Source: Pelomyxa schiedti (taxonomy: Eukaryota > Protista > Evosea). Taken from it: 64,000 bases of DNA. A program made the translations under genes and the position numbers. The notes below the pieces were generated by a model, which ran no database searches, was not told the DNA's origin, and saw only the letters and a list, made by a program, of their open reading frames with translations. The stretch lies in assembly GCA_020536535.1 (NCBI GenBank), contig JAHLWZ010000861.1, positions 1 to 64,000 of the forward strand, read 5' to 3'. Positions 1 through 64,000 of this stretch are shown one piece after another. The first letter of the stretch is position 1, and each line of letters opens with the position of its first letter.

Positions 1-2
1 AA

Positions 3-380
3 CAACAAACCACGCAGCCTGATGAACCTCCCACAATTGGGATTCCACCTCCACCGCCTCCTCCCCCGCCTCCAGCATTTGACCTCAGCGTTGTTGACCT
101 TTTGTACGCCAATGGGCCCCTGATACAGTGCCACAACACTCCGCACAGAAACAGCGCGTCCCACAATTCCGGCACCATCGTCTTTGGCGAGTTCAACAAC
201 GAGATCAGGAAGAACAGCGAGATACCCAAGGGGGTGATGCTGGGCACGCCTGCAATTGTGGGAGCACAGAGGGGCAAAGGCAGAGTCATGGTGTTCAGCC
301 CCCACCCTGAATCTACTGGGACTGAGAGGGCTAAGTCACTTCTGATTGATGCCCTAATGTGGCTAACACACCAGACCTGA
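3..380 (+). CDS. 3' part of a BPL_N / glutamine-amidotransferase-like domain protein (5' end outside window)
   Basis: The frame is open from the window edge. Motifs LYANGP and GKGRVMVFSPHPE match the end of the biotin-protein-ligase N-terminal (BPL_N) domain, recognised from memory of the family. Confidence 0.6.
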   Translation, partial: QQTTQPDEPPTIGIPPPPPPPPPPAFDLSVVDLLYANGPLIQCHNTPHRNSASHNSGTIVFGEFNNEIRKNSEIPKGVMLGTPAIVGAQRGKGRVMVFSPHPESTGTERAKSLLIDALMWLTHQT

Positions 381-622
381 TCCTACATAGCTAATAATGT
401 CAAAATCTCACTCAAATTGACTTTTTTGTGTGTTACTACCACCCATAAGTATTGTTTTTTGGGTGCCCTCACATTTATTTTTTTTTGGTTATTTGGAAAT
501 GGGGTGTTTGTTGATGAAAATCTCACCCTTGGATATAAAATAGATGAATGTGGTGTGTACATCTGATAAAACTTATTTTTATTGGTTCTGCTTTTCTAGT
601 TGTTTGGCTCAAAGTCAACAAG

Positions 623-1585
623 TTACAGCTTAAGTTCTTGCACGGCCTAGTATTGGTGATGAGAATGGGTTTGAATAAGAAGAGGGAAAACATACTGCTT
701 GTATGGTATCAAATTGAGCAACAAGAGCGGCCAGCTGGTCACGTGTTAATTCGAGCTTCATGTGCTCCCGCGGTGCTTGTGTTGTTCCATCGGGATGTTT
801 GAGGCAAAGGTCTACTAGCGCAAGTGGCTTGTTAAGAACGGAGCTTTTATCACTGGAAATGCACACCTGTTACGTATTATTTCTTGGAAATAATTATATG
901 TCGGGTTGAATAATAATTAAATGTGGAAACGAGTGACAAACGTGAAGGCGCCAATCAAAGTCCTCAAGGTGAGTCTGTGAAAGTTGACCCAGGGAGTTTA
1001 TGAGACTGGCTCTCATATCATCATGCCTCGAGTTGACACACTCAAACACTGCATCCACAAAGGAAGGGGCTTCAAGTTGACGTAAATCAGCGTCAATCTC
1101 CTGTGGATGAAGAAGTTACGTTGTGCAGTTTGGGCCGTGCCACAGTTACAACTGCGATTTATTTAATCATATAAAATACTAAATCATAGGAATTTTAACT
1201 AGCACTCAAAAATAGAATCCTTCCAAAATAATATCACACCGGCTTTGTGAGTATGTCAAAACGAATGCAATAGGATAGGTAGTCACGCCATGCGTCCATC
1301 ACGTCCAACGGTAACCCATATTTACCCAAGTCACAGTACCGTCCACATGCATCATCAATTAGGGCGTGAAACAACTATGGGAGGAATATTTATTTAAAAG
1401 ATAAACAAATATACATAAAAGAAGGCCTGCGCAAGTGTTGACAACGGTTACATCCCACAATTAGTCAAACAAAACTACGACGCGCGCACCTCGGGGATGT
1501 TACACGAGCGGTGGTCGGCCAGCGACGCCAACTTGGCGGCGCCGTCACCAAGAGCCTCCCCTACACTCAATGTCCTGGTGCTCAT
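623..1585 (-). CDS. COMMD8: COMM domain protein, COMMD8-like (multi-exon)
   Basis: Spliced translation ...SQTHLEDFDWRLH|MCISSDKSSVLNKPLALVDL...LELTRDQLAALVAQFDTIQA|AVQELKL*. DFDW..+.+SSDK is the COMMD8 signature. Confidence 0.75.
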
Positions 1586-1769
1586 TCTCACTCAGTGTCC
1601 CTTGATCCTGTGATGGAGTGATCACCGGTGTGTTCGAGGGGTTTGTTTTTGTTTTTTTTCTCGTTTTTGGGGTCTTTCGTGGTGCGGCCATCGAAACGAA
1701 AAAAACAAGGGAAGGAGCTCCTCGTCCAACAACCAAACAAACACAAAGAAAAAAACCTAGAAGAACACA

Positions 1770-2494
1770 ATGAGTAGTGAGGGTGCAGAGGCGTCCAGCA
1801 GTACAACGTCACCGACGGCTCCCGCAGTTGCTAGTGACGTGTCTGCAGTTGCTACGGGCGGCGGTGGCGGCGGGGGTGCTGCGTGGGACGAAATTGTGGG
1901 ACGGGTGCTGTCTGCAGAGGGCAAAAATGCGGTGGGAATCACGTGCCCTGTGTGCACTTGCAAAATACTACAACCAAACATGGGCACATTTGTAACAGAG
2001 GAGGCATGTATATGTATATGTATATATGTATATATGTACCTACCTTCTTCTGATGGCCGTCCCCGTTTTTTTTTGTGTGTGCGGATTCAATGATTGAACG
2101 TAAACCAGAAGAACTCGCATAATACTACATATATATGTATATATATATGAGGTACATGTGAGTTAACTTCTTGTACTATTAGTTTTATCTCCCGTTTAAC
2201 AAGAAAAGTGCCGGTGGTCAGAATGTGAACAGATTTTGGCAGGTCAAAGACATGTTCGATTTTCTTGTATGAATCCCTTTCCATGCGATGCAATCGGACT
2301 CAAACACGCGCTATCTCCTGCAAGTCACCAACACACCACAGAATATTGGATTCACGAATCAGCTTACGTCATCGGGCACAGTTCAGCGGTACCTCACATG
2401 TGCCGACTGTGAGCGTGAACTGATTGGTATCAGCTTCTCCGATCCCAACAAAATACTCCTGTCATGCGACCGTGTCAACTACACCCTATCATGA
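1770..2494 (+). CDS. RABIF: Mss4/RABIF Rab guanine-nucleotide exchange factor / chaperone
   Basis: KN...CPVCTCKIL, FWQVKDMFDF|NIGFT and RYLTCADCE motifs; both zinc-binding CxxC pairs present. Confidence 0.9.
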
Positions 2495-2785
2495 TGTTGT
2501 ATGCCAGGGGACTGGCCTTTGTACTAATGACTGTGGCTGAATGGATGATTGCCATCCAACTTCTTCTTTTAAAAAAACCCCAGTCTACTACAAATTATTG
2601 CAGTGCAACATGGTGGCTTCCTTTGCATAGTGAGATTCTTCAGGTCATTCACTTTGCAGCCCAGGGTCCCCACAAAGGGAAACACTCTTGGCAGAATGGC
2701 AGAGTGATCCTAGAAAGGTGACGATGGGAAAGGCAACGAAAATCATAAAAATATAAAACAAGAACAAGCACCAAGTCGAACGGGC

Positions 2786-5700
2786 ATGGGAGACGAGGGC
2801 GACGAGTTTGATTATGGGTACGAGGCAGGGGCCGCGGCAGGGTCATCGTCAGCCACCAAATTCGTTGTCTGGGATCACACGGCGAGGGGCGCCAGGCCGA
2901 CGAGGTTCTCTGTCGTCGTAGACACCTCCGGGACACTGGATGTGCGCCCTGACCCCCCACGCAATTAATCCCATCCCGAATTATGGGACGCACCAGCCAG
3001 TCAGACCTGTTGGGTTTTCTTATTGTGTTGCTTTTTTGTAGGATTTGATGCAGGCCATATGTATTGAGAAGGACTATGATGATGGAACTATTATGATTGC
3101 ACCGTTTGAGGATCAGAACAAAGACCTCACTCCTTGCCGTGAGCGTACCCTCCAACAGCTTAATCTTTTGCAAAATCCAGTGGTCATAATTAAGGCTATT
3201 CCTGGATGTGAGGTAACAGCTTTGGTTTTTACCTCCCCCGTGATACTTATATCCCAGTAGTTTATGACAACAACTGAAGCCTCACAAGAGGGTACCCTAT
3301 TGTCTCCGTTTTGGCATTTAACCTAATTTGAAAAGGTTCAGGGGCCGGTTTGGTGCCTCTTGGTTGTGCCAGAGAATCAGATGTAGTTGATACCTCTCGT
3401 CCCACAAATGCGTCTATTGTACCTTCTGGAGGACCAAGTTCAAGTGCAATGTCATCACTTGGCGGGTGGGGTGCATTTTTTAGCAACTGGTCGTCGTACA
3501 ATTTCAGTAAGTCTACCACTGGTTATGTTGGATTGGCGAACCAAGGGGCTACATGCTACATGAACAGCTTCATACAGGTGAGAGGTACTGTGAAACACCG
3601 GAGCTCATTTTGGTGATAGAGTCTCTTTATGACCCCCGAGTTCAGACGAGCTGTTTACAATTGGTCCTTCGAGGAAAAATTCGCCCGCGATTTGGCTGCA
3701 AAGGAAAAGGCAGAAGCTGAATCTGCCACTTCAACTTCAGAGCAGTCAAACAGTACAACTCAGACTACTGGTAGTATCCTCTACGCATCTTCTCACTCTC
3801 ATACATACTAGGAAAGAAGGCAGATGCTCCAGCAAAACGTAATCCCGCTTTTTTGAATGTGTACTAATCCTCTCCACAGCGGTTCTCAATAAAGATGGTA
3901 CACCAGAGACCTACAGGCAAAGGAAGGAGCGCTTGTCAATTCCACTTCATCTCCAGAGGCTATTTTTACAACTCCAGACATCTGAAAAACGAGCTATACA
4001 AACCAAATCTTTAACCAAGAGCTTTGGCTGGGATGATGCAGAGGCGTTTACTCAGCATGACGTTCAGGTGGGTGACTACCTCACGTCAGGACTAATCCAC
4101 ATCAAGGAACTATGCAGAGTGCTGTTTGATGCTCTTGAAGACAACTTTGCTCACACCGAACAAGCTAATTTGATTACAAGACTCTGGCAGGGAAAAATGA
4201 AGGACTATGTCAAATGCCTGGTTTGTAGTCAATCCCAAACTTCAACTCATTTTGTAAGGAATGCGGTACAGAGTCTGCTAGGCAAGACACCTATCTTGAC
4301 ATTGCTCTTGATGTAAAAGGGTTCGGACAAACTGTTGCGGTGAAGAGTATACAAGAAGTAAATAGGCAATCTTTGTTTCCCTATCTAAGGGAGTGTAGGC
4401 CCTTGCCAAGTACATTCAACCTGAGACCCTTGAAGGGCGAGACCAATATAGTTGTGAAAAATGCAACAAAAAAGTGAATGCAAAGAAAGGGCTGGCATTT
4501 GTAACCTTCCCATATTTCCTTATGCTCCAGCTCAAGCGGTTCACGTTCGACTTCGCCACTGTATAATTTGCAATACGAAGTACGTGATATTAACACCCAC
4601 AGGATCGCCGAGTTAAACTAAATGACCGCGTCGTGTTTCCTCTCTTTTTAGATGTAAATGATTTCATTGAAGGTAGCTCAACTGTAGTCTGTGTAATTAA
4701 CACAACACAGGGAATGAAGAGGTTGCACGAAGCAAGTTTATCAACTCCGGCGCCCCCTCTTTTGATCCAAATCAAGAACGCCTTACTCCAACTCCAGACC
4801 GTCCTTATGTGTATGAGTTATATGCCATTCTCATCCACCGGGGAAGGTAATTACTTCTCCTTACATGCTTTATTCCCTTTATTCACTTTCCCTCAGTGCT
4901 TTAGGTGGACACTATTATGCATATATTAAGGTTGTCTCTAAGGTATCCAGTTAATATTTACGCGTACCTGAACAGGCTCTTGATAAAAATAAATGGTTCG
5001 AGTTCAATGATAGCACTGTTGTGGAAATATCTTTTGAGGACATAGAGAGGAGGTTACTTCCCTTGCCCACGACTCTTTGGCAACACCAAACAGTTTTGGA
5101 TATGATGAAGATGAAGAGTCCACATCAAGTCAATCTGGGTGGTTCAGCTCTTACAAAAGTGGTGCAAATGCCTATATGCTCATGTACCGGAAAAGTATGA
5201 GGGACTTATTGTGAACCCAAGTTAATACATTTCGGCAGTTGAGGCAGGAAACCAGACGATCCCCACAAAGGAGGATCTTTCAGCAAATATTCTTCGCCAA
5301 GTAGAGGAGGATCTAGCAAGGCACTTTTTTGGGAGAGGTGGATACTGTTACTCATTTTTTCCTAGGGCAAAACTCAAAGAGGAAAAAAAGAAACTTGAGA
5401 GGGAGACATACAACGTCCGTATTTTCTTTAAAGGGGAGGAAAAGACTCTCTCTGTACATAAGTCTGTTTCCTTTAGAGATGCCTTGGTATTGGCTTAATG
5501 GTTATTTCCACTCATCGATGAACCAGATGAAAGCTGCTGAAATGTTCGGCCAGCAACATAGACCCCTTGAATGCCTAAGAGTTAGACAATATCAAGCTCA
5601 GAGTGATGTACCCCTAGATCCTGTCGCTGGTAACCTTGATGAACCAGTAGAGATGCTGAAATTATCCTATAAGGTATCAATCCATAACATCTGACCGAGA

Positions 5701-7629
5701 ATAATCATGTACTCACAGCCTCTGCTTCTTGAAGTCCGTGAGCCAGACCAAGAATTCCCAGCCTACGACCCCAATTTCATGGCACTGAAGTTGGCATTGT
5801 ACAAACCAGACACTAAAGAATTCGTTTTGCATGACATATCAGTTGAGAAAAAGGGCACAATTGAAACTTTGAGGGTAGGTCCCTGATCCGTCTCCTTACT
5901 CTAACCATCCAACAGGAACTCATTTTCAACAAATTCGGAATTCCAACAGGGGAACAACTTATCGTACAAGAACATGTACAGGTGTGGGGGAATTCACCCC
6001 CTTATTCCATGCTTTCCGACCCTACTGCAAGGCTCCGAGCGGATTGCATGTTATGGGATGGCTCGAAATTATTTGTTGAGTAATGGCACGCAATGTTCTG
6101 CTATCCAAAACTCAATTTATTTTAGGCAGCATGCGCCGTCCTCAGATGGCATTACCATTCCTGCGGACAGTGCTTGTGTGGCGGAAATTGAAAGATCCCG
6201 CAGTCTGTTGAATATTAAGATTATCCATATTGGAATGGGCGAGACACCAGATCTCAACCTTCAACTGTCCAGACAATCAACTCTTCTGGAACTAAAAGAA
6301 AAGCTCAGTTCTGTGTGTGGAACCACTTCCCCGGCATCAACCTAACTCCGAATAAAACAGAGCACAGGTATCCCTGTTGATGAGATGAAACTTTCTAGAG
6401 GCACTGTTAATTGGCGATTTGAAGTTGTGTTGCTCCCTCTGTTTCCCCATTAACAAAAATACACAGATGAAAAATGTTGCGCTTACTCTTGCGGAACATC
6501 ATGTCAGTGACGAGCAAGAATTATTCATCGAGAGAGGAAGACCTTTAAAACCAACAGAGACAACAATGATGTAATTCCAAGTGGCCTAAGTTCCGACTTT
6601 ACTGATGCCGCTTAAGGTTTTATATGTATACTCCTGATTCCTCTGTGAAGATCTACGACCATATGTTCAATCTGCCAGTAGACGAGGCAGAAACAGTCTC
6701 CGATCTCAAGAAAAGGATAAGTGAAGCACTGAAAGTGCAAAAGAATATTGACATGCCATCTGATGTAATGCGACTCAGAGACATGTACAGTCATAGCCAG
6801 CTTGCATCAAAAGTATTTCTTTTTCCTGTATTCCGTATCCCAACTAGAATTCAGGTATTACCAGATAACACGATTATCAAGAACGCTCTTTCTGTAATAT
6901 ATTCCAACAAGCCACTGGCCATTCAGGTGTGTAATAATTTAGAACGTCTTCCTGAATATCCACCGTTCTAAATATTTGCAGCTACTACCGGGCCCGGAAC
7001 CTGTGACAAGTCAATCACAAATGGTATTACTTTTGCAGCAATGGAATCCTTCTACCTTCACTGTTGGGCCTCGTGTGGAGGTAATTCCGTAACCACATAC
7101 CTGCATTCAATCTGATTATAAACCCAGGTTGTGGTACCCGAATCCTTATCTGTTAGTGACCTCCGGAGGAACTTAGCACAACAAATGGGCCTTCCAGAAC
7201 TGGAATGGACAAGAGTTGGCTTGGTGAAGGAACCCTATGCGTCCGTGGGACCCACAAATACTCTAGAACTTCCGGAGCTGATGTGGGACAGAGTTCCACC
7301 TGCTGAGGAGAAACCAAGTAACATTTCAAATCCACTGCTGTATTCTTACCCAATCCCAGAATTGAGAGACCTTCCTATGTTTGTTCGTGACGGAGACCTA
7401 ATTTTCTACCGGGACAATACTGAGAAGCTGAAAGTGCTATCTACTGAAGAAAAAGCTGCAATTCAGAAGGAGATAGCAGCCCGCACACCGTGTGTTACAA
7501 AAAAAAAACACTAGTTATTATTAATAGTTGTTAAATCTAACTTATACACAAAAAAGCCCGCGCATAACAAGTAGCTTCTGGGGATCAAGAAAGGAGACTG
7601 CCCTAAAAATACACACCGACAAGGACTAA
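2786..7629 (+). CDS. USP47: Ubiquitin carboxyl-terminal hydrolase USP47-like (many exons, C-terminal UBL-like region)
   Basis: Cys box [56 protein letters not shown], His box [21 protein letters not shown], and C-terminal RKETALKIH. All are collinear with animal USP47. Confidence 0.9.
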
Positions 7630-7690
7630 CACACCAAAATCGCCAGTTTTTTGTTTCACTAATATTGGTATACAATAAACCTTCCCACCA

Positions 7691-8627
7691 TCACAAGTGT
7701 TTCCACATCCAATACAACTTCTTTTCACAGTTAGTGCGATTAGAGTGGGTATTACCCATACCTGCTCAGCACTCTTTGTTGACAACCTAGGGGGAGGTGG
7801 TGCTGGTGGGGGACAGGGTGTAATTTTGGAGCTGGGATCAGACCCAATACTAGTTGAAGCTGCAGTTGCTGCTTCTGATGTTGCAACCTTAAAATTGAGG
7901 ATTTGTTAGATAGACGAAAATAAGGGATAGGAGGAACATACAGATGGTTGTTCCGGATGGATTTGTTGGTTTTGGAGAAGGGTGAGAACGTTGGAGTTTG
8001 ATGCCAGGGTTGTTGAAGGTGTTATTGTTACAGAGGGCCCGTCAATGAACCCGTGGTGTGCGTAGAAATCGTGCTTGTCCTTGGTGCTGAGATATATTGC
8101 GTCGAATCCCATTTCAGTTGCGGTTTTCTGTGCGTGGTTCAGCAGTATTGTTCCGTAGTTCCTGCCTCTCCATTGGCTGGAAACGAGCACTTTGTTATTA
8201 TGGTGAGTGCCTTATCAGATCCATTTCGCAAGTGTTACACTTATGTGCACTTATGCATTTATTGGATTTCAGTGGGTAGAATATATTCCATAGAAGTGAA
8301 TGGAACCATTTTCAATGCCAACCGGATGTGGTGTAGTCACTGGGGAATGAACAACAAATGCGAAGCTGTATCCACCAATGACAGTTTTCCCATCACATAA
8401 GACCAAAGCAAAGTGCAGCGGCAATCCGTCGTTCGATTTGAGTAGAGTTTCGGTTCTAATAGAGAAAAGGGGAAGTCAAACATGCATCATTCATACTATA
8501 AGTGCATTCCCCTTAATTACCTATTCTGTTTTGATCTAGGCCAGTGTGAATTGAGTACATCACCAAGTGGATCAACAACCCACCTGTTTTCATGCACCTG
8601 TTGTAGGTCAAACAAAACATCAAACAT
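7691..8627 (-). CDS. NAA80: GNAT acetyltransferase, NAA80-like (actin N-terminal acetyltransferase)
   Basis: LNSHWPRS, IENVLVSSQWRGRNYG, IYLSTKDKHDFYAHHGF, a poly-Pro loop, and C-terminal LYWMWKHL*, matching NAA80 features. Confidence 0.75.
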
Positions 8628-8899
8628 TCAAAAAAAAACAAAAAAAAACCTTTAGTAGGGATGGATTTAAACACGTTTTTGAGTGGCATCCCAGACACAC
8701 CAATACACCAACCCCCGGCTCACCACTTTCGCGCCCCCCGGACATTAATTTTGCAGTGTCTTTCGAATCGCCTAGTTCAAAGAAAACTGGGTTTTGATTC
8801 TGTAAACAACAAATGGAGGTATTATTTTGAGCTATTTGGGGTGTTGGCTGGGTTTGTACATTTTTTTTGTGTGGTATGTGCTATGGTATGGTTCTGTTT

Positions 8900-11800
8900 T
8901 TAGCTTTTGGCAGCGTCGGCAGCTTTCTTAGCGGCTGCGGCTTTCCTTTCTTCGTCCCTCTTCCTCCTCTCTTCCTTCTTTTGATCCAGTGGAGGTAATG
9001 GCGCCGGTGGCCCCCTGTTGCGATACAGAATCACGGCAATGGATACAAAGAGATGAAGCCCAGTCCACAGTACCGCGAACCCGATGGAGAATATGTAATC
9101 CACAATCACGGACTAGTATGTATGAGGGAGGGAAATGTTGGTTAATCAATTGATAAGCGGAATGTTTGGTGGCTTGGGATTTTTTTGGAAAGAATTACCG
9201 CTGCTGGGAGGGAATCATCTGTCACGTTTGTGTATGATATCCCGAGTTCTAGAACGGCTGAGATGCAGTGACCGACAATGAGGCCAAATGTGACCAGGAA
9301 AGCGGCCAGTAAGTACAAATCCATGTATGTGAGATACTGTGTGCAGAGTTAACGGTTCTAAAGATATTCTCCATCCCCAATACAAAGGTGTTACCTGTGT
9401 CTTGCAAACTGTCACACCGGTGGAGAACCTTTTCCCAGTTACAACACAAATATAAAAGATAGAGATATCAAACATACTTGAAGAATACAACAGCGGCAAC
9501 AATGGCTGCAGAAGCTTCAAATCGGCTGAAAATGGAACTTGCCTCCTTCTCAACAAACACAACAAATCCGGCTCTATTAATGCATTCAGCCCAATGAATA
9601 TCCACAAAAAAAAAAAAAAAAAAAAGAAAGGGAGAAAAAGGGAAAGGCGCTATAACATACGCAACGATGCAAAACATTGGAACGAGGCAATTCCAAATGT
9701 AGTATGCCGTCTTTCTTTGGGCTGTTATCTTGTGGAGGGTGAGAAGTGACTAAACGAATTGAAAAAGAGACCTGAATTCCTTCCACATATTGTGACGGAG
9801 AATAAAATATTGTTGAATGGTAAACATCCCAATCCTCACATTCAGGGGTCGCTGAAGGATGCGTTTTGGTGCCGAATGATTGGTAATCTTGCGTACACCC
9901 ATCATCGATGGGGTTGAGGCGTTCGAATTTTGGGGTAAAGGCCGTAGTAGATAAAGGCCACCTGGAAGTTGGGTGAGGTTTGCGTGAGAATATGAAAACA
10001 TATACAGAGCCATTTCAAATTGGTGTTTATCGAGAGGGAAATGTTGAAGTTGCAGTACTTTGCTGAATTCCCCTTGTGCTTTCCATTTGTACTTCACCAG
10101 TGGGTTATGGTTGTCATTATTCCTTTTATCTTTTTTTAGGGTTTGTTGCTTTTCAATCTCTGTATCACGAGCGTCAATAGTCACTGAGTGGTAAATGACA
10201 CTGAAAGAATCTTGCGAGGATAAATTTTGGAATGTAAGTGGGGGTAGCCAGACAGTCTCTGGAACAACAGTCCACTCTGTTATGTTTTTGTCTTTGGGCA
10301 TGTTTATCTCGTGTTGTGACTGCCAACTCATCCTCATAGAGACAGTCACTTGGAACTGGGATGTGTCAGAAACTTTCAAGTTTTTTATGTGCGCACTTTA
10401 TTGTAAGATTCATCCACCTCCATCAGTTTAACTTTCAACTGTTCAACAGTGATCTTTATCTGCTGGTAATCATCCTGGTGAACTCTCGAACTGGTCTGTG
10501 TTGCTGCCACTATTGTCTTAATGCGATTGGCATCACCATATTTAATGGGCGAATCTGATTCAAATTGCAAATCAGTAAGGTCATCAATTTCCATGGTTTT
10601 TACAGCATTTTCAGTTATCTACAACGATTTAGAAGAATACAATATCCGTGGGATATACTTTGTTTTCTCGACAAGCTTTCACCACACTAGGATGAAATTG
10701 GCACATTGCCAACATCTGACAGAAATCTTCAACTTCCTTACCCAGGGTATGATTTCGAAGTTGAGTGAATAGAATGGTTTGCTCCTCACCACTCAGGTCC
10801 ATTTTATTCTCACTTGCAGCGTACTTTTTCCCAGGACTGTAATATATTCTCAGTAACTGGCATAAATGGCGTAAAACATACATCCAGATATAGGTTTCAA
10901 TTTGCTTGTCAAAAAGTTTCCGTGTGGTCATAGCCGCGAAACTTTTGAGGGTCTGAAGAGTAGTTAATCTTATTGCATATCATACGGGTGTGTACCAGTT
11001 TTTCGCAGTGTGCAACTATTTTCTCTGCAATCTTTTTCTGCACAGGATCCATTATGTTCAGCACGGTCTCCAAGCCTTCCTCACGCTCCCTTGCGGTCAA
11101 TGGAGTACCCCTTGCAGTCATGGGTGAGGAAGTGGCAGGTGCCATCACAGGAGTCCCAGCAGCGGCAGCATTGGAACTAACAACAATACTCGTACTACTA
11201 CTAGTCATCTTCGCAGTATCAACTTCCCCCGCCGTGCCAATGGCACAGCTTCCAGAAAGTGGGGAAGCCCTAGGAGTGGTACCAGATTTTACAGAAGCGG
11301 CCGTCAGACTAGGCACCCTACTACTACTGCTGCTGCTAGTAGCGGGAACAGCAGCAGCAGCAGCAGCGGCGGTAGTAGTATTAGTAGCAGCATGAGCATC
11401 AGTACGAGACTGTGTAGCACCACTCCCACCGCCACCACCACCACCACCGCTAACAACAACCACAACGGCCGCATCCGTGCCAGTCCCCCCCTCGCCGCCG
11501 CCGCCGCCGCCACCACCACCACATGACGACGACGATGACGACGGCGACGCCAGCTTGGTCACTGGTGCACTCTGCGGCACGTCCTCCTCGTCCTCGTCCT
11601 CGTCCTTGTCTTTGGCATTGACACGCCCATCGAGCACCTTGGGCGCACCCTGGCTCCTTCTATTACCCCCGCTGCTCCCGCTGCTGTTGCTCTTGCCGCC
11701 GCCGCCGCCGCTGCTGCTGCTCGCGGAGCGCGGGGATGAGGAGGCCGAGGAGGAGGGGTGGTGGTGGTGGTGGTGGCCGCTGCGCCGCCGCCTCGGAGGA

Positions 11801-11949
11801 GGCCTAGCCACAACACCCGCCGTTGTCGCCGCGGTGGTTGCTGCTGCTGCTGCTGCAACATTTTGCTGGTGGTCTGGGCCGTCCCTGTTGTCGCTACCAC
11901 TTTCTTCGTCGTCCGTTTTGGTCGCGCGCGCCGCTTCGTCGTCCGACAT
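8900..11949 (-). CDS. Cys-less (Pro-loop) pentameric ligand-gated ion channel-like protein with N-terminal low-complexity region, helical repeat and SAM-like domain (copy 1)
   Basis: WLPPLTFQN (WxPxxxxxN), LQHFPLDKHQF (Pro-loop FPxD), pre-M1 RKTAYYIWNCLVPMF, M2 SRFEASAAIVAAVVFFK, YLTYMDLYLL into M3, and a hydrophobic M4 DYIFSIGFAVLWTGLHLF. Confidence 0.8.
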
Positions 11950-12093
11950 CGTGGGATGTATTTTGTTTTTCAGTTTTTTCTCTGATTGATTGATTCAAAC
12001 TTACAAGACTGGGTGGGTAGTAGGTAGGGGGATTCAGTCCCGCGTAACTTACAGTGGTGTGTATGTGGTGTGTGGTTGTGTGTTTTGTGTTGT

Positions 12094-15030
12094 TCAGGAG
12101 GTGCTGCTGTTCTGTGGATTGATCATGGTGATGGGGCGGTGACGGCATGATGAGCAGGGGCATGTGTGCATGCAGATAGGACACCCTGTGGTAGGCATCG
12201 CAGTGGCGCCTTGTATTATCCCTAGGCACTTCTTGCAGAACTGTGCGGGGGTTAGTGTAAATGTAAACGGAAAGGTAAGTAGGTTGCGGTGACCTTGTGA
12301 TTGTTGTCATTGGGGCATAGCAGGCACAGTGGCTGTTTGGATCCACACCTGTTGTGTTGCAGGTGGAATGTAAGCCTAATTTGTTTGGAAAAGCAAGGCC
12401 TACTTGTGGCAGTGACAGCACAAGGAGCTCTTTTGTTGTGGGATAACCTTGTCAATGTTTTGACTTTGGTTCCAAAACTCTGAACAGGGTGTAACACTGA
12501 AGATAACTTCATTGTGGTCAAGGAACTCACTGAGCTGAGTGTCCAAAGTACAGTTCAGAGATTCTGCTGCAGCAAAGACCGAAACTACAGGAATATGAAT
12601 CCTCTCAGGGGAAAACAGAAGCCTTTGAACTTGTGTAATGAAATCAGAGACTGTCATTTTAGGGGTGACAGGAACTTGCACTACAGGTAGAAGTGCACTG
12701 TCAGAGTGTACTGTTACCATCTTCACAGCCTCAGTAATGGCTGTGGCAGTAAGCTCAACTGGTTTCACTGTTGTCTCTTGCAGGATGTGTGTGGTATCTT
12801 TGCTATTCGAGGAGGTGTCCGCGGCTACTGTTGGTGCAGCATTGACCTCGTTTTCCAGAAGTGGCTTGTTTTGTTCTTTACATGGTGTATCAGTTGTCAA
12901 TGTTGGTGGTTGTTGAGGAACGGTAGGAACACTTCGTTGTGGCTGTGAGTGCAATTGAGGCGTGGGTGGCATCGATAAGGGTGTTTCTGCTTGTGCTTGT
13001 GCTTGTGTCTGCTTCTGTGCTTGCACTTGTGGTTGTGCTTGCTTTTGTGGTTCCAGTTCCGGTTGTGGCTGTGGCTGTGGCTGTGTGCGTGGCTGGGGTT
13101 GGGGCTGTGGCTGGAGCTGTGCCTGTGGTTGGGGCTGGGGGTGTGCCTGTGGTTGGGGTTGGGGTTGTGCTTGCGCTTGTACATCAAGTTGTACTTGCTT
13201 TGTGTCAAGTAGTGCCTGTAGTTTCTGGTTCAATTGCACCTGTTGGCTATGTTCGGATTGCTGTTTGTTCTGTACCTGCTGCTGGTGCTGGTGTGGATGC
13301 TGGCGGCGGCGTTTGTGCGGATGCTGATGCCACTCCCACTTCTGCTGTTGCTGCTGCTGTTCTTGCTGTTGCTGCTGTTGTTGCTGCTGTTGTTGTTGCT
13401 GTTGCAAGTTGAAGTTCTGCTGTGCCATTTGGTCTGGTGTTTGTGGGGGGATTTGTTGCCTTTGCCGCAGAGATTCCATCCACATCTGGGTCTGTCGTTG
13501 CCTTTTCTGCAACTCCTCATCTTGTTCCTGCCGAGTTTTCAAACTAGCTTGGCGTTGTTTTTGCCAGTCTCGAAACCGTTGGTCCTGCTGTTGTTTATGT
13601 TGCAGCTGCAGTTGCTGCAGTAGTTGTAGTTGTTGTAGTTGTTGCTGCTGTTGCTGCAGAACAGGCTGCATCCGTTCTTGTTCCCTGCTGTAACTCCACT
13701 GCCAATTTGGTGTGTTCATGCCTGCATTTAACAGGGTCTGCTGATTGTACTGTTGTTGAGGAGTGTTGATATTTAGCATGGCAGGCTGCTGGCTTGGTAC
13801 AGCTGTGGGTACCCACCCTGTTGGTTGTTGTGCTGGATACCCAGACTGTGTTGGTGCCTTTGGTCTTCTATAAGCATCAGGTGTTTGCTGAAGCTGAGGG
13901 GGCACTGGAGAGTTGAACTGTTGTTGAACCTGAGGCTGGAGCTGCGATTGGGGAGGGGCACCGAGCAGTGATTGCTGTGCGTGAAGCTGGGGCTGTTGTG
14001 ATGCAACTTGTGGTCTGTTTTCTACTACTTGTGGTGGAGATTCCACATGGGGTATTTTTTGCTGCCGTGATGCTGGTGGCGTTTTGGGCTGCATTATTTG
14101 CGGCTGTTGGCTTGGTGTTAGAGGAGGCAGGGTGAGAGGGGGGAGTCCTTGGAGAAGTGGGTTTCGGTGAGTCAGATCAGAAACGCACCCGGTTAGTCCA
14201 CCCTGCTGTGTCCCTTGCGCTGCTGAGGTTTGCGTTTGTTGTTGCTGTTGAGGTAGCTGCATGGGCCCGTGTACCTGCGCACCGGAAAGAACAACAGGGG
14301 TACCTGCTTGTAGATGTTGCTGCTGCTGCTGTTGCTGCACCAATGAATTGTCCTGGTCCGGATACTGCATGTGTTGTTGTAGGGCGGGGGCGGCATCATT
14401 AGCAGCAGCGGTGGCCGCCCGCACTCCAGCTCCCGGCTGCTGCTGCTGCTGCTCGTTTGCTTTTCCATGTGATCCGTCGCCGCCGCCCGGCAGCAGTGGT
14501 GGTGGTGGCGCCTGTGCCACTCCCTCACCCTCGCTCGTTCCCCCCTCGCCCTCTCGTGTCTTGTTGGCCGGCGGGGGCACGGGGTGCGAGGGAGCGCCCT
14601 GCACCCCTGTGCTTGTGCTTGTGCTTGTGCTTGTGCTTGTGCTTGTGCTTGTGCTTGTGCTTGTGCTTGTGCTTGTGCTTGTGCTTGTGCTTGTGCTTGT
14701 GCTTGTGCTTGTGCTTGTGCTTGTGCTTGTGGGTGTTGGTGCGGGGTCGTCGTGCACTAGCCGCAGGGCCGTGGGTGGTTGCGGTGGGTGGTGGTGGTCC
14801 TGGTGGTCGCGATCTTGGGGTGGGGCGGCGCCCTCGTCGACGTAGACGGTGGCAGCGCCCTCTTCGTCGTCGCCGTCGTCGGCGGGGACTAGGATGTACT
14901 CTGTGGGCACTTCGTCTTCAACAAAGATGATTTCCGTGTCAGATGTCTCGGGCTCCCCTCCGTCGTCCATGCTTTTGTTGCTGTTGTTGGCAGGGCGTGT
15001 GCTCCCGCCATCAGCGTCTTCGTCGCCCAT
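12094..15030 (-). CDS. Q/P/T-rich protein with a ubiquitin-like domain and a C-terminal zf-4CXXC_R1-type zinc finger
   Basis: An 876-aa ORF plus two spliced exons giving CCHCHKCGSKQPLCLLC...FCKKCL...CPICMHTCPCSSCR. The segment at about 12530-12730 has a beta-grasp-like pattern. Confidence 0.7.
14609..14728 (+). repeat. Perfect (GTGCTT)n hexamer microsatellite, about 20 units, encoding a (Thr-Ser)n tract on the minus strand
   Basis: Seen directly in the sequence. Confidence 0.95.
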
Positions 15031-15099
15031 GGTTTTTTTTTTTCACCAAAATTTTTATCGGAATGAAATTTTTTTGGTATGATCGAAAAGCTGATGAAC

Positions 15100-18000
15100 T
15101 TAATGCAGTTTGAGACCGTAGTTGCGCAGGGTGACAATAATTGTGCTTGACTTGGCCGCCAGCCCGCCAGACGTGGATTTGTCCAAGTCAGGCTTATGGG
15201 CAACCAAACTTGGCTCTGGGGGTCCTGCCCGGCCATACATGAATATCACAATCACGATGAAAATATGCAGTCCAATCCACAGGGTCGCCATTCCTATGGA
15301 GAATATGTAATCCACTGTGACTGCCTGTAGTATGTATCATTAGTAGTTGAATCGGCGGTACTGTTTATATACTGCGGGATTATAGGGAGGCAAATACCGA
15401 TGCCGGGAGGGAATCGTTAAGTTGGTCAGGATGTGCGAGATCAAGTACACATGATATGCTGTGTCCAATAATGAGGCCAAATGTGACCAGGAACGCGGCC
15501 AGAAGGTACAAGTCCATGTACGTTAGGTACTGCACAAAGCAAGAGTAAGAACTCAAGTTAATTGTGTGTGTTACCTGTGTCTTGCAAACTGTCACACCGG
15601 TGGAGAACCTTTTTGTTGTGTGAGGAACAACTTACAACTTTACAACATACTTGAAGAATACAACAGCGGCGACAATGGCCGCTGAAGCTTCAAATCGGCT
15701 GAAAATGGAGCTTGCCTCCTTCTCAACGAACACAACAAATCCGGCCCTGTTTAGTAATTCAACTCCTGAGTGGGAGAAGTAAAAGGCATACGCAACGATG
15801 CAAAACATTGGTGCAAGGCAATTCCAAATGTAATATGTGGTCTTTCTTTGGGCTGATATCTTGCGATAGGTGAGAAGTTTGCCATTTCAAGGAGGAAGAC
15901 CTGGATGGTGGAAACATAATTTTTGGGATAGAATAGCGTCTTTGGGTGAACATCCCAGTCCTCACAATCACCCTTAGCTGCTGGCCTGACAATTTGACCA
16001 AACTTCTCGACTTTTTCCTTTGGAACAAATTTTGGGGTATATTGGGTTGTTACTTGAGGCCACCTGAGTTTTAAGTTAAATTCCCTCTGGGACTTGGTAA
16101 TGGAAAACACACAGAGTCATTTCAAACTTGTGGGTATCGAGTGGGAATTTGTGAAGTTTTAGTATCTCGCAGAATTCTCCATGTGCTTTCCAGCGATATA
16201 TAACGTATGGATTTTTGTTGTCGGTATTTTTACTTGGTATTTTTTTTTGATCCTCTGTAGCGGTTTCGTATGGAACAATAGTCACGGAGTGGCATATAAC
16301 ACTGAAAGAATCTGGTGAGGATAGATCATGAAAAGAAAGTGGTGGTAGCCAGACATAATCTGGAACCACTTCACTTCGTGTATTGACGTTTGCAGTGATT
16401 GGAAGATCAGTCATTGATTTCCAAGTCATCCTCATAGAGACAGTTGCTTGGAACTATTTTTCTGTTGCCATATACTATGGCAGGAGGTGTGGGCAGATAC
16501 CTTGTTGTAAGATTCATCTACTGCCATCAATTTTACATTCACCTTTTCTGCTCTGATGAAAACCTCGTTTTCTTCCTTAAGTTTTTTTGGAGTCTGTATT
16601 GCTCCCACCATCGCCTTGATGCGGCTGGCATCACCATAAGTTATATATGTGCTGGTACCAAGTTTCAGGCCAGTAAGATCACCAACTTCCATTGTTTTTA
16701 CAGAACGTTCTGTTATCTGTTTCTTTTAGGGAAATAACCTAAGAGACATATTACCTTGTTTGCTCTACAAGTATCAATTACGGACTTGTGAAATTTACTT
16801 TTCTCCAAATCTATGCAGAAGCGCGTCACCTCGACTTCCAATACATATCTTCGAAGCTGTGAAAATAATAGAGTACCCTCATCAAGAGTCAAGTTCAAGG
16901 CTGCTCCCAAATGGGTGCTAATTTGAGTATCAAAACCTTTCCGACTTTCCATGAGTTCGAATTTTTCAAAAGCCTTTTTTTTTAGTTTCAATATATTCAA
17001 CGGGAAAATGAGCACACAATTTTCTGTTTTGAGTGCAACATCTTGACTGCAATATTGTCTTGGGTGGGATCACTTCTGTCAAGCACTTTTACTAAGCCCG
17101 TGGAGTAGCTTTGTAGTTGCGAAACTACTATCTTTTGTTCTTCCACTGTCAAATTCAACGTTCTGCTGATTATTAGGTCACTATGGCGAAATTAAGTAAC
17201 ATTCTCCAAACGACGTTTTACTTCATCACATTGGTTCTGCGTACTAATTTCCAGGTCCTGAGAATACGCTGTTACTTGCCAAATTGCAAACTGCGTCATT
17301 AAGCGCACCATTAACTCTTTAGAGTCAGCTATCTTGATAGCAATATCTTGGTGCACAGGATCACATCTATCAAGCACGCACTCCAACCCACAGGCAGCTC
17401 CAATCCTACCTAAAACGCAATATCTAAGTGCTTCCAGGACAAGTTTGTAAACCCCACCCACCAACCCACCCCAGCCCCGCGCCACTATAGCAGCAGTAGT
17501 AGTAATAACAAGGCCGTACCAGCAGCCACCGCCTTGTCGTTAGCATTGCGGGTATTCGTGCCCACATCACCAGGACTGGCCTCCTCGGATATAACGGTAC
17601 GAGGGTGAGGTGGTTTGATTGATGCAGCAGCAGCAGCGGCAGCAGCAGCAGAGGTAGTACTAGTACTAGTAGTGGTGGTGGAGGTGGTGGTTTTAGTTTG
17701 GGTTTTGGTGGTGGTTGTGGTGGATGCATGTGACCCTGGCATGTCGACGTGCAGGTGGTTGGTGTTTGCACATTCCATTACTGGTTGTTCCTGCGGGTGC
17801 CTAGTGGTGGACTGTACCATTAGATGGTGACGATGATGCTGATGGTGGTGGGGGCGGTGGTGGTGGCGTTGGCGTTGGTCACCGCCAGTGGAACTGCCAC
17901 TGTCACTGACACTGACACTGACACCACCACCAGCAGCAGCAGCAGCAGGATCCCCTGTGGTGGTTGTGGTGGCTGCGGTAGCACCTGTTTGGGGGGCTGT

Positions 18001-18291
18001 GCCGGTTGTTTTAGACGCCACCGCCCGCGTGGCCGGGGACTGCGAGGGGGATTGGGATGCTGACGATGAGGACGATGATGATGACGACGAGGCGACGGTC
18101 GACGATGCAAGAGCAAGAGCAGGAGCAGGAGCGGGCGGAGGGTGCCTCGCCGAGGACGGCGATGACGATGATGGGACTGGCCTGCTGCGGGGCCGTGCTC
18201 GTCTATTGTACTGGCTGCTCCGCCTCATCATCTTGCCCGTGGTCGTTGTCGTGGTCTTTGGTACTGACTCGGAGGAGGAGGACGAATGCAT
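15100..18291 (-). CDS. Cys-less pentameric ligand-gated ion channel-like protein with two helical repeats and a SAM-like domain (copy 2; start codon uncertain)
   Basis: WLPPLSFHD, LHKFPLDTHKF, M1 YYIWNCLAPMF, M2 identical to copy 1, M4 DYIFSIGMATLWIGLHIF. Intron positions in the TM region match copy 1. Confidence 0.8.
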
Positions 18292-18379
18292 TGGAGACAG
18301 ACTTCTTTGTTGTCGGCAAAAACGGAACGGTGTTCCGCGAAGTTCAGTTTGGGCGATCAAACAAAGTCAGGGTTTCCTC

Positions 18380-20628
<2,249 letters not shown>

Positions 20629-21040
20629 TGCAGGTTTCTTCGTGGCGGGCGCAGACGCAACACCGCAGGCCCCCGTCGTTGCTGTCGATGTTTTAGGTGT
20701 TGTCGTCATTCCGGTGTCGTGTCGCTCCTTCGTAGTGCGTACTGATCGAGATTTTCCTGAATGTACGAAAATCTCGATCAGGAAGATTGGCCCAAATGAC
20801 AAGGAGTGCCTCAGGAAGGAACCCACAATGCTGAGAAACTCCAAGCCCCGAGGGGTTCTCACTGAGTGGGTGTGGGTGGTTTCAGAGTGACGATGAAACT
20901 TAAGTTTTTGATTTCATCAGGTTGGTTGTTTCGGTGTACAGCACTTGCCGGACCAAATTTCATTCGGCACTCACCCGAAGGATCTTGTGAGAAATACAAA
21001 CAAAAAAAAAAACCAAACATCGAATCGTGGGGGCAGCAAA

Positions 21041-23364
21041 ATGTCGGTGCTGCGGCCAGGCCAACAAGGTAGTACCGCAAACGGTGTCAGTACCACGGTC
21101 CAGTCGCACGTACCGCCAAGATCTACGCTGCCGCCTGTGCCCCCGCCATCGGCCGCCGCGATCGCAATTCCGCCGCCGCCTTTAGATCCCGTTGTAATGA
21201 GAGGAACACCCACCAGCGGAATTGTGGGAGGCGGCGGCGAGTTGACGCGAGTCGCGTCGCAGCCGGAATTTCCACTCGGGCAAGTGCGGAGCAGCACGAC
21301 CGACAGCATCAATGACATGCCCGATAAAGGCAAGCTGGTGAGGTCGCGTAGCGTGAGCACCAGCGTGCGCATACCAAAGCCGGACCAGCCGAACCAAGGC
21401 AGAGGCCCGCCGTTGCCAAACATACCTTCCTCGCTGCTGAGGAAAACGGGGCTGAGCTTTCTATCGCACGGGCACACGCAACTGCCTGCCGAGCCCGCGA
21501 CTCCTCGGCCAATCGCGGTTTCTATGCAATCATCACCTCCTTCGCCTGGGAGCGAGAAACATTTTGCATTTCCGTGGAAGAAACACCGCAACGCGCTTCC
21601 TTCTTCAACTCCCTTGATGTCGGCTGGATCCGATGGGAGTGGCAGCGAGCTTGTGGGAGACAGTGCGGACGATAGCTCGTCATCAGATAGTGATGACAGC
21701 GAGAGTACTGGTCTTACAGAAGACCCCGGTGATGGTACTCCTGACGTAGATGGAACAAAGAAAAAGAAAATACACAAAGCCTCCAGCATGTTTTCTTTGA
21801 TGGCGCATCTGAAGCACAACAGTGGCAGTTCCAGTTCACCTGTACTTGCCGTAAGAAAGGACTCCGATTGTGACTCCCTCACCCCTGTGGTTCCATCTCC
21901 AACAACAACACACCCACGCCATTTAAAGCCATCCACCCCACTTCCACCAACACCAAAGCGTTCAAATTCCCCCGTTCCTGAAAATGGCACCCAACCTGAT
22001 CAACCTGCATCTGAAAACTGTGCGTAATGCGACTCGTTGTTTGTGTTTTTGTAATCTAATACTCAACAGTTCACCACCACCACAAAAAAGCGAGTGACAG
22101 CTTTAGAACCTTAAGGGGAACCCACAACATGCCCCTACCACCACTTCCTCCACAGCGTTCATCTTCTCCACCCCCACTCCCATCAGCCCGACATGCTCCT
22201 CCGGAGCATCCTCTTCCAACACCACCATCTAACAAGGAAACTGCCGCACAACACTCGCATGTTCCGCCAGCACAACCCCCACCTCCACCACCGAAATCGA
22301 AAAATCAATCCATAGATCAAGACCAATCATCCACCGACGAATCTTCTCCTATGACACCACCAACTACTCCACCTCTGGACGAAGCTTCAACATCTCCAAC
22401 TCCCAAACATAAACCAGGCCTCCTTCGCCGATTAAGTCACAGTTCTCTCAAGAAAGGCAAAAAAAAGCAAGGAAACAAGCCGGTATTTCTCCCTTACTGC
22501 ACTTTCTGTCAGAAAATAAAGTTCATAGGCCGCGGATTCCCTCGACGCACTGGAGAATAGCAACATCGTTGTGGACATCTTTCACAAAGCGATTGTCGAA
22601 GTAACCTACCTATTGGAGACAGACCAAATTCCTAAATGGCAAAACCGGCAACGTGTAAATAAAAACCTAGGTTACTAGCTTCCAAGTGCTCATTGCATTC
22701 AACTGGTTTAGATGTACCCACCAGTATAACGCTACAAGCAATATTTGAAAATCCCCCATGGCTACTCTCTTTCAAGGAGTTTGTGGACAACGAATTTGCT
22801 GCAGAGAGTATGCTCACCCTCCCAAACTTTATGTATCAACTTTTTGTTGCAGACTTGAGCTTTGTTCGTGAGGTTAACACTCTACAACTTTCTGTCAAGA
22901 AACTAGATGAAGTATGACTTGCTGTAGTTACTTCTTATCTAATTATATTTAGTTTCAAATAGATCACGAGCTAAAGCGGATATGCAAAAAATATATCAAC
23001 GAAGAATCTCAGATGGTTCCTTCTCCACAAACTTCCGCTCTTCTGACACACCGAAAACATGCAGGAAGTTAACATTTCCTCTGATGTTCGCATGGATATC
23101 AAGCAAACTATCTATGGCACTAGCGAACCCTCCACGCCAGATAGTGGGACACCCGACATTCCACCTCCGGCACTCCCCACAACCACCGCAATATCGTCAA
23201 CGGCATCCTCCACAGCCACAGCCTCACTGATTGACATACCGCCCCCTACACTCACCCTCCAAATCCCGCCACCAGACATCACAGATGCCGAATTCATCGA
23301 AATTTGCTCCGCCGACATTCCACCGCCTCCACTCCCAGCCTCATCAAGTGGCTCACTACTATGA
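21041..23364 (+). CDS. Pro/Ser-rich protein with an RGS domain (segments apparently in permuted order)
   Basis: Spliced: IFHKAIVEVTYLLETDQIPKW...TLQAIFENPPWLLSFKEFVDNEFAAENLSFVREVN...LKRICKKYINEESQMEVNISSDVRMDI. Confidence 0.75.
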
Positions 23365-23817
23365 ACACACCCCACCAGTCACACATCACGCAGCCGCACC
23401 TTCATGCACCTTCGTCTTCATCCACGTATGTTTATTTAGTGTCTGTACAAAACTGTTTCTCTAACTTATGCCCCTAATGAAAACAATTTTTGGAAGTTCC
23501 ATTGGAACGGCACATAAGTAAGAGTCATCAGAACAACACTCAGCGAGGACTAAAGTGGTCTAAAAACAGACCTCAGTGTACCTGTTGTCGCAAAAAACCG
23601 AAAAGTGTGTCAGTTTGAGGTCTATGTGGACCAAACAATGTTGGTGCATAGGGACGTGACACTGGAATCACTAACCGGAGCACTTCTCTTGCTGTAGACT
23701 TGCCCTTGAGAAAAAAAGAAGGAAGATATGTTTCTTTTAGTGGTGGTTCTCGATAGTCCTACAATACAACAGACAGTTAAGAGAAGAGGCCTGAAAACTG
23801 CAAATCTTTCCCACCGG

Positions 23818-24489
23818 TCAGTTCTTGTTGTGATACAGAATCCTGCAAGCCTCTGTGAGGGGAACATCCTCCAAAGCAGGAACGGGATCATCGACATTGG
23901 AGGGATCAACTACGGCGAGGGTGCTTGCGGAATTTGGCGAGTGTGACTCATTGCGGTGCTCATCTTTATGTGGGATGTATCAGGGGGATGTGAGGATGTA
24001 GGAAGAAGAAACCGGTGTAAGTTCTCCACGAGTGCATGGGTTCCACGTGGCTGAGAACAATGCCGTGGTAATATATAAGAATGAAGAAAAAGGAAACACA
24101 GAGCCAGCTAGGTACAGCTAAGGCCCAGTACCTGTTGATAGTACTTCAGAAAAATAAAAACAAGAAACAAACAGTGTGCATACTTATCCGGAAGCAGTTG
24201 CTTAGCAATTGACTCCAAATGCAGGGCTCTCCAGGCCGCATCAGGCACATAAGCAAGCACCAGGTAGCAAACTAAATGATGGGTTCGGGCGTAAGTTAAT
24301 TCCACAACAACACACTAAAACGAGGAGCCCCCGCCCCCCAGTGTTTGTACTGATATTCATTTGGATTCACAAGGTCAAAACAAACACACCGAGTGCAACC
24401 GACGTTGTTATCCACGCCACGAACCCATAAGTCTCAATGTACACTCCCCCTGCTGTCTTGGCCTTGCCCACGGTGATACTACCGTCCAT
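23818..24489 (-). CDS. PIGP: GPI-GlcNAc transferase subunit PIG-P (Gpi19)
   Basis: ETYGFVAWI, YLVLAYVPD, LLPDKYWALAVP, TYTD and VPALEDVPL motifs. Confidence 0.85.
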
Positions 24490-24782
24490 CTACTGCCCTT
24501 TCTTCTACGAACCGCTGTTACTCCCACCCCCGTTGCGGAACAAAAGCCACACGTGGCAGAATAAAAAAAACACCAGACCGCCGATCCTGAGCTACGATAA
24601 CAGAAATGACAGCGTCTGTTGATAATTTTCCGCAAGGTTGTTTGTTGCGAAACAGTCTGTGTCTGCTCAGAGATTACAGCTACGGTGTCGAGTTGGGCCA
24701 ACGAACGCCACACCACTCATTTGGGGTGTCATTGTTTTCCTGGCCCAGATTGAAGCATTATCACTCACGACGAATCGATTAC

Positions 24783-24896
24783 ATGACGGACGTAGCAGAG
24801 GTGGCACGGGTTCTCGGTGTTCTGTACGCGCCCGATACAGAGGCCAACACCAACAACAATACCGACCTAAGGCAGGCACCACTCCCCTGCTTTTGT

Positions 24897-24932
<36 letters not shown>

Positions 24933-27900
24933 CCCTTGGGAGGGCGTTTTCTGTTTCCCCAAGATACCCGACACGCGCCTTTTACCTGTTTTTTTTTTTT
25001 TCCCCGGCAGGAGACAAGCCAACGAGTGGCTGGTTGGGTTCCGGTCGCAGGCGTGCGCGTGGGACGTGAGCGTGAGGCTGCTGCACCACGCGGACGAGTG
25101 GGCCCAGCACTTTGGTGCGTCGACGCTGCAGCACAAGCTGGAGACAGAGTGGGCCGCGATACCAGGCGCCTCGCGGGCCTCGTTGATCGCCACGTTGGCC
25201 ACCAATTTGCAAGTGATCTCGGAGGGTACTTTTTTTCGAATCTTGGATTTGTTGTGTATGTTAACATGACAATTGATTGAAATAGAAAGGGCTTCTAGGG
25301 CTGTGATCACGAGGCTCAGTGTGGCACTGGGCACCGCCCTGTTGTTAAGCATATCAGAACAACCCAGCGTTGATGGTGACACTACTATTGTGCAAATGTT
25401 GCAACAATCCTCTGTCACGACACTTTTCACGGATTTAATGACCCTCACAAGTAAGTTCCTGGAAATTCCTTATTATTTTGAATAAAAATAATAATTATTT
25501 TTTTTTACCTGTTCCTCCTCACGCGGTAGCAAGGTCTCCCCGAGCTTCTCAATTCGTTGACCCAGTTAAGTGAACAAAAACGCCTACTTGCTGAACGCCA
25601 CTTGTGTCACAACGCACATCAAGTACTTTCCTTCATTCAGTTCTGGTTCTCAAACATGAATTCTTGCTCTCAACCTCAAGTTTTACTATCGCACCTATTG
25701 AAGTATATCCCATCCTCCAATAAAACAACCACAATACTGAGCCTCCACAAGATGTGTATTAAGTTGGGTGAAGCTTCCTGTGTCATTTCAGGTTCCGCTG
25801 TTGTATACTTATATAAAGGAATTTGAACAGTGTGCAGGTTGTTAGCGCCTCTGGAACATTAGATTTCTTGTACCACTGTTTGGGAGAACCCACGCTATTT
25901 ATCAGTGCATGTGAAGTATGTAAGTAGTCTATGTTTGTGAATTGTAATCACTCACTAGAACTAGGCATTGTCAGAGGTTGTGGAGTTTCAAAACCAGATT
26001 CACCAGTATCCCATCATTGCCACATCAATTATTACTCGTATGGTTAACATGCGGGAAAGCCTGTTGCAACCCGTTGCAGCAATTGGTGTGATCAACATCG
26101 ATAAGACGAGCAATAGAGCAGGGTCTGGTACTACACGATGTTGCGTGTGTTCAAAGCGTTCCAGTGGGAGTATAATTGGCGGCGGTGTTGACACAACTAG
26201 TCACCCAGCTATAGCTGTTTCTCAAATGCTAGGCACCCTCGGAAGTAACCAGGCCAGCTTAATATTATCCAGCAGTGTGGGAGGACATTTCTTTGACATG
26301 ATAATGTATTGCGCGTCTTGCAGCTTCTGGAAAGTGGTGGAGACAACATTTTCCTTTTGGCAGGAGCTGCAGATTATTGCAATGGGAACTGATGCATGTG
26401 ATGGAGCTTGGATAGGCGATGATTCTGAGGAGAAGGAAGAGGAGTCTGACAACGAAACCCGTGCTGTTGTCATAAGACTATTTGGTCAGAAGCTTCAGAC
26501 ACTTGTATCGATTCTTTTTAAACAGTGCATTTTTCCCTGCTACGTAGAATCTGAGTGGGATGACGAAGGCTTTGAAGTTTTTGAGACTTTCAGATCCCAA
26601 GTTGGGACTACACTTTTATATTTGCACAGCATACTTGGTTCTGTTGTACCTTCAGAGATTGCCAAGTTCAATGTTGATCCTGCAGAAACATGCTGCTGCG
26701 ACTTCACTCAAATTTCAACCTGTAAATGCGGTGGTTCTTGGAGGTGCTATGAGGCAAAATTTTACTGCTTGAGTTCTATTGCTGAAGGATTATCCAAAAA
26801 TGAAGCCGAGCAATTGTTGCCCGTTCTTTTTCAGTGTATTGAACAACTTTTTTCTCCGCAGTCATATACTGCAGTTCCTCCTCTTCTTATCAGGAGTATT
26901 GTCAATTTTGTGTCTGCCTATTCCATGTGGTTGAGCTATATCCCTCAAGCTGTTCTATACAGTGTAGGAGTACTGTTGAAGATTCTACAAAACGGAGGCA
27001 CTGTTCCATTTTGGGGAAGTTTACCTCAACTGGCAGCTGATACCCTCTCACTACTTGTATCTCGTAAAGAAAATGCACGTGCTGTGGCAAGTCAATTGAA
27101 AAACTTTACAGATTCGTGCCTTGCAGCACTCAATTCACATACACAACAGTCTACAAGTTACCAGCTCCGTTCATCAGTAATGAATTCAATTTGCAGAGCG
27201 GTCAGGGAGCTTCCACCCTCCAGCCCTTTGTGCATTGAATATGTGAGCTACCTCTTCGAGCCACTTATCAAGGAACTTGAATCACTAAAACAGTCAATTT
27301 CCACAACATCTTCTGAGACTACCAACGTAAATCTTCTCCTTCAGCACCAACTGATTGTTATGAACTTGGTAACGAACGGATTTAAGCTACTTGATTGGAC
27401 TCAAGAAGAATTGTTGTCTACCCCGTGTCCTATTCAACACCCGCTATTATCGTACTTTGAGCGTACATACACAGGAGTGTTTGAATTTGTGAAAGTTGTG
27501 GGTCTTTCCAGCCCTTTAGCCGAAGAGGTGAGGAAAGGAATGGCATCTTTTTTTAGGCACTCTTTGCTGTGTTTGTCAGAAAGCAGTATAGCTTCTCTCC
27601 ATCACGTCATAGAATGTCTGCTTTGGATCTTTGAAAATACCCTTGATAGTTCAGCTCTGAGCCCACTGGGTGTGGCAGCTGGAATTCTCAAGGAATCGAA
27701 GATGAAAAAATGGTTTGCTTTATTGCAAAAGCAACCGGACCCACAGCAAATTAACTATGCGCGACAATGCTTTTCTATCACAATGGAGAGAGTTACAGCA
27801 GTTTACTGTAAACTCCTTATTAATGGTAGTTTTCCACATGACCACCCTCAGGATGTAAAGGAGGTCATGTCACTGGGCTCTCAGGTAGTATTATTATTAT

Positions 27901-28618
27901 GTTTGTTTTATCCTCATTTCAGTCTTAGATAGTTTCGTGCCAGCCGGCAGCCTGCTTTGGTGGTATTAGCATCCACCATTTTTTTGAAGCTGCTCTTCGC
28001 TCAATCACCGCCACACAAGCGGCTGCTGTTACAAGTGTCTTTAAGTGAGCCGGATCAATCAAGTTTAAGTTAACTCCGCACAGATTCCTGGGTCTGTTTG
28101 TGAACCATGCGAAAATCTTTATGGATGGGGCTTGCCTCTCTACCTTACTCATTCCTCACGGAGTTGAACTAGCAACCATGCTAGTTTCCACTACCTCCGG
28201 ATCACTGCCAAGGAGTTTTGCTCCCCAAGTATTTTTCCGCTAGATTCTTATCCAGTTTAACTTACATCACCACAGATAACCTCCGTTTTCATTGAACTTG
28301 TGCGGTATGCACGCCTTTTTTTTTTTCTTTCTTTAATTCCTTTTCTTTCTGCTCCCTCACATAAAATACCCACATTGCAGGGCTGTACCTAATGAGTTCC
28401 GCGGGTGGTTGCAGACAGTTCTATCACCCCCTGACTTCCCGTACCCCCACATCACACCCGCTCACAAAGTGCAGTTCATTACCAGGTACCCCCCTACACC
28501 TTTTCTCCTTTTGCCTCACTTATTCCTTCATAGTGTATTCACCTCCGCTCCGCGTAGTTCCCAGTCCCTGCAGTCCGTTATTGAGCAGTTCTATTGCCTA
28601 TGCCGGCAAATACCATGA
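24783..28618 (+). CDS. Importin-beta family karyopherin, importin-13/transportin-3-like
   Basis: N-terminal ANEWLVGFRSQACAWDVSVRLL...FGASTL, VITRLSVALG, W...EAKFYCLSSIAE, and C-terminal WLQTVL...FP...K..F and FYCLCR. A 654-aa helical exon lies in the middle. Confidence 0.8.
24898..24927 (+). repeat. Poly-C homopolymer (30 nt) in the first intron of the karyopherin gene
   Basis: Counted directly in the sequence. Confidence 0.9.
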
Positions 28619-28904
28619 ACAAAAAAGGAAGCCCTGTTTCGGCATTGCAAAGAAGACAAGGAGAAAAAAAAAAAATCCTCTTTCTATTTTGTTTCTACTG
28701 GTACACAGAAAACTGTTAATCAGTCTTCTGGGTTGTACCTCTTGTTTTTGTTTGGGGTTTTTCCTTTTTTTTTTTTTTATTTATTTGTATTTTGGTGTGT
28801 TATTCTACAGGAGTTATGATGGATTGTGCTAGCTATTTGGGTGAATTGTGTGGGTACCCACACAGATATTGCCGTAATCCGTAATTGTACAAGGTGCAAA
28901 TGAA

Positions 28905-30293
28905 TCACTGGTCATCCCCGAGGTATTCATCCTCGTCGCCGTCAGAGGGACAGTAGTCGCTGGTCTTTCCGTGTAGGCCAAATGATGCGCTCAGATTCAA
29001 TGACGGCGAGGCGGAGACTTCACTGCTGCCGATGAGGTCGTTGTGTACTCCGCCGGCTGTTGTATCACCCGCGGCCGCAGGAGTATTCCGGGTTCTAAGA
29101 GTCATAACAAATCCAGGCAAGTTTGTGTGGCCCAGCTCCAGTGCGAGCTGGAAGCAGTTCTGGCCGTCGTTGTTGACAATCTGGGGGCTCGCACCGCACG
29201 CTAAAAGCATTCGTGATGTGTGGAGTGAGCAGTCTTCCCGCACACCCCAATGAAGCGGTGTATCGCCGTTTTCGTCCTGGGAAGTTGAAGTTAGCTCAGG
29301 ACAAAAGGGGTAAAAAGGTACCTGCGCATTTATGAATGCGCCGTTTTGCAGAAGCATTTTAATAATGTTCTCGTTTCTGTTTGCGGCCGCGATGTGAAGA
29401 GGGGTAACGCCATCTATGTTGGGAATATTTGGGTCTGCACCTGCCGCCAATAGCATGGCACAAACGTCAACATTACTGAAGGTGCATGCGGTAAGGAGGG
29501 GAGTGTTGCCAATATAATTTTGTCTATTCACCTCATGATGGGAAGGCCAATTCGTTCTGTCAGAAGTGGCGAAGGTTTGAGTTTGGTGTTCTGGATAGGT
29601 GTTGAGAGTCATGTTTTGTATATCAGGGAGGATGCTGTTGAGGTTTGTTGGAAGCTCGGTGGGTGCAAAGGAATTTCCTGTTACTTGCTGTAGAATCTTG
29701 GTCACAGCAGCGTTGTCGCCTCTTGTGATAGAGGAAATTAGCGCTGTATCTCCCTCTGGCCCAATTCTAGTTGTACTCTCAGAAGCGTTGAGAATAGCCT
29801 CTTTTCCTGGTGTTAAAGCATCATAAGAAAAAGAGCCGGCTACCTTCAGTCTGCGGTCTTGAGGAGGGGAGAAATTCTACTGTGACTGGCTCTTCTTGGA
29901 CGAATGAATCTTTCCGTGGCGAATTGTACGTAAGTTGGCTTCCCAGTAATATGGATGCCAAACTAGGGGTGCTTTGTAGTCTTGGGGCTTCTTTAGCCGG
30001 TGTGCAGGAAACACCTTGGCTGATTGAGAACGTTTTGAATGTTGGTTACTTAATAAGAATAAGAGGCAAACCTGTAAACTTCATAGGGGTGCCTGCAAGG
30101 AAAAAAGAGCCTGCAGAGGCACATCAGCTATGAAGAAAGACACGTGTTGGAACATACCGGGATCATGTGGCTGAGAGAAAAACCGTGGGTCGACCCGCTG
30201 AAACGCAAACGAGTCGCCGAAACTGGACGAAGTCGGTTGATTCGCAACCAGCATCGTCTTCGTACTTGTGGGACGCTCGGCTCCGACTTTCAC
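28905..30293 (-). CDS. Ankyrin-repeat protein (5' exons uncertain)
   Basis: Repeats GDTALISSI, GNTPLLTAC, GVTPLHIAA, GDTPLHWGV and GQNCFQLAL. Confidence 0.75.
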
Positions 30294-31019
30294 TCAAAAA
30301 TGAGGGTTGTGCGGTTGTAATGGGGGAAAAAAAAAACAAAGAGGACGCCGGTGAGAAGTCCGTGTGAGACACGGGTGTTGTTGGGAGATCTGGTGTCGTT
30401 GTTCCGGTGGCAGGGGGTGTGTTGGTGTCGCGTGTGGGGGTTGAAGCCCTTTTTTTTAAGTTTCTCTTGCTGTAAATCTCTGGTTTTTCTCTTGCCGCGA
30501 CATTCTGGTTAGGATCAAGTTAGAAATTGTGAGAAATTAACAAGAAGACCTTTGAAGGCTGTACAGATCAAATCAACAGGCAACTGCTGCCTCTGGGGAT
30601 GTAAATGGAAGGTAGTTTTGTTGATACATCAGTGTACCTTTTCACAACAATTTCTCTTTCTGAGACTTCAGGCTGATTCACACTGATGGCCCAATGGTAT
30701 CTACAGCCACTAGAAGAGGAGGGCGTGCCGATTAAGCTTACACAAAACTGAAGTTCCTCATGATGGGGCTTCTCCGAAGGTTCCAATTGGTAGTGTTTAA
30801 CTAACTTCACCGGAATTTTGCACAAAAACAAACATTTACCGGCACGTTTGGGGAACAAGCGGCCACGTGATCAAGGTGTTAGGATCTAGATCCGGAACGA
30901 AACACGCGTTAGTAACGCAAGGATGAACGGTGCAAATAGAAAGGTAGTCATTGTCTTGTTGGTGCCGTGCATTTTTTTTTTACGTGTCTTCCGTTGTACG
31001 TTGCACCACTTTTTTTTTA

Positions 31020-32401
31020 TGCCCGTCGTTAAAAAGCTACCGCATTTGTAGGTAAATCGACCGCAAGTTACAAGTGCAGTGACGTCTACCGTTTCTGCCA
31101 ATAAAGTTGTTGTGCGGGTCACACAGCCCGACAACAAAGCGGCCCATGCGCCGCAGGTGGCTCGCATTGCAAAGCTCAATGCCAAGCATCACCTCATGCA
31201 GCAGAACAACAGCACCGTTAATGAAGTTGATTTTGATGATCCTCAAGCTATAAAAGGTATTTCTTTGTCCATTCCACGGTGTTTAGCCTCCGTTACAACT
31301 TTCCGTAGACTCTACAAGAGGCCCAACGAGGAAAACCCAGAGGGCGGTTTACCATGCCGTTCCTCTCAGGACAATGCACAATAAGCTTCCCCATTCTCCC
31401 GCATGCCAGCAACCTCCCGTCTTACCGGAGAAAAGAGCTGCAACGTCGAGAACACGCTCGGTTTCCCCCCCTTCCAGAGATATGACTCCTCCTCCAATTA
31501 AGCGTTGCGCAACACCGAATTGTGGTATGCTTTTTCTGCTGTTATCTAAACCAATATTTTTGCAGACAAACCTTCAAGAACCAAAAGGCCGAAAACAGAT
31601 CCAATTGTAATTAAGTGTATATACTCCTCGCTGCAATCAATGATTATACTAATATGCTTTCAGCACAACTTGCCGCTCTGCGTAATGAAAGAGAGACAAT
31701 ATCTTCTCAAATAGATGGTCTTATAAACCTTTCGCATCAACATACTCCCACCATTCTACGTCAGATCCAGAAGTTGAATGGTAATATCCTCAAACTTACA
31801 AGAAATTTCTCAAGATATTGCAGAGGATGATGAATGGTTGTTTGCAGAAAGTACTTTGCTTACCTGGATGCTGCAAGCAACACAGAGCGAGCAAGAGGAG
31901 AAGCATACCTGTAGCAACGCAGTGAACCATACAGCACCGCTTGAGCCACCTACCCCGCCTCCACCCACCACACCCCCAGCAACGCCACCAAACATCAACT
32001 CTTCTCCAATGCAGTACATCTCCGCATCCACACTCACACCACAAACATCACCTTCCTGTAGTTCAACATCCCCAACACTCACAACAACCCCTTCACCCTC
32101 CTCACCCAGTTCACCCAATACCCCAAGCGGCACCCAATTTACAACAGACTGCGACACACCCACGTCGCCGCAGCTGTGCCATACGTCATCCACAACAACC
32201 GCTACCACTACATCAATACGCCACCACACCGCCATAATACCCACGCACTTCTCCACACCCATCACGCCGCATCACAACCCCATCCTACCCCCAGTCCCCA
32301 GCATCACAGCACAGCTGGAAAACACCTGCTGTGGTGTAGTTTTGCTTCCGCCACCCCCGCCACACTGGGCAACCCAACCTCAGCCACTTACTTACTCCTA
32401 A
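31020..32401 (+). CDS. Hypothetical multi-exon protein with a coiled-coil-like middle and Thr/Pro-rich C-terminus
   Basis: Chain of plus-strand ORFs (31079, 31374, 31615, 31778) separated by GT-AG intron-like gaps. No family recognised. Confidence 0.4.
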
Positions 32402-32602
32402 GGGGGAGGTTCTCCATTCACCATCAGTCATCCAACTCCTAAATACACCACGATTTTACTTTGTGGCTAATGTGGTTGCCCTATTTAAGGTGCACACATT
32501 TATTGCAAAAAAAAAAAAAAAAAAAAAACCCAGAAAAACCAGCATTTTGGTTTAAAGTACATGTTTTTAGTTTACAGAAGACAAAGTATGGTTTTGGTTA
32601 GC

Positions 32603-33729
32603 TTAGGCTTCATCCCCAAGAATTAGTTTTGCCCTCATACCATGTCCTTGCTTGAGGCACAGTGCAGGATAAACTGTGGTACCGGGTGTGTACTTGGTGC
32701 TGTGCCCATTTATAGTCACAGTGTGAGGATCTGTGTCAAGCACAATTCGGGCAGTCTTTTCCCCCAGTGCATTAGTTTTTTGAAACAGGGGGCAGGAGCC
32801 AAAATTGTTGCCATACCTGCAATTTGTATTATGAGGAGGTTTAAAAAAAAAATGAAAAGGAAATCATACTCCGATCCCTTGCCGAGCTCAACTTCAGATA
32901 GATAAGTTATTCCGGCACCATGGTAGGTCATTTCCTGTACCCATTCGACTCTCCACTTGTGGATTCCGCGACTGGAAGGGAAGCCACGCGTGCCAATAAG
33001 AACAGGCATGGAGCAGGTACCAGAGTCATGGTACCCATCGGTGACCACTGTGTTACCTTCTTCCAGGAGATAATGGCAGTACTTCCCATTGAATACCGGG
33101 TCCCAGGTCCAGCTTTGCAGAGGTTCCTAAGTGGCGCAGTTACATTAGTCAACCCCCTGAAATCCTGGGTTGTCATACCGGAGCATTCACTTGAGTCTTG
33201 AAGTGTAAAAACAACTTTGTTTCATCTGGTATACAGTCAGGATCAAATGCCACCACCACTCCATCGCCATCAAGAAAGCTAGCACTCTGCCATGAGAATA
33301 AAATGTCTCAATAACAAATAAACAGATAATAAAAAAAAAAAAAAAAAGGATCTAGCAAAAAGTGGAATAGCTATTCACTGTGTGTGTAATATGTGGGTTG
33401 GTAACCAACAAGCCCAATGGCACAAAAACAACACAAATAACACAAATAACACGCACCGAGTGTAACTTGTCATAGTCTATTCCGAATTCGGCAAACACGG
33501 TGCGCAGTAGCACCTTGGGCTTGGTGCCAGGGTACACCCGCACCCTCTGCTTGGCGCCCCCGTGATAAAACACAATCACCTTCCCCACTTCCGCATTATG
33601 GGCGCTGCTGGCCGTCACTGCCCTGGACGCCGCCGTCGACGACGACGCGGGTGCCTGCCTCGACGCGGTTGTTGTTGTTGTTGGCGCAGCGGGTGGGGGC
33701 GGTGCCGACGACGAGGACGTGATACCCAT
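32603..33729 (-). CDS. Ubiquitin-like domain plus B30.2/SPRY domain protein (may be the 3' part of a longer gene)
   Basis: KVIVFYHGGAKQRVRV...LLRTVFAEFGI is beta-grasp-like. WTWDP...LLEEGNTVV, VLIGTRGF...GIHKWRVEW and TVYPALCL fit PRY-SPRY. Confidence 0.6.
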
Positions 33730-33759
33730 TGGGCCAACACAAATTCTTGTTTCTCAAAT

Positions 33760-35053
33760 TTACAAGTTGGGTGCTGTGAATGTCAGGGGGTACTGATCAC
33801 GGAAGGGCGGGCTACTTGTGGTTGCTGTTGCTGTTGCTGTTGCTGTTGCGGTTGCGGTTGCGGTTGCGGTTGCGGTTGCGGTTGCGGTTGCGGCTGTGGG
33901 TGCGGCTGTGGGCGCGTTTGTGTGTGCGGCTGTGGGCGGGGTTGTGAGTGCGGCTGTGGTTGTGAGTGTGTGTCTGAGTGCGGTTGCGATTGCGTCTGTG
34001 TCGGTGGAAGTATTAAACCAAGCGCCTGCCCGTTGCCCGGCGGCGCCGCTGCTGCTGCTGATAATGATAGAGAGGTATAGCAGAGCGGCAGTGGAAAAGA
34101 GCGCAGGTTTCTGGAAGGTTGTGAGTGTGTAATCAGTCTCGAAGGCTGGGATTACCTCCACAAAGTCTTGCCAGGGTGATGACTCAGTGTAAGGGTGTTG
34201 GCATGGGATGATGACAGTGTTAACAACAGATGGATTCGGGGGCACTGTTCCTTCATGCAACAAGGCAGAAAGGCTGTGCGGAAAGTCGCAGGCAACGGGG
34301 TCTTCAGGTCCTCCTAAGTTGAGTTAAGTAACCCATCAAATAAAAAGATCTATACCTCCTCCACGATAAATATTTTGGAGCTCGCCCGCCACTTGGACAG
34401 TGTACTCTGCACACAAGAGGGATCAGTGCCAAGGGCTGAGATAACTGCAGTTAGGTAATTTGTTAAGAGAGTTCATATGCTTACCTATAAGATAGGGTGT
34501 GCAGACCCACAGCTCTTTCCAGCGAACAATTATCCTAAGTTTCAGCTCCAGGGATTCCACGACAGATTCATTTACCAGGCGTATCTCCATGGCAGAGGGA
34601 TCGTTAGACTGCTCTGTGAGTGGAATTACCATTTGAAAGAAAAGTGTAAACAAACCGAATGAAACATAGAAGCCATTAACAAGGAGCATAGGCGAGATGA
34701 GTGTCCATGGGAATGCGGAAAAATATACAGCAACTTTACCGCATCCCAGTGCATAATTAGTGACACAAGGATAGCGCCTAGGGTATACACCCGGATAGGA
34801 GTCTTCAATAATACATCCCAGCTCAATCAAGGTGTATGGGAGGAAAAATAAAAGGCTAGGCAATTGCAACACTTGTAGGTCAGGCTCATTTTCCCGGGAC
34901 CACCCGGTCCGCTGCAGCGTTTCCACGATTCCGAGTTTATGTGCTCTATGGGAGACAGAAAATTAATTTAATTTAAAATAATCGCGAAGGAGATAGATAA
35001 AACGAGTAAGACAAAGGGGAGCCGATAGAAAAGACGTACGACATTAATGCTGC
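33760..35053 (-). CDS. Hypothetical multi-exon protein (possibly upstream exons of the UBL-SPRY gene)
   Basis: A plausible spliced start MS|AHKLGIVETLQRTGW runs into ORF 34423-34926 and then ORF 33760-34263. No family recognised. Confidence 0.35.
33845..33892 (+). repeat. (GTTGCG)n hexamer repeat, about 8 units
   Basis: Seen directly in the sequence. Confidence 0.85.
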
Positions 35054-35735
35054 GATTGTTGTTCCCAACAGATTTGTACACAATTTTTTTTTTTTTTCAC
35101 TTTTGTTGGAAAATCAAGGTTCGTGGAAGTCGGAGCCGTTGGAGGGCTTCTCCCCCACCCACCCACCAAAACTGTTGATTGCCCCAAAACAACGATCTTC
35201 CCACATTCACCATCTCGTAATCTACTTGAGTCTGGCGGGCTCCTAACTCACTGGTCGAAATTTTGTATTTATTTATGAAAACCACTGCCAGTTTATGAAG
35301 CTCAACCCCAAAGCACGAGATCTGAGGTCGAGGGCAGGAGTAGCCCAACTTGCTCACCAAAGTTAGGCAGTACCGAAAAAGGAAGCGAACATCTCCTACT
35401 CTGTTCAAGTTTTTGTTTCGGGCTGACCGAAGTGGATTGTGGGTGAAACGACACATCACCCCAACTGGCCCACAATGAGTTGTCACAGGCCAGCCGACGA
35501 CGGAAAACATCCGTCAGTAAACCCTTGTAAGGCCTGTCTATTATGTACGTCACGTAAAAATTGTGATGACACCGGCTAATTGTGCCAACAAAATCAATAA
35601 ATTAAACATCGCGTCGCGCACGCGGGTCGGCAGTGGGATCTTGCGTTTGTATCGCTTTTTGGTGGCCGTGATAGGACTAGATACGCGTTACAAGGGGGCG
35701 CAGGAAGCGACGTCGCACGATTTATTCCCGCGAAG

Positions 35736-38514
35736 ATGAATAAATACCGTCAAACCAAGCAATTGGGAGATGGCACCTACGGCACCGTCACTAAGGCTGT
35801 AAATAGAGCCACTGGCGAAATTGTGTGTTTTTCTTTGGTGTTTTTTGTGCGTTGACATTAAATTTTAGGTGGCAATAAAAAAGCTCAAGAAAAAGTTTCG
35901 TTCTTGGGCCGACTGCATTGCATTGCGTGAAGTCAAGGTGAAAATTGGCATTCCTCATTATCATTACCTTACAACTGAAACTTTGGTAGTCTTTGAACAA
36001 TCTGAGGCACCCAAATATTGTAAGATTGATAGAGTTAATAAGGTTCGGAAACAGAAGTGGGAAGTTTTCGTGCCAACCAACGTAGGGAGAACGACGACGT
36101 CTATTTTGTATTCGAATTTATGCATTCCAATCTCTATGAAGCGATGAAAGATAGAGAAAAGTATTTTCCCGAGGGGAAAATACGGAACATTATTTATCAA
36201 GTACTGCAAGGTCTGCACTTTATGCACAATAGAGGGTACTCCACCCACTATTTAGCAGTCAAATGTTAATAAACCTAGATATTTTCACCGGGATATGAAA
36301 CCAGGTTAGTTCTCGTACATATCTTCTTCCCGATCTAAAAGGAAAAGAAAATCTCCTGGTCACGAAGGACACAACAAAAATTGCTGACTTTGGTAAGCTT
36401 GCAAATTTCACTGTGGTATTACTCATTGAGTAAGGTCTTGCGCGAGAAATAAGATCTAAGCCGCCCTACACTGACTATGTCTCTACGAGATGGTAACACA
36501 CAATAGCGTATTAATTGAAGTGACCTCACCTAGGTACAGAGCTCCTGAAATTCTGCTCCGAAATGTCAGCTATTCCGCTGCAGTTGACATATGGGCGGTT
36601 GGTGGTATGTTTGATTGTATTCCTTTGTAATTTTCACAACCATTTAGCAATTATGGCGGAGCTTTATATGCTTCGCCCCCTATTCCCAGGGGCATCTGAA
36701 CCTGATGAAATATATAAAGTAGAAGAAGGAATGTAATATTTTTTTCGTTAACCCCACACAAAGATATGTAGCATTCTCGGAACGCCAACTCAAGTCACGT
36801 GGCCAGAAGGCCTGAAACTCGCCGCGGCGATGAACTACAAGTTTCCACAAGTATTTTGACCTGAATTGCTTTCATTCATCTCATAGACTTAGTTTAGTGG
36901 AATGCCGTTGACTTCTTTAATTCCAAGTGCTTCTCCTGAGGCAATAGACCTAATGTCGCAGTTAATGAAAGTATGAATGAATGTATAGAATCCGACGCTA
37001 ATTCGTGTACCAGTATGATCCAAGTAAAAGATTGACAGCTTCTCAAGCCTTAAGTCATCCATATTTTTGTAAAATGCCTGTGATATCGCCTGCTTCACGG
37101 GTCCTAATCTCAACTTCACTGACACTTTCTGGTAAATCTCCTATCCTGCCTCAACTAAACTTATCTCTAGCAAAATTACGGGAAGAGTCATACAAAAGAA
37201 AAAAAGCTCGGAATGCAAATGGCGATAGCTCACCAACAACCTCCCCAAAGGGCGAGTCTCTGTTGTATTCTTCCACATCACCAAAGCAAAGAAACGCAAC
37301 TCTTGCACACAACCCATTTCTGCGAAAGGGCCGCTATACCCCCGGATCCGCATTCAACTTTGGAAGCTCTGGTGTGTAAAACTAAAGTTCTCTAAAGATG
37401 TCCTCATTCTACATCAGATATCAGTGTTATACAAGAAAAATATCATTCTCTAGATAAATCGAAACTTTTTTGTAATGGGTACATCCCCACCTCCATGTTG
37501 TCTTTTGAACTTACAACCCCAAAAGACTAAATGCCCGCGCAGCGCTCGCAGCTGATTTGTACCAATTATCACCAACCAACTCGGCATCCCCTAGAGGCTC
37601 TAGATCCCCTTCACCAATCAATTCCCCAAACATGGTTTCACTCCCGAATATTCCCAACACTCTCGCCCCCCCGGTGAAAGCTGGTCCTTACAGTACGACA
37701 CATCTACCAGTACACCCAAAATCCAAGACAGGTTTCCTCCTTATTTAGATTGAGCACCCTTTTTATTTTACCCCTGGATAGATACGGGAACAGGAACTTC
37801 GAACTCCTCGGCTCACCATACCCATAGCTCCAGTCAACCACTGCACATATCCGGGCCAACCAATACGCATCAAAAGCCAGTGCCACCCCCACTATCCTTA
37901 TCTTCGTCTCCAACTTCATCAATTCTATACAGCAGCAGTACAACCACAGCCATCCCGGTTGTATCATTAACCTCACCTCCATCGCCACCAGTTTCGTTAT
38001 ACGGAACCTCGCCTTCATCCACATCAGCAACAGGCTATGGAACTTCACCCTCGTCGTCCACCATGTACGGATCCTCGCCAACGTCACCACTCAGTCTTCA
38101 CCACAGCTCAAGCGGATCACTCCCTCAACTAAGCCCGCCCTCATACCCCTCGCAATCACAACCAGTCTCCCCCAAGTACTCACAGAACAAATCATACACC
38201 TACCTGCCCGCATCCCTTTACCCATACCAATCAAAACACCAACAACACAACAAACAACCTCCAAGCACCACCACACTACTGGAAGCTCCGGCAACACTCT
38301 TCCCCACTCCGAACTCAAACATGAAATACTCCCTCCCTTCCCTCCGCAACCTCGGCAGCTCACACACCTGTACCACCACCACTACACAGTTCCTTGGCTC
38401 CACAATAACAACGCTTCCACAGGTATCAATCCCGTTTCTCTTTCACAAGCACACTAACACCGGTCACAGATTGTTGGTAACCAGGCCTTTGCTGTATCAT
38501 CACACGGGCTGTGA
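35736..38514 (+). CDS. MAK: MAK/ICK (RCK family) Ser/Thr kinase with a long Ser/Pro-rich C-terminus
   Basis: [66 protein letters not shown] (TDY activation motif). Confidence 0.92.
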
Positions 38515-38662
38515 CCCACACAGTCCACCATTCACAATGAACTTTGCCGGTTTTACTGCCGCCACTCAGTATGTCTGTTGTTGATGTATAAATTAATAAA
38601 AAAGAAAAAAGAATGTATAGTTCCTGAATGTTTCTTTTTTTTGTATTTTGTATTTTGTATCA

Positions 38663-40440
38663 TCAGGGTAATTGTTGTTGTGTGTTTGTGGAGGGGGTGG
38701 TAGCTGTTGCTGTGTGTGACTGTTTTGGCTTGTATTTGATGTTGAGAACCACACCAGCAAACACAACCGCGGCGCCGGCTAAGTAGGGAAAGGTGAATGG
38801 CTTGGAGAACAACAAAAATGACAGGAACAGGGACATGGCTTTGCGGCATGATGTGGTTATCACCGCAGTAAGTGCACTAGTTCTTTTTACTAGCATGAGT
38901 ACGCATACAGTACCAAAGTAGGCTAGAAGGCCTGCAACCTGTGTGATTGAATGTGATTGTTCTGGGTCTGGGTTTTTTGGGTAACATACAACAATTTCTA
39001 GTAGAACAAACTTTTTTACGGCTATAACGGAAAGTGCCGTGAATAATTCGTTGCTAAGAAATAGCCATGGCAGTATCATAATAGCACCAATTCCGAAGGA
39101 ATACACAACCTGTTAGACCTTTATATGTAAATAGGAACTCGATATAGAAGCAGGCGCACAAGTTCATTTTCCGTAACGCCATAATCTCTCATTCCTTTCT
39201 CTTGTGAATTGTCTTGGCATGCATTCATTATAAGTGTGAGGGAAATGAGAAGTATCCCTTGTTGAGTTAGAGTGATTCAATTGAACTGAATCCAAACCAA
39301 AAAAGTTAAAGGTTGGCATAGCATTGATGTCAGCCATAGTTACTACAGTTAGACCAATAGCAATGAGAAATACGCTGCCGTACTCCCTAATGGTATAACG
39401 CTTCTTTTGAATGAAAAGCCCGCCCAGCATTGTTATAACAACGCGAGCAGATTTAAAAAGTAACTAGCTGAACTTCAGAGGATTAAGGAATTTCAAACCA
39501 AGAAGGAAGATACCCAAGTAGGGAAATTCAGGAAGCGGAGGGAGTAAGCAGAAAGAGCGAATCCAGAGACACTAAAAAATGCAACTCTAACGTGATACCA
39601 TAATGGTGCCTTGCGACTGCGATTATGTTAAAAGTGTTACTTTTGTTTTAAAAGTAAACATTAAATATACATTTCATCACAACAAAGCCACACCAAAAAA
39701 ACCTTGTGTAGTCATTGATGAGGTCAAGGTTAAGGAGGGAAAGTGGCCAATAATTGTGGCCCAGCCTCTCCAGTAACCCAAATGACACGAAAATAGTAAA
39801 ATGGACAACTGTAACGAATCCACCGTACTCAAATCGATTGTTTTTGAATATCGATTCCTGCACAGGAAAATGTGTCACCCAACCAGCCCCCAAAAAAGAA
39901 ACCAGAGTAGATTACCTGCAGCAAAATAACAAGGCAGAACGACGCAAACAAGCAGCAAATTAGAATTGCCACAGTCTTGGTCCCATCCCCAACTTGTAAC
40001 CCTGCACAATTTATGGTGTTGTGTGAGTCCATTATAGCAGCACCACAACTCCTACTTGTGGGCCTCTTCGTCCACCAACACAACACAACACAACACAACA
40101 CAACACAACACAACACAACACAACACAACACAACACAACACAACACAACACAACACAACACAACACAACACAACACAACACAACACAACACAACACAACA
40201 ACCTGCATGGCCAGCCGCCGCCAAGCCCTGCCCCAACTTGGCCACGGCGGTGCCGATGGCCGAGGCCGTGGCGCCCGTGGTGCCGGTGCTGCTGTCGCCC
40301 CGGTTCCACACAGCCGTGTCTGCCGCGGGCGACGGTGGTGCGGAGGAGGAGGAGGAGGAGGAAGGAGCGGGTGGATTATGATGATCGCCACCCGCCAACA
40401 GCACCACCACGCCCGCGTCGCCCGTGGCATCTACCATCAT
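38663..40440 (-). CDS. SLC35B3: PAPS transporter / nucleotide-sugar transporter SLC35B3 (PAPST2)-like
   Basis: LQESIFKNNRFEYGGFVT, YLNYPT, MLGGLFIQKKRY, ALTAVITTSCRKAMSLFLSFLLFSKPFT. Confidence 0.85.
40076..40200 (+). repeat. Perfect (CAACA)n pentamer microsatellite, about 25 units, inside intron 1 of the SLC35B3-like gene
   Basis: Seen directly. It begins at the G|GT donor on the minus strand. Confidence 0.95.
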
Positions 40441-40502
40441 TGGGACCAGAACCAACCGGATTGTTGTTGCTATTTACAGCCAGAGCTGGAGCTCAAAGGG
40501 CG

Positions 40503-41746
40503 TCATTGTTGTTTTCTGGGCGTCGTTGTTGTGGCTGTTGGTGGGGGTCTACAACAGTGGCTGCGGAGAGGGGCAGTTGATTCGGCCCAATCACAGTGAC
40601 AGGTGCAGGGTCGTCCCATTTGAGTGCCACCATGTCGTCTCTCTGGCTCAGTGGTGCACGGGATATCAATGAAAGGCTGCTGGGGAATTAGGCTCCTTTT
40701 TGACGAGGATTCCACATACTTGTTGGTGGAATTGTTCTCTGTCTGAGAAAGAAAAGCATAGAGTTTTGCCTGAGACTGCTCTATGTCCACAGATAGGGAC
40801 TTTAATGCATCCGTGGTGAAGGTATGGCAGGTTCTTCCTTCCTCTTCATAGTAGTACCTGTTGTACTGTGCAATAACGCCGCACAACTTGTGGAGCCTCG
40901 AAATTTCAAATTCCTCAATTTCTAGCATTGTCTGCCATTTTCTATGAAATAGGGTTTGTAATTTAGTCTCAAGTGATATCAGCTTGCCTCTGATCTCCTA
41001 TGCGCAATTAGGTTCTAAATGGAAAGTGAGAGAAGTCACTCTATCCTCTGCAGTAAGATGTGCTATTGCCTCACTGAGAACACTTTGCGGGTCTTCATTT
41101 GGAATGCAAATGCTGGAACTCCACTCAATGTTGTACCAACCAACCCGCAGGCCAGTGTGCAAGGAGTCCAAATTCATCTTTGATGGAGGCTTTGGGGAGG
41201 GATTTTCGGCGCTGTATGAGTCCTGCAGTGAACGAACTTCGGTAATGAATAGAGAGACAACAAGTCTTGACATCCTGGGGATTGTAATTTCAGACCCTGA
41301 TAATGCCGATTTGAGTTCCTTTTGAGATTGTAAGGGTGAACAAGGGTGTGCGGTTAACGACACATTAAAGTCCCCGTTAGGGCACAAATCTTCTATCTTC
41401 TGAATAATGTCCCCAATTTTCCATGTGAAGTCCATGTTGAAGTACTTTTGGAATATTTTGTTTTCATCGCCTAGTACCAGAGCCAAAGCTCGTTGCTCCT
41501 CCACACTAATTCCCGGCAATCTATTCTCAACCTAAAAAAACTCATTACTGCTGCGTGACGAAACAACACATAAACATAAACAACTTATAAACCTTTCGTA
41601 GCAAGTCAGGGAACCACGATGGTTCACTGCTGTTGCCTTCACTCTCTGATGTGTTATGTGATCCCACGCCACCTGTTTCACGTGCCCCACAAACCACCAC
41701 CACCTCACTGTGCTGTGACGTCGATACCGTCTCCACAGATGCCCAT
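40503..41746 (-). CDS. Permuted papain-like (PPPDE/DeSI-like fold) protein, copy B (start uncertain)
   Basis: LHTGLRVGWYNIEWSSSICIP ... LCGVIAQYNRYYYEEEGRTCHTF. Collinear with copy A. Confidence 0.55.
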
Positions 41747-41843
41747 TCTCTGTTTATGTTGGGGGTGCAAGGGTTGTTGCTAGTTGTGTCACAAGTAGAT
41801 TTTCAGAGGAATCACCAACTTGGAAAGCGAGATGAAGAAGCAT

Positions 41844-43278
41844 TCAACAACTTTCTGAATCACCTGGTTTTTTTTTTACACAAGTTTTTTGTATTGTCAA
41901 CAACATGTACATCATTGCCTGAGATAGAGGGGGGATTGATCAGGAGAAGGCAGGAAAGCAGGGTTGGTTGGTTCTGCAAGGTGCCTAGTGACAAACACGT
42001 TGTGGAATGACCTCAGGAGTACGAGGTCTCCTGGGGGGTCGGCGGGCAGAGCTTGGAGGGCGTCCCAGTTTTGTCTGACAAAGTCATCAAACACACTTCT
42101 CTGTTGGAATGTATGTTCTTTGTAGACCATGCTGGGGGGGAATACGGTTAGTGTCACACATGGGAAACATGGTAAAAATTAAGAGGGAAAGGATGGCAAA
42201 CTTGCAAGAACCCGTGCTGTGGAGTGTTTTAATAAAAACATCCAGTTCCCCACCAAAGGTAGGGGTCTTGCGGGTCATTGCCTTAATTGCTGCAAGGACG
42301 AATTTCTGGCAGTTGGTTCTTAGCTGGTCATAGAAGTGGTATCTATTGTAGGTCACTATGACCTTACACAGATCGCGGAGGACGTCATGTTGAATTTCTT
42401 CCATTTGAATTAAGTCATTCCAAGATTGTGCTATATCGGGCAGAGTTTCAAATTGTTGTGCCAATAACAAAGCATGACTCCGCAAATCCTGGGAGAAGGT
42501 AAGAAATGATAGGTAACACGTAAAACCAACCGCCTCCTCTGTTGGGATTTGAGCCACTAGATCCTGAACTACCACTTGCGGGGCTTGAGTCGGAATGCAG
42601 AGACTAGTGTCGTTCCAATCGATGATATAGGTCCCAACTCTCAGGCCAGAATGCATAACACCAAAAGGCACATCGGCAATCTTCGGACCAACCCGGTATA
42701 ATATCTTCTTGAAGCTACCCAGAGTGCGAATCCGCTGAATTTCCATGATAATTAGAGAAACTGAGAATCTTGGTTTCTGTTGAAGCCTTCGTCCCTGACG
42801 AGTAACAGCTGCCCCCATTTCTCTTGGGTTACCCTTTTTCGGAGTTTAGATTACAACGATAGTTAAATAAAAATTAACTAGCTCAAGTAAGTAATTTATA
42901 AATTTATGAACGCACAGTGAAGACTCCTTCAGGACACAAAGCTTGAAGCTCCTCAATGACTTCTCCCACATTCATCACACAGTCAGAAAAGTATTCATCG
43001 TATAATTTGTTCTCATCCCCAAGCACTTCCGCCAAGTGCCTCTGTTCCTCAAAGCTAATATCAGGGAACTTCCTTTGTACCTGCATGCACAATTATTTGG
43101 AAACTAATTAAACAGAACCTGGTCACACTTTCTCCAGCAAATCGGAAAACCACGTTGCATCACAGGGCTCGGTAGTTGTAGTCGTAGCCGTTGCACCTAC
43201 GTTGTGGTACAAACATGGCGAAACGGTACTGGCAACTGATTTCACCGGGACCAACGGTCTCGAACTTGCTGCGCCCAT
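41844..43278 (-). CDS. Permuted papain-like (PPPDE/DeSI-like fold) protein, copy A, with a putative N-myristoylation signal
   Basis: Starts MGAASS. MHSGLRVGTYIIDWNDTSLCIP ... YNRYHFYDQLRTNCQKFV places His before Cys, as in permuted NlpC/P60-PPPDE enzymes. Confidence 0.6.
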
Positions 43279-43642
43279 CCTCGCCACTGTGACAAAGTCG
43301 TTGTATGTTCAGAGAAGCACCTCGCGTGAAGGTAAAGCAAGTTTAGTTTCTGTTGGTTGTCCACTCTCAACAGAAAACAACCCGCCAAGTTGGGGACAAC
43401 CCAAGATTCGGGACGCCCAGTGGATTGAGCAAAGAACCACCGGTCGGACCTAGTGAATCTGAATGAAGGTGATTCTCCCGCAGACGCCTGATCGGTGAAA
43501 CTCTCAGTCACAAATCAGAAGACGTTTCGCGGAACTACGAAAAAAGGAGAAAAATAGTGGGTGCGAAGAGGTGAGTGAACGTAGATCCGGGTTTTTGTAG
43601 GTGACCAAGGATCTAGGCCCAGCAACACAACCGATAATAACA

Positions 43643-44867
43643 ATGTCTACGTCAACGTCAACGACAACGAGTGCAGCTGCAGCCACAACCACAGCGTCGT
43701 CGTCCACGTCGTCGTCATCGGGCGGGACGACGGCGACTCCGCCGGTGGTGACTGGTTGTCCCAAGGTCAGAAAAAGGACCCCCGGCCAGGTCACAAAGGT
43801 CCGTCCACCACTTTTTTTTTTCTTTCTTTTTTTTCTCCCCTCCAACTAAGTGGATAACAAGGTCGTGAAAATTGGAGTGGTGGTATGCACTTTGTTTGCT
43901 CAGCGTTTTGGTTATTCCCACCGTTTTTTTTTCCCCAGGGTGACGGGACTGTGGGAAAGACAACTTTATTGCTTGGGTACATTACACAGGGGTTCATCAC
44001 AGAGTATACACCGACTGTATGTTTCTGCGTTGTTACGATATGTGGCTGAGCTTTTTCAGGTATATGATAATTTCAGTGCCATCGAAGAAATTGGATCTGA
44101 TGTTATCAATGTTATTTTATGGTAAGTTTTATTTCTTACTGAGGTACAACAATCTTATCTTATTTAGGGATACTGCTGGTATGTTCCGGTTGACTATTTT
44201 AGTGGTAAACGGAGACGTTTTTCAGGTCAGGATGACTACCAAGGCATACGACAGACCTGTTATACTTTCTGCAACTACGATTTATTCTTTCTGTGCTTTA
44301 GTGTTGTTCATAGAGATTCCTTTGATAATGTTCGGTTCAAGGTACCTTCTTGAACCGATGTGGCTATCAACATTCTCACTTTTTCCAGTGGCTTACAGAA
44401 CTAAAGCGAACCAGGCCAAACACTCCTCTGGTACTCGTTGGTACGAAAACAGATCTTCGGGAGGAGGGTAATAAGGCACATGTCACCTTCAAAGAGGTAA
44501 TATTTGTGCGTGACACTAATTCACCATTAAAATTTCACAGGGGGAGAAACGGGCACGTGATATCCGAGCGAAAATGTACCTTGAGTGTACATCCAAGAAC
44601 TCAGAGTCTATCAATGCCATGATGGCCAGTGCACTCGGTATTATAATGGAACGGGATGAGGAACGCAAAAGGAAAATCGAGAAGCAGTATAAGAAAGAGA
44701 AGAAGGAAGAAGAGAAGCTTGCCAAGAAGCTTGCTAAACTAGAAGCTGCCGGAAGAGAAAGAAGTGGCAGCAGTGCCGCATCAGCTTCCACAACAACCAC
44801 AACTTCATCCACAACCACCTCACCCAGCACAACACCATCAACCACTTCACCCAGTGGTTCTTCCTAA
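43643..44867 (+). CDS. Atypical Rho-family GTPase with low-complexity N- and C-terminal extensions and no CAAX box
   Basis: GDGTVGKT, YTPTVYDNF, LWDTAGQDDY, LVGTKTDLR, YLECTS. Ends ...TSPSGSS*. Confidence 0.85.
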
Positions 44868-44949
44868 GCAACTCTTTACAGGATGTAAATCAAAGCAAAA
44901 AAAACCAATAATACAAAAGAGTTTTCTTCCTTTCCTTGTTTTCATGGAC

Positions 44950-45900
44950 CTAAAAAGGTCCGACATACAAATGACTACCACTTGGGCCAAGGAGAAGAAG
45001 GAGTCCCATTTCCTGTGCGGAGCTGCCAACATATTTCATCCCTGTTGTAGGCAAAGTGCCATGTAATTCCCAGTATTTCAGTGTCCGTTTTATCAACCCA
45101 CAAACTCCAATTTGATTCACTCTTGTGGTTGGGATCACTCCAGGAAAACAGAATGTTGTAGTCCCTTGAATATATATCAGTGCGTTAAAGCAGGGTGAAT
45201 TTCCGTACTTATTCAAGCACCAACTACCAGTTGTTTCCTCTGAGCCTCCTGGTTCATTATCTCCAGAGCCACTAGTGAATATACACCATGACCACCTGTA
45301 TACTCTGAGATAGAAGCAAAAAATTTTCGGGATTTTGTACATACTCCATACGAAATGTACGATCACTCGAAAAGCGAAGGATATAAGTTGTATCGTACTG
45401 GTTATTATAGTAAAAGGGTCTCTTGCACAGTAATTGGTTTAATAGATCGGTGGCTTGGTCACCAAGGAAAGATATGATCAATTTCACCACCTAGTGAAGA
45501 TGCAACAAGACAATAATAAGAGAGGAAAAAAATCTCGTTAATATGCCAATAATAGGAGTCTATGTGGCATTGTAATATAAGCACACAATCAAATGACCTA
45601 CCTCGTGAGGGAGTGTTGCCACAACACTCAACTTCCCACACCTCTTGTTCTGTTGTCCTAAAATAAATGCGACCTTTGGGAAATTTAAACATTTGTAACA
45701 CACAGAAGAAAAGGGACGAGAGGTAGTAAAGAAGGAAAGTACTTTTGAACGCTTGAATTTGTGGTGAATCCCACGAGATTTGCAGAACTCCCATGCGGCT
45801 ACTTGTTTACTTCCCGCAGGAGAAGAAGGCGTGGGCTTTGTAGTGCGTTTCTTTTTGCGACCTTTGCCCATTGTGGAGTTCGGTCTGGGAGTCGTTACTC
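44950..45900 (-). CDS. Hypothetical multi-exon protein
   Basis: Overlapping minus-strand ORFs separated by GT-AG intron-like gaps. No family recognised. Confidence 0.3.
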
Positions 45901-46286
45901 AGTCATCCAGAGGAGCAGGGCAACCGGTTGTTGTTGGTACTCACCTTTCACTGAACAACAATCAATGTTGTCTCGGATTCTTAAGGGAGTGGAACTTCTT
46001 GGAGTAGGTCCTGATCTACTATAGCCATGTCCCCAAGGCTTGGGTGTGGAGTTCCTTGCCCTGATCAGTTTCAGAATATATGGTTTCAAAAAATCCGTTT
46101 TCTCGGCTGTGGTTTCGTTTTTTTGGTGTTGAACGCAGTTTCAAGCGAAACCACCGTTTTTATTACGACAGAAAACCACGACAATGCATAATACAAATAA
46201 AAAGCCAAACAATCAAGCCAATCAACAACGACAACACCACTACACAACAAGCTACATCAGCAACTAACAACACAACAAAACCCACA

Positions 46287-47089
46287 ATGGAGAACATTAA
46301 GATAGTGGCGGTTGGAGACGGAGCCGTGGGCAAGACATGCATGCTCATCAGCTACACAACAAACGCGTTCCCAACGACTTACATACCAACTGTGTTTGAC
46401 AACTACTCGTGCGCCGTCATGTTCAAGGACAACCTGCGGCCCTACATGCTGAGCTTATGGGACACCGCCGGGTGTGTGCTCTTGTTAATTGGTTATATTT
46501 TGAAAATATGTATGAATTTATGAATTTGAAAATGTATTTACGAAAACCAAAGTATTTGGGGTGAGCGCTTACCGTCTATTAAATAGGCAAGAGGATTATG
46601 ATAGGCTCAGGCCGTTGTCATATCCTATGACCGACATATACCTCGTTTGCTACAGTGTGCTCTCGTCCTCCTCACTGGAGAACGCCGAGACCAAGTGGTT
46701 CCCTGAGATAAAACACTACTCCCCAGGGGTACCGTTTATACTCGTTGGGCTCAAGAAGGATGCCCGCAATGACAAGGACACACTGGCTCAGCTGGCCAAG
46801 AGGAACGTAGTGCCAGTCTCCACTGAAACCGGCCAGGCTGTTGCCACCAGGCTTGGTGCTGCAAAGTTCATTGGTACTTTTCCTGTCTCTCTTCTCCTAA
46901 TATCTATTTTCCGATCTCTTATAAAGCTGTGTTCTGACTGTCTCTTTTACAGAGTGCAGTGCGTTGACACAGGAGGGCCTTCAGGATGTGTTCAATTCTG
47001 CTATCAGGACCTTCATTGATAAGCATGGAGAATTAGGCCCCAAATCCAAGAAATCCAAGAGGAGCCACAAACAATGCAACATACTGTAG
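46287..47089 (+). CDS. Rac/Rho-family small GTPase with CAAX
   Basis: [34 protein letters not shown]|[20 protein letters not shown], then a polybasic tail and CNIL*. Confidence 0.95.
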
Positions 47090-47213
47090 AAGTGTACAAA
47101 CCCAGCTGTAGTGTAGTTGTAAATGTATCACATGTTAACTAAAAAGAAACCCAACAATTTTGCCAATACAAAGAATATTCATTTATTAGTTAGGTTTTTT
47201 TATTTTGCTGTGC

Positions 47214-49223
47214 TTAACCTTTGGTGGTCTTCTTCTTGCCTCTTCTACTTTTTTTGCCTTGAGCAGGCTGTTGTACTTGTGGTTGTTGTGGAGGGCTCTG
47301 GTCCTGTGATGGATCCAGTGATATGTTAATTGCTCCCATAGTAGTAATAATTGGGGTCATAGGGGACCTAGGTGGTGACAGGTTCCTCTTGCGTGAACCT
47401 TGAGGAGTGCTAGGTGATGGAACACTGAATGTGCCGGGACTGGATGATGGAGTGGTGGTGGTGCTGCTGTGAACGGAACCATCACCGGCATTGGCTAGAA
47501 TCCACGGGTGGACTAGGGCTTGTGGGGCTGTGAGCCGGCCTTCAGGTTCTACAACAATTAGGTCCTGGATGAACTTATGTGCTTGGCTGGATACTCCGGC
47601 AGATTTCAATGCTCCGGCATTGTACTCTCCAGTGAAAATTTGAGTGAGGAATTGTTCTGGAGTGTCCTGTATTGTATAAATAGTGTGAAATAGAGTTTTG
47701 GGCTGAATTACGCACCCCCTGCCAGGGATAGCCGCCTGTTAGAAGCACAAACGTGAGACAACCCACACTCCACATATCTACTGCAGATGTATAAGGTCTG
47801 CCTGTGGTCATAAGAATTTCTGGTGCAGCATACTGTGGCAAGAGTAAGTATCAAAGAGATACAAATGTCCACAGAAAAAGACCTTCCATTACCTGTAGTG
47901 TGCCGACGGCAGACGTCATCAAGCTTTCTTCACGGAAATTTTTTGAAAGTTCAAAATGTCCAAGTACAACACGGAGAGGTTCAGTACTTAGTTTGTAAGA
48001 AAATGTACACCCAAATGAGGGGTGCATACTTGGAACAAAGAATGTTCTCTGGAGTGATATTTCTATGGGCATAACCAAGTGAATGCAAATGAGCCACAGC
48101 ACTTAGAATCTGGGAAACCACACGTGCTGCATACCGTTCATCTGTGGTATTGTACAATTGGTGGTGACTTGGTATTTGTCGCGTGTGTGACGGGAGTTGT
48201 TGTTGCTGCTGATGCTGAGCTATAATATGCTGGAATAGCTGTTCACCACCCGGAATAAGCTCAGTTACTACCAAAACCCAACCTCCACACACTGCCCAAT
48301 CTCGAAGTGAAAGAAGGTTCGGGTGGCGAGAATGAGCCGCAACAGCAGACATAACCTTTTGTCAAATATCAGAGAAAAAAGCATATGGGGTACTCAAAAA
48401 AAACAAATAAAAAAAAAAAAAAGCAAGAACCCTCCAAATACCTGAACATTTCGCAGGGCCAGGGCATCGACGTCGCGCTCGCGAGTGGCCCTAACAGCAC
48501 AAGTCTCTCCCACAATCTGCCCAGCACCCGAATCAGTTGGTCTCTCCTGAATCGCTGTGTGTGTAATTACAAGTGAGTTACGGTTAATTAATTACCAAGA
48601 TGCACATATAATATATCCAGTAACAAGATAACCCACAACACAAACACAAACACAAACACAAACAGACACACACACAGACGTGGGCAGCACGCACCCCTGA
48701 ACACCAGTGTAGGATACACCTTGACCCGCTCCACCAACACATACCGCGCCCCGCGCCCGCCGCTCCCTCCGCCACCGCCGCCACCGCACCCGTCGTACCC
48801 AGGCTGCCCATAGAACGTATAGCCCCTACACAGGTCGTCGCACTCACACCCCCCACCGCCACCGCTACTACTCGTTGTTGTTGCTGTAGTGGACCCACTA
48901 CCACTACCACCACCACCACCACCACCGCCCGTTGTGGTCACTGATGCTGCTGGTCCTCTCTGTGCTGCTGTTGTTGTTGTGGTGGTCCCTTGTTGTTGTT
49001 GTCGTGGCTGCTGCTGCTGCTGCTGTGGGGGCGGTTGTTGCGGTGGTGGCGGCGGCGGAGGTTGCATGTATTGTCTTGCTTGCTGTTGCTGCTGCTGTTG
49101 TTGTGACATGTATGCCTGCTGCTGTTGTTGGTGGGGGTGTTGTTGGGGTGGATTGGAATCAGTGGTCATGGGTGACGTCGTTGTAGCGGCGTCGTTGCGA
49201 CCATCCTGTTGCATCATCATCAT
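47214..49223 (-). CDS. CAMK1-like pseudokinase with a Q/G/T-rich N-terminus
   Basis: HPNLLSL, GGEQLF, HRNITPENIL, LGHFELSK, GTLQYAAPE, VDMWSVG, RLTAPQALVHPWI. The catalytic motifs are degenerate. Confidence 0.85.
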
Positions 49224-49430
49224 CGTCGTCGTTAGTCGCCGACGCTACGTGCCCACCGGTTGAGGGACGCAAAGGGGCGAATTTCCGAATTTGCACTTTC
49301 GGCTCCCCGGGTCAACGAGCCACGATATTCATGCCGCCGCGTGTGGGCATGTCCTAGCGGGGCTACCTGGATGATGTTCAGAGGATTCGATCCTTCAATC
49401 AATTGAAGGAAGAGTATTTCTCGTCGGAGA

Positions 49431-50303
49431 ATGCTCGAGTACGCGTTGTTCTACGGGCCCAGTGCGCTGTTTGGGCTCAGCATCGCCCTGACTTTTGCAT
49501 TGCACTTCACCACGGGGATAGGGCCGTTCAACTCGCACGCGACACTGGGGCGTGTGCCGTTCATATCAGACACCATAGCGACTGGGCTGGGGCGGTGCAT
49601 TGGCACCAGCCTGGTTGGGACCAGCACAACGCTGCTGGCTGCGGGCTGCCTGGTCAAATCGTGGCAGCTTCGATGTGCGGGGGTGGAGCGCAGCCGAGGG
49701 GTTGCGTGGTGTGGCGTGCTGGGGTTGTACTCCCTCACTGTGGCACTGGCCTTCCCTGTGGGTTTTCTATATCTCTATCTTGTAGAATACTGATGTATAT
49801 TGTGTAGTTTACAGTGGGGGTGGATGATTATCGTTATTGGGGTGTATTATGTGATGACTGGGACTTTTGTTTATTATTGGGTCTAACTGTAGCTATTTAA
49901 TTGTGGGAATGCACTCCGTGCATTGGGAAGTCTGGGTATTTGCTGCACACAGTGTCCGCTGTGTTCTATTTTGGACTGTGTGGGAGATATATGAGCCTTG
50001 TTGTCAAGGCAGAGAAAATGCTTTCCGATGTTAATAGTGATGCCCGGCTGCTGAGGAGGATGTGCCACTCCCTCTACTGGCTGTGCCTGATTTGTCTGGT
50101 TTTATCTTCACTTCTATGCTTCCCTTTCCCTATTTTTGGTGAAATATGTATGTACATCCATCCAGAATAAGCACGAATACTCACGTAATTAAGGTGCTCC
50201 ATGCGAGATAGTGGCGCAACTGTGCCTGCTGGTATTTCTAGGATCCCATGGTGTTGACATACAAGGCAAACACCTTCACTTCAAGGTAACACCCATCAAC
50301 TGA
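49431..50303 (+). CDS. Frag1/DRAM/Sfk1 (CWH43 N-terminal-like) multi-pass membrane protein
   Basis: Several TM segments; VPFISDT, LHTVSAVFYF and CEIVA motifs resemble the DRAM/TMEM150 family. Confidence 0.6.
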
Positions 50304-50715
50304 GGAAATGGAAACGGGGCCACCCTAAATTTTAAAAAAAAATCTGATGTCCCACAATCCCGACTCAACTAGATTCTTTGGTGGGTTTCAGCCCACTATG
50401 GGTACTCATTCCGCAGAGTGCCAAAAAGGAGTGCTGCTTCATCGTTTAACACACTTTCGGTTTTTGGTTCGATCCCAGACCGGGGAGACTCTCCCCGGTA
50501 GCTCAATGGTAGAGCAAAAGTAGACTGAGTGTGCATTTGATGTCATTCCCCTGCAGGCAGAACCCTGCCTGCTCAGGTATGTAGTCAGATGTTCCCCGTC
50601 CACATGGCAGCGTCCAAAGGACCACTCTTGTTTTTTTTGTCCAACATTGTTGTCAGGCTTTGTGATTTCCGAAAAGAGCGACATTTCACGTGAATTGTTT
50701 TATTTTCCGTGCGAA

Positions 50716-52107
50716 ATGGACAACCACAGTGGTGACCCACAATGCAGTCTCCCCACCTCGTCCTCGCCGTCGGTGGCACCCCCCTCACCGTGCTCGTTAC
50801 CCACCAGACACCACTGTGGGTGCACCGCCAGCGACGATGGTGGTGTGGATCAGCAGCATCATCAGCAGCATCATCAGCAGCAGAACCCGTCGCGTTGGGT
50901 GGCTCCCGTAGTGTCCCCAGTGCCCCTCGTTCTCGACGTCTCGTTCTACACGGGCGACGGCACCACACGGCCAGGCGGGGGGGGCTGTGGTGGCCCCGAC
51001 AGCGTGGGCGGGGGCGCAGAGGGAGGGGCGGCCGCGGCTGTGTGGGCGGGGCTGCGGGCCGGCGCGGGGAGGGTGCGGCAGGCGTACGGGGAGGCGTGGC
51101 GGGACCTGGGGCCGGAGCGGGGGACGAGGATGGCGTGCGCGCGGGCGGCGACGTGGGGGTACTCGTTCGGGGGCGGGGGCGGGGCGTGGACCGGGCCCGA
51201 GTACAAATACTTTGGGATACCCGACTCGGGGCTGCACGGGGTGTCGCATTGGACGAGGGTCGCGTGCTATGCTGTGTATATAATGGAGAAGCTGATCGCG
51301 CATCACCCTGAGGGGTGCCCCACTGTGCGTGCTTGTGCTCTCTCTATCTACGTATAGGGGAGGGTTCTGACACCCCAAAAATCAGGCTTCGGTGGATGCT
51401 TGTGATTTGGGGCACGATGTATTGGTGACTTGTGCCATTTATGGGGCACTATTCCATGACTCTGGGCGATATGGAAAGCATTCCTTTCCTTTTTCTTTTT
51501 TTTTTTTTACGGTAATCCAGGAGAAGGAAATGATACTGGACATGGGAGTAGAGCAGATACTGTGAGTAAACACTGTATTTTTAATATTAATTCAATGTTA
51601 CTTCCGTAGTAATAATACATTTCTTTAGACCCATTCCTAAGATGCCATTACATCCTTATTCCAACCGCCCTTAGATATGGCGATCGTATTCAGCAAGAAA
51701 AAACCTTTCCCAAAAGGTCGTAATGGCGGTATCACAAGCGATCTCGTTTCATGAAAACCACCAGTACGCCTGCCTATTTTAAATTAATTTCTTATTTGGC
51801 CCAGCTTGGATGTTGACCCAGATGCAAACCTGGTTACGATATCAGTTTGCAATGGAGACAGACTTGATCGTGTCCGTCTCTGCGAAAACCCCAATCCCGA
51901 AAAGATGTACCCAGACCACGGAGCATGGAAGGTAAATTTACCCAACGGGGTTATTATCTTTTTCAATTAATAAATTTATGTTACAAGAGGGGATTTTAAC
52001 AACAAAATACTCAGGAATTACTCGCAGTGGCAAGGCAGTTTACAGCAGAAGTAACCAACCAGTCATTGAGTGGTATCTTCAGCCCACAACAGACTGACAC
52101 TCACTGA
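50716..52107 (+). CDS. HD-domain phosphohydrolase of bacterial type, intron-containing
   Basis: LHGVSHWTRV ... ALFHDSGRYGEGNDTGHGSRA ... AISFH ... VCNGDRLDRVR. The full H...HD...D metal-ligand set is present. Confidence 0.75.
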
Positions 52108-52335
52108 ACCACCCACTTACCCCAATTCGACCCACAAGTGCACCAAACAATTTGGCCGTGTTGGTGGTGAGAATAAAATAATCAACAGACCGGAACGCTG
52201 TTTTTTTAACTTCAAAAAAAAAAAATGAATCTTCGAGACAAAGGCCGGGGCGCGTTACCCCCATCGCGGAAGGCTGTTACGGCGTGCGATTATGGGAGCG
52301 AGGGTGTCGACGACGAGGTGCGAGATGTGGTGACG

Positions 52336-53972
52336 ATGCCAAAGCGAGGGACACCAACGCCCCCGCCCACGATTTTTGGTGCTATAATTATTATGGGTCT
52401 ACTGGCTACTGTGTCCCCCGTTCATGCATGTAAAAAAAAAAAAAAAAACCAAAACGAGACAAAACTTTATGTATACTTTGTTGAAATGAATAATATGGGG
52501 AGGTTCTTACGTTTGGTGTAATAGGGACCATGGAAGGCAATGGAGTCACATGCACACATATTGTGCGGTTACATGGGGATACCAGTGACACGAGAGCTGG
52601 CAGTAACATCACTTGTAGATATAACTCTGCTACCAGCTGTAATGGTAACACCATTGTGGCAGTCACCAGTACACCAACAGGTGTATTTGGATTCACAAAG
52701 AACAAGGACTTCATAAGAGTGGACCCTGAATCGTGCTCCATTTCCACCTTCGCACATGGGGATGACTGGATTCTGGAGGAGAAAGTTACTGGCCTGACTT
52801 GGTCACTGTGGAGGGAGAGGCTGTATGCACTTGGTGCAGACTGGGACTTGGGGAGAGCCTCGCTCTATGAGGTGACTCTAAACGAAAGTGGATGGAGTGC
52901 TATTATGAAAGTTCTCAATATGGATATCCCTTATGCAAGTGGGCTTGCTGAGGACCCGTTGAGAGCCGGCATAGTGTATATGGCTGATGCTTGGACGGGA
53001 ACACTCTTCCAAATGTGCACACCAGATGAAATAGAGCCTACACCTGTGCCGATTGGTAATCCAGGTGACTTGCAGTGCAACAGAACACTCACAAGCCTAA
53101 ACTTTGATCCTGTCTCAAATTGCCTGGTAATGGTTTCTGGTACACAGGCAAGAGTAGTGGATGTTCATTCCGGAACTTCATCCTTCCTCTTCTCTTTCTC
53201 AATTCCTGTCTTAGGAATGTTTTTTACATATGGTACAGCCCTCCCTTAGCGGTCCCGTTCTCCTGACAGTTATCAGATTTTGATCCGCCGATAACAAACG
53301 CTTCATGCTCCTATATGTGCCTCTCACCCGTATCTTCCTCCGCATCCGTCAATGCGGATGTTGCCTATGCATTTATAGTTGCGGTGTGCTGTCTCTTTAT
53401 TGGTGGAATTCTCGTTGTTGTATCAATGAGACTGACTTGCAAGCTCGTCGGGTTTATACTCGACCTCCCCATTTGTTTGTTAAACTCTTCATATAGCCCA
53501 GCCATTACGCCGAAACCCAATGTTCCCCCAAAACACACTGAAGTTCCGGCAAAACTAGTAAATTCTGTATTTGAAGACTCTGAGTCACTCAATTGTCCAC
53601 CAGGGAGGCTTCTGTGAGTATCTTTTCGTGATTGTAATTATTCTACCTATCTTTAGGCATGAAATCGACGATCCCATGCTGCTCAGTTTCACTCAACCAC
53701 CTGGTGATGTACTTAGCCTCGTGAAGCAGATAACTGTATTCAATGTGGGCTTGGAAACTTGTGAGGTCAAATTTGACAGTTGTGATGGCTTCTCACTTGG
53801 AGGCCATGGTTCAAGGACAGTGTGGATTACTATAGAAAGGCAACGGGTTCCAAATGAAATACAGTATGTAACGGGCATGGTAACAATCAACGGAGCCCAA
53901 CCCATCAAGAAAAAGTTCCAGATACACATGAGTGCTATTGGGTTCAGAAGGGTTTCTTGGTTTGATGTGTAA
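52336..53972 (+). CDS. Type I membrane protein: signal peptide, beta-propeller-like ectodomain, one TM helix, cytosolic Ig-like beta domain
   Basis: Hydrophobic leader IFGAIIIMGLLATVSPVHA, N-glycosylation sequons (NIT, NES, NRT), TM AYAFIVAVCCLFIGGILVVV, and a beta-strand-rich tail. Confidence 0.6.
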
Positions 53973-54008
53973 AAGTAAAGAAAGAAAAGAGAACTCTTCT
54001 ATGTACAA

Positions 54009-56025
54009 CTAACACTTCTTGTTGCAAAGGTTCTTCTCTGTATTTACTTTGTTGGTTGCGTTTGCTTCACGGTTGATTGTGTTTATCATGTTGGTTAACC
54101 TGTTACTTCTGTTTGTGGTATTGATGGTGGTGTTCATTCTGTTTATTTGCTCTCTTGTGAGTGCAGGGGTGGTTTGTGTGGAAGTGGTAATAGAGCAGTC
54201 ACCTTGGCTAGGAGTCACAGTGACCGAAGTTGTTGCAGTTGCAGTTGGAGGGTTGCGGTGTTTGCGGAAATGGGCTGAGGATACAAGCTTGGAGAAGTCA
54301 ACAGGTGTAGGTGGGACAGGGGTGTTTAGTTTGAGATGCGGCTGGGGTGATTCTTGTTTCGGAGTTTCTTTTTTTGGTTGTGGAGTTGCATGTGGGGGTG
54401 GCAGCGGGTTCTTTCTCACTGGCACAAGTTCGATGGAGCGGTCTGAAGGTTCAGGTGCCTTGGTGCGCCGTTGAGGTTCAGTGACCGGTTGCCGGGGGGG
54501 ATTTTGCGGTGGTTTGAGTGCCGGAACTTTGAAGTGTGTCCGCTCTGGTTGTACGTGTGGTTGGAGGGGCTGTGAGTCTAGTTGCGGTTGTATTTGAGTA
54601 TGTGGTGGCGGTTGCGGCAGTTGCTGTTGCTGTTGTTTTGTTTGTGGTTGCAGTTGTGGTTGTGGTGGAAGTTCCAGTGGTGTTTGTGGTTTATGCAGTT
54701 GCGGTTGTTTTAGTTTCAGTTGCGGCTGCGGCGGCTGTGGGTGCGGTGCTGTTGGAATTTTGGATTGTGGTGGTACTGGCAGCTGTGCTTGGGGTTGCGC
54801 ATGCAGATTGGATTGTGATTGGGGTGGTTCTGGGTGTGGTTGCTGCTCAGTGTTTAGTACGTGGGGTATAGAACTCAGGGGAGGAGCTTGCTCACTCGCA
54901 GGGGCCGCAAGAGCTATCCCTGGAGCCTTTGAAGCGGACTGGGAGGGAGGTGCAATTGTTGGTGTGTCGGAGAGATGTGAGCTGTCCAGTTGAACCTTTT
55001 TCCGTTTGAAATGGGCAGTTGTTTGAATTGCAGTGTAGGGTATAATATTACGGGCCTGGAGTGGTGTCTGTGAGCTCTCTAGTAATGGTCTGGGTTGCGA
55101 GGGAATTGGAAGCACAGTAGATTGTGGAGGCCTTTTACGAGATGCAGGTTCGCCTGTTTCCGCGGTTTGTTCTGGTCTCTCCTTATCTTGGACGATGGGT
55201 GATGTTGATTGCTGCTGGATGTGGAGGTCATTGATAGGTGAAAGAAAATGGCCGTATGGGCAGAGGTCTCCTTTGTTGCAATGTCCAGCATTGTAGTGGA
55301 TACAAGGAACAGTTTTCAAATCTACACTAAAAAAAAAAGCAGATTGATAAGGAAGAGTTTGAAGTGAAGAGGAGATAATTACCGTGACTGTAAAGGCATT
55401 GGTCGCCCTTAACACAATAACCACTTTTGAAGAATTGACACACATCCTCTTTTTTCTGGGGCGTCGCGGAATGTGAAAATGGACATTCATCTCCCTATAT
55501 ATATATGTAGTTAGCGAGTAAGCTGGTATAGAGGCCCAATCCAAGTATAACAATAATAAATCCAATTAATTAACATATTACAACCTTTGTGCAATGGCCC
55601 TCGAGCCAAAAGGAGCAGTCAATTTTCTTGGTGGCGGGGACCTTGGCGTTCTTCGCGGCAGTTGATTTGCCCCCCTCCCCGGCCTTGTTCTTGTGTTGTT
55701 TCTTTTTCTTCTGCGTGCGATCTTTCCTTTTCATTTTTTGCTGGTTGGCTGCATCGGCATCGTTTGTTGCAGTTGCAGGGCCCGCGCCCACTCCTGTGTG
55801 GTGACAGACGCCGCCGTTGTCGGTGCCAGGTTCAATTTGTGCGGGTGGTTCGGGGTTGGTTGGGGCCACGTCGTTGCTGTGTATTTCGCCTTGTTCTGCG
55901 CCGAGGCCCATAAGTCCATTTCCTTCGACGCCGGCGCTCATATTGGCTGTGGGGGTTGCGGGCGGCGGCCCCGAGACTACGCTGGCGTCGCACGGCGCAT
56001 CGGTGGCTCCTGAACAGCTACTCAT
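54009..56025 (-). CDS. Triple CCCH zinc-finger protein, ZC3H4/6/8-like, with a Q/P-rich tail
   Basis: CSFWLEGHCTK|GDECPFSH, CQFFKSGYCVKGDQCLYSH|DLKTVPCIHYNAGHCNKGDLCPYGH. Confidence 0.85.
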
Positions 56026-56082
56026 TCGGCACCCGCTCAATTTGACTTCTTCTTTGCAGATACCAGATCGCGCACAAAAAGA

Positions 56083-58751
56083 ATGGGCATCAAGGACCTG
56101 TCCAAGGTGATCGGGGACAATGCGCCGCGTGCCATCAAGCAGTCGAAATCAGTGTCTACGTATCTGGGCAGGAAGGTACCTATGAGCGTGTTGATGCGTG
56201 CGTGACCGGGTTATGGGATGGTTTACCCTGTTGTTATTTGTAGGTTGCTATTGATGCTAGCATGGCACTCTATCAGTTCCTTATATCTATAAGGTAATTG
56301 TTGCTATTATTCATCCTGTGTAATAAGTTGAAATGATGCGTGTTAATTAATTAATATTAACAGGCAAGATGGGGGGAATAATCTTACAGATGATACTGGC
56401 GAGACCACAAGGTACATATTATTATGCTGCTCCATATTATATTCACTTCTGAACGTTCAGTCACATCATTGGCACATTTTATCGTACAGTCAAACTTATT
56501 GTCAATAACATCAAGCCTGTTTATGTTTTCGATGGCAAACCACCGGTATTTAACTCTTATCTCTCTTTAGTCCTGCTAAATCCCTGTGTATTTCCAAGAC
56601 ACTTAAATCAGGGGAGGTAAAATTTCTGTACTCTTTTTTTTCCCGCTTTCCAAAAATTCTATAGCTCGCAAAGCGTCACGCCAGAGCAAGAGAAGCCACT
56701 GCTGCACTTGAAGCTGCTAAGGAATCAGGTACATCTCCTCACACCCATTATCCATACAGTCTAAATTATTATTCTCAGGTGCTCAAGATGAAGTTGTCAA
56801 AATGGCCAAACGAACTGTCAGACTTGATAGGGCTCAAACTGCAGACGTTAGGAGGCTTCTTCTTTTAATGGGGGTTCCAATTGTCGATGTATGTAACTCA
56901 CCGGCATTATAGGTCTTTAATGTTACACTTCAGGCACCTTGTGAAGCTGAGGCACAATGTGCTGTTATGGCAAAAGCGGGTATTGTGTGGGCTACTTCCA
57001 CGGAGGATATGGATGCCTTAACTTTTGGTACTCCGATATTGCTCAGGTTCTCTTCCATGCAATTTATTCCAGGACTAACTAGCCCACAAGGCATTTAAAT
57101 TTTAGTGATTCAAAGAAGGACCCAATACTAGAATTGCACCTGGATACAGTTTTAAAAGATATGGGTTTAAACATGGACCAAGTAGGTGGAACTGTTTCAA
57201 TTCTCGTCGACTGACGAAACACAGTTTGTTGACCTGTGCATACTTCTAGGCTGCGACTATTGTGACACTATCAAAGGTGAGCTAATTTCACTGCAAAAAA
57301 AACGGTACAAAATCCAAAAGGAATTGGCAAGAAAAAGGCTGTGGAGTTCCTTCATAAATATGGGAGCATTGAAGGAATCATACAAAACATTAATACCAAA
57401 AAATTCCAAGTATCTCTTTCTACCTTCCGAAGGAAATTGTTTATTTTCCAAAGGTTCCCGATTTTTTCCCCTATCAAGAAGTAAGAGAGCTCTTCAAACA
57501 TCCCCTTGTCCAAGATCCGCATACCCTCGATGTATGAGTTCCAAATTCTTTTTTTTCCTCTTACGCCCTACAGTTAAAGTGGACTGATCCCGATGAAGAA
57601 GGCCTCATCAATTTCCTTGTTGGAGAGAAAGGCTTTAGCAAGGAGAGAATTGTTGTTGCTATAGAGAAGCTGAAAAAGGCTCGAGCCCAGTTCGTCCAAG
57701 AACGCCTTGATGGATTTTTCAAGTTCTTACCTCCACCACCAACTGAAAGCACCACTTCTTCTTGTACCAGTACATCATCAACCAAGGCAACTCCCTCCAC
57801 AACGCGCACTGCAACATCCACAGCCAAAAAACCTACCTCACCAACAAAGAAGCCTGGCACTACAAAGCCAAAAAACAAGGCGGTCGCTACCAGCGCACCC
57901 AAGACCCCCGCCTCTTCCGCTCCCTTTTTCCTAGTAGCACCATCACCCTGTAAACCTTCATCCACTGCTTCAGCTTCCGCTTCTACTTCCTCTTCATGTT
58001 TCACAATGGCCCGGGTTGGGCACAACACCCAAGATACCGATTCAACTCCAACAACCACAACAACCCCTTCTTCCGTGGATAATAATCCACCCTCACCTCA
58101 ACTCATCAATCCCGATGTCAAGATACCTTCGCCGGACCTCCCCAAAGCACCTCTAACAACAACAGAACCCGATTCTCCAATTCTCAAAACAGACCTACCT
58201 GATTCTGCCACTACACAACAACAGCAGCAGCAACAACCACCATCACCCAAATCCTCCACACCAACAAAGAAACACAAGGACACAACCACACAGCCAAAAA
58301 AATCACCACAGACCCCTCACAGTACTGACTCCACAGATACTCCCGCCCCTACTGACACATCAATATCACAATCAAATCCCACCTCAGCCGCAGCTGCAAC
58401 CACAACCACAACCACAACAACAACCAGTAGCACTAGTACTGCAAGTTGTTCGGCATCACCAACCCAAAAACAGGGTGGTAATGATCATGACCGTGACGAC
58501 GATGATGAAGATGCCCTTGCTGGTCAAAAGCGTTCTGTATGTAGCATACATACATATACATTTCTGTATATAATAGATAGATATTCCTACTCCACATTTG
58601 TAATAAAAATTCCTTTGTGCGTCCCTCTCACCCCACAATGCAGTTCTTTGACATAAGCCGGGAGGCCAGTCGGCGCGTTTTTGGGACCAACCAGAACCCG
58701 GTACCTCCCCCTCCTAAGAGATCGAGGGCTTGGCAGAAAAAGAAGTCCTGA
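56083..58751 (+). CDS. FEN1: Flap endonuclease 1 with a long low-complexity C-terminal extension
   Basis: [66 protein letters not shown], and the PIP box QERLDGFF. The frame stays open well past the PIP box. Confidence 0.93.
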
Positions 58752-58861
58752 GATTCACTGTTTGCCGTTTGAATCAGTATGATCAAAAAATCAACACAAC
58801 ATAAAACAAAAGCAAGGCGTACAAACACCAAGTTGTTTATTGGCGCAGTACTACACAAGAA

Positions 58862-59578
58862 ATGTTGAGCGTGGTTGTCATCGGCGGGCTTGTGGGATGC
58901 CTATTTAATGCTGTGCGTTGCGGCGCCTCTTTTTTTTATTTTTCATGGAAAGCCGAACTATAAAGGCCTATAGTATAATTTCCGTTTTGTGATTAATTAA
59001 CAAACACTCCCTAATTATATAGTTTGGGTTGATGCTGGTAGAATCGGGGTATGTTAAGGGGAGTGCTGGAGCCACACTTAATGACCCTCTACTCGTTTTG
59101 GTATGGCCAACTTTTGATTACGCGTTACTGACTTTTTTTTTTTAAAGTCTGTTATTGTTACTCTCTTTTTGTCTCTATTGAACTACCCTACAAAGAAGCA
59201 CACCCTCCCAGTTTGTGTGTACCCACTCCAACCCAACCAAACAAAAGAAAGATAACATAACTACACATCACCGGACTTCCCCAACCGATTCCTACAGGCA
59301 TGATCCTGAGTGGCACAACAGCAATCTATTACTTCTTCGACATGATACAGATGTTCAAGACTGCTTCCACCGCCGCATCCATGATTGGCTCCGGCGCCCT
59401 CTTCTGTGTCATCGGGATGCTGGTGATAGAAGCCTGCTGCATATGCATATTCAATGGTTGGTTTGTTGCCGAGGGGCCAGTGTTTGGTCACACAGGGGGA
59501 CCCACCACCGGCAGCAGCACATATGTCACACCCCCTGATGCTCCTCCAACTACCACTGACCCTGTAAGCAATGCCTAA
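58862..59578 (+). CDS. Small hypothetical multi-pass membrane protein
   Basis: Hydrophobic short exons (MLSVVVIGGLVGCLFNA|FGLMLVES...) joined to ORF 59300-59578. Confidence 0.4.
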
Positions 59579-59724
59579 AAAAAGAATACTTAAGCTTTCT
59601 CCCAACCACAAAATCAAAAGTGTACAATAAGCTGAGACAACGACTCAGTTCCGCACCAAGCTCAGAGCCTTCCAGTCCCTGCTTTTTTGGAATTTTTTGA
59701 TTTCTTCTCACAAAAAGATTTTCT

Positions 59725-61055
59725 ATGATGAAGGAGACCACGGGGGAGCATGGGATGGTGAGTTATTTGCGACACCGGGTGACGCACACAGTGTACGATG
59801 TTAAGTGGACGTTGGGGGGCACGCGTGTGGCGGCTGTTGGTTGCCGGGCCCGTGGATCTGGTTGTTTGCAGTTGTACAAGATCCCTGCGTCGCCGTTGCA
59901 TTCACCATCTGCTTCGTCGGTTTGTTTTGGTTTTGTGTGTTTCTGGAAACTCACTATTTTCTTAGTTGGAATTGGTATGTGAAGCGGAGAAGAGAAGCCC
60001 TTTCAAGTGTTGCACTTTTGGAGCGTCTAGGGCGGCGGATAACCAAATAGCAACTGGAGACTTTGAGGGGAGAGTGGCAATTTGGGACTTTAACAACACA
60101 GCACTTCCTGTATGCGAAATTAATTAATTTTTTCCCCTTTTGTACCATTTTACCTTTTTACAGGTGTATTCTGCTCAAGCGCACAGCTCCATTATTAACT
60201 GGTAACTAAATGTAATGTATGCATTCAGTTACTTATTCGCCTCACTTCTCCTTAGTATTGACGGTATTGGAGGAGATATCGGAAAGGGGGCTCCAGAAAT
60301 TGTCACAGGCTCCAGAGATGGAAGGTGCCCTTTTTCTTTCGTTCCATTCTTGCTCACTTCTTCAACAGAATTTGTGTATGGGACCCAAGGTCTAAAACAC
60401 ATGTCCTTGAAATTAAGAATCCAACCCGGGACTGCTGGTCTGTTTGTTTTGGAGATGCGCACAGCACATCGTCGCGTTGCATCTGTGCAGGGTTTGACAA
60501 TGGAGAGCTTCTAGTATTTGACATGTGTGCGTCAAGAACAATATGGAGGGGGAGCGCCGGTGCCGGAGTATGTAGTGTATGCTACGACAGGGCTGACTCT
60601 CTTGCAAATAACATATTTGTTGCCACTCTTTCCGCGCAACTTCGCATTTATGATGTGACATCCATGCATCCAACACGTGGTTACAATTACCTGGACACAC
60701 CGGCACATGGGATTTCCACAGTTTGGTGTGTGAAGCCTCTTCCCCAGAATCCTGCGTTCTTTGCATCAACTGGAGGCGATGGCCGCATTCAACTCTTTAA
60801 ACACAAGTATCCCACCTTCCTATTTGTTGCAGCTTTCCTAATTCTCAAAGATACCCACCGACAAAGAAGGAAACTGATCCAGCAATTACACCCAGCAAAG
60901 AAGGAACACCGGTGATAGAAACTGTTGCATCACTTGCAGCATCATCACAACCTGTTGTGTCCTATGACTGGAACCGCGGCCACTGTGGGCTATTTGCTGC
61001 AGCAGTTCTTGACCAGTCCATCCTCATTGGGTTCACCACCAAGCTTGAAGAGTAA
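59725..61055 (+). CDS. WDR92: WD40-repeat protein WDR92 / DNAAF10 (Monad)
   Basis: TVYDVKW, PFKCCTFGAS, IATGDFEG, AHSSIINC|IDGIGG..GKGAPEIVTGSRDG, VWDPR, RDCWSVCFG, CAGFDNG, STVWCVKPLPQN, DWN, LDQ. Confidence 0.9.
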
Positions 61056-61271
61056 CGAACAAAGAGGCAATGATCTCTTAAAGAATAAAAGGGTTTTTTT
61101 TTTGCATGCTAGGACTGTGGCATCATAGGCCCAATAATTCATCAACACTGATAGTGGAGCTTCTCGGAAGGTGTGAAAAAATTTTTCGTGCTTTTCGTAG
61201 TGGGTTGCAAGCACCGACGGCGGCCTGAGTGTTTCGTTTGCAGTTGCACGCATCTCCGTATTACTATACAG

Positions 61272-63485
61272 ATGACGTCACTGACAACTGCCCAAGTATC
61301 GTCGACCACGAGCCCTTCGGCGTCGGCCTCGTCGGCGCCTGTGAGTGGCGTTGGTGGTTCGTTGAATAAACCTCCATCAAAGTGGCGTCCGTTTTCGTTG
61401 CACCTGTCACTGTCATCATCATCACATCAATCACCTTCACCATTACCTTCTCCCTCTTCTTCTTCTTCCTCCTCTCCCATAATAACAGCTTCCACATCTA
61501 CACCTACACTTACACCTACTTCCTCACCTTCTTCTATTTGTACCCACAAACCGTCACTATCTAACTCTAGTTCTACATCCACTTGTCACATGTTGTCCCC
61601 GTGTGGGTCTCCTTCCACTTCGCCCATTATAGCACCGGAAGCGCCTTGCACTCCCCCTCTCCATTCAACCCAGACTCACCACACACCAGTTTACAGCAAC
61701 TCGCTCAGTATCCCTCACCTTCTCACCACTCACTCCAATTCGGCGCCATCAGCTTCCTGTAATGATACCGGCAGTAGTACCACTACTACCAGCACTAGTA
61801 TAACTCCACCTCCCTCACCACGCTTATTTGTAGGAGGGGGAGGAAGCGAGGGGGGCCAGAGCGAAGCCAGTGAATACGATGATGCCCTGTCTTGGTGCTC
61901 TGCGGACAGCACAAGTTCCTCCACTTCATCACACAATTCACAGGGTGGCCATCACCGCCCTAACATATTGAATGTGAGTGGCAGTATAGGGAGTAGCGGT
62001 GGATTGAGTGAAGCCGGGAATAGCAGTTGTGGCAGTGTTGGGTCTAAAATTACTCCCAGTAGTACACCAACTCTACCCACTTCACTGAATATAACTTCCC
62101 GAGGATCACCTGTGAAGTCCGTTGCCCTGTCAAAACAAATAATTGAAAAAAAGAATGCTGAAGCCAAACTCCGGAAACAGAAGGTGCACTCACCTTTACA
62201 AATTCTCATTTCTAAGTCTCCATAGAGAGAGGCAATTATCTTATCAGCTCTTCCAAACTGGAAACTTCTCCTTTCCAAGCCGTGGCCAGCAAATCCGCGC
62301 AAAGACAAAGTACTCAAGTCACTTCTTCAAGTCTGCGTTCCACCCAGTGTTAGGGGAGCTGTATGGGAAAAGCTCATCCAAAATGAATTGAGTTAGTTCT
62401 GTTCCTCCCAATCTAGATCTAATTTCTCCAGTGATATCGGCTGAACTCTATCAAGTCATGCAACACCAGTATAGCATTGTTGTAAAGCACGCACTTGGTC
62501 GTGCTGATTCAAAGCAACTCATAGAAACGGACATTGAATCAACATTCCCCTACTTGAACCTATTCAAGGTACTATCTTACTGACTAGATTGTTGGAGTAA
62601 ATGTTTCTGCCAGGTGGGGTGTCCATTCTACGATTCACTCAAATCACTTGTGCAAGCATATATTGCATACCGGCCTGACATTGGGTATGCAATTAAACTT
62701 CTTGGTTCTTTTTCCGATTTATATTTCAGATATGTCCCTGGTATGTCCCACATATGTGCTGTACTGCTATTAAACATTGACAAGCAACACATCTGCTTCA
62801 CATGTTTGGCGAACATCTTCAACTCAAGGATACACCGGGCATTTTCCAGTGGCAATGCAGGCGGAGGCATAACTATTGAGAACTACCTGAGTGCTTTTGA
62901 CATCATGCTAAAAGCCCATATTCCAAATGTGCGTCCATGAGAATAAATTTATCAAACCTGAAACGCTCAATGAATTAGGTTCATAGTCACTTTGCCTCCC
63001 TGGGGATAACCGTAGACATGTTTGCCATTGATTGTGTGGTCACTCTCATGAGCAAAGTATTACCCTTAGACTGTGTGGTTCGGATATGGGACCTATATTT
63101 CTGTGCCGGGGAGCAATTCCTAATGAGAGTGATGGTAGCTTGGATAAGGTACATGCGACCGGCCCTATTACAGGTTCACCCCAAAATTCTCTCCCATGAA
63201 CAATGAAATTAACATATAAATGCATCTCCTAATTAGGCCGATTTTGCCCAATGTGTTGCCCTTGTAACTAAAGGAGGGAACGCAACAACGCAATGTGTTG
63301 GGAGTATATCCTGGGAGGAACTCTATGGCCACGTAAAGGCTATTCCAAGAATTAAAACTGTCAAGTGGGAGAATTTCATAAAAACAACAAAACCTCTGTC
63401 CAAGACCCCCTCCTCCAAACAAAAGGTACCCTACCACTATTCTATTCTACTTCTGATTCTCTTGATCAGTTTTAGACTGTTATAA
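61272..63485 (+). CDS. TBC1D12/14-like TBC (Rab-GAP fold) protein with a Ser-rich N-terminus and both catalytic fingers substituted
   Basis: VPPSVRGAVW..LIQNEL, IETDIESTFP, AYIAYRPDIG|YVPGMS, LPLDCVVRIWDLYFCAGE. Confidence 0.85.
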
Positions 63486-64000
63486 GTCCTTAGGCTTGTA
63501 AATTGTTGTACAGAATAAAAAAAAAACTTCCAAAAAAACTTCCTATGCATATGTTTTCGTGTTTCTATTCTATTTCAAAAGCACAAAAAAATCAAACAAA
63601 AAAACCGAAGGCAGATGACGCTCGTACGGCAATTTTTTAATTTTCTTGTCTAACTGGCAGATAGGGACCAAGGGGCCAAAAAGTGTGGACTCTAACAACT
63701 AATATTAGCTTTTTCTTAAGCACGGCAACTACCTACTGGGGCTATGTCGCCGTCTACTTCATGCTAACATATGACCTTTATTTTTTTGATTGGTGTGTTT
63801 TGTTTGTTTTGTGTATCACTCTACATCCACTTGGAGCTTTGTTTTTCACAATGACTTGTAGTTGTGCTATTCTGATTTGAGCAACATAGGGGACAACTTT
63901 CGTACAATGCAAACCAAACAATTACCTTGCTAAACACAACTGCACAGAGTGTCAACTGCACTACTTGGGTTTATGTAGGCTTTATTTTTCTTTCTCGGTG

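Follow-up and report, generated by a model that had tools for sequence, protein, structure and literature searches.

The pentameric ligand-gated ion channels, or pLGICs, belong to the most thoroughly studied receptor families, and to our knowledge the ligand-binding domain (LBD) is extracytoplasmic and faces outward in every characterised member. Of the solved structures, ELIC, the Erwinia/Dickeya ligand-gated ion channel, is the best sequence match to the two amoeba genes described here. With ELIC, GLIC and sTeLIC these genes share a Pro-loop (FP.D) that is Cys-less, the pre-M1 Arg, the M1 Pro and the M2-M3 motif Y.TY.D; in all of them the M3-M4 loop is very short and the core measures ~320 aa. 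Unlike those channels, the amoeba genes are eukaryotic, contain 9-10 introns and encode a ~450-aa N-terminal extension that includes a SAM-like domain, while the predicted subunits are without a signal peptide, carry a 41-45 aa tail past M4 and are probably reversed in orientation. DeCLIC from Desulfofustis is similar in that it is a pLGIC with extra folded domains fused ahead of the LBD, which are beta-rich lobes located in the periplasm and preceded by a signal peptide (see PMC9897478). The extra domain of the amoeba proteins is instead a SAM-like bundle of helices, and a secretion signal is absent.

The amoeba genes also resemble the protist 'Pro-loop' pLGICs, which are eukaryotic, Cys-less and uncharacterised. 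The groups listed in the 2016 protist survey of Jaiteh et al. are Stramenopiles, Chlorophyta, Opisthokonta and Alveolata, Amoebozoa being nowhere named; N- and C-terminal segments were trimmed, and neither a SAM fusion nor an absent signal peptide was reported (PMC4795631). In the literature that we searched, neither a SAM-fused nor a cytosol-facing pLGIC is described, in keeping with the original prediction, made from the sequence of this locus, which knew of no SAM-fused version.

Results

Two tandem genes and transcripts of copy 1

The window analysed here is a 64,000-nt stretch of DNA of the anaerobic amoeba Pelomyxa schiedti (GCA_020536535.1, contig JAHLWZ010000861.1), in which two genes, Pelo_12880 (copy 1) and Pelo_12882 (copy 2), lie in tandem (Table 1). 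When translated, the exon sets that we derived gave exactly the deposited proteins. GT-AG junctions of 7 of the 10 copy 1 introns were present in single-cell RNA contigs, among them the junction of intron 10356-10396, at which the exon encoding the latter half of the SAM-like segment is spliced to the first exon of the LBD. The original prediction hinged on the SAM-like exons being spliced to the channel exons, and in copy 1 this RNA joint connects the SAM-like exon next to the LBD with the channel exons. We consider it highly probable that the SAM-like domain and the channel form one polypeptide.

No RNA contig was found for the copy 1 intron inside the SAM-like segment (10619-10658) or for the two introns upstream of it. 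These three 5'-most introns are based on the deposited model, on codons conserved right after the acceptor and on the conservation of intron position in copy 2. An RNA contig covers 11034-11295, in the region of the low-complexity N-terminus. An alternative splice model between exon 1 and the SAM exon of copy 1 was dropped in favour of the deposited model, which uses a GTATGT donor and has a small extra exon that is conserved in copy 2. The RNA evidence concerns copy 1; the structure of copy 2 rests on the annotation and on intron positions shared with copy 1, which are the same at all nine comparable sites.

The original prediction had placed the outer end of the pair at 18291, which in the annotation is the start of a separate 312-aa gene. 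The helical module GL..VL...DP.Q..IA.K, found ahead of the SAM-like domain in copy 1, occurs twice more upstream of copy 2, in 17195-17410 and in 17000-17158, and ranks above all 500 shuffles. Because this module recurs within the 312-aa gene and the open frame of copy 2 runs on upstream of the annotated start Met of Pelo_12882, we take the separately annotated gene to be probably the 5' part of copy 2, which would thus extend to the originally proposed end.

Table 1. Positions in the window of the two channel genes, their exons and the features of their predicted products
Feature	Residues	Position	Strand	Basis or description
Copy 1 gene, Pelo_12880	837 aa	8900-11949	minus	11 exons
Copy 1 exons, 5' half		10996-11949, 10882-10952, 10659-10836, 10397-10618, 10006-10355	minus	deposited model
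Copy 1 exons, 3' half		9772-9961, 9661-9728, 9478-9573, 9395-9428, 9199-9336, 8900-9112	minus	deposited model
Copy 1 low-complexity N-terminus	1-285	11095-11949	minus	acidic start; Ser/Gly/Ala/Thr-rich; no hydrophobic stretch
Copy 1 helical modules ahead of SAM-like domain	286-375	10737-11094	minus	AlphaFold helices, pLDDT 42-66
Copy 1 SAM-like five-helix domain	377-442	10496-10733	minus	AlphaFold, pLDDT 66-88; split by predicted intron 10619-10658
Copy 1 LBD	455-660	9714-10459	minus	Neur_chan_LBD score; ELIC alignment from Pro-loop; feature neighbours
Copy 1 VWLPP motif		10239-10253	minus
Copy 1 Pro-loop, FPLDKHQF		10017-10040	minus
Copy 1 transmembrane domain, M1-M4	664-796	9026-9704	minus	hydropathy; M1-M3 colinear with ELIC residues 199-277
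Copy 1 C-terminal tail after M4	41 aa	8903-9025	minus	strongly basic, 13 Lys+Arg
Copy 2 gene as annotated, Pelo_12882	505 aa	15100-17041	minus	10 exons
Copy 2 exons, 5' half		17018-17041, 16755-16973, 16501-16716, 16113-16453, 15901-16063	minus	deposited model
Copy 2 exons, 3' half		15792-15859, 15651-15746, 15575-15608, 15398-15529, 15100-15324	minus	deposited model
Copy 2 SAM-like domain	57-122	16594-16829	minus	aligns with copy 1; split by predicted intron 16717-16754
Copy 2 LBD	133-326	15845-16563	minus	exon 56% identical to copy 1; part of ELIC-matching profile
Copy 2 VWLPP motif		16340-16354	minus
Copy 2 Pro-loop, FPLDTHKF		16124-16147	minus
Copy 2 M1-M4 and 45-aa C-terminal tail	330-505	15103-15835	minus	hydropathy; protein identical to copy 1 over pre-M1 to M3
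Separately annotated gene	312 aa	17192-18291	minus	no Pfam family; low-complexity region, then helical module

A divergent pLGIC core

The WxP motif, the FPxD Pro-loop, the pre-M1 YYIWN and the four transmembrane helices from which both genes were originally read as pLGICs are all found on the minus strand in both copies. Their Pro-loops align with ELIC FPFDRQQF, and the pre-M1/M1 stretch QRKT.YYIWNCL.P of both copies aligns with ELIC RNPSYYLWSFILP. The gating elements are retained, namely the Pro-loop FPLD, the pre-M1 Arg, the M1 Pro and the M2-M3 motif. The Cys-loop cysteines had been described as missing, which is so for copy 1 (Ser and Phe at the two positions) but only half so for copy 2 (Cys at the first position, Phe at the second); the metazoan-type Cys pair, 13 residues apart and flanking the loop, is in neither copy.

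Downstream of the LBD are four hydropathy peaks, of which M1-M3 also align with ELIC, M4 being assigned on hydropathy alone. In copy 1, M1-M4 are spread over five exons and the M3-M4 loop is only 19 aa long. From the ELIC alignment, M2 has Ala at 9', where most pLGICs have Leu, and Glu at 2'; this Glu, together with an acidic M1-M2 loop, suggests a cation channel.

Searched against the PDB, a profile of the two proteins matched ELIC best (E = 4e-11, 45.7 bits). The alignment is colinear and extends from the Pro-loop through M3, which corresponds to residues 99-277 of ELIC. DeCLIC (E = 0.017, transmembrane region), sTeLIC and GLIC scored more weakly, and no metazoan receptor was among the PDB matches of this profile except in ELIC chimeras. 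A profile of the LBD exon (116 aa) found no relative in the PDB. With Pfam, Neur_chan_LBD reached 25.7 bits (E = 8.8e-6) on residues 455-665 of copy 1, just below the cut-off of 26, and did not match copy 2; Neur_chan_memb gave no match. In the Atlas, 83 of 100 protein-language-model neighbours of the LBD were Neur_chan_LBD clusters, and the feature neighbours of the whole protein were pLGIC clusters from diatoms, molluscs and xenacoelomorphs. The ELIC match, the Neur_chan_LBD score and the Neur_chan feature neighbours bear out the proposed identity, and both genes are almost certainly members of the pLGIC (Pro-loop) superfamily. Judged by their sequences, the subunits are divergent, Cys-less and prokaryote-type (ELIC-like).

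A SAM-like bundle ahead of the LBD

The SAM-like strings reported in the original prediction are present in both copies on the minus strand. Of the two folds it expected from structure prediction, a SAM-type five-helix bundle was obtained with AlphaFold (Table 1). The full-length model of copy 2 reached a mean pLDDT of only 36, and we therefore base the beta-sandwich of the LBD on homology rather than on the model; the helices at residues 38-120 were the only portion of this model at pLDDT 60-72. Both AlphaFold runs were built on just two sequences.

In an unbiased search of 48,161 PDB chains with the predicted bundle, the SAM domain of tankyrase-1 scored Z 8.5, with an rmsd of 1.6 Å over 62 of 63 residues, and the top 50 chains were mostly bona fide SAM domains (60-66 of 63-70 residues at 1.6-2.3 Å). 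TM scores against PDB SAM domains were 0.65-0.76 by target. The predicted bundle has the same size and topology as the SAM domains of tankyrase, DGK-delta, polyhomeotic/PHC3, Shank and SARM1, superposing over nearly the whole domain. Its best match among Swiss-Prot models was the C-terminal region of Dictyostelium arrestin-domain protein C, and 52 of the 100 Atlas feature neighbours of the segment were SAM_1/SAM_2 clusters. Unlike those scaffold and enzyme domains, the amoeba bundle matches no SAM HMM. Pfam SAM models gave nothing at E up to 10 on the full proteins or on four cuts of the SAM region, and phmmer with the SAM region against the PDB returned no SAM chain, only a chance match to a viral methyltransferase (E = 2). 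Therefore, only the label 'SAM-like' is justified: the SAM domain originally proposed is matched in predicted fold and is not recognised by any SAM sequence model.

The absent HMM match would also fit an (HhH)2-type or family-specific helical cap, which would be modulatory, as in DeCLIC, and not an oligomerisation module. (HhH)2 domains have the same fold and score nearly as high, with the N-terminal domains of RAD51/Dmc1 and UvrC at Z 7.6-8.6, equal to SAM domains, and a Z of ~8 is, by the search tool's own note, within the chance range for helical arrangements. The Atlas shape search with the SAM-like model returned mainly HhH families, (HhH)2 leading, whereas the PDB search, which is independent of Foldseek, was dominated by SAM domains, as were the feature neighbours, and the arrestin-domain protein was the top Swiss-Prot model. 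The G-x-x-x-R-I spacing ahead of the last helix also reads as better suited to SAM than to the Gly-hydrophobic-Gly hairpin of HhH. We regard such a helical cap as the less likely interpretation, and the models indicate that the N-terminal bundle is probably a true SAM fold.

Membrane orientation

Hydropathy analysis found no hydrophobic segment before M1 in either copy. In copy 1, where the N-terminus is ~660 aa long, the highest 19-residue hydropathy ahead of M1 is 1.26, within an Ala/Thr run. On the same basis there is no signal peptide at the N-terminus, which is acidic. The LBD/C-tail side carries 16 Lys+Arg against at most 2 on the opposite side in copy 1, and 10 against at most 2 in copy 2; the M3-M4 loop of copy 1 is acidic and free of Lys and Arg. 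With no hydrophobic stretch ahead of M1 and with Lys/Arg concentrated in the C-tail and around the LBD side, M1 would be expected to insert as an N-in signal anchor. The absence of a signal peptide or pre-M1 hydrophobic stretch and the Lys/Arg bias towards the LBD/C-tail side together make it somewhat likelier than even that the LBD faces the cytosol in both subunits. In eukaryotes the positive-inside rule holds only as a statistical tendency. The EF-SAM of STIM is an example of a lumenal SAM domain, and so a SAM domain alone does not settle the membrane side. Each copy has one N-glycosylation sequon in the M3-M4 loop, NVT in the first and NDS in the second; these were set aside as topology evidence, as they are at different positions and too likely by chance.

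In the canonical orientation, the LBD and SAM-like domain would be extracellular or lumenal, either behind a signal-peptide exon that was missed or at the end of a long N-terminus translocated without one. A missed exon could be accommodated at the 5' ends, as the first three copy 1 introns are without an RNA contig and the copy 2 annotation is visibly incomplete; however, the RNA-verified exon directly 5' of the LBD is hydrophilic, and coding continues above its only Met with codons conserved in both copies. The canonical orientation would be in line with the extracytoplasmic LBD of all characterised pLGICs and with the lumenal SAM precedent of STIM, but translocation without a signal peptide would carry a folded N-terminal region of >600 aa across the membrane, which is unusual, and the 660 residues ahead of M1 contain nothing hydrophobic. 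The charges, basic in the 41-aa C-tail and acidic without any Lys or Arg in the M3-M4 loop, are the opposite of what the canonical orientation predicts. We therefore think this orientation unlikely, at perhaps one chance in five.

Age of the duplication and search for relatives

The M1-M3 protein sequence is identical between the two copies, and from pre-M1 to M3 the codon differences are 19 synonymous and 5 non-synonymous. Gene conversion was considered as an explanation for the identity in the transmembrane domain and rejected, since the introns on either side of those exons share only 38-58% identity between copies. From this comparison of the copies, the tandem duplication is old and the pore region under strong purifying selection.

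An exhaustive HMMER search of 1.84 billion representatives with the profile of the 116-aa LBD exon found only both window proteins and two repeat-driven false matches. Word-indexed homologue searches with Pelo_12882, with the two-protein profile and with residues 345-800 of Pelo_12880 also found only these two proteins, and none of 323 pattern matches in a metagenome contig scan was confirmed. The same architecture, which the original prediction proposed to look for elsewhere, was thus returned by the sequence and metagenome searches only as this pair. That the genes are duplicates in decay or without function, or that they stem from prokaryotic symbionts of the amoeba as contamination, might be suspected from the bacterial nearest solved relative and because these searches yielded no relative in any other organism; such readings are effectively refuted by ten and nine spliceosomal GT-AG introns, with splicing seen in RNA for copy 1, by intact reading frames, by the predominance of synonymous pore-region differences although the introns are saturated, and by the eukaryotic flanking genes (PheRS, RGS, PIG-P and UCH protease).

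Discussion

We propose, with a probability of roughly 0.6, that this locus encodes old tandem paralogues for ELIC-like subunits that have a SAM-like cap ahead of the LBD and an N-in orientation. The genes would be nuclear genes of Pelomyxa schiedti (Archamoebae), each specifying one pLGIC subunit, in which a disordered low-complexity N-terminus is followed by helical modules, the SAM-like domain, directly by beta-1 of the LBD, M1-M4 and the tail of 41-45 aa. Insertion of M1 as an N-in signal anchor would leave the SAM-like domain, LBD, M2-M3 loop and C-tail all in the cytosol, reversing the canonical receptor orientation. A cytosolic ligand or ion would then open the pentamer, whose conductance would be in the plasma membrane or in an endomembrane, and the five SAM-like domains atop the LBD ring may connect channels to one another or to a scaffold. 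The cytosolic gating, clustering and heteropentamers raised in the original prediction are inferences. More tentatively, and at a little under even odds, the two genes may be the first members of a membrane-inverted class of pLGICs, in which the LBD senses an intracellular ligand and the SAM caps make the channels polymerise or tether them to a scaffold. IP3/ryanodine receptors and CNG/HCN channels offer a functional analogy, as a cytosolic sensor controls the pore in the same polypeptide; their folds and stoichiometries are unrelated, and the analogy is valid only if the predicted topology is right.

These genes would extend pLGICs to Amoebozoa, a group absent from the 2016 protist survey, and, next to the periplasmic domains seen in bacterial pLGICs, they add a new type of N-terminal fusion. 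That M1-M3 are identical in paralogues which have diverged elsewhere marks out a functional pore and makes heterologous expression attractive. If the orientation proposed here is true, the lack of a signal peptide, the cytosolic-type SAM-like cap and the reversed charge bias would together define a testable topology inversion in pLGICs, and the same gating machinery would be able to read intracellular signals.

Two ELIC-like channel genes

The deposited proteins assign the tandem channel pair (Table) to Pelomyxa schiedti, an anaerobic archamoeba. Both members carry the deposited name 'hypothetical protein' and lie in DNA of eukaryotic character in which short introns are abundant; the channel gene models agree with the 7.4 introns per gene given in the Pelomyxa genome paper. 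A profile built from the two proteins matched ELIC at E = 4e-11 (45.7 bits), in a colinear alignment over ELIC residues 99–277 that runs from beta-6 through the Pro-loop, pre-M1, M1, M2 and the M2–M3 loop into M3. Weaker matches were to DeCLIC, sTeLIC and GLIC, and among the matches listed there were no metazoan receptors except ELIC chimeras. Pfam Neur_chan_LBD spanned the first half of the ligand-binding domain (LBD) at 25.7 bits, just under its cut-off of 26. Protein-language-model neighbours of the LBD exon belonged to Neur_chan clusters in 83 of 100 cases (score 0.93), and those of whole copy 2 were Neur_chan clusters too. The gating elements are retained (Pro-loop FPLD, pre-M1 Arg, M1 Pro and Y.TY.D after M2), and the pore-lining positions, as mapped through the ELIC alignment and numbering, are presumably Glu 2', Ala 6', Ala 9', Phe 13' and Phe 16'. 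The M3–M4 loop, at 17–19 residues, is as short as in prokaryotic pLGICs. The full-length AlphaFold model, made from a two-sequence alignment only, was not usable (pLDDT 36), so the claim of a channel fold rests on homology. Together, these matches and motifs bear out the proposed pLGIC identity of both genes, which read as constrained, ELIC-like and Cys-less.

Table. Annotated genes of the channel pair and its immediate surroundings
Feature	Positions	Strand	Protein (aa)	Description
Copy 1, Pelo_12880 (P0001)	8900–11949	minus	837	11 exons; translation equals P0001 exactly
Intergenic neighbour gene, between copies 1 and 2	12094–15030	minus	663 (annotated)	Gln-rich, low complexity; without Pfam family
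Copy 2, Pelo_12882 (P0002)	15100–17041	minus	505	10 exons; translation equals P0002 exactly
Separately annotated gene	17192–18291	minus	312	Without family; carries the helical module of the copy 1 N-terminus

The protein of the intergenic neighbour has a long (Thr-Ser)n run and Gln-Pro repeats, and only its C-terminal part looks folded. In a wider view of the locus (contig JAHLWZ010000861.1, window ~5100–27041) the neighbours are ordinary eukaryotic genes, encoding the PheRS alpha subunit, an RGS-domain protein, PIG-P, an acetyltransferase and a UCH-type ubiquitin protease, and nothing among them points to a cluster of functionally linked genes surrounding the pair.

A predicted SAM-like domain before the LBD

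The original prediction had placed a SAM-like segment upstream of the channel. Pfam SAM sequence models matched no cut of this region, and a phmmer search with it against the PDB returned no SAM chain. AlphaFold predicts a five-helix bundle for P0001 residues 286–457 (pLDDT 66–88 over model residues 80–155), for which Foldseek against the PDB found the SAM domains of Scm/Sfmbt, SAMD1, PHC3, SAMHD1 and CNK at target-normalised TM 0.65–0.76 and rmsd 1.9–2.4 Å, with E-values no better than 0.5–3. In a Foldseek-independent search of 48,161 PDB representatives the best match was the tankyrase-1 SAM domain (Z 8.5, rmsd 1.6 Å, 62 of 63 residues), and bona fide SAM domains formed the majority of the best 50; for so small a bundle of helices, a Z of ~8 cannot be taken as decisive. 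The top Swiss-Prot model match was the C-terminal region of Dictyostelium arrestin-domain protein C (E = 0.064), and SAM_1/SAM_2 clusters made up 52 of 100 feature neighbours, at weak scores of 0.68–0.71. Counting against a SAM assignment, (HhH)2 domains share the same general fold: the N-terminal domains of RAD51/Dmc1, and UvrC, reach scores equal to those of SAM domains, and an Atlas shape search placed (HhH)2 domains at the top. We regard the segment as a predicted SAM-like fold, probably a divergent SAM domain, that lies directly before beta-1, its last helix predicted to extend toward the start of the LBD.

Transcript evidence

Contigs from two P. schiedti single-cell RNA libraries, aligned to the copy 1 region (8700–12400), showed that this channel gene is expressed. 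They contain GT-AG joints for seven introns (9113–9198, 9337–9394, 9429–9477, 9574–9660, 9729–9771, 9962–10005 and 10356–10396). The SAM-like segment had been proposed to be fused to the channel, and for its second half in copy 1 this was confirmed by a single contig (10170–10355 joined to 10397–10587) that links the SAM-like second-half exon directly to the first LBD exon. Exon 1 is represented by a contig at 11034–11295. Within the region aligned, no RNA contig was found over 10588–11033, which includes the SAM-internal intron 10619–10658 and two introns upstream, or in the flanks 8700–8823 and 11950–12400. Those three predicted introns rest on the deposited model, a matching intron position in copy 2 (16717–16754) and conserved codons. 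Because the eight codons between the acceptor and the sole Met of the second-half exon are conserved (ITENAVKT in copy 1, ITERSVKT in copy 2), coding extends upstream of that Met.

RNA and genome differ at 9071 and 9080 (T>C and C>T, run X2) and at 11229 (C>T, run X1); allelic variation, strain variation or editing could account for this. The copies are identical over a 34-nt micro-exon (9395–9428), which encodes FSTGVTVCKTQ, together with the few bases next to it (9388–9433 in all). In X3 and X4, runs of unrecorded type that cover 99% of the examined stretch and are probably genome libraries, this piece forms its own 46-nt contig at depth 80–99 versus 20–52 in the flanks, which suggests more than two genomic copies of it. 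The intron between the two M1 exons (9574–9660) is 87 nt in copy 1 versus 45 nt in copy 2; in copy 1 it contains a run of ~20 T, and the X3 and X4 assemblies are interrupted at 9596–9639.

Extent and divergence of the two copies

The original prediction carried copy 2 out to 18291, whereas the annotation has two genes there, P0002 starting from an internal Met at 17041. The open frame runs on upstream of that Met, and a module (GL..VL...DP.Q..IA.K) that occurs once before the copy 1 SAM-like domain recurs at both 17000–17158 and 17195–17410, with a score that none of 500 shuffles reached. Copy 2 is therefore probably a single gene that extends to 18291 and has a duplicated module, and the separately annotated gene part of a split model.

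All nine comparable intron positions are common to the copies, yet intron sequences are only 38–58% identical, so the duplication is old. The LBD exon proteins are ~56% identical, and from pre-M1 to mid-M3 the proteins are 100% identical. Exons from pre-M1 to M3 are 90–100% identical in DNA; of their codons 68 are the same in both copies, 19 differ synonymously and 5 non-synonymously. Recent gene conversion could make such a pore, but it is rejected since the flanking introns have diverged; the pore region is instead under purifying selection. With the pore identical and the LBDs diverged, the two subunits may co-assemble, or one pore type may answer to different ligands.

Predicted membrane topology

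The genes are predicted to lack a signal peptide. The P0001 N-terminus is acidic and rich in Ser, Gly, Ala and Thr, and no hydrophobic segment was found before M1 (residue 664), no 19-residue window exceeding 1.26 hydropathy. The RNA-verified exon just upstream of the LBD is hydrophilic too, so this absence is independent of the unconfirmed 5' exons. Lys and Arg sum to 16 (copy 1) and 10 (copy 2) over the 20 pre-M1 residues, M2–M3 loop and C-tail, and to 0–2 over the M1–M2 and M3–M4 loops. In canonical receptors the M3–M4 loop is cytoplasmic and basic; here it is free of Lys and Arg and contains three acidic residues. Only a few extracellular residues normally follow M4; the tail here is 41–45 aa long, with 13 Lys and Arg in copy 1. 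SAM domains are usually cytosolic. The charge bias, the absent hydrophobic stretch and the domain type favour an N-in/C-in arrangement that would place the LBD on the cytosolic side. As the charge rule is statistical and SAM domains can be lumenal (STIM), we infer a cytosol-facing sensor domain as the likeliest reading, at a probability of roughly 0.55–0.6.

Distribution and novelty

No relatives beyond P0001 and P0002 came out of an exhaustive search with the 116-aa LBD exon, of shared-word searches of proteins or of a metagenome scan; distant relatives may exist, because the exhaustive search used that exon only and the others need shared words. The 2016 protist pLGIC survey (PMC4795631) includes neither Amoebozoa nor N-terminal fusions, ion channels go unmentioned in the Pelomyxa genome paper, and full-text searches yielded no paper in which a pLGIC is linked to a SAM domain or to an LBD on the cytoplasmic side. 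The original observation is real and its interpretation upheld: P. schiedti has expressed (copy 1 RNA), constrained, ELIC-like Cys-less pLGIC genes. Joined to a predicted SAM-like N-terminal domain and without a signal peptide, these channels have a domain architecture new to an otherwise known superfamily.

Follow-up and report, generated by a model that had tools for sequence, protein, structure and literature searches.

Neighbouring genes of Pelomyxa schiedti encode predicted SAM-capped pentameric channel subunits whose ligand-binding side may face the cytosol

The window analysed here is a stretch of 64,000 nucleotides from the anaerobic amoeba Pelomyxa schiedti (contig JAHLWZ010000861.1, positions 1 to 64,000). 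Its minus strand carries two neighbouring genes, Pelo_12880 and Pelo_12882, which are public hypothetical proteins of this species and are called copy 1 (protein P0001) and copy 2 (protein P0002). The features of the two genes, including the ligand-binding domain (LBD) and the membrane helices M1 to M4, are as follows.

8900..11949, minus strand: copy 1, Pelo_12880 (P0001), 837 aa; the public protein maps exactly
10996..11949, minus strand: copy 1 exon 1, a single open frame of 954 nt (318 codons)
10484..10733, minus strand: copy 1 SAM-like five-helix domain, residues 377-446, placed by alignment to P0002 residues 55-124
9717..10450, minus strand: copy 1 LBD, beta1-beta10, residues 458-659, placed by profile matches and alignment to copy 2
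9026..9710, minus strand: copy 1 pore domain, M1-M4, placed by hydropathy and the exon map
9555-9710, minus strand: copy 1 M1, split by an 87-nt intron that holds a run of about 20 T
9422-9542, minus strand: copy 1 M2, which includes a 34-nt micro-exon at 9395-9428
9241-9327, minus strand: copy 1 M3, by hydropathy
9220..9228, minus strand: copy 1 N-V-T sequon in the M3-M4 loop, residues 758-760, by hydropathy and coordinates
9026-9210, minus strand: copy 1 M4, by hydropathy
8903..9025, minus strand: copy 1 post-M4 tail, residues 797-837, 41 residues, 13 of them Lys/Arg and 7 Asp/Glu
17042..18360, minus strand: probable, unannotated 5' extension of copy 2
15100..17041, minus strand: copy 2, Pelo_12882 as annotated (P0002), 505 aa; exact match to the public protein
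16588..16835, minus strand: copy 2 SAM-like domain, residues 55-124, from the predicted model against solved SAM domains
15845..16554, minus strand: copy 2 LBD, residues 136-326, from the ELIC match and Foldseek
15232..15841, minus strand: copy 2 pore domain, M1-M4, by hydropathy and alignment
15410..15418, minus strand: copy 2 N-D-S sequon in the M3-M4 loop, residues 425-427, by hydropathy and coordinates
15103..15231, minus strand: copy 2 post-M4 tail, residues 463-505, 43 residues, 6 of them Lys/Arg and 3 Asp/Glu

Exon mapping divides copy 1 into 11 exons separated by GT-AG introns of 40-87 nt, with the stop codon at 8900-8902. The protein starts at window position 11949 with an acidic, hydrophilic N-terminus, from which exon 1 runs on into low-complexity sequence of Ala, Thr, Ser, Gly and His, without a signal peptide or membrane helix. 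Three short exons follow, and the introns between them are only 40-45 nt long. Copy 2 as annotated has 10 exons, introns of 38-73 nt and a stop codon at 15100-15102. Judging by the frames upstream, it probably extends 5' beyond the annotated 17041. The extension would include further copies of the helical unit found in front of the SAM domain (about 17020-17400), and also a 291-codon frame rich in Ser, Thr, Arg and His (17485-18360), which contains the tracts with which an earlier note on this DNA had begun copy 2. A run of eight Leu ends this frame and lies either within a possible 35-nt GT-AG intron or at the end of a separate frame. Both genes are under purifying selection, with dN/dS of 0.08-0.31 depending on the region (0.27 for the SAM region, 0.31 for the LBD and 0.076 for M1-M3).

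At least six further paralogues with the same build are encoded in the Pelomyxa schiedti genome, here named C93, C1004, C1721, C998, C583 and C187. Sequence searches found no relatives outside this genome, and hence no orthologues for a conservation test, and no publication on these proteins was found.

In the predicted model of copy 2, a SAM-fold domain directly precedes the LBD. The region forms a five-helix bundle of about 65-70 residues, with a pLDDT of 80-90 in the second predicted model of P0002. Residues 55-127 of the model match solved SAM domains with Z scores in a range of about 7-8, which is by itself not decisive for small helical domains: tankyrase-1 (Z 8.0, rmsd 2.0 A, 63/63 residues), PHC3 (Z 7.5, 2.2 A, 65/70) and DGK-delta (Z 7.1, 2.1 A). 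BICC1, Scm/Sfmbt, SARM1 and Ste50 are also matched, with more than 10 other SAM entries beyond the top three. SAM family models give only sub-threshold matches, in the paralogues (SAM_3 at E 0.005, SAM_1 and SAM_2 at E about 0.2), and a profile of the C-terminal half retrieves the SAM domains of EphA7 and Sfmbt at E 1-2. The SAM region is split by a phase-0 intron (10619-10658 in copy 1), which is found at the same place in six genes, namely both copies, C583, C998, C1004 and C93.

By sequence and predicted fold, both proteins are Cys-less (Pro-loop) pentameric ligand-gated channel subunits, very divergent relatives of the neurotransmitter-receptor channels. A single chain carries a beta-sandwich LBD and, after it, four membrane helices, and M1 to M3 are 95% identical in protein sequence between the copies. 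The LBD of copy 1 has a Cys-less F-P-L-D Pro-loop and the pre-M1 Arg. No Cys pair flanks this loop to make a strict Cys-loop, and a single LBD Cys is common to both copies. The copy 1 LBD matches Pfam PF02931 at E 3.6e-5 with 23.7 bits, below the cut-off of 26, and copy 1 matches GLIC at E 0.006. The full-length proteins match neither of the Pfam family models PF02931 and PF02932, and a genome-wide search with both models returned nothing above the gathering cut-off. This shortfall is compensated by a significant match to solved members of the family and by the fold. HMMER against solved structures matches residues 237-407 of P0002 to ELIC at E 4.5e-8, and the alignment places F-P-x-D, the pre-M1 Arg and the M1 Pro on their ELIC equivalents; these elements are kept in paralogue fragments. 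The second model of copy 2 has, as a whole, a pLDDT of 64.9, which is of medium confidence. A Foldseek search with the copy 2 model retrieved GLIC, ELIC and GlyR at E values between 5e-11 and 1e-9. Pentameric channels account for all of the PDB entries listed, as well as for at least 500 matches at E <= 0.001, and the target-normalised TM-scores are 0.44-0.59 over 338-388 columns.

The earlier note had reported that neither protein has a recognisable signal peptide, and both hydropathy and the frames upstream agree. Signal peptides were judged by a 19-residue scan, Hessa-scale sums and Kyte-Doolittle 12-mers. In P0001, membrane-grade segments are confined to residues 666-795, where Hessa-scale sums range from -0.4 to +2.5, and the Ala/Thr/Gly-rich stretches N-terminal of these residues score +5 to +9. 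Each copy has only four hydrophobic helices, all of them C-terminal, and hydropathy gives neither a signal peptide nor a membrane helix ahead of M1 in either copy. The frames upstream of copy 1 were checked for a missed signal-like stretch, and nothing of the kind was found in any frame of the about 450-470 nt between its ATG and the stop codon of the preceding gene, where the best Kyte-Doolittle 12-mer is 1.18. For copy 2, the annotated start and the extended start are both non-hydrophobic. The paralogue C998 is read in one 411-codon frame from a hydrophilic start through the SAM domain to beta1, and what looks in C1721 like a hydrophobic read-through is in fact a GT-AG intron rich in T. The N-terminal signal peptide that is a hallmark of pentameric channels, or any anchor before the LBD, is thus found by hydropathy in 0/8 family proteins (both copies and six paralogues). 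Because the same absence is seen in every paralogue examined, the missing signal is more than chance.

The most likely reading is that the LBD faces the cytosol, as the earlier note had proposed, although partly on other grounds. We consider it probable that the sensor side is cytosolic and the topology inverted, and only slightly less so that Pelomyxa has a family of upside-down, SAM-capped pentameric channels opened by an intracellular signal. Each chain would run from a disordered N-terminus through a helical region, the SAM domain and the LBD into the pore, whose four helices have a minimal M3-M4 loop, and end in a basic tail. The 330-660 residues before the pore, comprising disordered sequence, SAM fold and LBD, hold no signal or upstream membrane helix, so that this whole N-terminal part would be made, and presumably folded, in the cytosol before M1 exits the ribosome. 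M1 would then insert with its N-side in the cytosol. The SAM domain, the LBD, the M2-M3 loop and the C-tail would be cytosolic, and the M1-M2 turn and the M3-M4 loop would be outer or luminal. Either a cytosolic ligand or protein contacts made through the SAM domain would open the pore, and ions would be conducted across the plasma membrane or an endomembrane. Such a topology would be the mirror image of every described family member.

The tail of C187 also points to the cytosol. It consists of five Lys, Gly, three Lys, Pro, Cys-Phe-Ile-Cys and the stop codon, a polybasic CaaX box as predicted from sequence. Within the family this box is found only in C187, a distant paralogue; neither window gene ends in the CaaX pattern of Cys, two aliphatic residues, X and the stop. 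A CaaX box is a cytosolic lipidation signal, and prenyltransferase alpha-subunit repeats are encoded in the Pelomyxa schiedti genome. In the pentameric-channel fold the C-terminus lies on the LBD side. Given that the CaaX tail of C187 makes sense only in the cytosol, both the tail and the LBD side would be cytosolic.

Two further lines of evidence had been drawn from charges and sequons. The post-M4 tail of copy 1 is indeed long and Lys/Arg-rich, and Lys+Arg residues, counted by hand, number 7 on the LBD side against 1 on the opposite side in copy 1, and 6 against 1 in copy 2. The bias is weak in paralogues (7 vs 4, 5 vs 3 and 6 vs 5), and the charges flanking M1 in C583 favour the usual orientation. 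The charge argument is strong for the window pair and weak in the paralogues. The N-V-T and N-D-S sequons are present in the M3-M4 loops as described, but as evidence of topology they fail, being no more than chance. About 0.08 sequons are expected by chance per loop, the two lie three alignment columns apart, and the five paralogues whose loops were read have none in the M3-M4 loop. This loop is about 10 residues long by predicted helix ends (copy 2) and about 20 between hydrophobic cores (both copies). From work of Nilsson and von Heijne in 1993, oligosaccharyltransferase is said to need an acceptor Asn farther from the membrane than here; in a loop so short, the Asn is nearer the membrane than the enzyme normally accepts. 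In short, the proposal of a cytosolic LBD loses the sequons, and the charges beyond the pair, and gains the signal-less build of at least six paralogues and the CaaX tail, and it has better support than the earlier note could show.

With the usual topology, the LBD would be outside or luminal, and either the signal has gone unseen, because a 5' exon was missed, a different start is used or Archamoebae have an unusual targeting signal, or translocation follows synthesis. To our knowledge, all characterised pentameric ligand-gated channels, from those of bacteria to those of human synapses, have an extracytoplasmic LBD. We nevertheless consider this orientation unlikely for the Pelomyxa proteins. 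The 5' end of copy 2 is uncertain, but copy 1 and C998 have continuous frames without a hydrophobic segment, and introns of 38-87 nt in the two mapped genes, together with a preceding gene about 450 nt upstream, leave little room for a hidden exon. The Ser/Thr/Ala-rich N-terminal region might pass as a mucin-like external stalk, and the C583 charges fit. The copy 1 LBD holds two sequons, but these are not conserved, and the copy 2 LBD has none. The absence of a signal extends to all eight family proteins, the CaaX tail of C187 would be senseless outside the cytosol, and we know of no signal-less translocation of 330-660 residues that include folded domains.

It is less probable still, and in our view distinctly so, that the fold was kept in proteins that are not ligand-gated channels, such as SAM-linked membrane scaffolds or constitutive leak pores, for which orientation would have no sensory meaning. 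The extreme divergence, the failure of the Pfam models at curated cut-offs and the unusual Arg, Glu and Lys residues of M2 would suit such proteins, but the coupling elements (F-P-x-D Pro-loop, pre-M1 Arg and M1 Pro) are retained, and constraint is very strong on M1-M3 and also present on the LBD. Finally, it is very improbable that the low-complexity and SAM regions are a separate upstream gene and that the channel begins at an internal Met, given that, although P0002 is annotated without the upstream region and has an internal Met immediately ahead of the final SAM helix, the exons are joined in frame by 38-47-nt introns, the six genes that share the phase-0 SAM intron all continue directly to beta1, and a channel begun at the internal Met would still be without a signal peptide.

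The inverted orientation favoured here is unreported for the pentameric ligand-gated channel family. If it is true, a natural family with its sensor inside would show that the fold can work either way round, and the Pelomyxa proteins would be a new class of intracellularly gated channels, the first in a superfamily thought to sense only extracytoplasmic ligands. They would also offer structural biologists a SAM-capped variant for studying the control of gating by an apical domain.

Among known systems, ELIC from Dickeya and GLIC from Gloeobacter are the best sequence and structure matches of the Pelomyxa proteins, with ELIC the best in sequence and with structure matches to copy 2 at E 4.6e-11 (GLIC, 8i41) and E 1.1e-10 (ELIC, 8twv); the structural alignments have only 12-17% identity. 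Like ELIC and GLIC, the Pelomyxa pair has no Cys-loop disulfide, keeps the F-P-x-D motif together with the pre-M1 Arg and the M1 Pro, and connects M3 to M4 by a very short loop. A signal peptide directs the export of ELIC and GLIC, and their LBD is periplasmic. Unlike the Pelomyxa proteins, they lack a SAM domain, a long N-terminal region and a long basic tail. The polybasic CaaX anchor of the K-Ras4B type is likewise Lys-rich and followed by Cys-aliphatic-aliphatic-X and a stop, but in C187 it is borne by a polytopic channel rather than by a small GTPase. DeCLIC (6v4a), a weak match at E 8e-4, shares with the Pelomyxa proteins an accessory domain fused directly before the LBD. In DeCLIC the extra domains are beta-rich lobes that lie in the periplasm and follow a signal peptide (PMC9897478, PMC12664993), whereas the Pelomyxa cap is predicted to be a SAM helical bundle without a signal.

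Cys-less pentameric channels of unicellular eukaryotes were inventoried in 2016 by Jaiteh, Taly and Henin (PMC4795631). Like those channels, the Pelomyxa proteins are eukaryotic Pro-loop receptors that lack the Cys-loop. The inventory includes no amoeba, to judge by the absence of the word stem 'amoeb', does not mention signal peptides and has nothing on reversed orientation or added domains, and none of its members is close enough to appear in sequence searches. The present work records the family in Amoebozoa, from which the inventory had no member. In CNG/HCN channels and in IP3 and ryanodine receptors, a cytosolic domain binds the opener, as is proposed for Pelomyxa. This is a functional analogy only; their folds and ancestry are unrelated to those of the Pelomyxa pair.

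When the ligand-binding exon of copy 1 is compared with 1.84 billion proteins by HMMER, only two matches are returned, and these are the products of the two window genes, deposited as the hypothetical proteins Pelo_12880 (837 aa; copy 1, P0001) and Pelo_12882 (505 aa; copy 2, P0002) of the anaerobic amoeba Pelomyxa schiedti. Both proteins correspond exactly to minus-strand sequence of the window, with GT-AG introns of 38-87 nt:

11949-8903, minus strand: copy 1 gene, 11 exons, public protein mapped to the window
17041-15103, minus strand: copy 2 gene as annotated, 10 exons, public protein mapped to the window

Gene prediction for the published genome (52.4 Mb in 5337 scaffolds) used Augustus, PASA and EVM with transcriptome data (PMC8887013). 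The first exon of copy 1 is one open frame of 318 codons, and the protein start is acidic and hydrophilic. The public model of Pelo_12882 begins midway in a repeated helical unit and is probably truncated at its 5' end; more copies of the unit are present upstream of it on the same strand, as is a low-complexity frame of 291 codons (17020-18360). Between the channel genes, also on the same strand (12400-15030), is an 876-codon Gln-rich frame with Gln runs, (Thr-Ser)n and (Gln-Pro)n, for which there is no Pfam match of note.

Neither full-length protein matches a curated Pfam model, the frame of the ligand-binding domain (LBD) reaches 23.7 bits for the curated model PF02931 against a cut-off of 26, and a genome-wide search with channel family models returned nothing above cut-off. 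Residues 237-407 of P0002 match the channel ELIC with an E value of 4.5e-8, and the alignment takes in the F-P-x-D loop, the Arg before M1, the Pro of M1 and the beginning of M3. In a protein-language-model atlas, the nearest neighbours of P0002 (score 0.86) are clusters in which the two Pfam channel families occur. With two sequences aligned, structure prediction gave a poor first model (pLDDT 37), and a second model, built with fragments of five paralogues as additional rows, had a pLDDT of 64.9; paralogues entered both searches and models as ORF or exon fragments, not as full-length proteins. By Foldseek against the PDB, all of the matches listed, among at least 500 at E <= 0.001, are pentameric channels, with GLIC (E 4.6e-11) and ELIC (1.1e-10) best, followed by glycine and GABA-A receptors. 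There is no disulfide pair around the beta6-beta7 loop, and the proteins are therefore classed with the Cys-less Pro-loop receptors.

Both genes are under purifying selection, with dN/dS of 0.27 in the helical and SAM part, 0.31 in the LBD and 0.076 in M1-M3, computed on joined exons that were checked to reproduce the public proteins. The M1-M3 segments of the two copies (9478-9728; 15651-15859) are 95% identical in protein, with dS at 0.45 there and above 1.2 elsewhere in the genes, and the introns between their coding parts differ. Such a pattern, read from sequence, suggests past gene conversion, or else unusually strong constraint, perhaps co-assembly.

Six further members of the family are found in the same genome, named here for their contigs: C93, C1004, C1721, C998, C583 and C187. 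Each has the same order of parts, in which a hydrophilic start is followed by His/Thr/Ser/Gly/Asp low complexity, a SAM-like region, an LBD whose loop is of the R-F-P-L-D-R-Q type, four helices of which M3 and M4 are joined by a short loop, and a tail bearing a common Trp-containing motif. Five loci in this genome with Pfam PCMT domains were also read, and no channel-like sequence is present at any of them. A phase-0 intron occupies one common position in the SAM region of both window genes and of C583, C998, C1004 and C93. In C1004, C1721, C998, C583 and C93, the motif in the tail after M4 reads basic-x-x-Trp-(Asn/Ser/Asp)-x-Leu-acidic, in place of which the window genes have Gly-Pro-Pro-x-Pro. 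Both copies encode the top of M2 and the beginning of the M2-M3 loop in a micro-exon of 34 nt (9395-9428; 15575-15608) that can also be recognised in C1004, C1721, C583 and C93; the intron that follows it in C583 is of the GC-AG type.

The earlier note proposed that the LBD of these channels faces the cytosol, the reverse of the usual topology, and began from the lack of a recognisable signal peptide in either copy. This is borne out by a hydropathy scan, the means by which signal peptides were assessed, and by the DNA upstream. Membrane-grade segments are confined to the last 170 residues of both proteins and correspond to M1-M4 (Hessa-scale sums of -1.6 to +2.5), and the Ala/Thr/Gly stretches upstream of M1 give sums of +5 to +9. 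Nothing signal-like occurs in the 470 nt that separate the copy 1 ATG from the stop codon of the gene before it, or in the 540 nt preceding copy 2's long Ser/Thr/Arg frame. In the paralogue C998, an uninterrupted frame of 411 codons opens at the start, crosses the SAM domain and reaches beta1, with no membrane segment. Three apparent hydrophobic segments were rejected: a Leu8 run upstream of copy 2, considered as a signal anchor, cannot be kept without running into a stop; in C1721, a long hydrophobic run proved to be a GT-AG intron rich in T; and the poly-Phe stretch within M1 of copy 1 is intronic too (9574-9660, 87 nt, with a run of about 20 T; 45 nt at the equivalent place in copy 2) and mimics a membrane segment when read in frame. 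In membrane-protein biogenesis, an N-terminal domain that is long and folded remains cytosolic when it carries no signal, and the first membrane helix inserts with its N-terminal side in. By these rules, the missing signal is a strong argument that the LBD side would be cytosolic.

The domain directly before the LBD probably has a SAM fold. As predicted, residues 55-127 of P0002, a part with a pLDDT of 80-90 in the second model, superpose on the SAM domain of tankyrase-1 with a Z score of 8.0 and an rmsd of 2.0 A over the whole 63-residue domain, and they also match the solved SAM domains of PHC3, DGK-delta, BICC1, Scm/Sfmbt, SARM1 and Ste50. Sequence-level similarity to SAM domains is below significance throughout, and for this reason the fold is called only probable; the two halves of the domain, aligned separately, have no significant PDB or Pfam match. 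Alignments that included SAM fragments misplaced by MAFFT were left out. A linker of about 10 residues, free of any hydrophobic segment, connects the SAM domain to beta1 of the LBD.

A distant paralogue, C187, provides independent evidence at the level of the family. After M4, and in the same exon, its tail ends with five Lys, Gly, three Lys, Pro and Cys-Phe-Ile-Cys before the stop, a polybasic CaaX box like that of K-Ras4B:

L032:1748-2002 (contig C187), minus strand: polybasic CaaX tail of C187, from frame reading

Prenylation is a cytosolic modification, and prenyltransferase alpha-subunit repeats are encoded at three loci in the genome. Given that the C-terminus of the pentameric-channel fold emerges on the LBD side of the membrane, the CaaX tail argues that this side is cytosolic. 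No other pentameric channel ending in this way is known to us.

The N-glycosylation sequons in the M3-M4 loop that the earlier note took as a sign of inverted topology are present as described (N-V-T at 9220-9228 in copy 1; N-D-S at 15410-15418 in copy 2) but fail as evidence for it. The loop comprises about 10 residues by the predicted helices of copy 2, or about 20 between the hydrophobic cores of either copy. Oligosaccharyltransferase, as Nilsson and von Heijne reportedly found in 1993, needs 12-14 residues from the membrane, and in so short a loop the sequon Asn is nearer than that. Moreover, the two sequons are offset from each other by three columns of the alignment, about 0.08 sequons per loop are expected by chance, and none occurs in the five paralogue loops that were read.

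The distribution of charge, to which the positive-inside rule had been applied, argues well for the window pair but weakly beyond it. The tail of copy 1 is indeed Lys/Arg-rich (13 Lys/Arg, 7 Asp/Glu), and that of copy 2 has 6 Lys/Arg and 3 Asp/Glu. Lys and Arg were counted by hand on the LBD side (pre-M1 stretch, M2-M3 segment and first 15 tail residues) versus the opposite side (M1-M2 turn and M3-M4 loop), giving 7 versus 1 in copy 1 and 6 versus 1 in copy 2, but 7 versus 4 in C1004, 5 versus 3 in C1721 and 6 versus 5 in C583. The charges on either side of M1 in C583 speak for the usual orientation. The proposal of a cytosolic LBD is thus supported in part, by the missing signal and the CaaX tail of C187 and not by the sequons, and we regard this orientation as rather likely.

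With a cytosolic LBD, the channel would be a pentamer in which five SAM domains sit atop the LBD ring, and it would be gated either by a small molecule in the cytosol or through contacts made by the SAM domains. Alignment with ELIC suggests a pore lined by Glu in position 2', Ala in positions 6' and 9', and Phe in positions 13' and 16'; the ring of Glu at 2' hints at a preference for cations. The narrow, charged end of the pore would face outwards or into a lumen, depending on whether the channel resides in the plasma membrane or in an organelle.

HMMER with the LBD exon returned no relatives outside P. schiedti, or any match beyond the two genes themselves, and none came from word-index searches with P0002, residues 330-800 of P0001 or the family alignment A6, or from the bacterial and archaeal genomes scanned, although these searches are weak below about 35% identity and did not return even the other Pelomyxa paralogues. 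A 2016 inventory of the superfamily by Jaiteh, Taly and Henin includes no amoeba, does not mention signal peptides and has nothing on reversed orientation (PMC4795631). A full-text search of the literature on the channel family together with inverted topology or a SAM domain found nothing relevant. The closest known proteins to the two window channels are ELIC and GLIC. Among the members whose structure has been studied, DeCLIC alone has an additional N-terminal domain, and in DeCLIC that domain is periplasmic, whereas the SAM domain of the Pelomyxa channels would lie in the cytosol.

Follow-up and report, generated by a model that had tools for sequence, protein, structure and literature searches.

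Can an RGS domain be encoded with its closing helices ahead of the rest? To our knowledge, work on animals, fungi, plants and protists alike takes the RGS box to be a fixed unit of nine helices. The Pelomyxa schiedti gene Pelo_12885 raises the question. It lies on the plus strand at positions 21041-23364 of the window, by which we mean the whole 64-kb stretch of DNA that was analysed, and its 3' half holds the two parts of an RGS domain in exchanged order. We put at roughly 70% the probability that the RGS domain of this gene is circularly permuted, with alpha7-alpha8 followed by a short linker and alpha2-alpha6, and the domain ending after alpha6. All tests that we ran agree with circular permutation, and the original prediction of such a domain is supported: both pieces are RGS-like, they are swapped, and the order is kept in relatives.

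Gene structure and transcription

Pelo_12885 has seven exons separated by short GT..AG introns of 41-50 nt. Its product of 683 aa (KAH3745703.1, referred to here as P0001) is annotated in the database as 'hypothetical protein Pelo_12885', Pelomyxa schiedti, and is identical at every residue to our spliced exon model. The features are as follows.

Exon 1, 21041..22019, plus strand: start codon, then a disordered N-terminal region rich in Ser and Pro that contains short, conserved basic motifs (R-x-x-S); an open frame, the model agreeing with P0001.
Exon 2, 22070..22482, plus strand: Pro-rich disordered region ending in GLLRRLSHSSLKKGKKKQGNKP; RNA contigs on 22209-22349 and 22341-22481.
Exon A, 22529..22670, plus strand: RGS alpha7-alpha8 segment ahead of the rest, with the core motif IFHKAIVEVTYLLETDQIPKW at 22577-22639.
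Intron A/B, 22671..22711, plus strand: 41 nt, GTTACT..TTTAG, phase 1, at a position common to all four paralogues; fits the depth of a spliced 504-nt RNA contig.
Exon B, 22712..22807, plus strand: last part of the linker, then alpha2, and alpha3 as far as FAAE; the Pfam RGS match starts here.
Exon C, 22853..22911, plus strand: N of the E-N pair (alpha3-alpha4 loop) and alpha4; placed by Pfam, paralogue comparison and an RNA contig end at 22911.
Exon D, 22953..23015, plus strand: alpha5 (..HELKRICKKYINEESQM); placed by Pfam and by positions 3-19 of the canonical HMM described below.
Exon E, 23065..23364, plus strand: EVNIS loop (conserved Asn) and alpha6 at 23065-23121, then the Pro-rich tail and TGA at 23362-23364; RNA contigs on 23115-23465.

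Exon A translates as ..LDALENSNIVVDIFHKAIVEVTYLLETDQIPKWQNRQRVNKNL, and exons B-E as D-VPTSITLQAIFENPPWLLSFKEFVDNEFAAE / NLSFVREVNTLQLSVKKLDE / FQIDHELKRICKKYINEESQM / EVNISSDVRMDIKQTIYG; the latter carry ..LQAIFENPPWLLSFKEFVDNEFAAE-NLSFVREV.. ..KRICKKYI.. EVNISSDVRMDIKQTIY, followed by the Pro-rich tail and the stop. On RGS4 numbering, we take segment A (from exon A) to be alpha7-alpha8 and exons B-E to be alpha2-alpha6; the cut would then presumably fall in the alpha6-alpha7 loop, with the former chain ends joined by 10-35 residues. The observed order of parts in P0001 is thus alpha7-alpha8, a linker of about 15 residues, alpha2-alpha6, the Pro-rich tail and the stop, with no clear alpha1 and no clear alpha9 in the domain. 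A linker had been expected here and is present; its expected length of about 20 residues and its limits needed revision, as the donor at 22670/22671 leaves the linker 'QNRQRVNKNLDVPTSIT'. A 32-nt intron at 22655-22686 with its donor at 22653 was also considered and was dropped, because the donor at 22671 fits both the RNA depth and the NCBI protein.

Contigs of two single-cell RNA runs, both from the same study, were placed on positions 18600-24500, and the gene was found to be transcribed and spliced. The 504-nt contig begins at 22341-22481 and continues spliced, its binned depth fitting exons A (donor 22670), B, C and D, and at 22911 a loose contig end runs on into TTTCAAAT, with which exon D begins. 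Two further contigs span 23115-23465 without any joint, through the stop codon. Thus, no downstream exon is spliced onto Pelo_12885, and an exon supplying helices 7-9 after 23120, which would have restored the usual order, is absent. Both flanks (18600-20724, and 23757 to at least 24390) contain many CT..AC joints, as spliced minus-strand genes do. The 5' flank has no matching frame, and an upstream exon with helices 1-6 is likewise absent. In all six frames of the window, no open frame besides exons A-E resembled either RGS half, which bears out the claim that no helix 1-6 sequence precedes the first segment.

An apparent permutation could also arise from a gene-model or assembly artefact, with exons absent or wrongly joined. 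The RNA contigs have coverage gaps at 20767-21357 and about 23018-23114, and the five in-gene splice joints were inferred from RNA depth together with the identical NCBI model. That model is independent of ours, however, and it fits both the RNA depth along the 504-nt contig and the loose contig end at 22911; the exon order is also the same in four paralogues. The RNA contigs, the spliced minus-strand neighbours on both flanks and intron-free homologues that hold the order within one open frame rule out missing exons. We therefore regard an artefact as extremely improbable.

Homology of the alpha2-alpha6 part

The larger piece of the domain is recognised by standard profiles. Pfam RGS (PF00615) matched residues 519-600 of P0001 to model positions 2-80 of 117 (E = 2.5e-10; 41.2 bits, above the cut-off of 23.9), and neither the residues before 519, segment A included, nor those after 600 gave a further PF00615 match. 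The same truncated match was found in seven other family members (eight in all). A profile of the family domain retrieved 35 RGS chains from the PDB at E <= 0.01, the best being RGS3 (3.8e-12), and a four-paralogue profile of exon B matched only RGS5 and RGS14 in the PDB. When Pfam was run exon by exon there was no match even at E 10, as the exons are too short, and a six-frame search of the whole genome with Pfam RGS returned nothing on this contig at E <= 0.001.

Helices 1-6 had been predicted to follow the linker: alpha2-alpha6 are there, and a clear alpha1 is not. After alpha6 there is, as predicted, only a Pro-rich tail and a stop; the tail has 80 residues with repeated acidic-IPPPxL units. 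A tail motif, DAEFIEICSADIPP, was considered as a displaced alpha7 and dropped, since its spacing is wrong and neither HMM nor hhalign searches matched anything after alpha6. At the other end of the protein, a Pfam scan of the exon 1 region found no family, and P0001 residues 1-464 have 31% identity to the paralogue.

Homology of segment A to alpha7-alpha8

The case for permutation depends on whether segment A is the displaced end of an RGS box. Exon A agrees at each position with the RGS C-terminal motif F-x-x-A-x-x-x-[IV]-x-x-L-[LM]-E-x-D-x-[FI]-P-[KR]-[FW]. When a segment A profile from nine members was aligned by hhalign to the C-terminal halves of canonical Pelomyxa RGS proteins, the probability was 91.5% (P = 8.6e-7, score 33.6, 28 columns); the range against canonical Pelomyxa alpha7-alpha9 was 91.5-94.6% (P = 8.6e-7 to 7.3e-8). 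None of 300 column shuffles reached 33.6 (mean 8.8, sd 1.9, maximum 18.0; z about 13), and the reversed profile scored 9.1. Sliding windows over the remaining family domain gave a probability of 2% or less against alpha7-alpha9. Judged by these profiles, exon A resembles alpha7-alpha8 more than chance can explain, and the claim that an RGS C-terminal segment comes first, at 22529-22670, was confirmed.

Homology in two pieces was also observed with other models. In human RGS3, RGS2 and RGS5, the first HMMER piece placed profile positions 58-141 on chain residues 9-96, and the second placed positions 13-42 (segment A) on chain residues about 90-136, so that the order was swapped; the second piece falls on ..F-D-L-A-Q-K-R-I-F-G-L-M-E-K-D-S-Y-P-R-F-L of the human chains. 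At only about 5 bits each, the second pieces are no proof by themselves. A canonical HMM, made from the C-terminal halves of six canonical Pelomyxa RGS proteins, matched all nine family members as two pieces in swapped order (the C173 and C800 domains were searched as joined exons), and its alpha7-alpha9 part ranked the exon A frame first in the whole window (E = 0.0027; next unrelated frame, E = 3.1). An HMM of alpha7-alpha9 only (32 columns) was weak alone, with a best family match at E = 0.053.

Could P0001 instead combine a truncated RGS domain with an unrelated helix, the likeness of segment A to alpha7-alpha8 being convergence or chance? Profiles of segment A only did not reach any RGS protein in the PDB or the genome: with four sequences the single PDB match was the unrelated CdnE (E = 0.25), with nine sequences there was none, and in the genome only the four paralogues were found and no canonical RGS exon. 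The hhalign result with its shuffled and reversed controls argues against this explanation, as do the secondary HMMER alignments, which sit exactly on the alpha7-alpha8 motif in all three human proteins, and the canonical HMM, which puts its alpha7-alpha9 part on segment A in 9/9 members. We consider an unrelated helix very improbable. By sequence homology, both pieces are RGS-derived and stand in swapped order, with no complete RGS copy in the protein. Ten family sequences span both parts, and in each of them alpha7-alpha8 comes before alpha2-alpha6, the reverse of the canonical helix order along the chain.

Paralogues and distant relatives

The same order was looked for in related genomes and was found in three paralogues and six proteins of uncultured eukaryotes. 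The further P. schiedti paralogues are C1576 (P0002, KAH3723307.1), C173 and C800, and the four Pelomyxa genes share part order, intron positions and the Pro-rich tail. Identity between P0001 and P0002 is 81% in segment A, 63% in alpha2-alpha6, 53% in the linker and 31-32% in the flanks. By this comparison, no part of the protein is better conserved than segment A. The family has no Pfam domain besides RGS.

A profile of exons A and B searched against 1.84 billion representative proteins retrieved only P0001, P0002, two metagenome protein clusters and two spurious matches (P0003 and P0006, dropped as relatives because they are bacterial repeat proteins). A word search from one metagenome cluster added four proteins. 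The six uncultured-eukaryote proteins share the permuted order, with ..F-E-x-A-R-K-[ED]-T-F-Y-L-L-x-V-[DN]-F-[FY]-P-x-W (alpha7-alpha8) preceding alpha2-alpha6, at 18-23% identity to P0001 over the domain. Two of them, P0014 and P0013, are each encoded as one uninterrupted open frame, on intron-free genomic contigs of 9.5 and 6.5 kb that come from another eukaryote and have neighbour genes in common, so splicing is no explanation for the order there. A ubiquitin hydrolase gene is a neighbour. The linker has 10-17 residues in the Pelomyxa proteins and 30-35 in the P0013/P0014 clade. A fold search of the ESM Atlas returned ordinary RGS clusters only, with about 90 residues aligned, and no permuted cluster of at least 50 members.

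Structure prediction

We analysed residues 463-612 of P0001 with AlphaFold2, using a family alignment of seven sequences. The region was confidently predicted as a single domain (mean pLDDT 78.6, pTM 0.71), with pLDDT of 88-94 over model residues 21-90 (segment A through alpha4) and helices at model residues 3-46, 57-62, 64-76, 80-95, 101-115 and 128-139. When segment A was cut away (residues 512-612), pLDDT fell to 69.4 and pTM to 0.49, no residue reached 90, and alpha2-alpha4 dropped to 64-76. AlphaFold2 thus treats segment A as part of the domain. In DSSP, model residues 3-46 form one long helix of about 44 residues and not a kinked alpha7/alpha8 pair.

The best 25 VIA-align rows were RGS domains throughout, at Z 6.3-8.2, which is middling for helical models; RGS16 57-145 lay on model residues 50-140 (rmsd 2.6 A over 88) and RGS4 60-143 on 54-140 (2.6 A over 84). 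RGS domains also ranked first in Foldseek, at E-values of only 0.1-1. The VIA-align RGS rows set model residues about 47-140 against only the first 85-95 or so residues of the target chains. Both programs align in sequence order, and segment A and the alpha7-alpha9 of the targets were left unaligned, as expected with a permutant. Some up-down bundle proteins spanned model residues 2-140 in VIA-align, which suggests that in the model segment A runs alongside the other helices. From sequence and model together, segment A may be placed on alpha7/alpha8 in three dimensions.

RGS4 is said to consist of a four-helix bundle, alpha4-alpha7, and a terminal subdomain, alpha1-alpha3 with alpha8-alpha9, and its N- and C-terminal chain ends reportedly lie adjacent in space. 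We propose that in the Pelomyxa family the alpha7-alpha8 pair, which bears the third G-alpha contact loop and closes the normal RGS box, is encoded first, and that the N-terminal helix would pack into a four-helix bundle with alpha4-alpha6 and against alpha2-alpha3. The predicted result is an RGS fold close to the native one, in which the chain order is new. Given the up-down topology of the bundle, the cut in the alpha6-alpha7 loop would lie at the end opposite the G-alpha-binding face.

A swap in trans would use the same parts differently, with segment A completing alpha2-alpha6 of another molecule to give a domain-swapped dimer or chain and not a permuted monomer. The single helix of about 44 residues in the model and the short linker of the Pelomyxa proteins (10-17 residues) both speak for it. 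The linker of the P0013/P0014 clade, however, is long enough at 30-35 residues to fold back; a short one would be enough if the RGS4 chain ends are adjacent as reported; and the monomer was predicted with confidence (pTM 0.71). We judge an exchange between molecules to be improbable.

Predicted G-alpha contacts and function

In RGS4, contacts to G-alpha are reported in the alpha3-alpha4, alpha5-alpha6 and alpha7-alpha8 loops. We take the contact residues to be E87/N88, N128 and D163, presumably in the Tesmer et al. 1997 numbering. All three loops are kept in the sequence of P0001: alpha3 is followed by the E-N pair, E-V-N-I-S supplies the Asn, and E-T-D-Q-I-P-K the Asp. Their counterparts in the alignment with human RGS proteins are S-E-E-N, E-V-N-L-D and K-D-S-Y-P-R. 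Neither A-E-N-L nor the Asn in the E-x-N loop varied (7/7 sequences), and family-wide the second motif reads E-[VLIQ]-N-[IT]-S, with its Asn as the contact residue. The third contact Asp, just before the [IF]-P-x-W turn, is D in most members and N in two.

The P. schiedti genome contains several G-alpha genes, one of them at C776:16155-17261. With the three contact motifs kept, a G-alpha GAP is to be expected, and the sequence points to GTPase-activating protein for an amoeba G-alpha subunit as the most likely function. If the fold is correct, we put the predicted GAP activity at about even odds. The disordered flanks with their R-x-x-S motifs and the acidic-IPPPxL tail are probably regulatory or targeting elements.

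Origin of the permuted order

A tandem duplicate is the textbook intermediate in permutation by duplication, and four P. schiedti genes (C791, C874, C313 and C842) encode tandem RGS-RGS proteins. It is likely, as a working hypothesis, that the permuted gene arose from such a tandem gene, whose first copy lost its beginning and whose second copy lost its end. In the tandem genes that we inspected, the E-N motif is missing from copy 2, so these genes are not the direct source of the permuted family.

The same tandem genes would suit a different history, in which segment A and alpha2-alpha6 are remnants of two decayed copies that no longer form a joint domain, leaving an RGS-derived scaffold without GAP activity. 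It is compatible with this history that Pfam detects a truncated domain only. Decay, however, fits poorly with segment A being the best conserved part (81% between paralogues) and staying beside alpha2-alpha6 across clades at 18-23% identity, with retention of all three G-alpha contact motifs, and with the dependence of AlphaFold2 confidence in alpha2-alpha4 on segment A. Nor did anything resembling alpha1-alpha6 turn up upstream, or alpha7-alpha9 downstream. We hold a decayed tandem to be distinctly unlikely and prefer a circularly permuted domain.

A more elaborate version of permutation is unlikely. It would see an old and separate family of permuted RGS proteins, shared by Pelomyxa and by uncultured eukaryotes that are probably its relatives, derived from a tandem gene and still active as G-alpha GAPs, with phospho-regulated arms and a Pro-rich tail that steer the domain; or segment A might swap between molecules, so that oligomerisation switches GAP activity on. 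Because the new chain ends would lie opposite the G-alpha face, the disordered arms and the Pro-rich tail could steer the domain without blocking it.

Novelty and implications

The view that no permuted RGS domain had been described held in our literature search. Full-text queries combining permutation with the RGS domain returned only permuted fluorescent or LOV proteins, and no paper found in that search joined Pelomyxa schiedti and RGS; most subscription journals were outside its scope. The RGS signalling fold seems to tolerate rewiring. If this is a natural permutant under selection, the fold accepts a cut in the alpha6-alpha7 loop together with joined ends, which could be put to use in protein engineering, for example in split or sensor RGS designs. 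It would also be a clean example of how duplication followed by loss of ends yields a permutation, in a genome where tandem RGS genes persist. Since domain scanners call permutants truncated RGS domains, rearranged regulators may be under-counted in surveys of protist G-protein signalling.

Comparison with known RGS systems

The best matches in sequence and fold are the R4-type RGS proteins (human RGS3, RGS5, RGS2, RGS8, RGS1, RGS16 and RGS4; PF00615). RGS4 and RGS16 superpose on the Pelomyxa alpha2-alpha6 with an rmsd of 2.6 A over 84-88 residues, and both groups share the E-N pair, the EVN Asn and the Asp in the turn between alpha7 and alpha8. R4-type proteins run from alpha1 to alpha9, whereas the Pelomyxa family runs from alpha7-alpha8 through the linker to alpha2-alpha6, with no clear alpha1 or alpha9. 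Unlike R4-type domains, the permuted domain is flanked by long disordered regions.

Another RGS protein of the Archamoebae, EhRGS-RhoGEF of Entamoeba histolytica (PDB 4GOU), matched the model well in structure, at Z 7.0 over 97 residues. It has the canonical helix order and is fused to DH-PH, in contrast to the Pelomyxa family with its single Pfam domain. The RGS-homology domain of G-protein-coupled receptor kinases is an RGS-like bundle made of non-contiguous parts, interrupted by the kinase domain, with the helix order kept. It is a weak structural match (Z about 5) and is not a permutation.

In tandem RGS proteins, both the four of Pelomyxa and animal D-AKAP2/AKAP10, the alpha7-alpha9 end of the first copy abuts the alpha1-alpha6 start of the second, and this junction is the one kept in the permuted family. 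Tandem proteins differ in that both copies are complete, and in Pelomyxa the E-N motif of the permuted family is missing from their second copy.

The RGS gene and its surroundings

The gene for the permuted RGS protein P0001 (KAH3745703.1, 683 aa) lies between spliced genes on the opposite strand, and the features concerned are as follows.

18600-20724, minus strand: spliced neighbour gene
22808-22852, plus strand: intron between exons B and C of the P0001 gene
23140-23350, plus strand: repeated acidic-IPPPxL units in the Pro-rich tail of P0001
23757-24390+, minus strand: spliced neighbour gene

The introns of the two neighbours are 40-57 nt long, and a joint at 24271-24390 skips 118 nt. The B/C intron, at 45 nt, is stop-free and in frame within an open frame at 22693-22917. 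Were it retained, the alpha3-alpha4 contact loop would gain 15 residues, placed at the junction FAAE|N. The RNA contigs differ from the window at 22633 (T>A) and 22755 (C>T). Each change falls on the third position of a Pro codon and is synonymous, and the two look like differences between alleles or strains.

Related loci in the Pelomyxa genome

Four genes, at L010, L012, L015 and L016 (contigs C791, C874, C313 and C842, respectively), each carry two tandem RGS domains, with the E-N motif absent from the second copy. A long Glu/Lys/Arg-rich repeat makes up the open frame immediately upstream of the tandem genes on C791 and C874. The RGS matches on C842 (24994-25233) and C862 (24978-25217) are identical and nearly equal in coordinates; one tandem-RGS gene has likely been assembled twice here, as duplicate contigs or as haplotigs. 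The last 137 bases of a 1.6-kb contig (L002, C2395:1464-1600) share 99% identity with window 23265-23400; the contig is probably an assembly fragment, either allelic or duplicate.

Motifs outside the RGS domain

Basic R-x-x-S motifs (RSRSVSTSV, GLLRRLSHSSL; HRTRSASMGL, GLFRSISHFSL) are common to the Pelomyxa and metagenome clades, before the RGS domain in the former and after it in the latter.

P0001: residues 100-110 and 440-452
P0004, P0011 and P0013 (metagenome relatives): after the domain

The Pro-rich tails of P0001 and its C173 paralogue (L006) repeat acidic-IPPPxL units, for example DIPPPALP, DIPPPTL, QIPPPDI and DIPPPPLP, with about eight in the paralogue. These units look like proline ligands of the EVH1, profilin or SH3 type.
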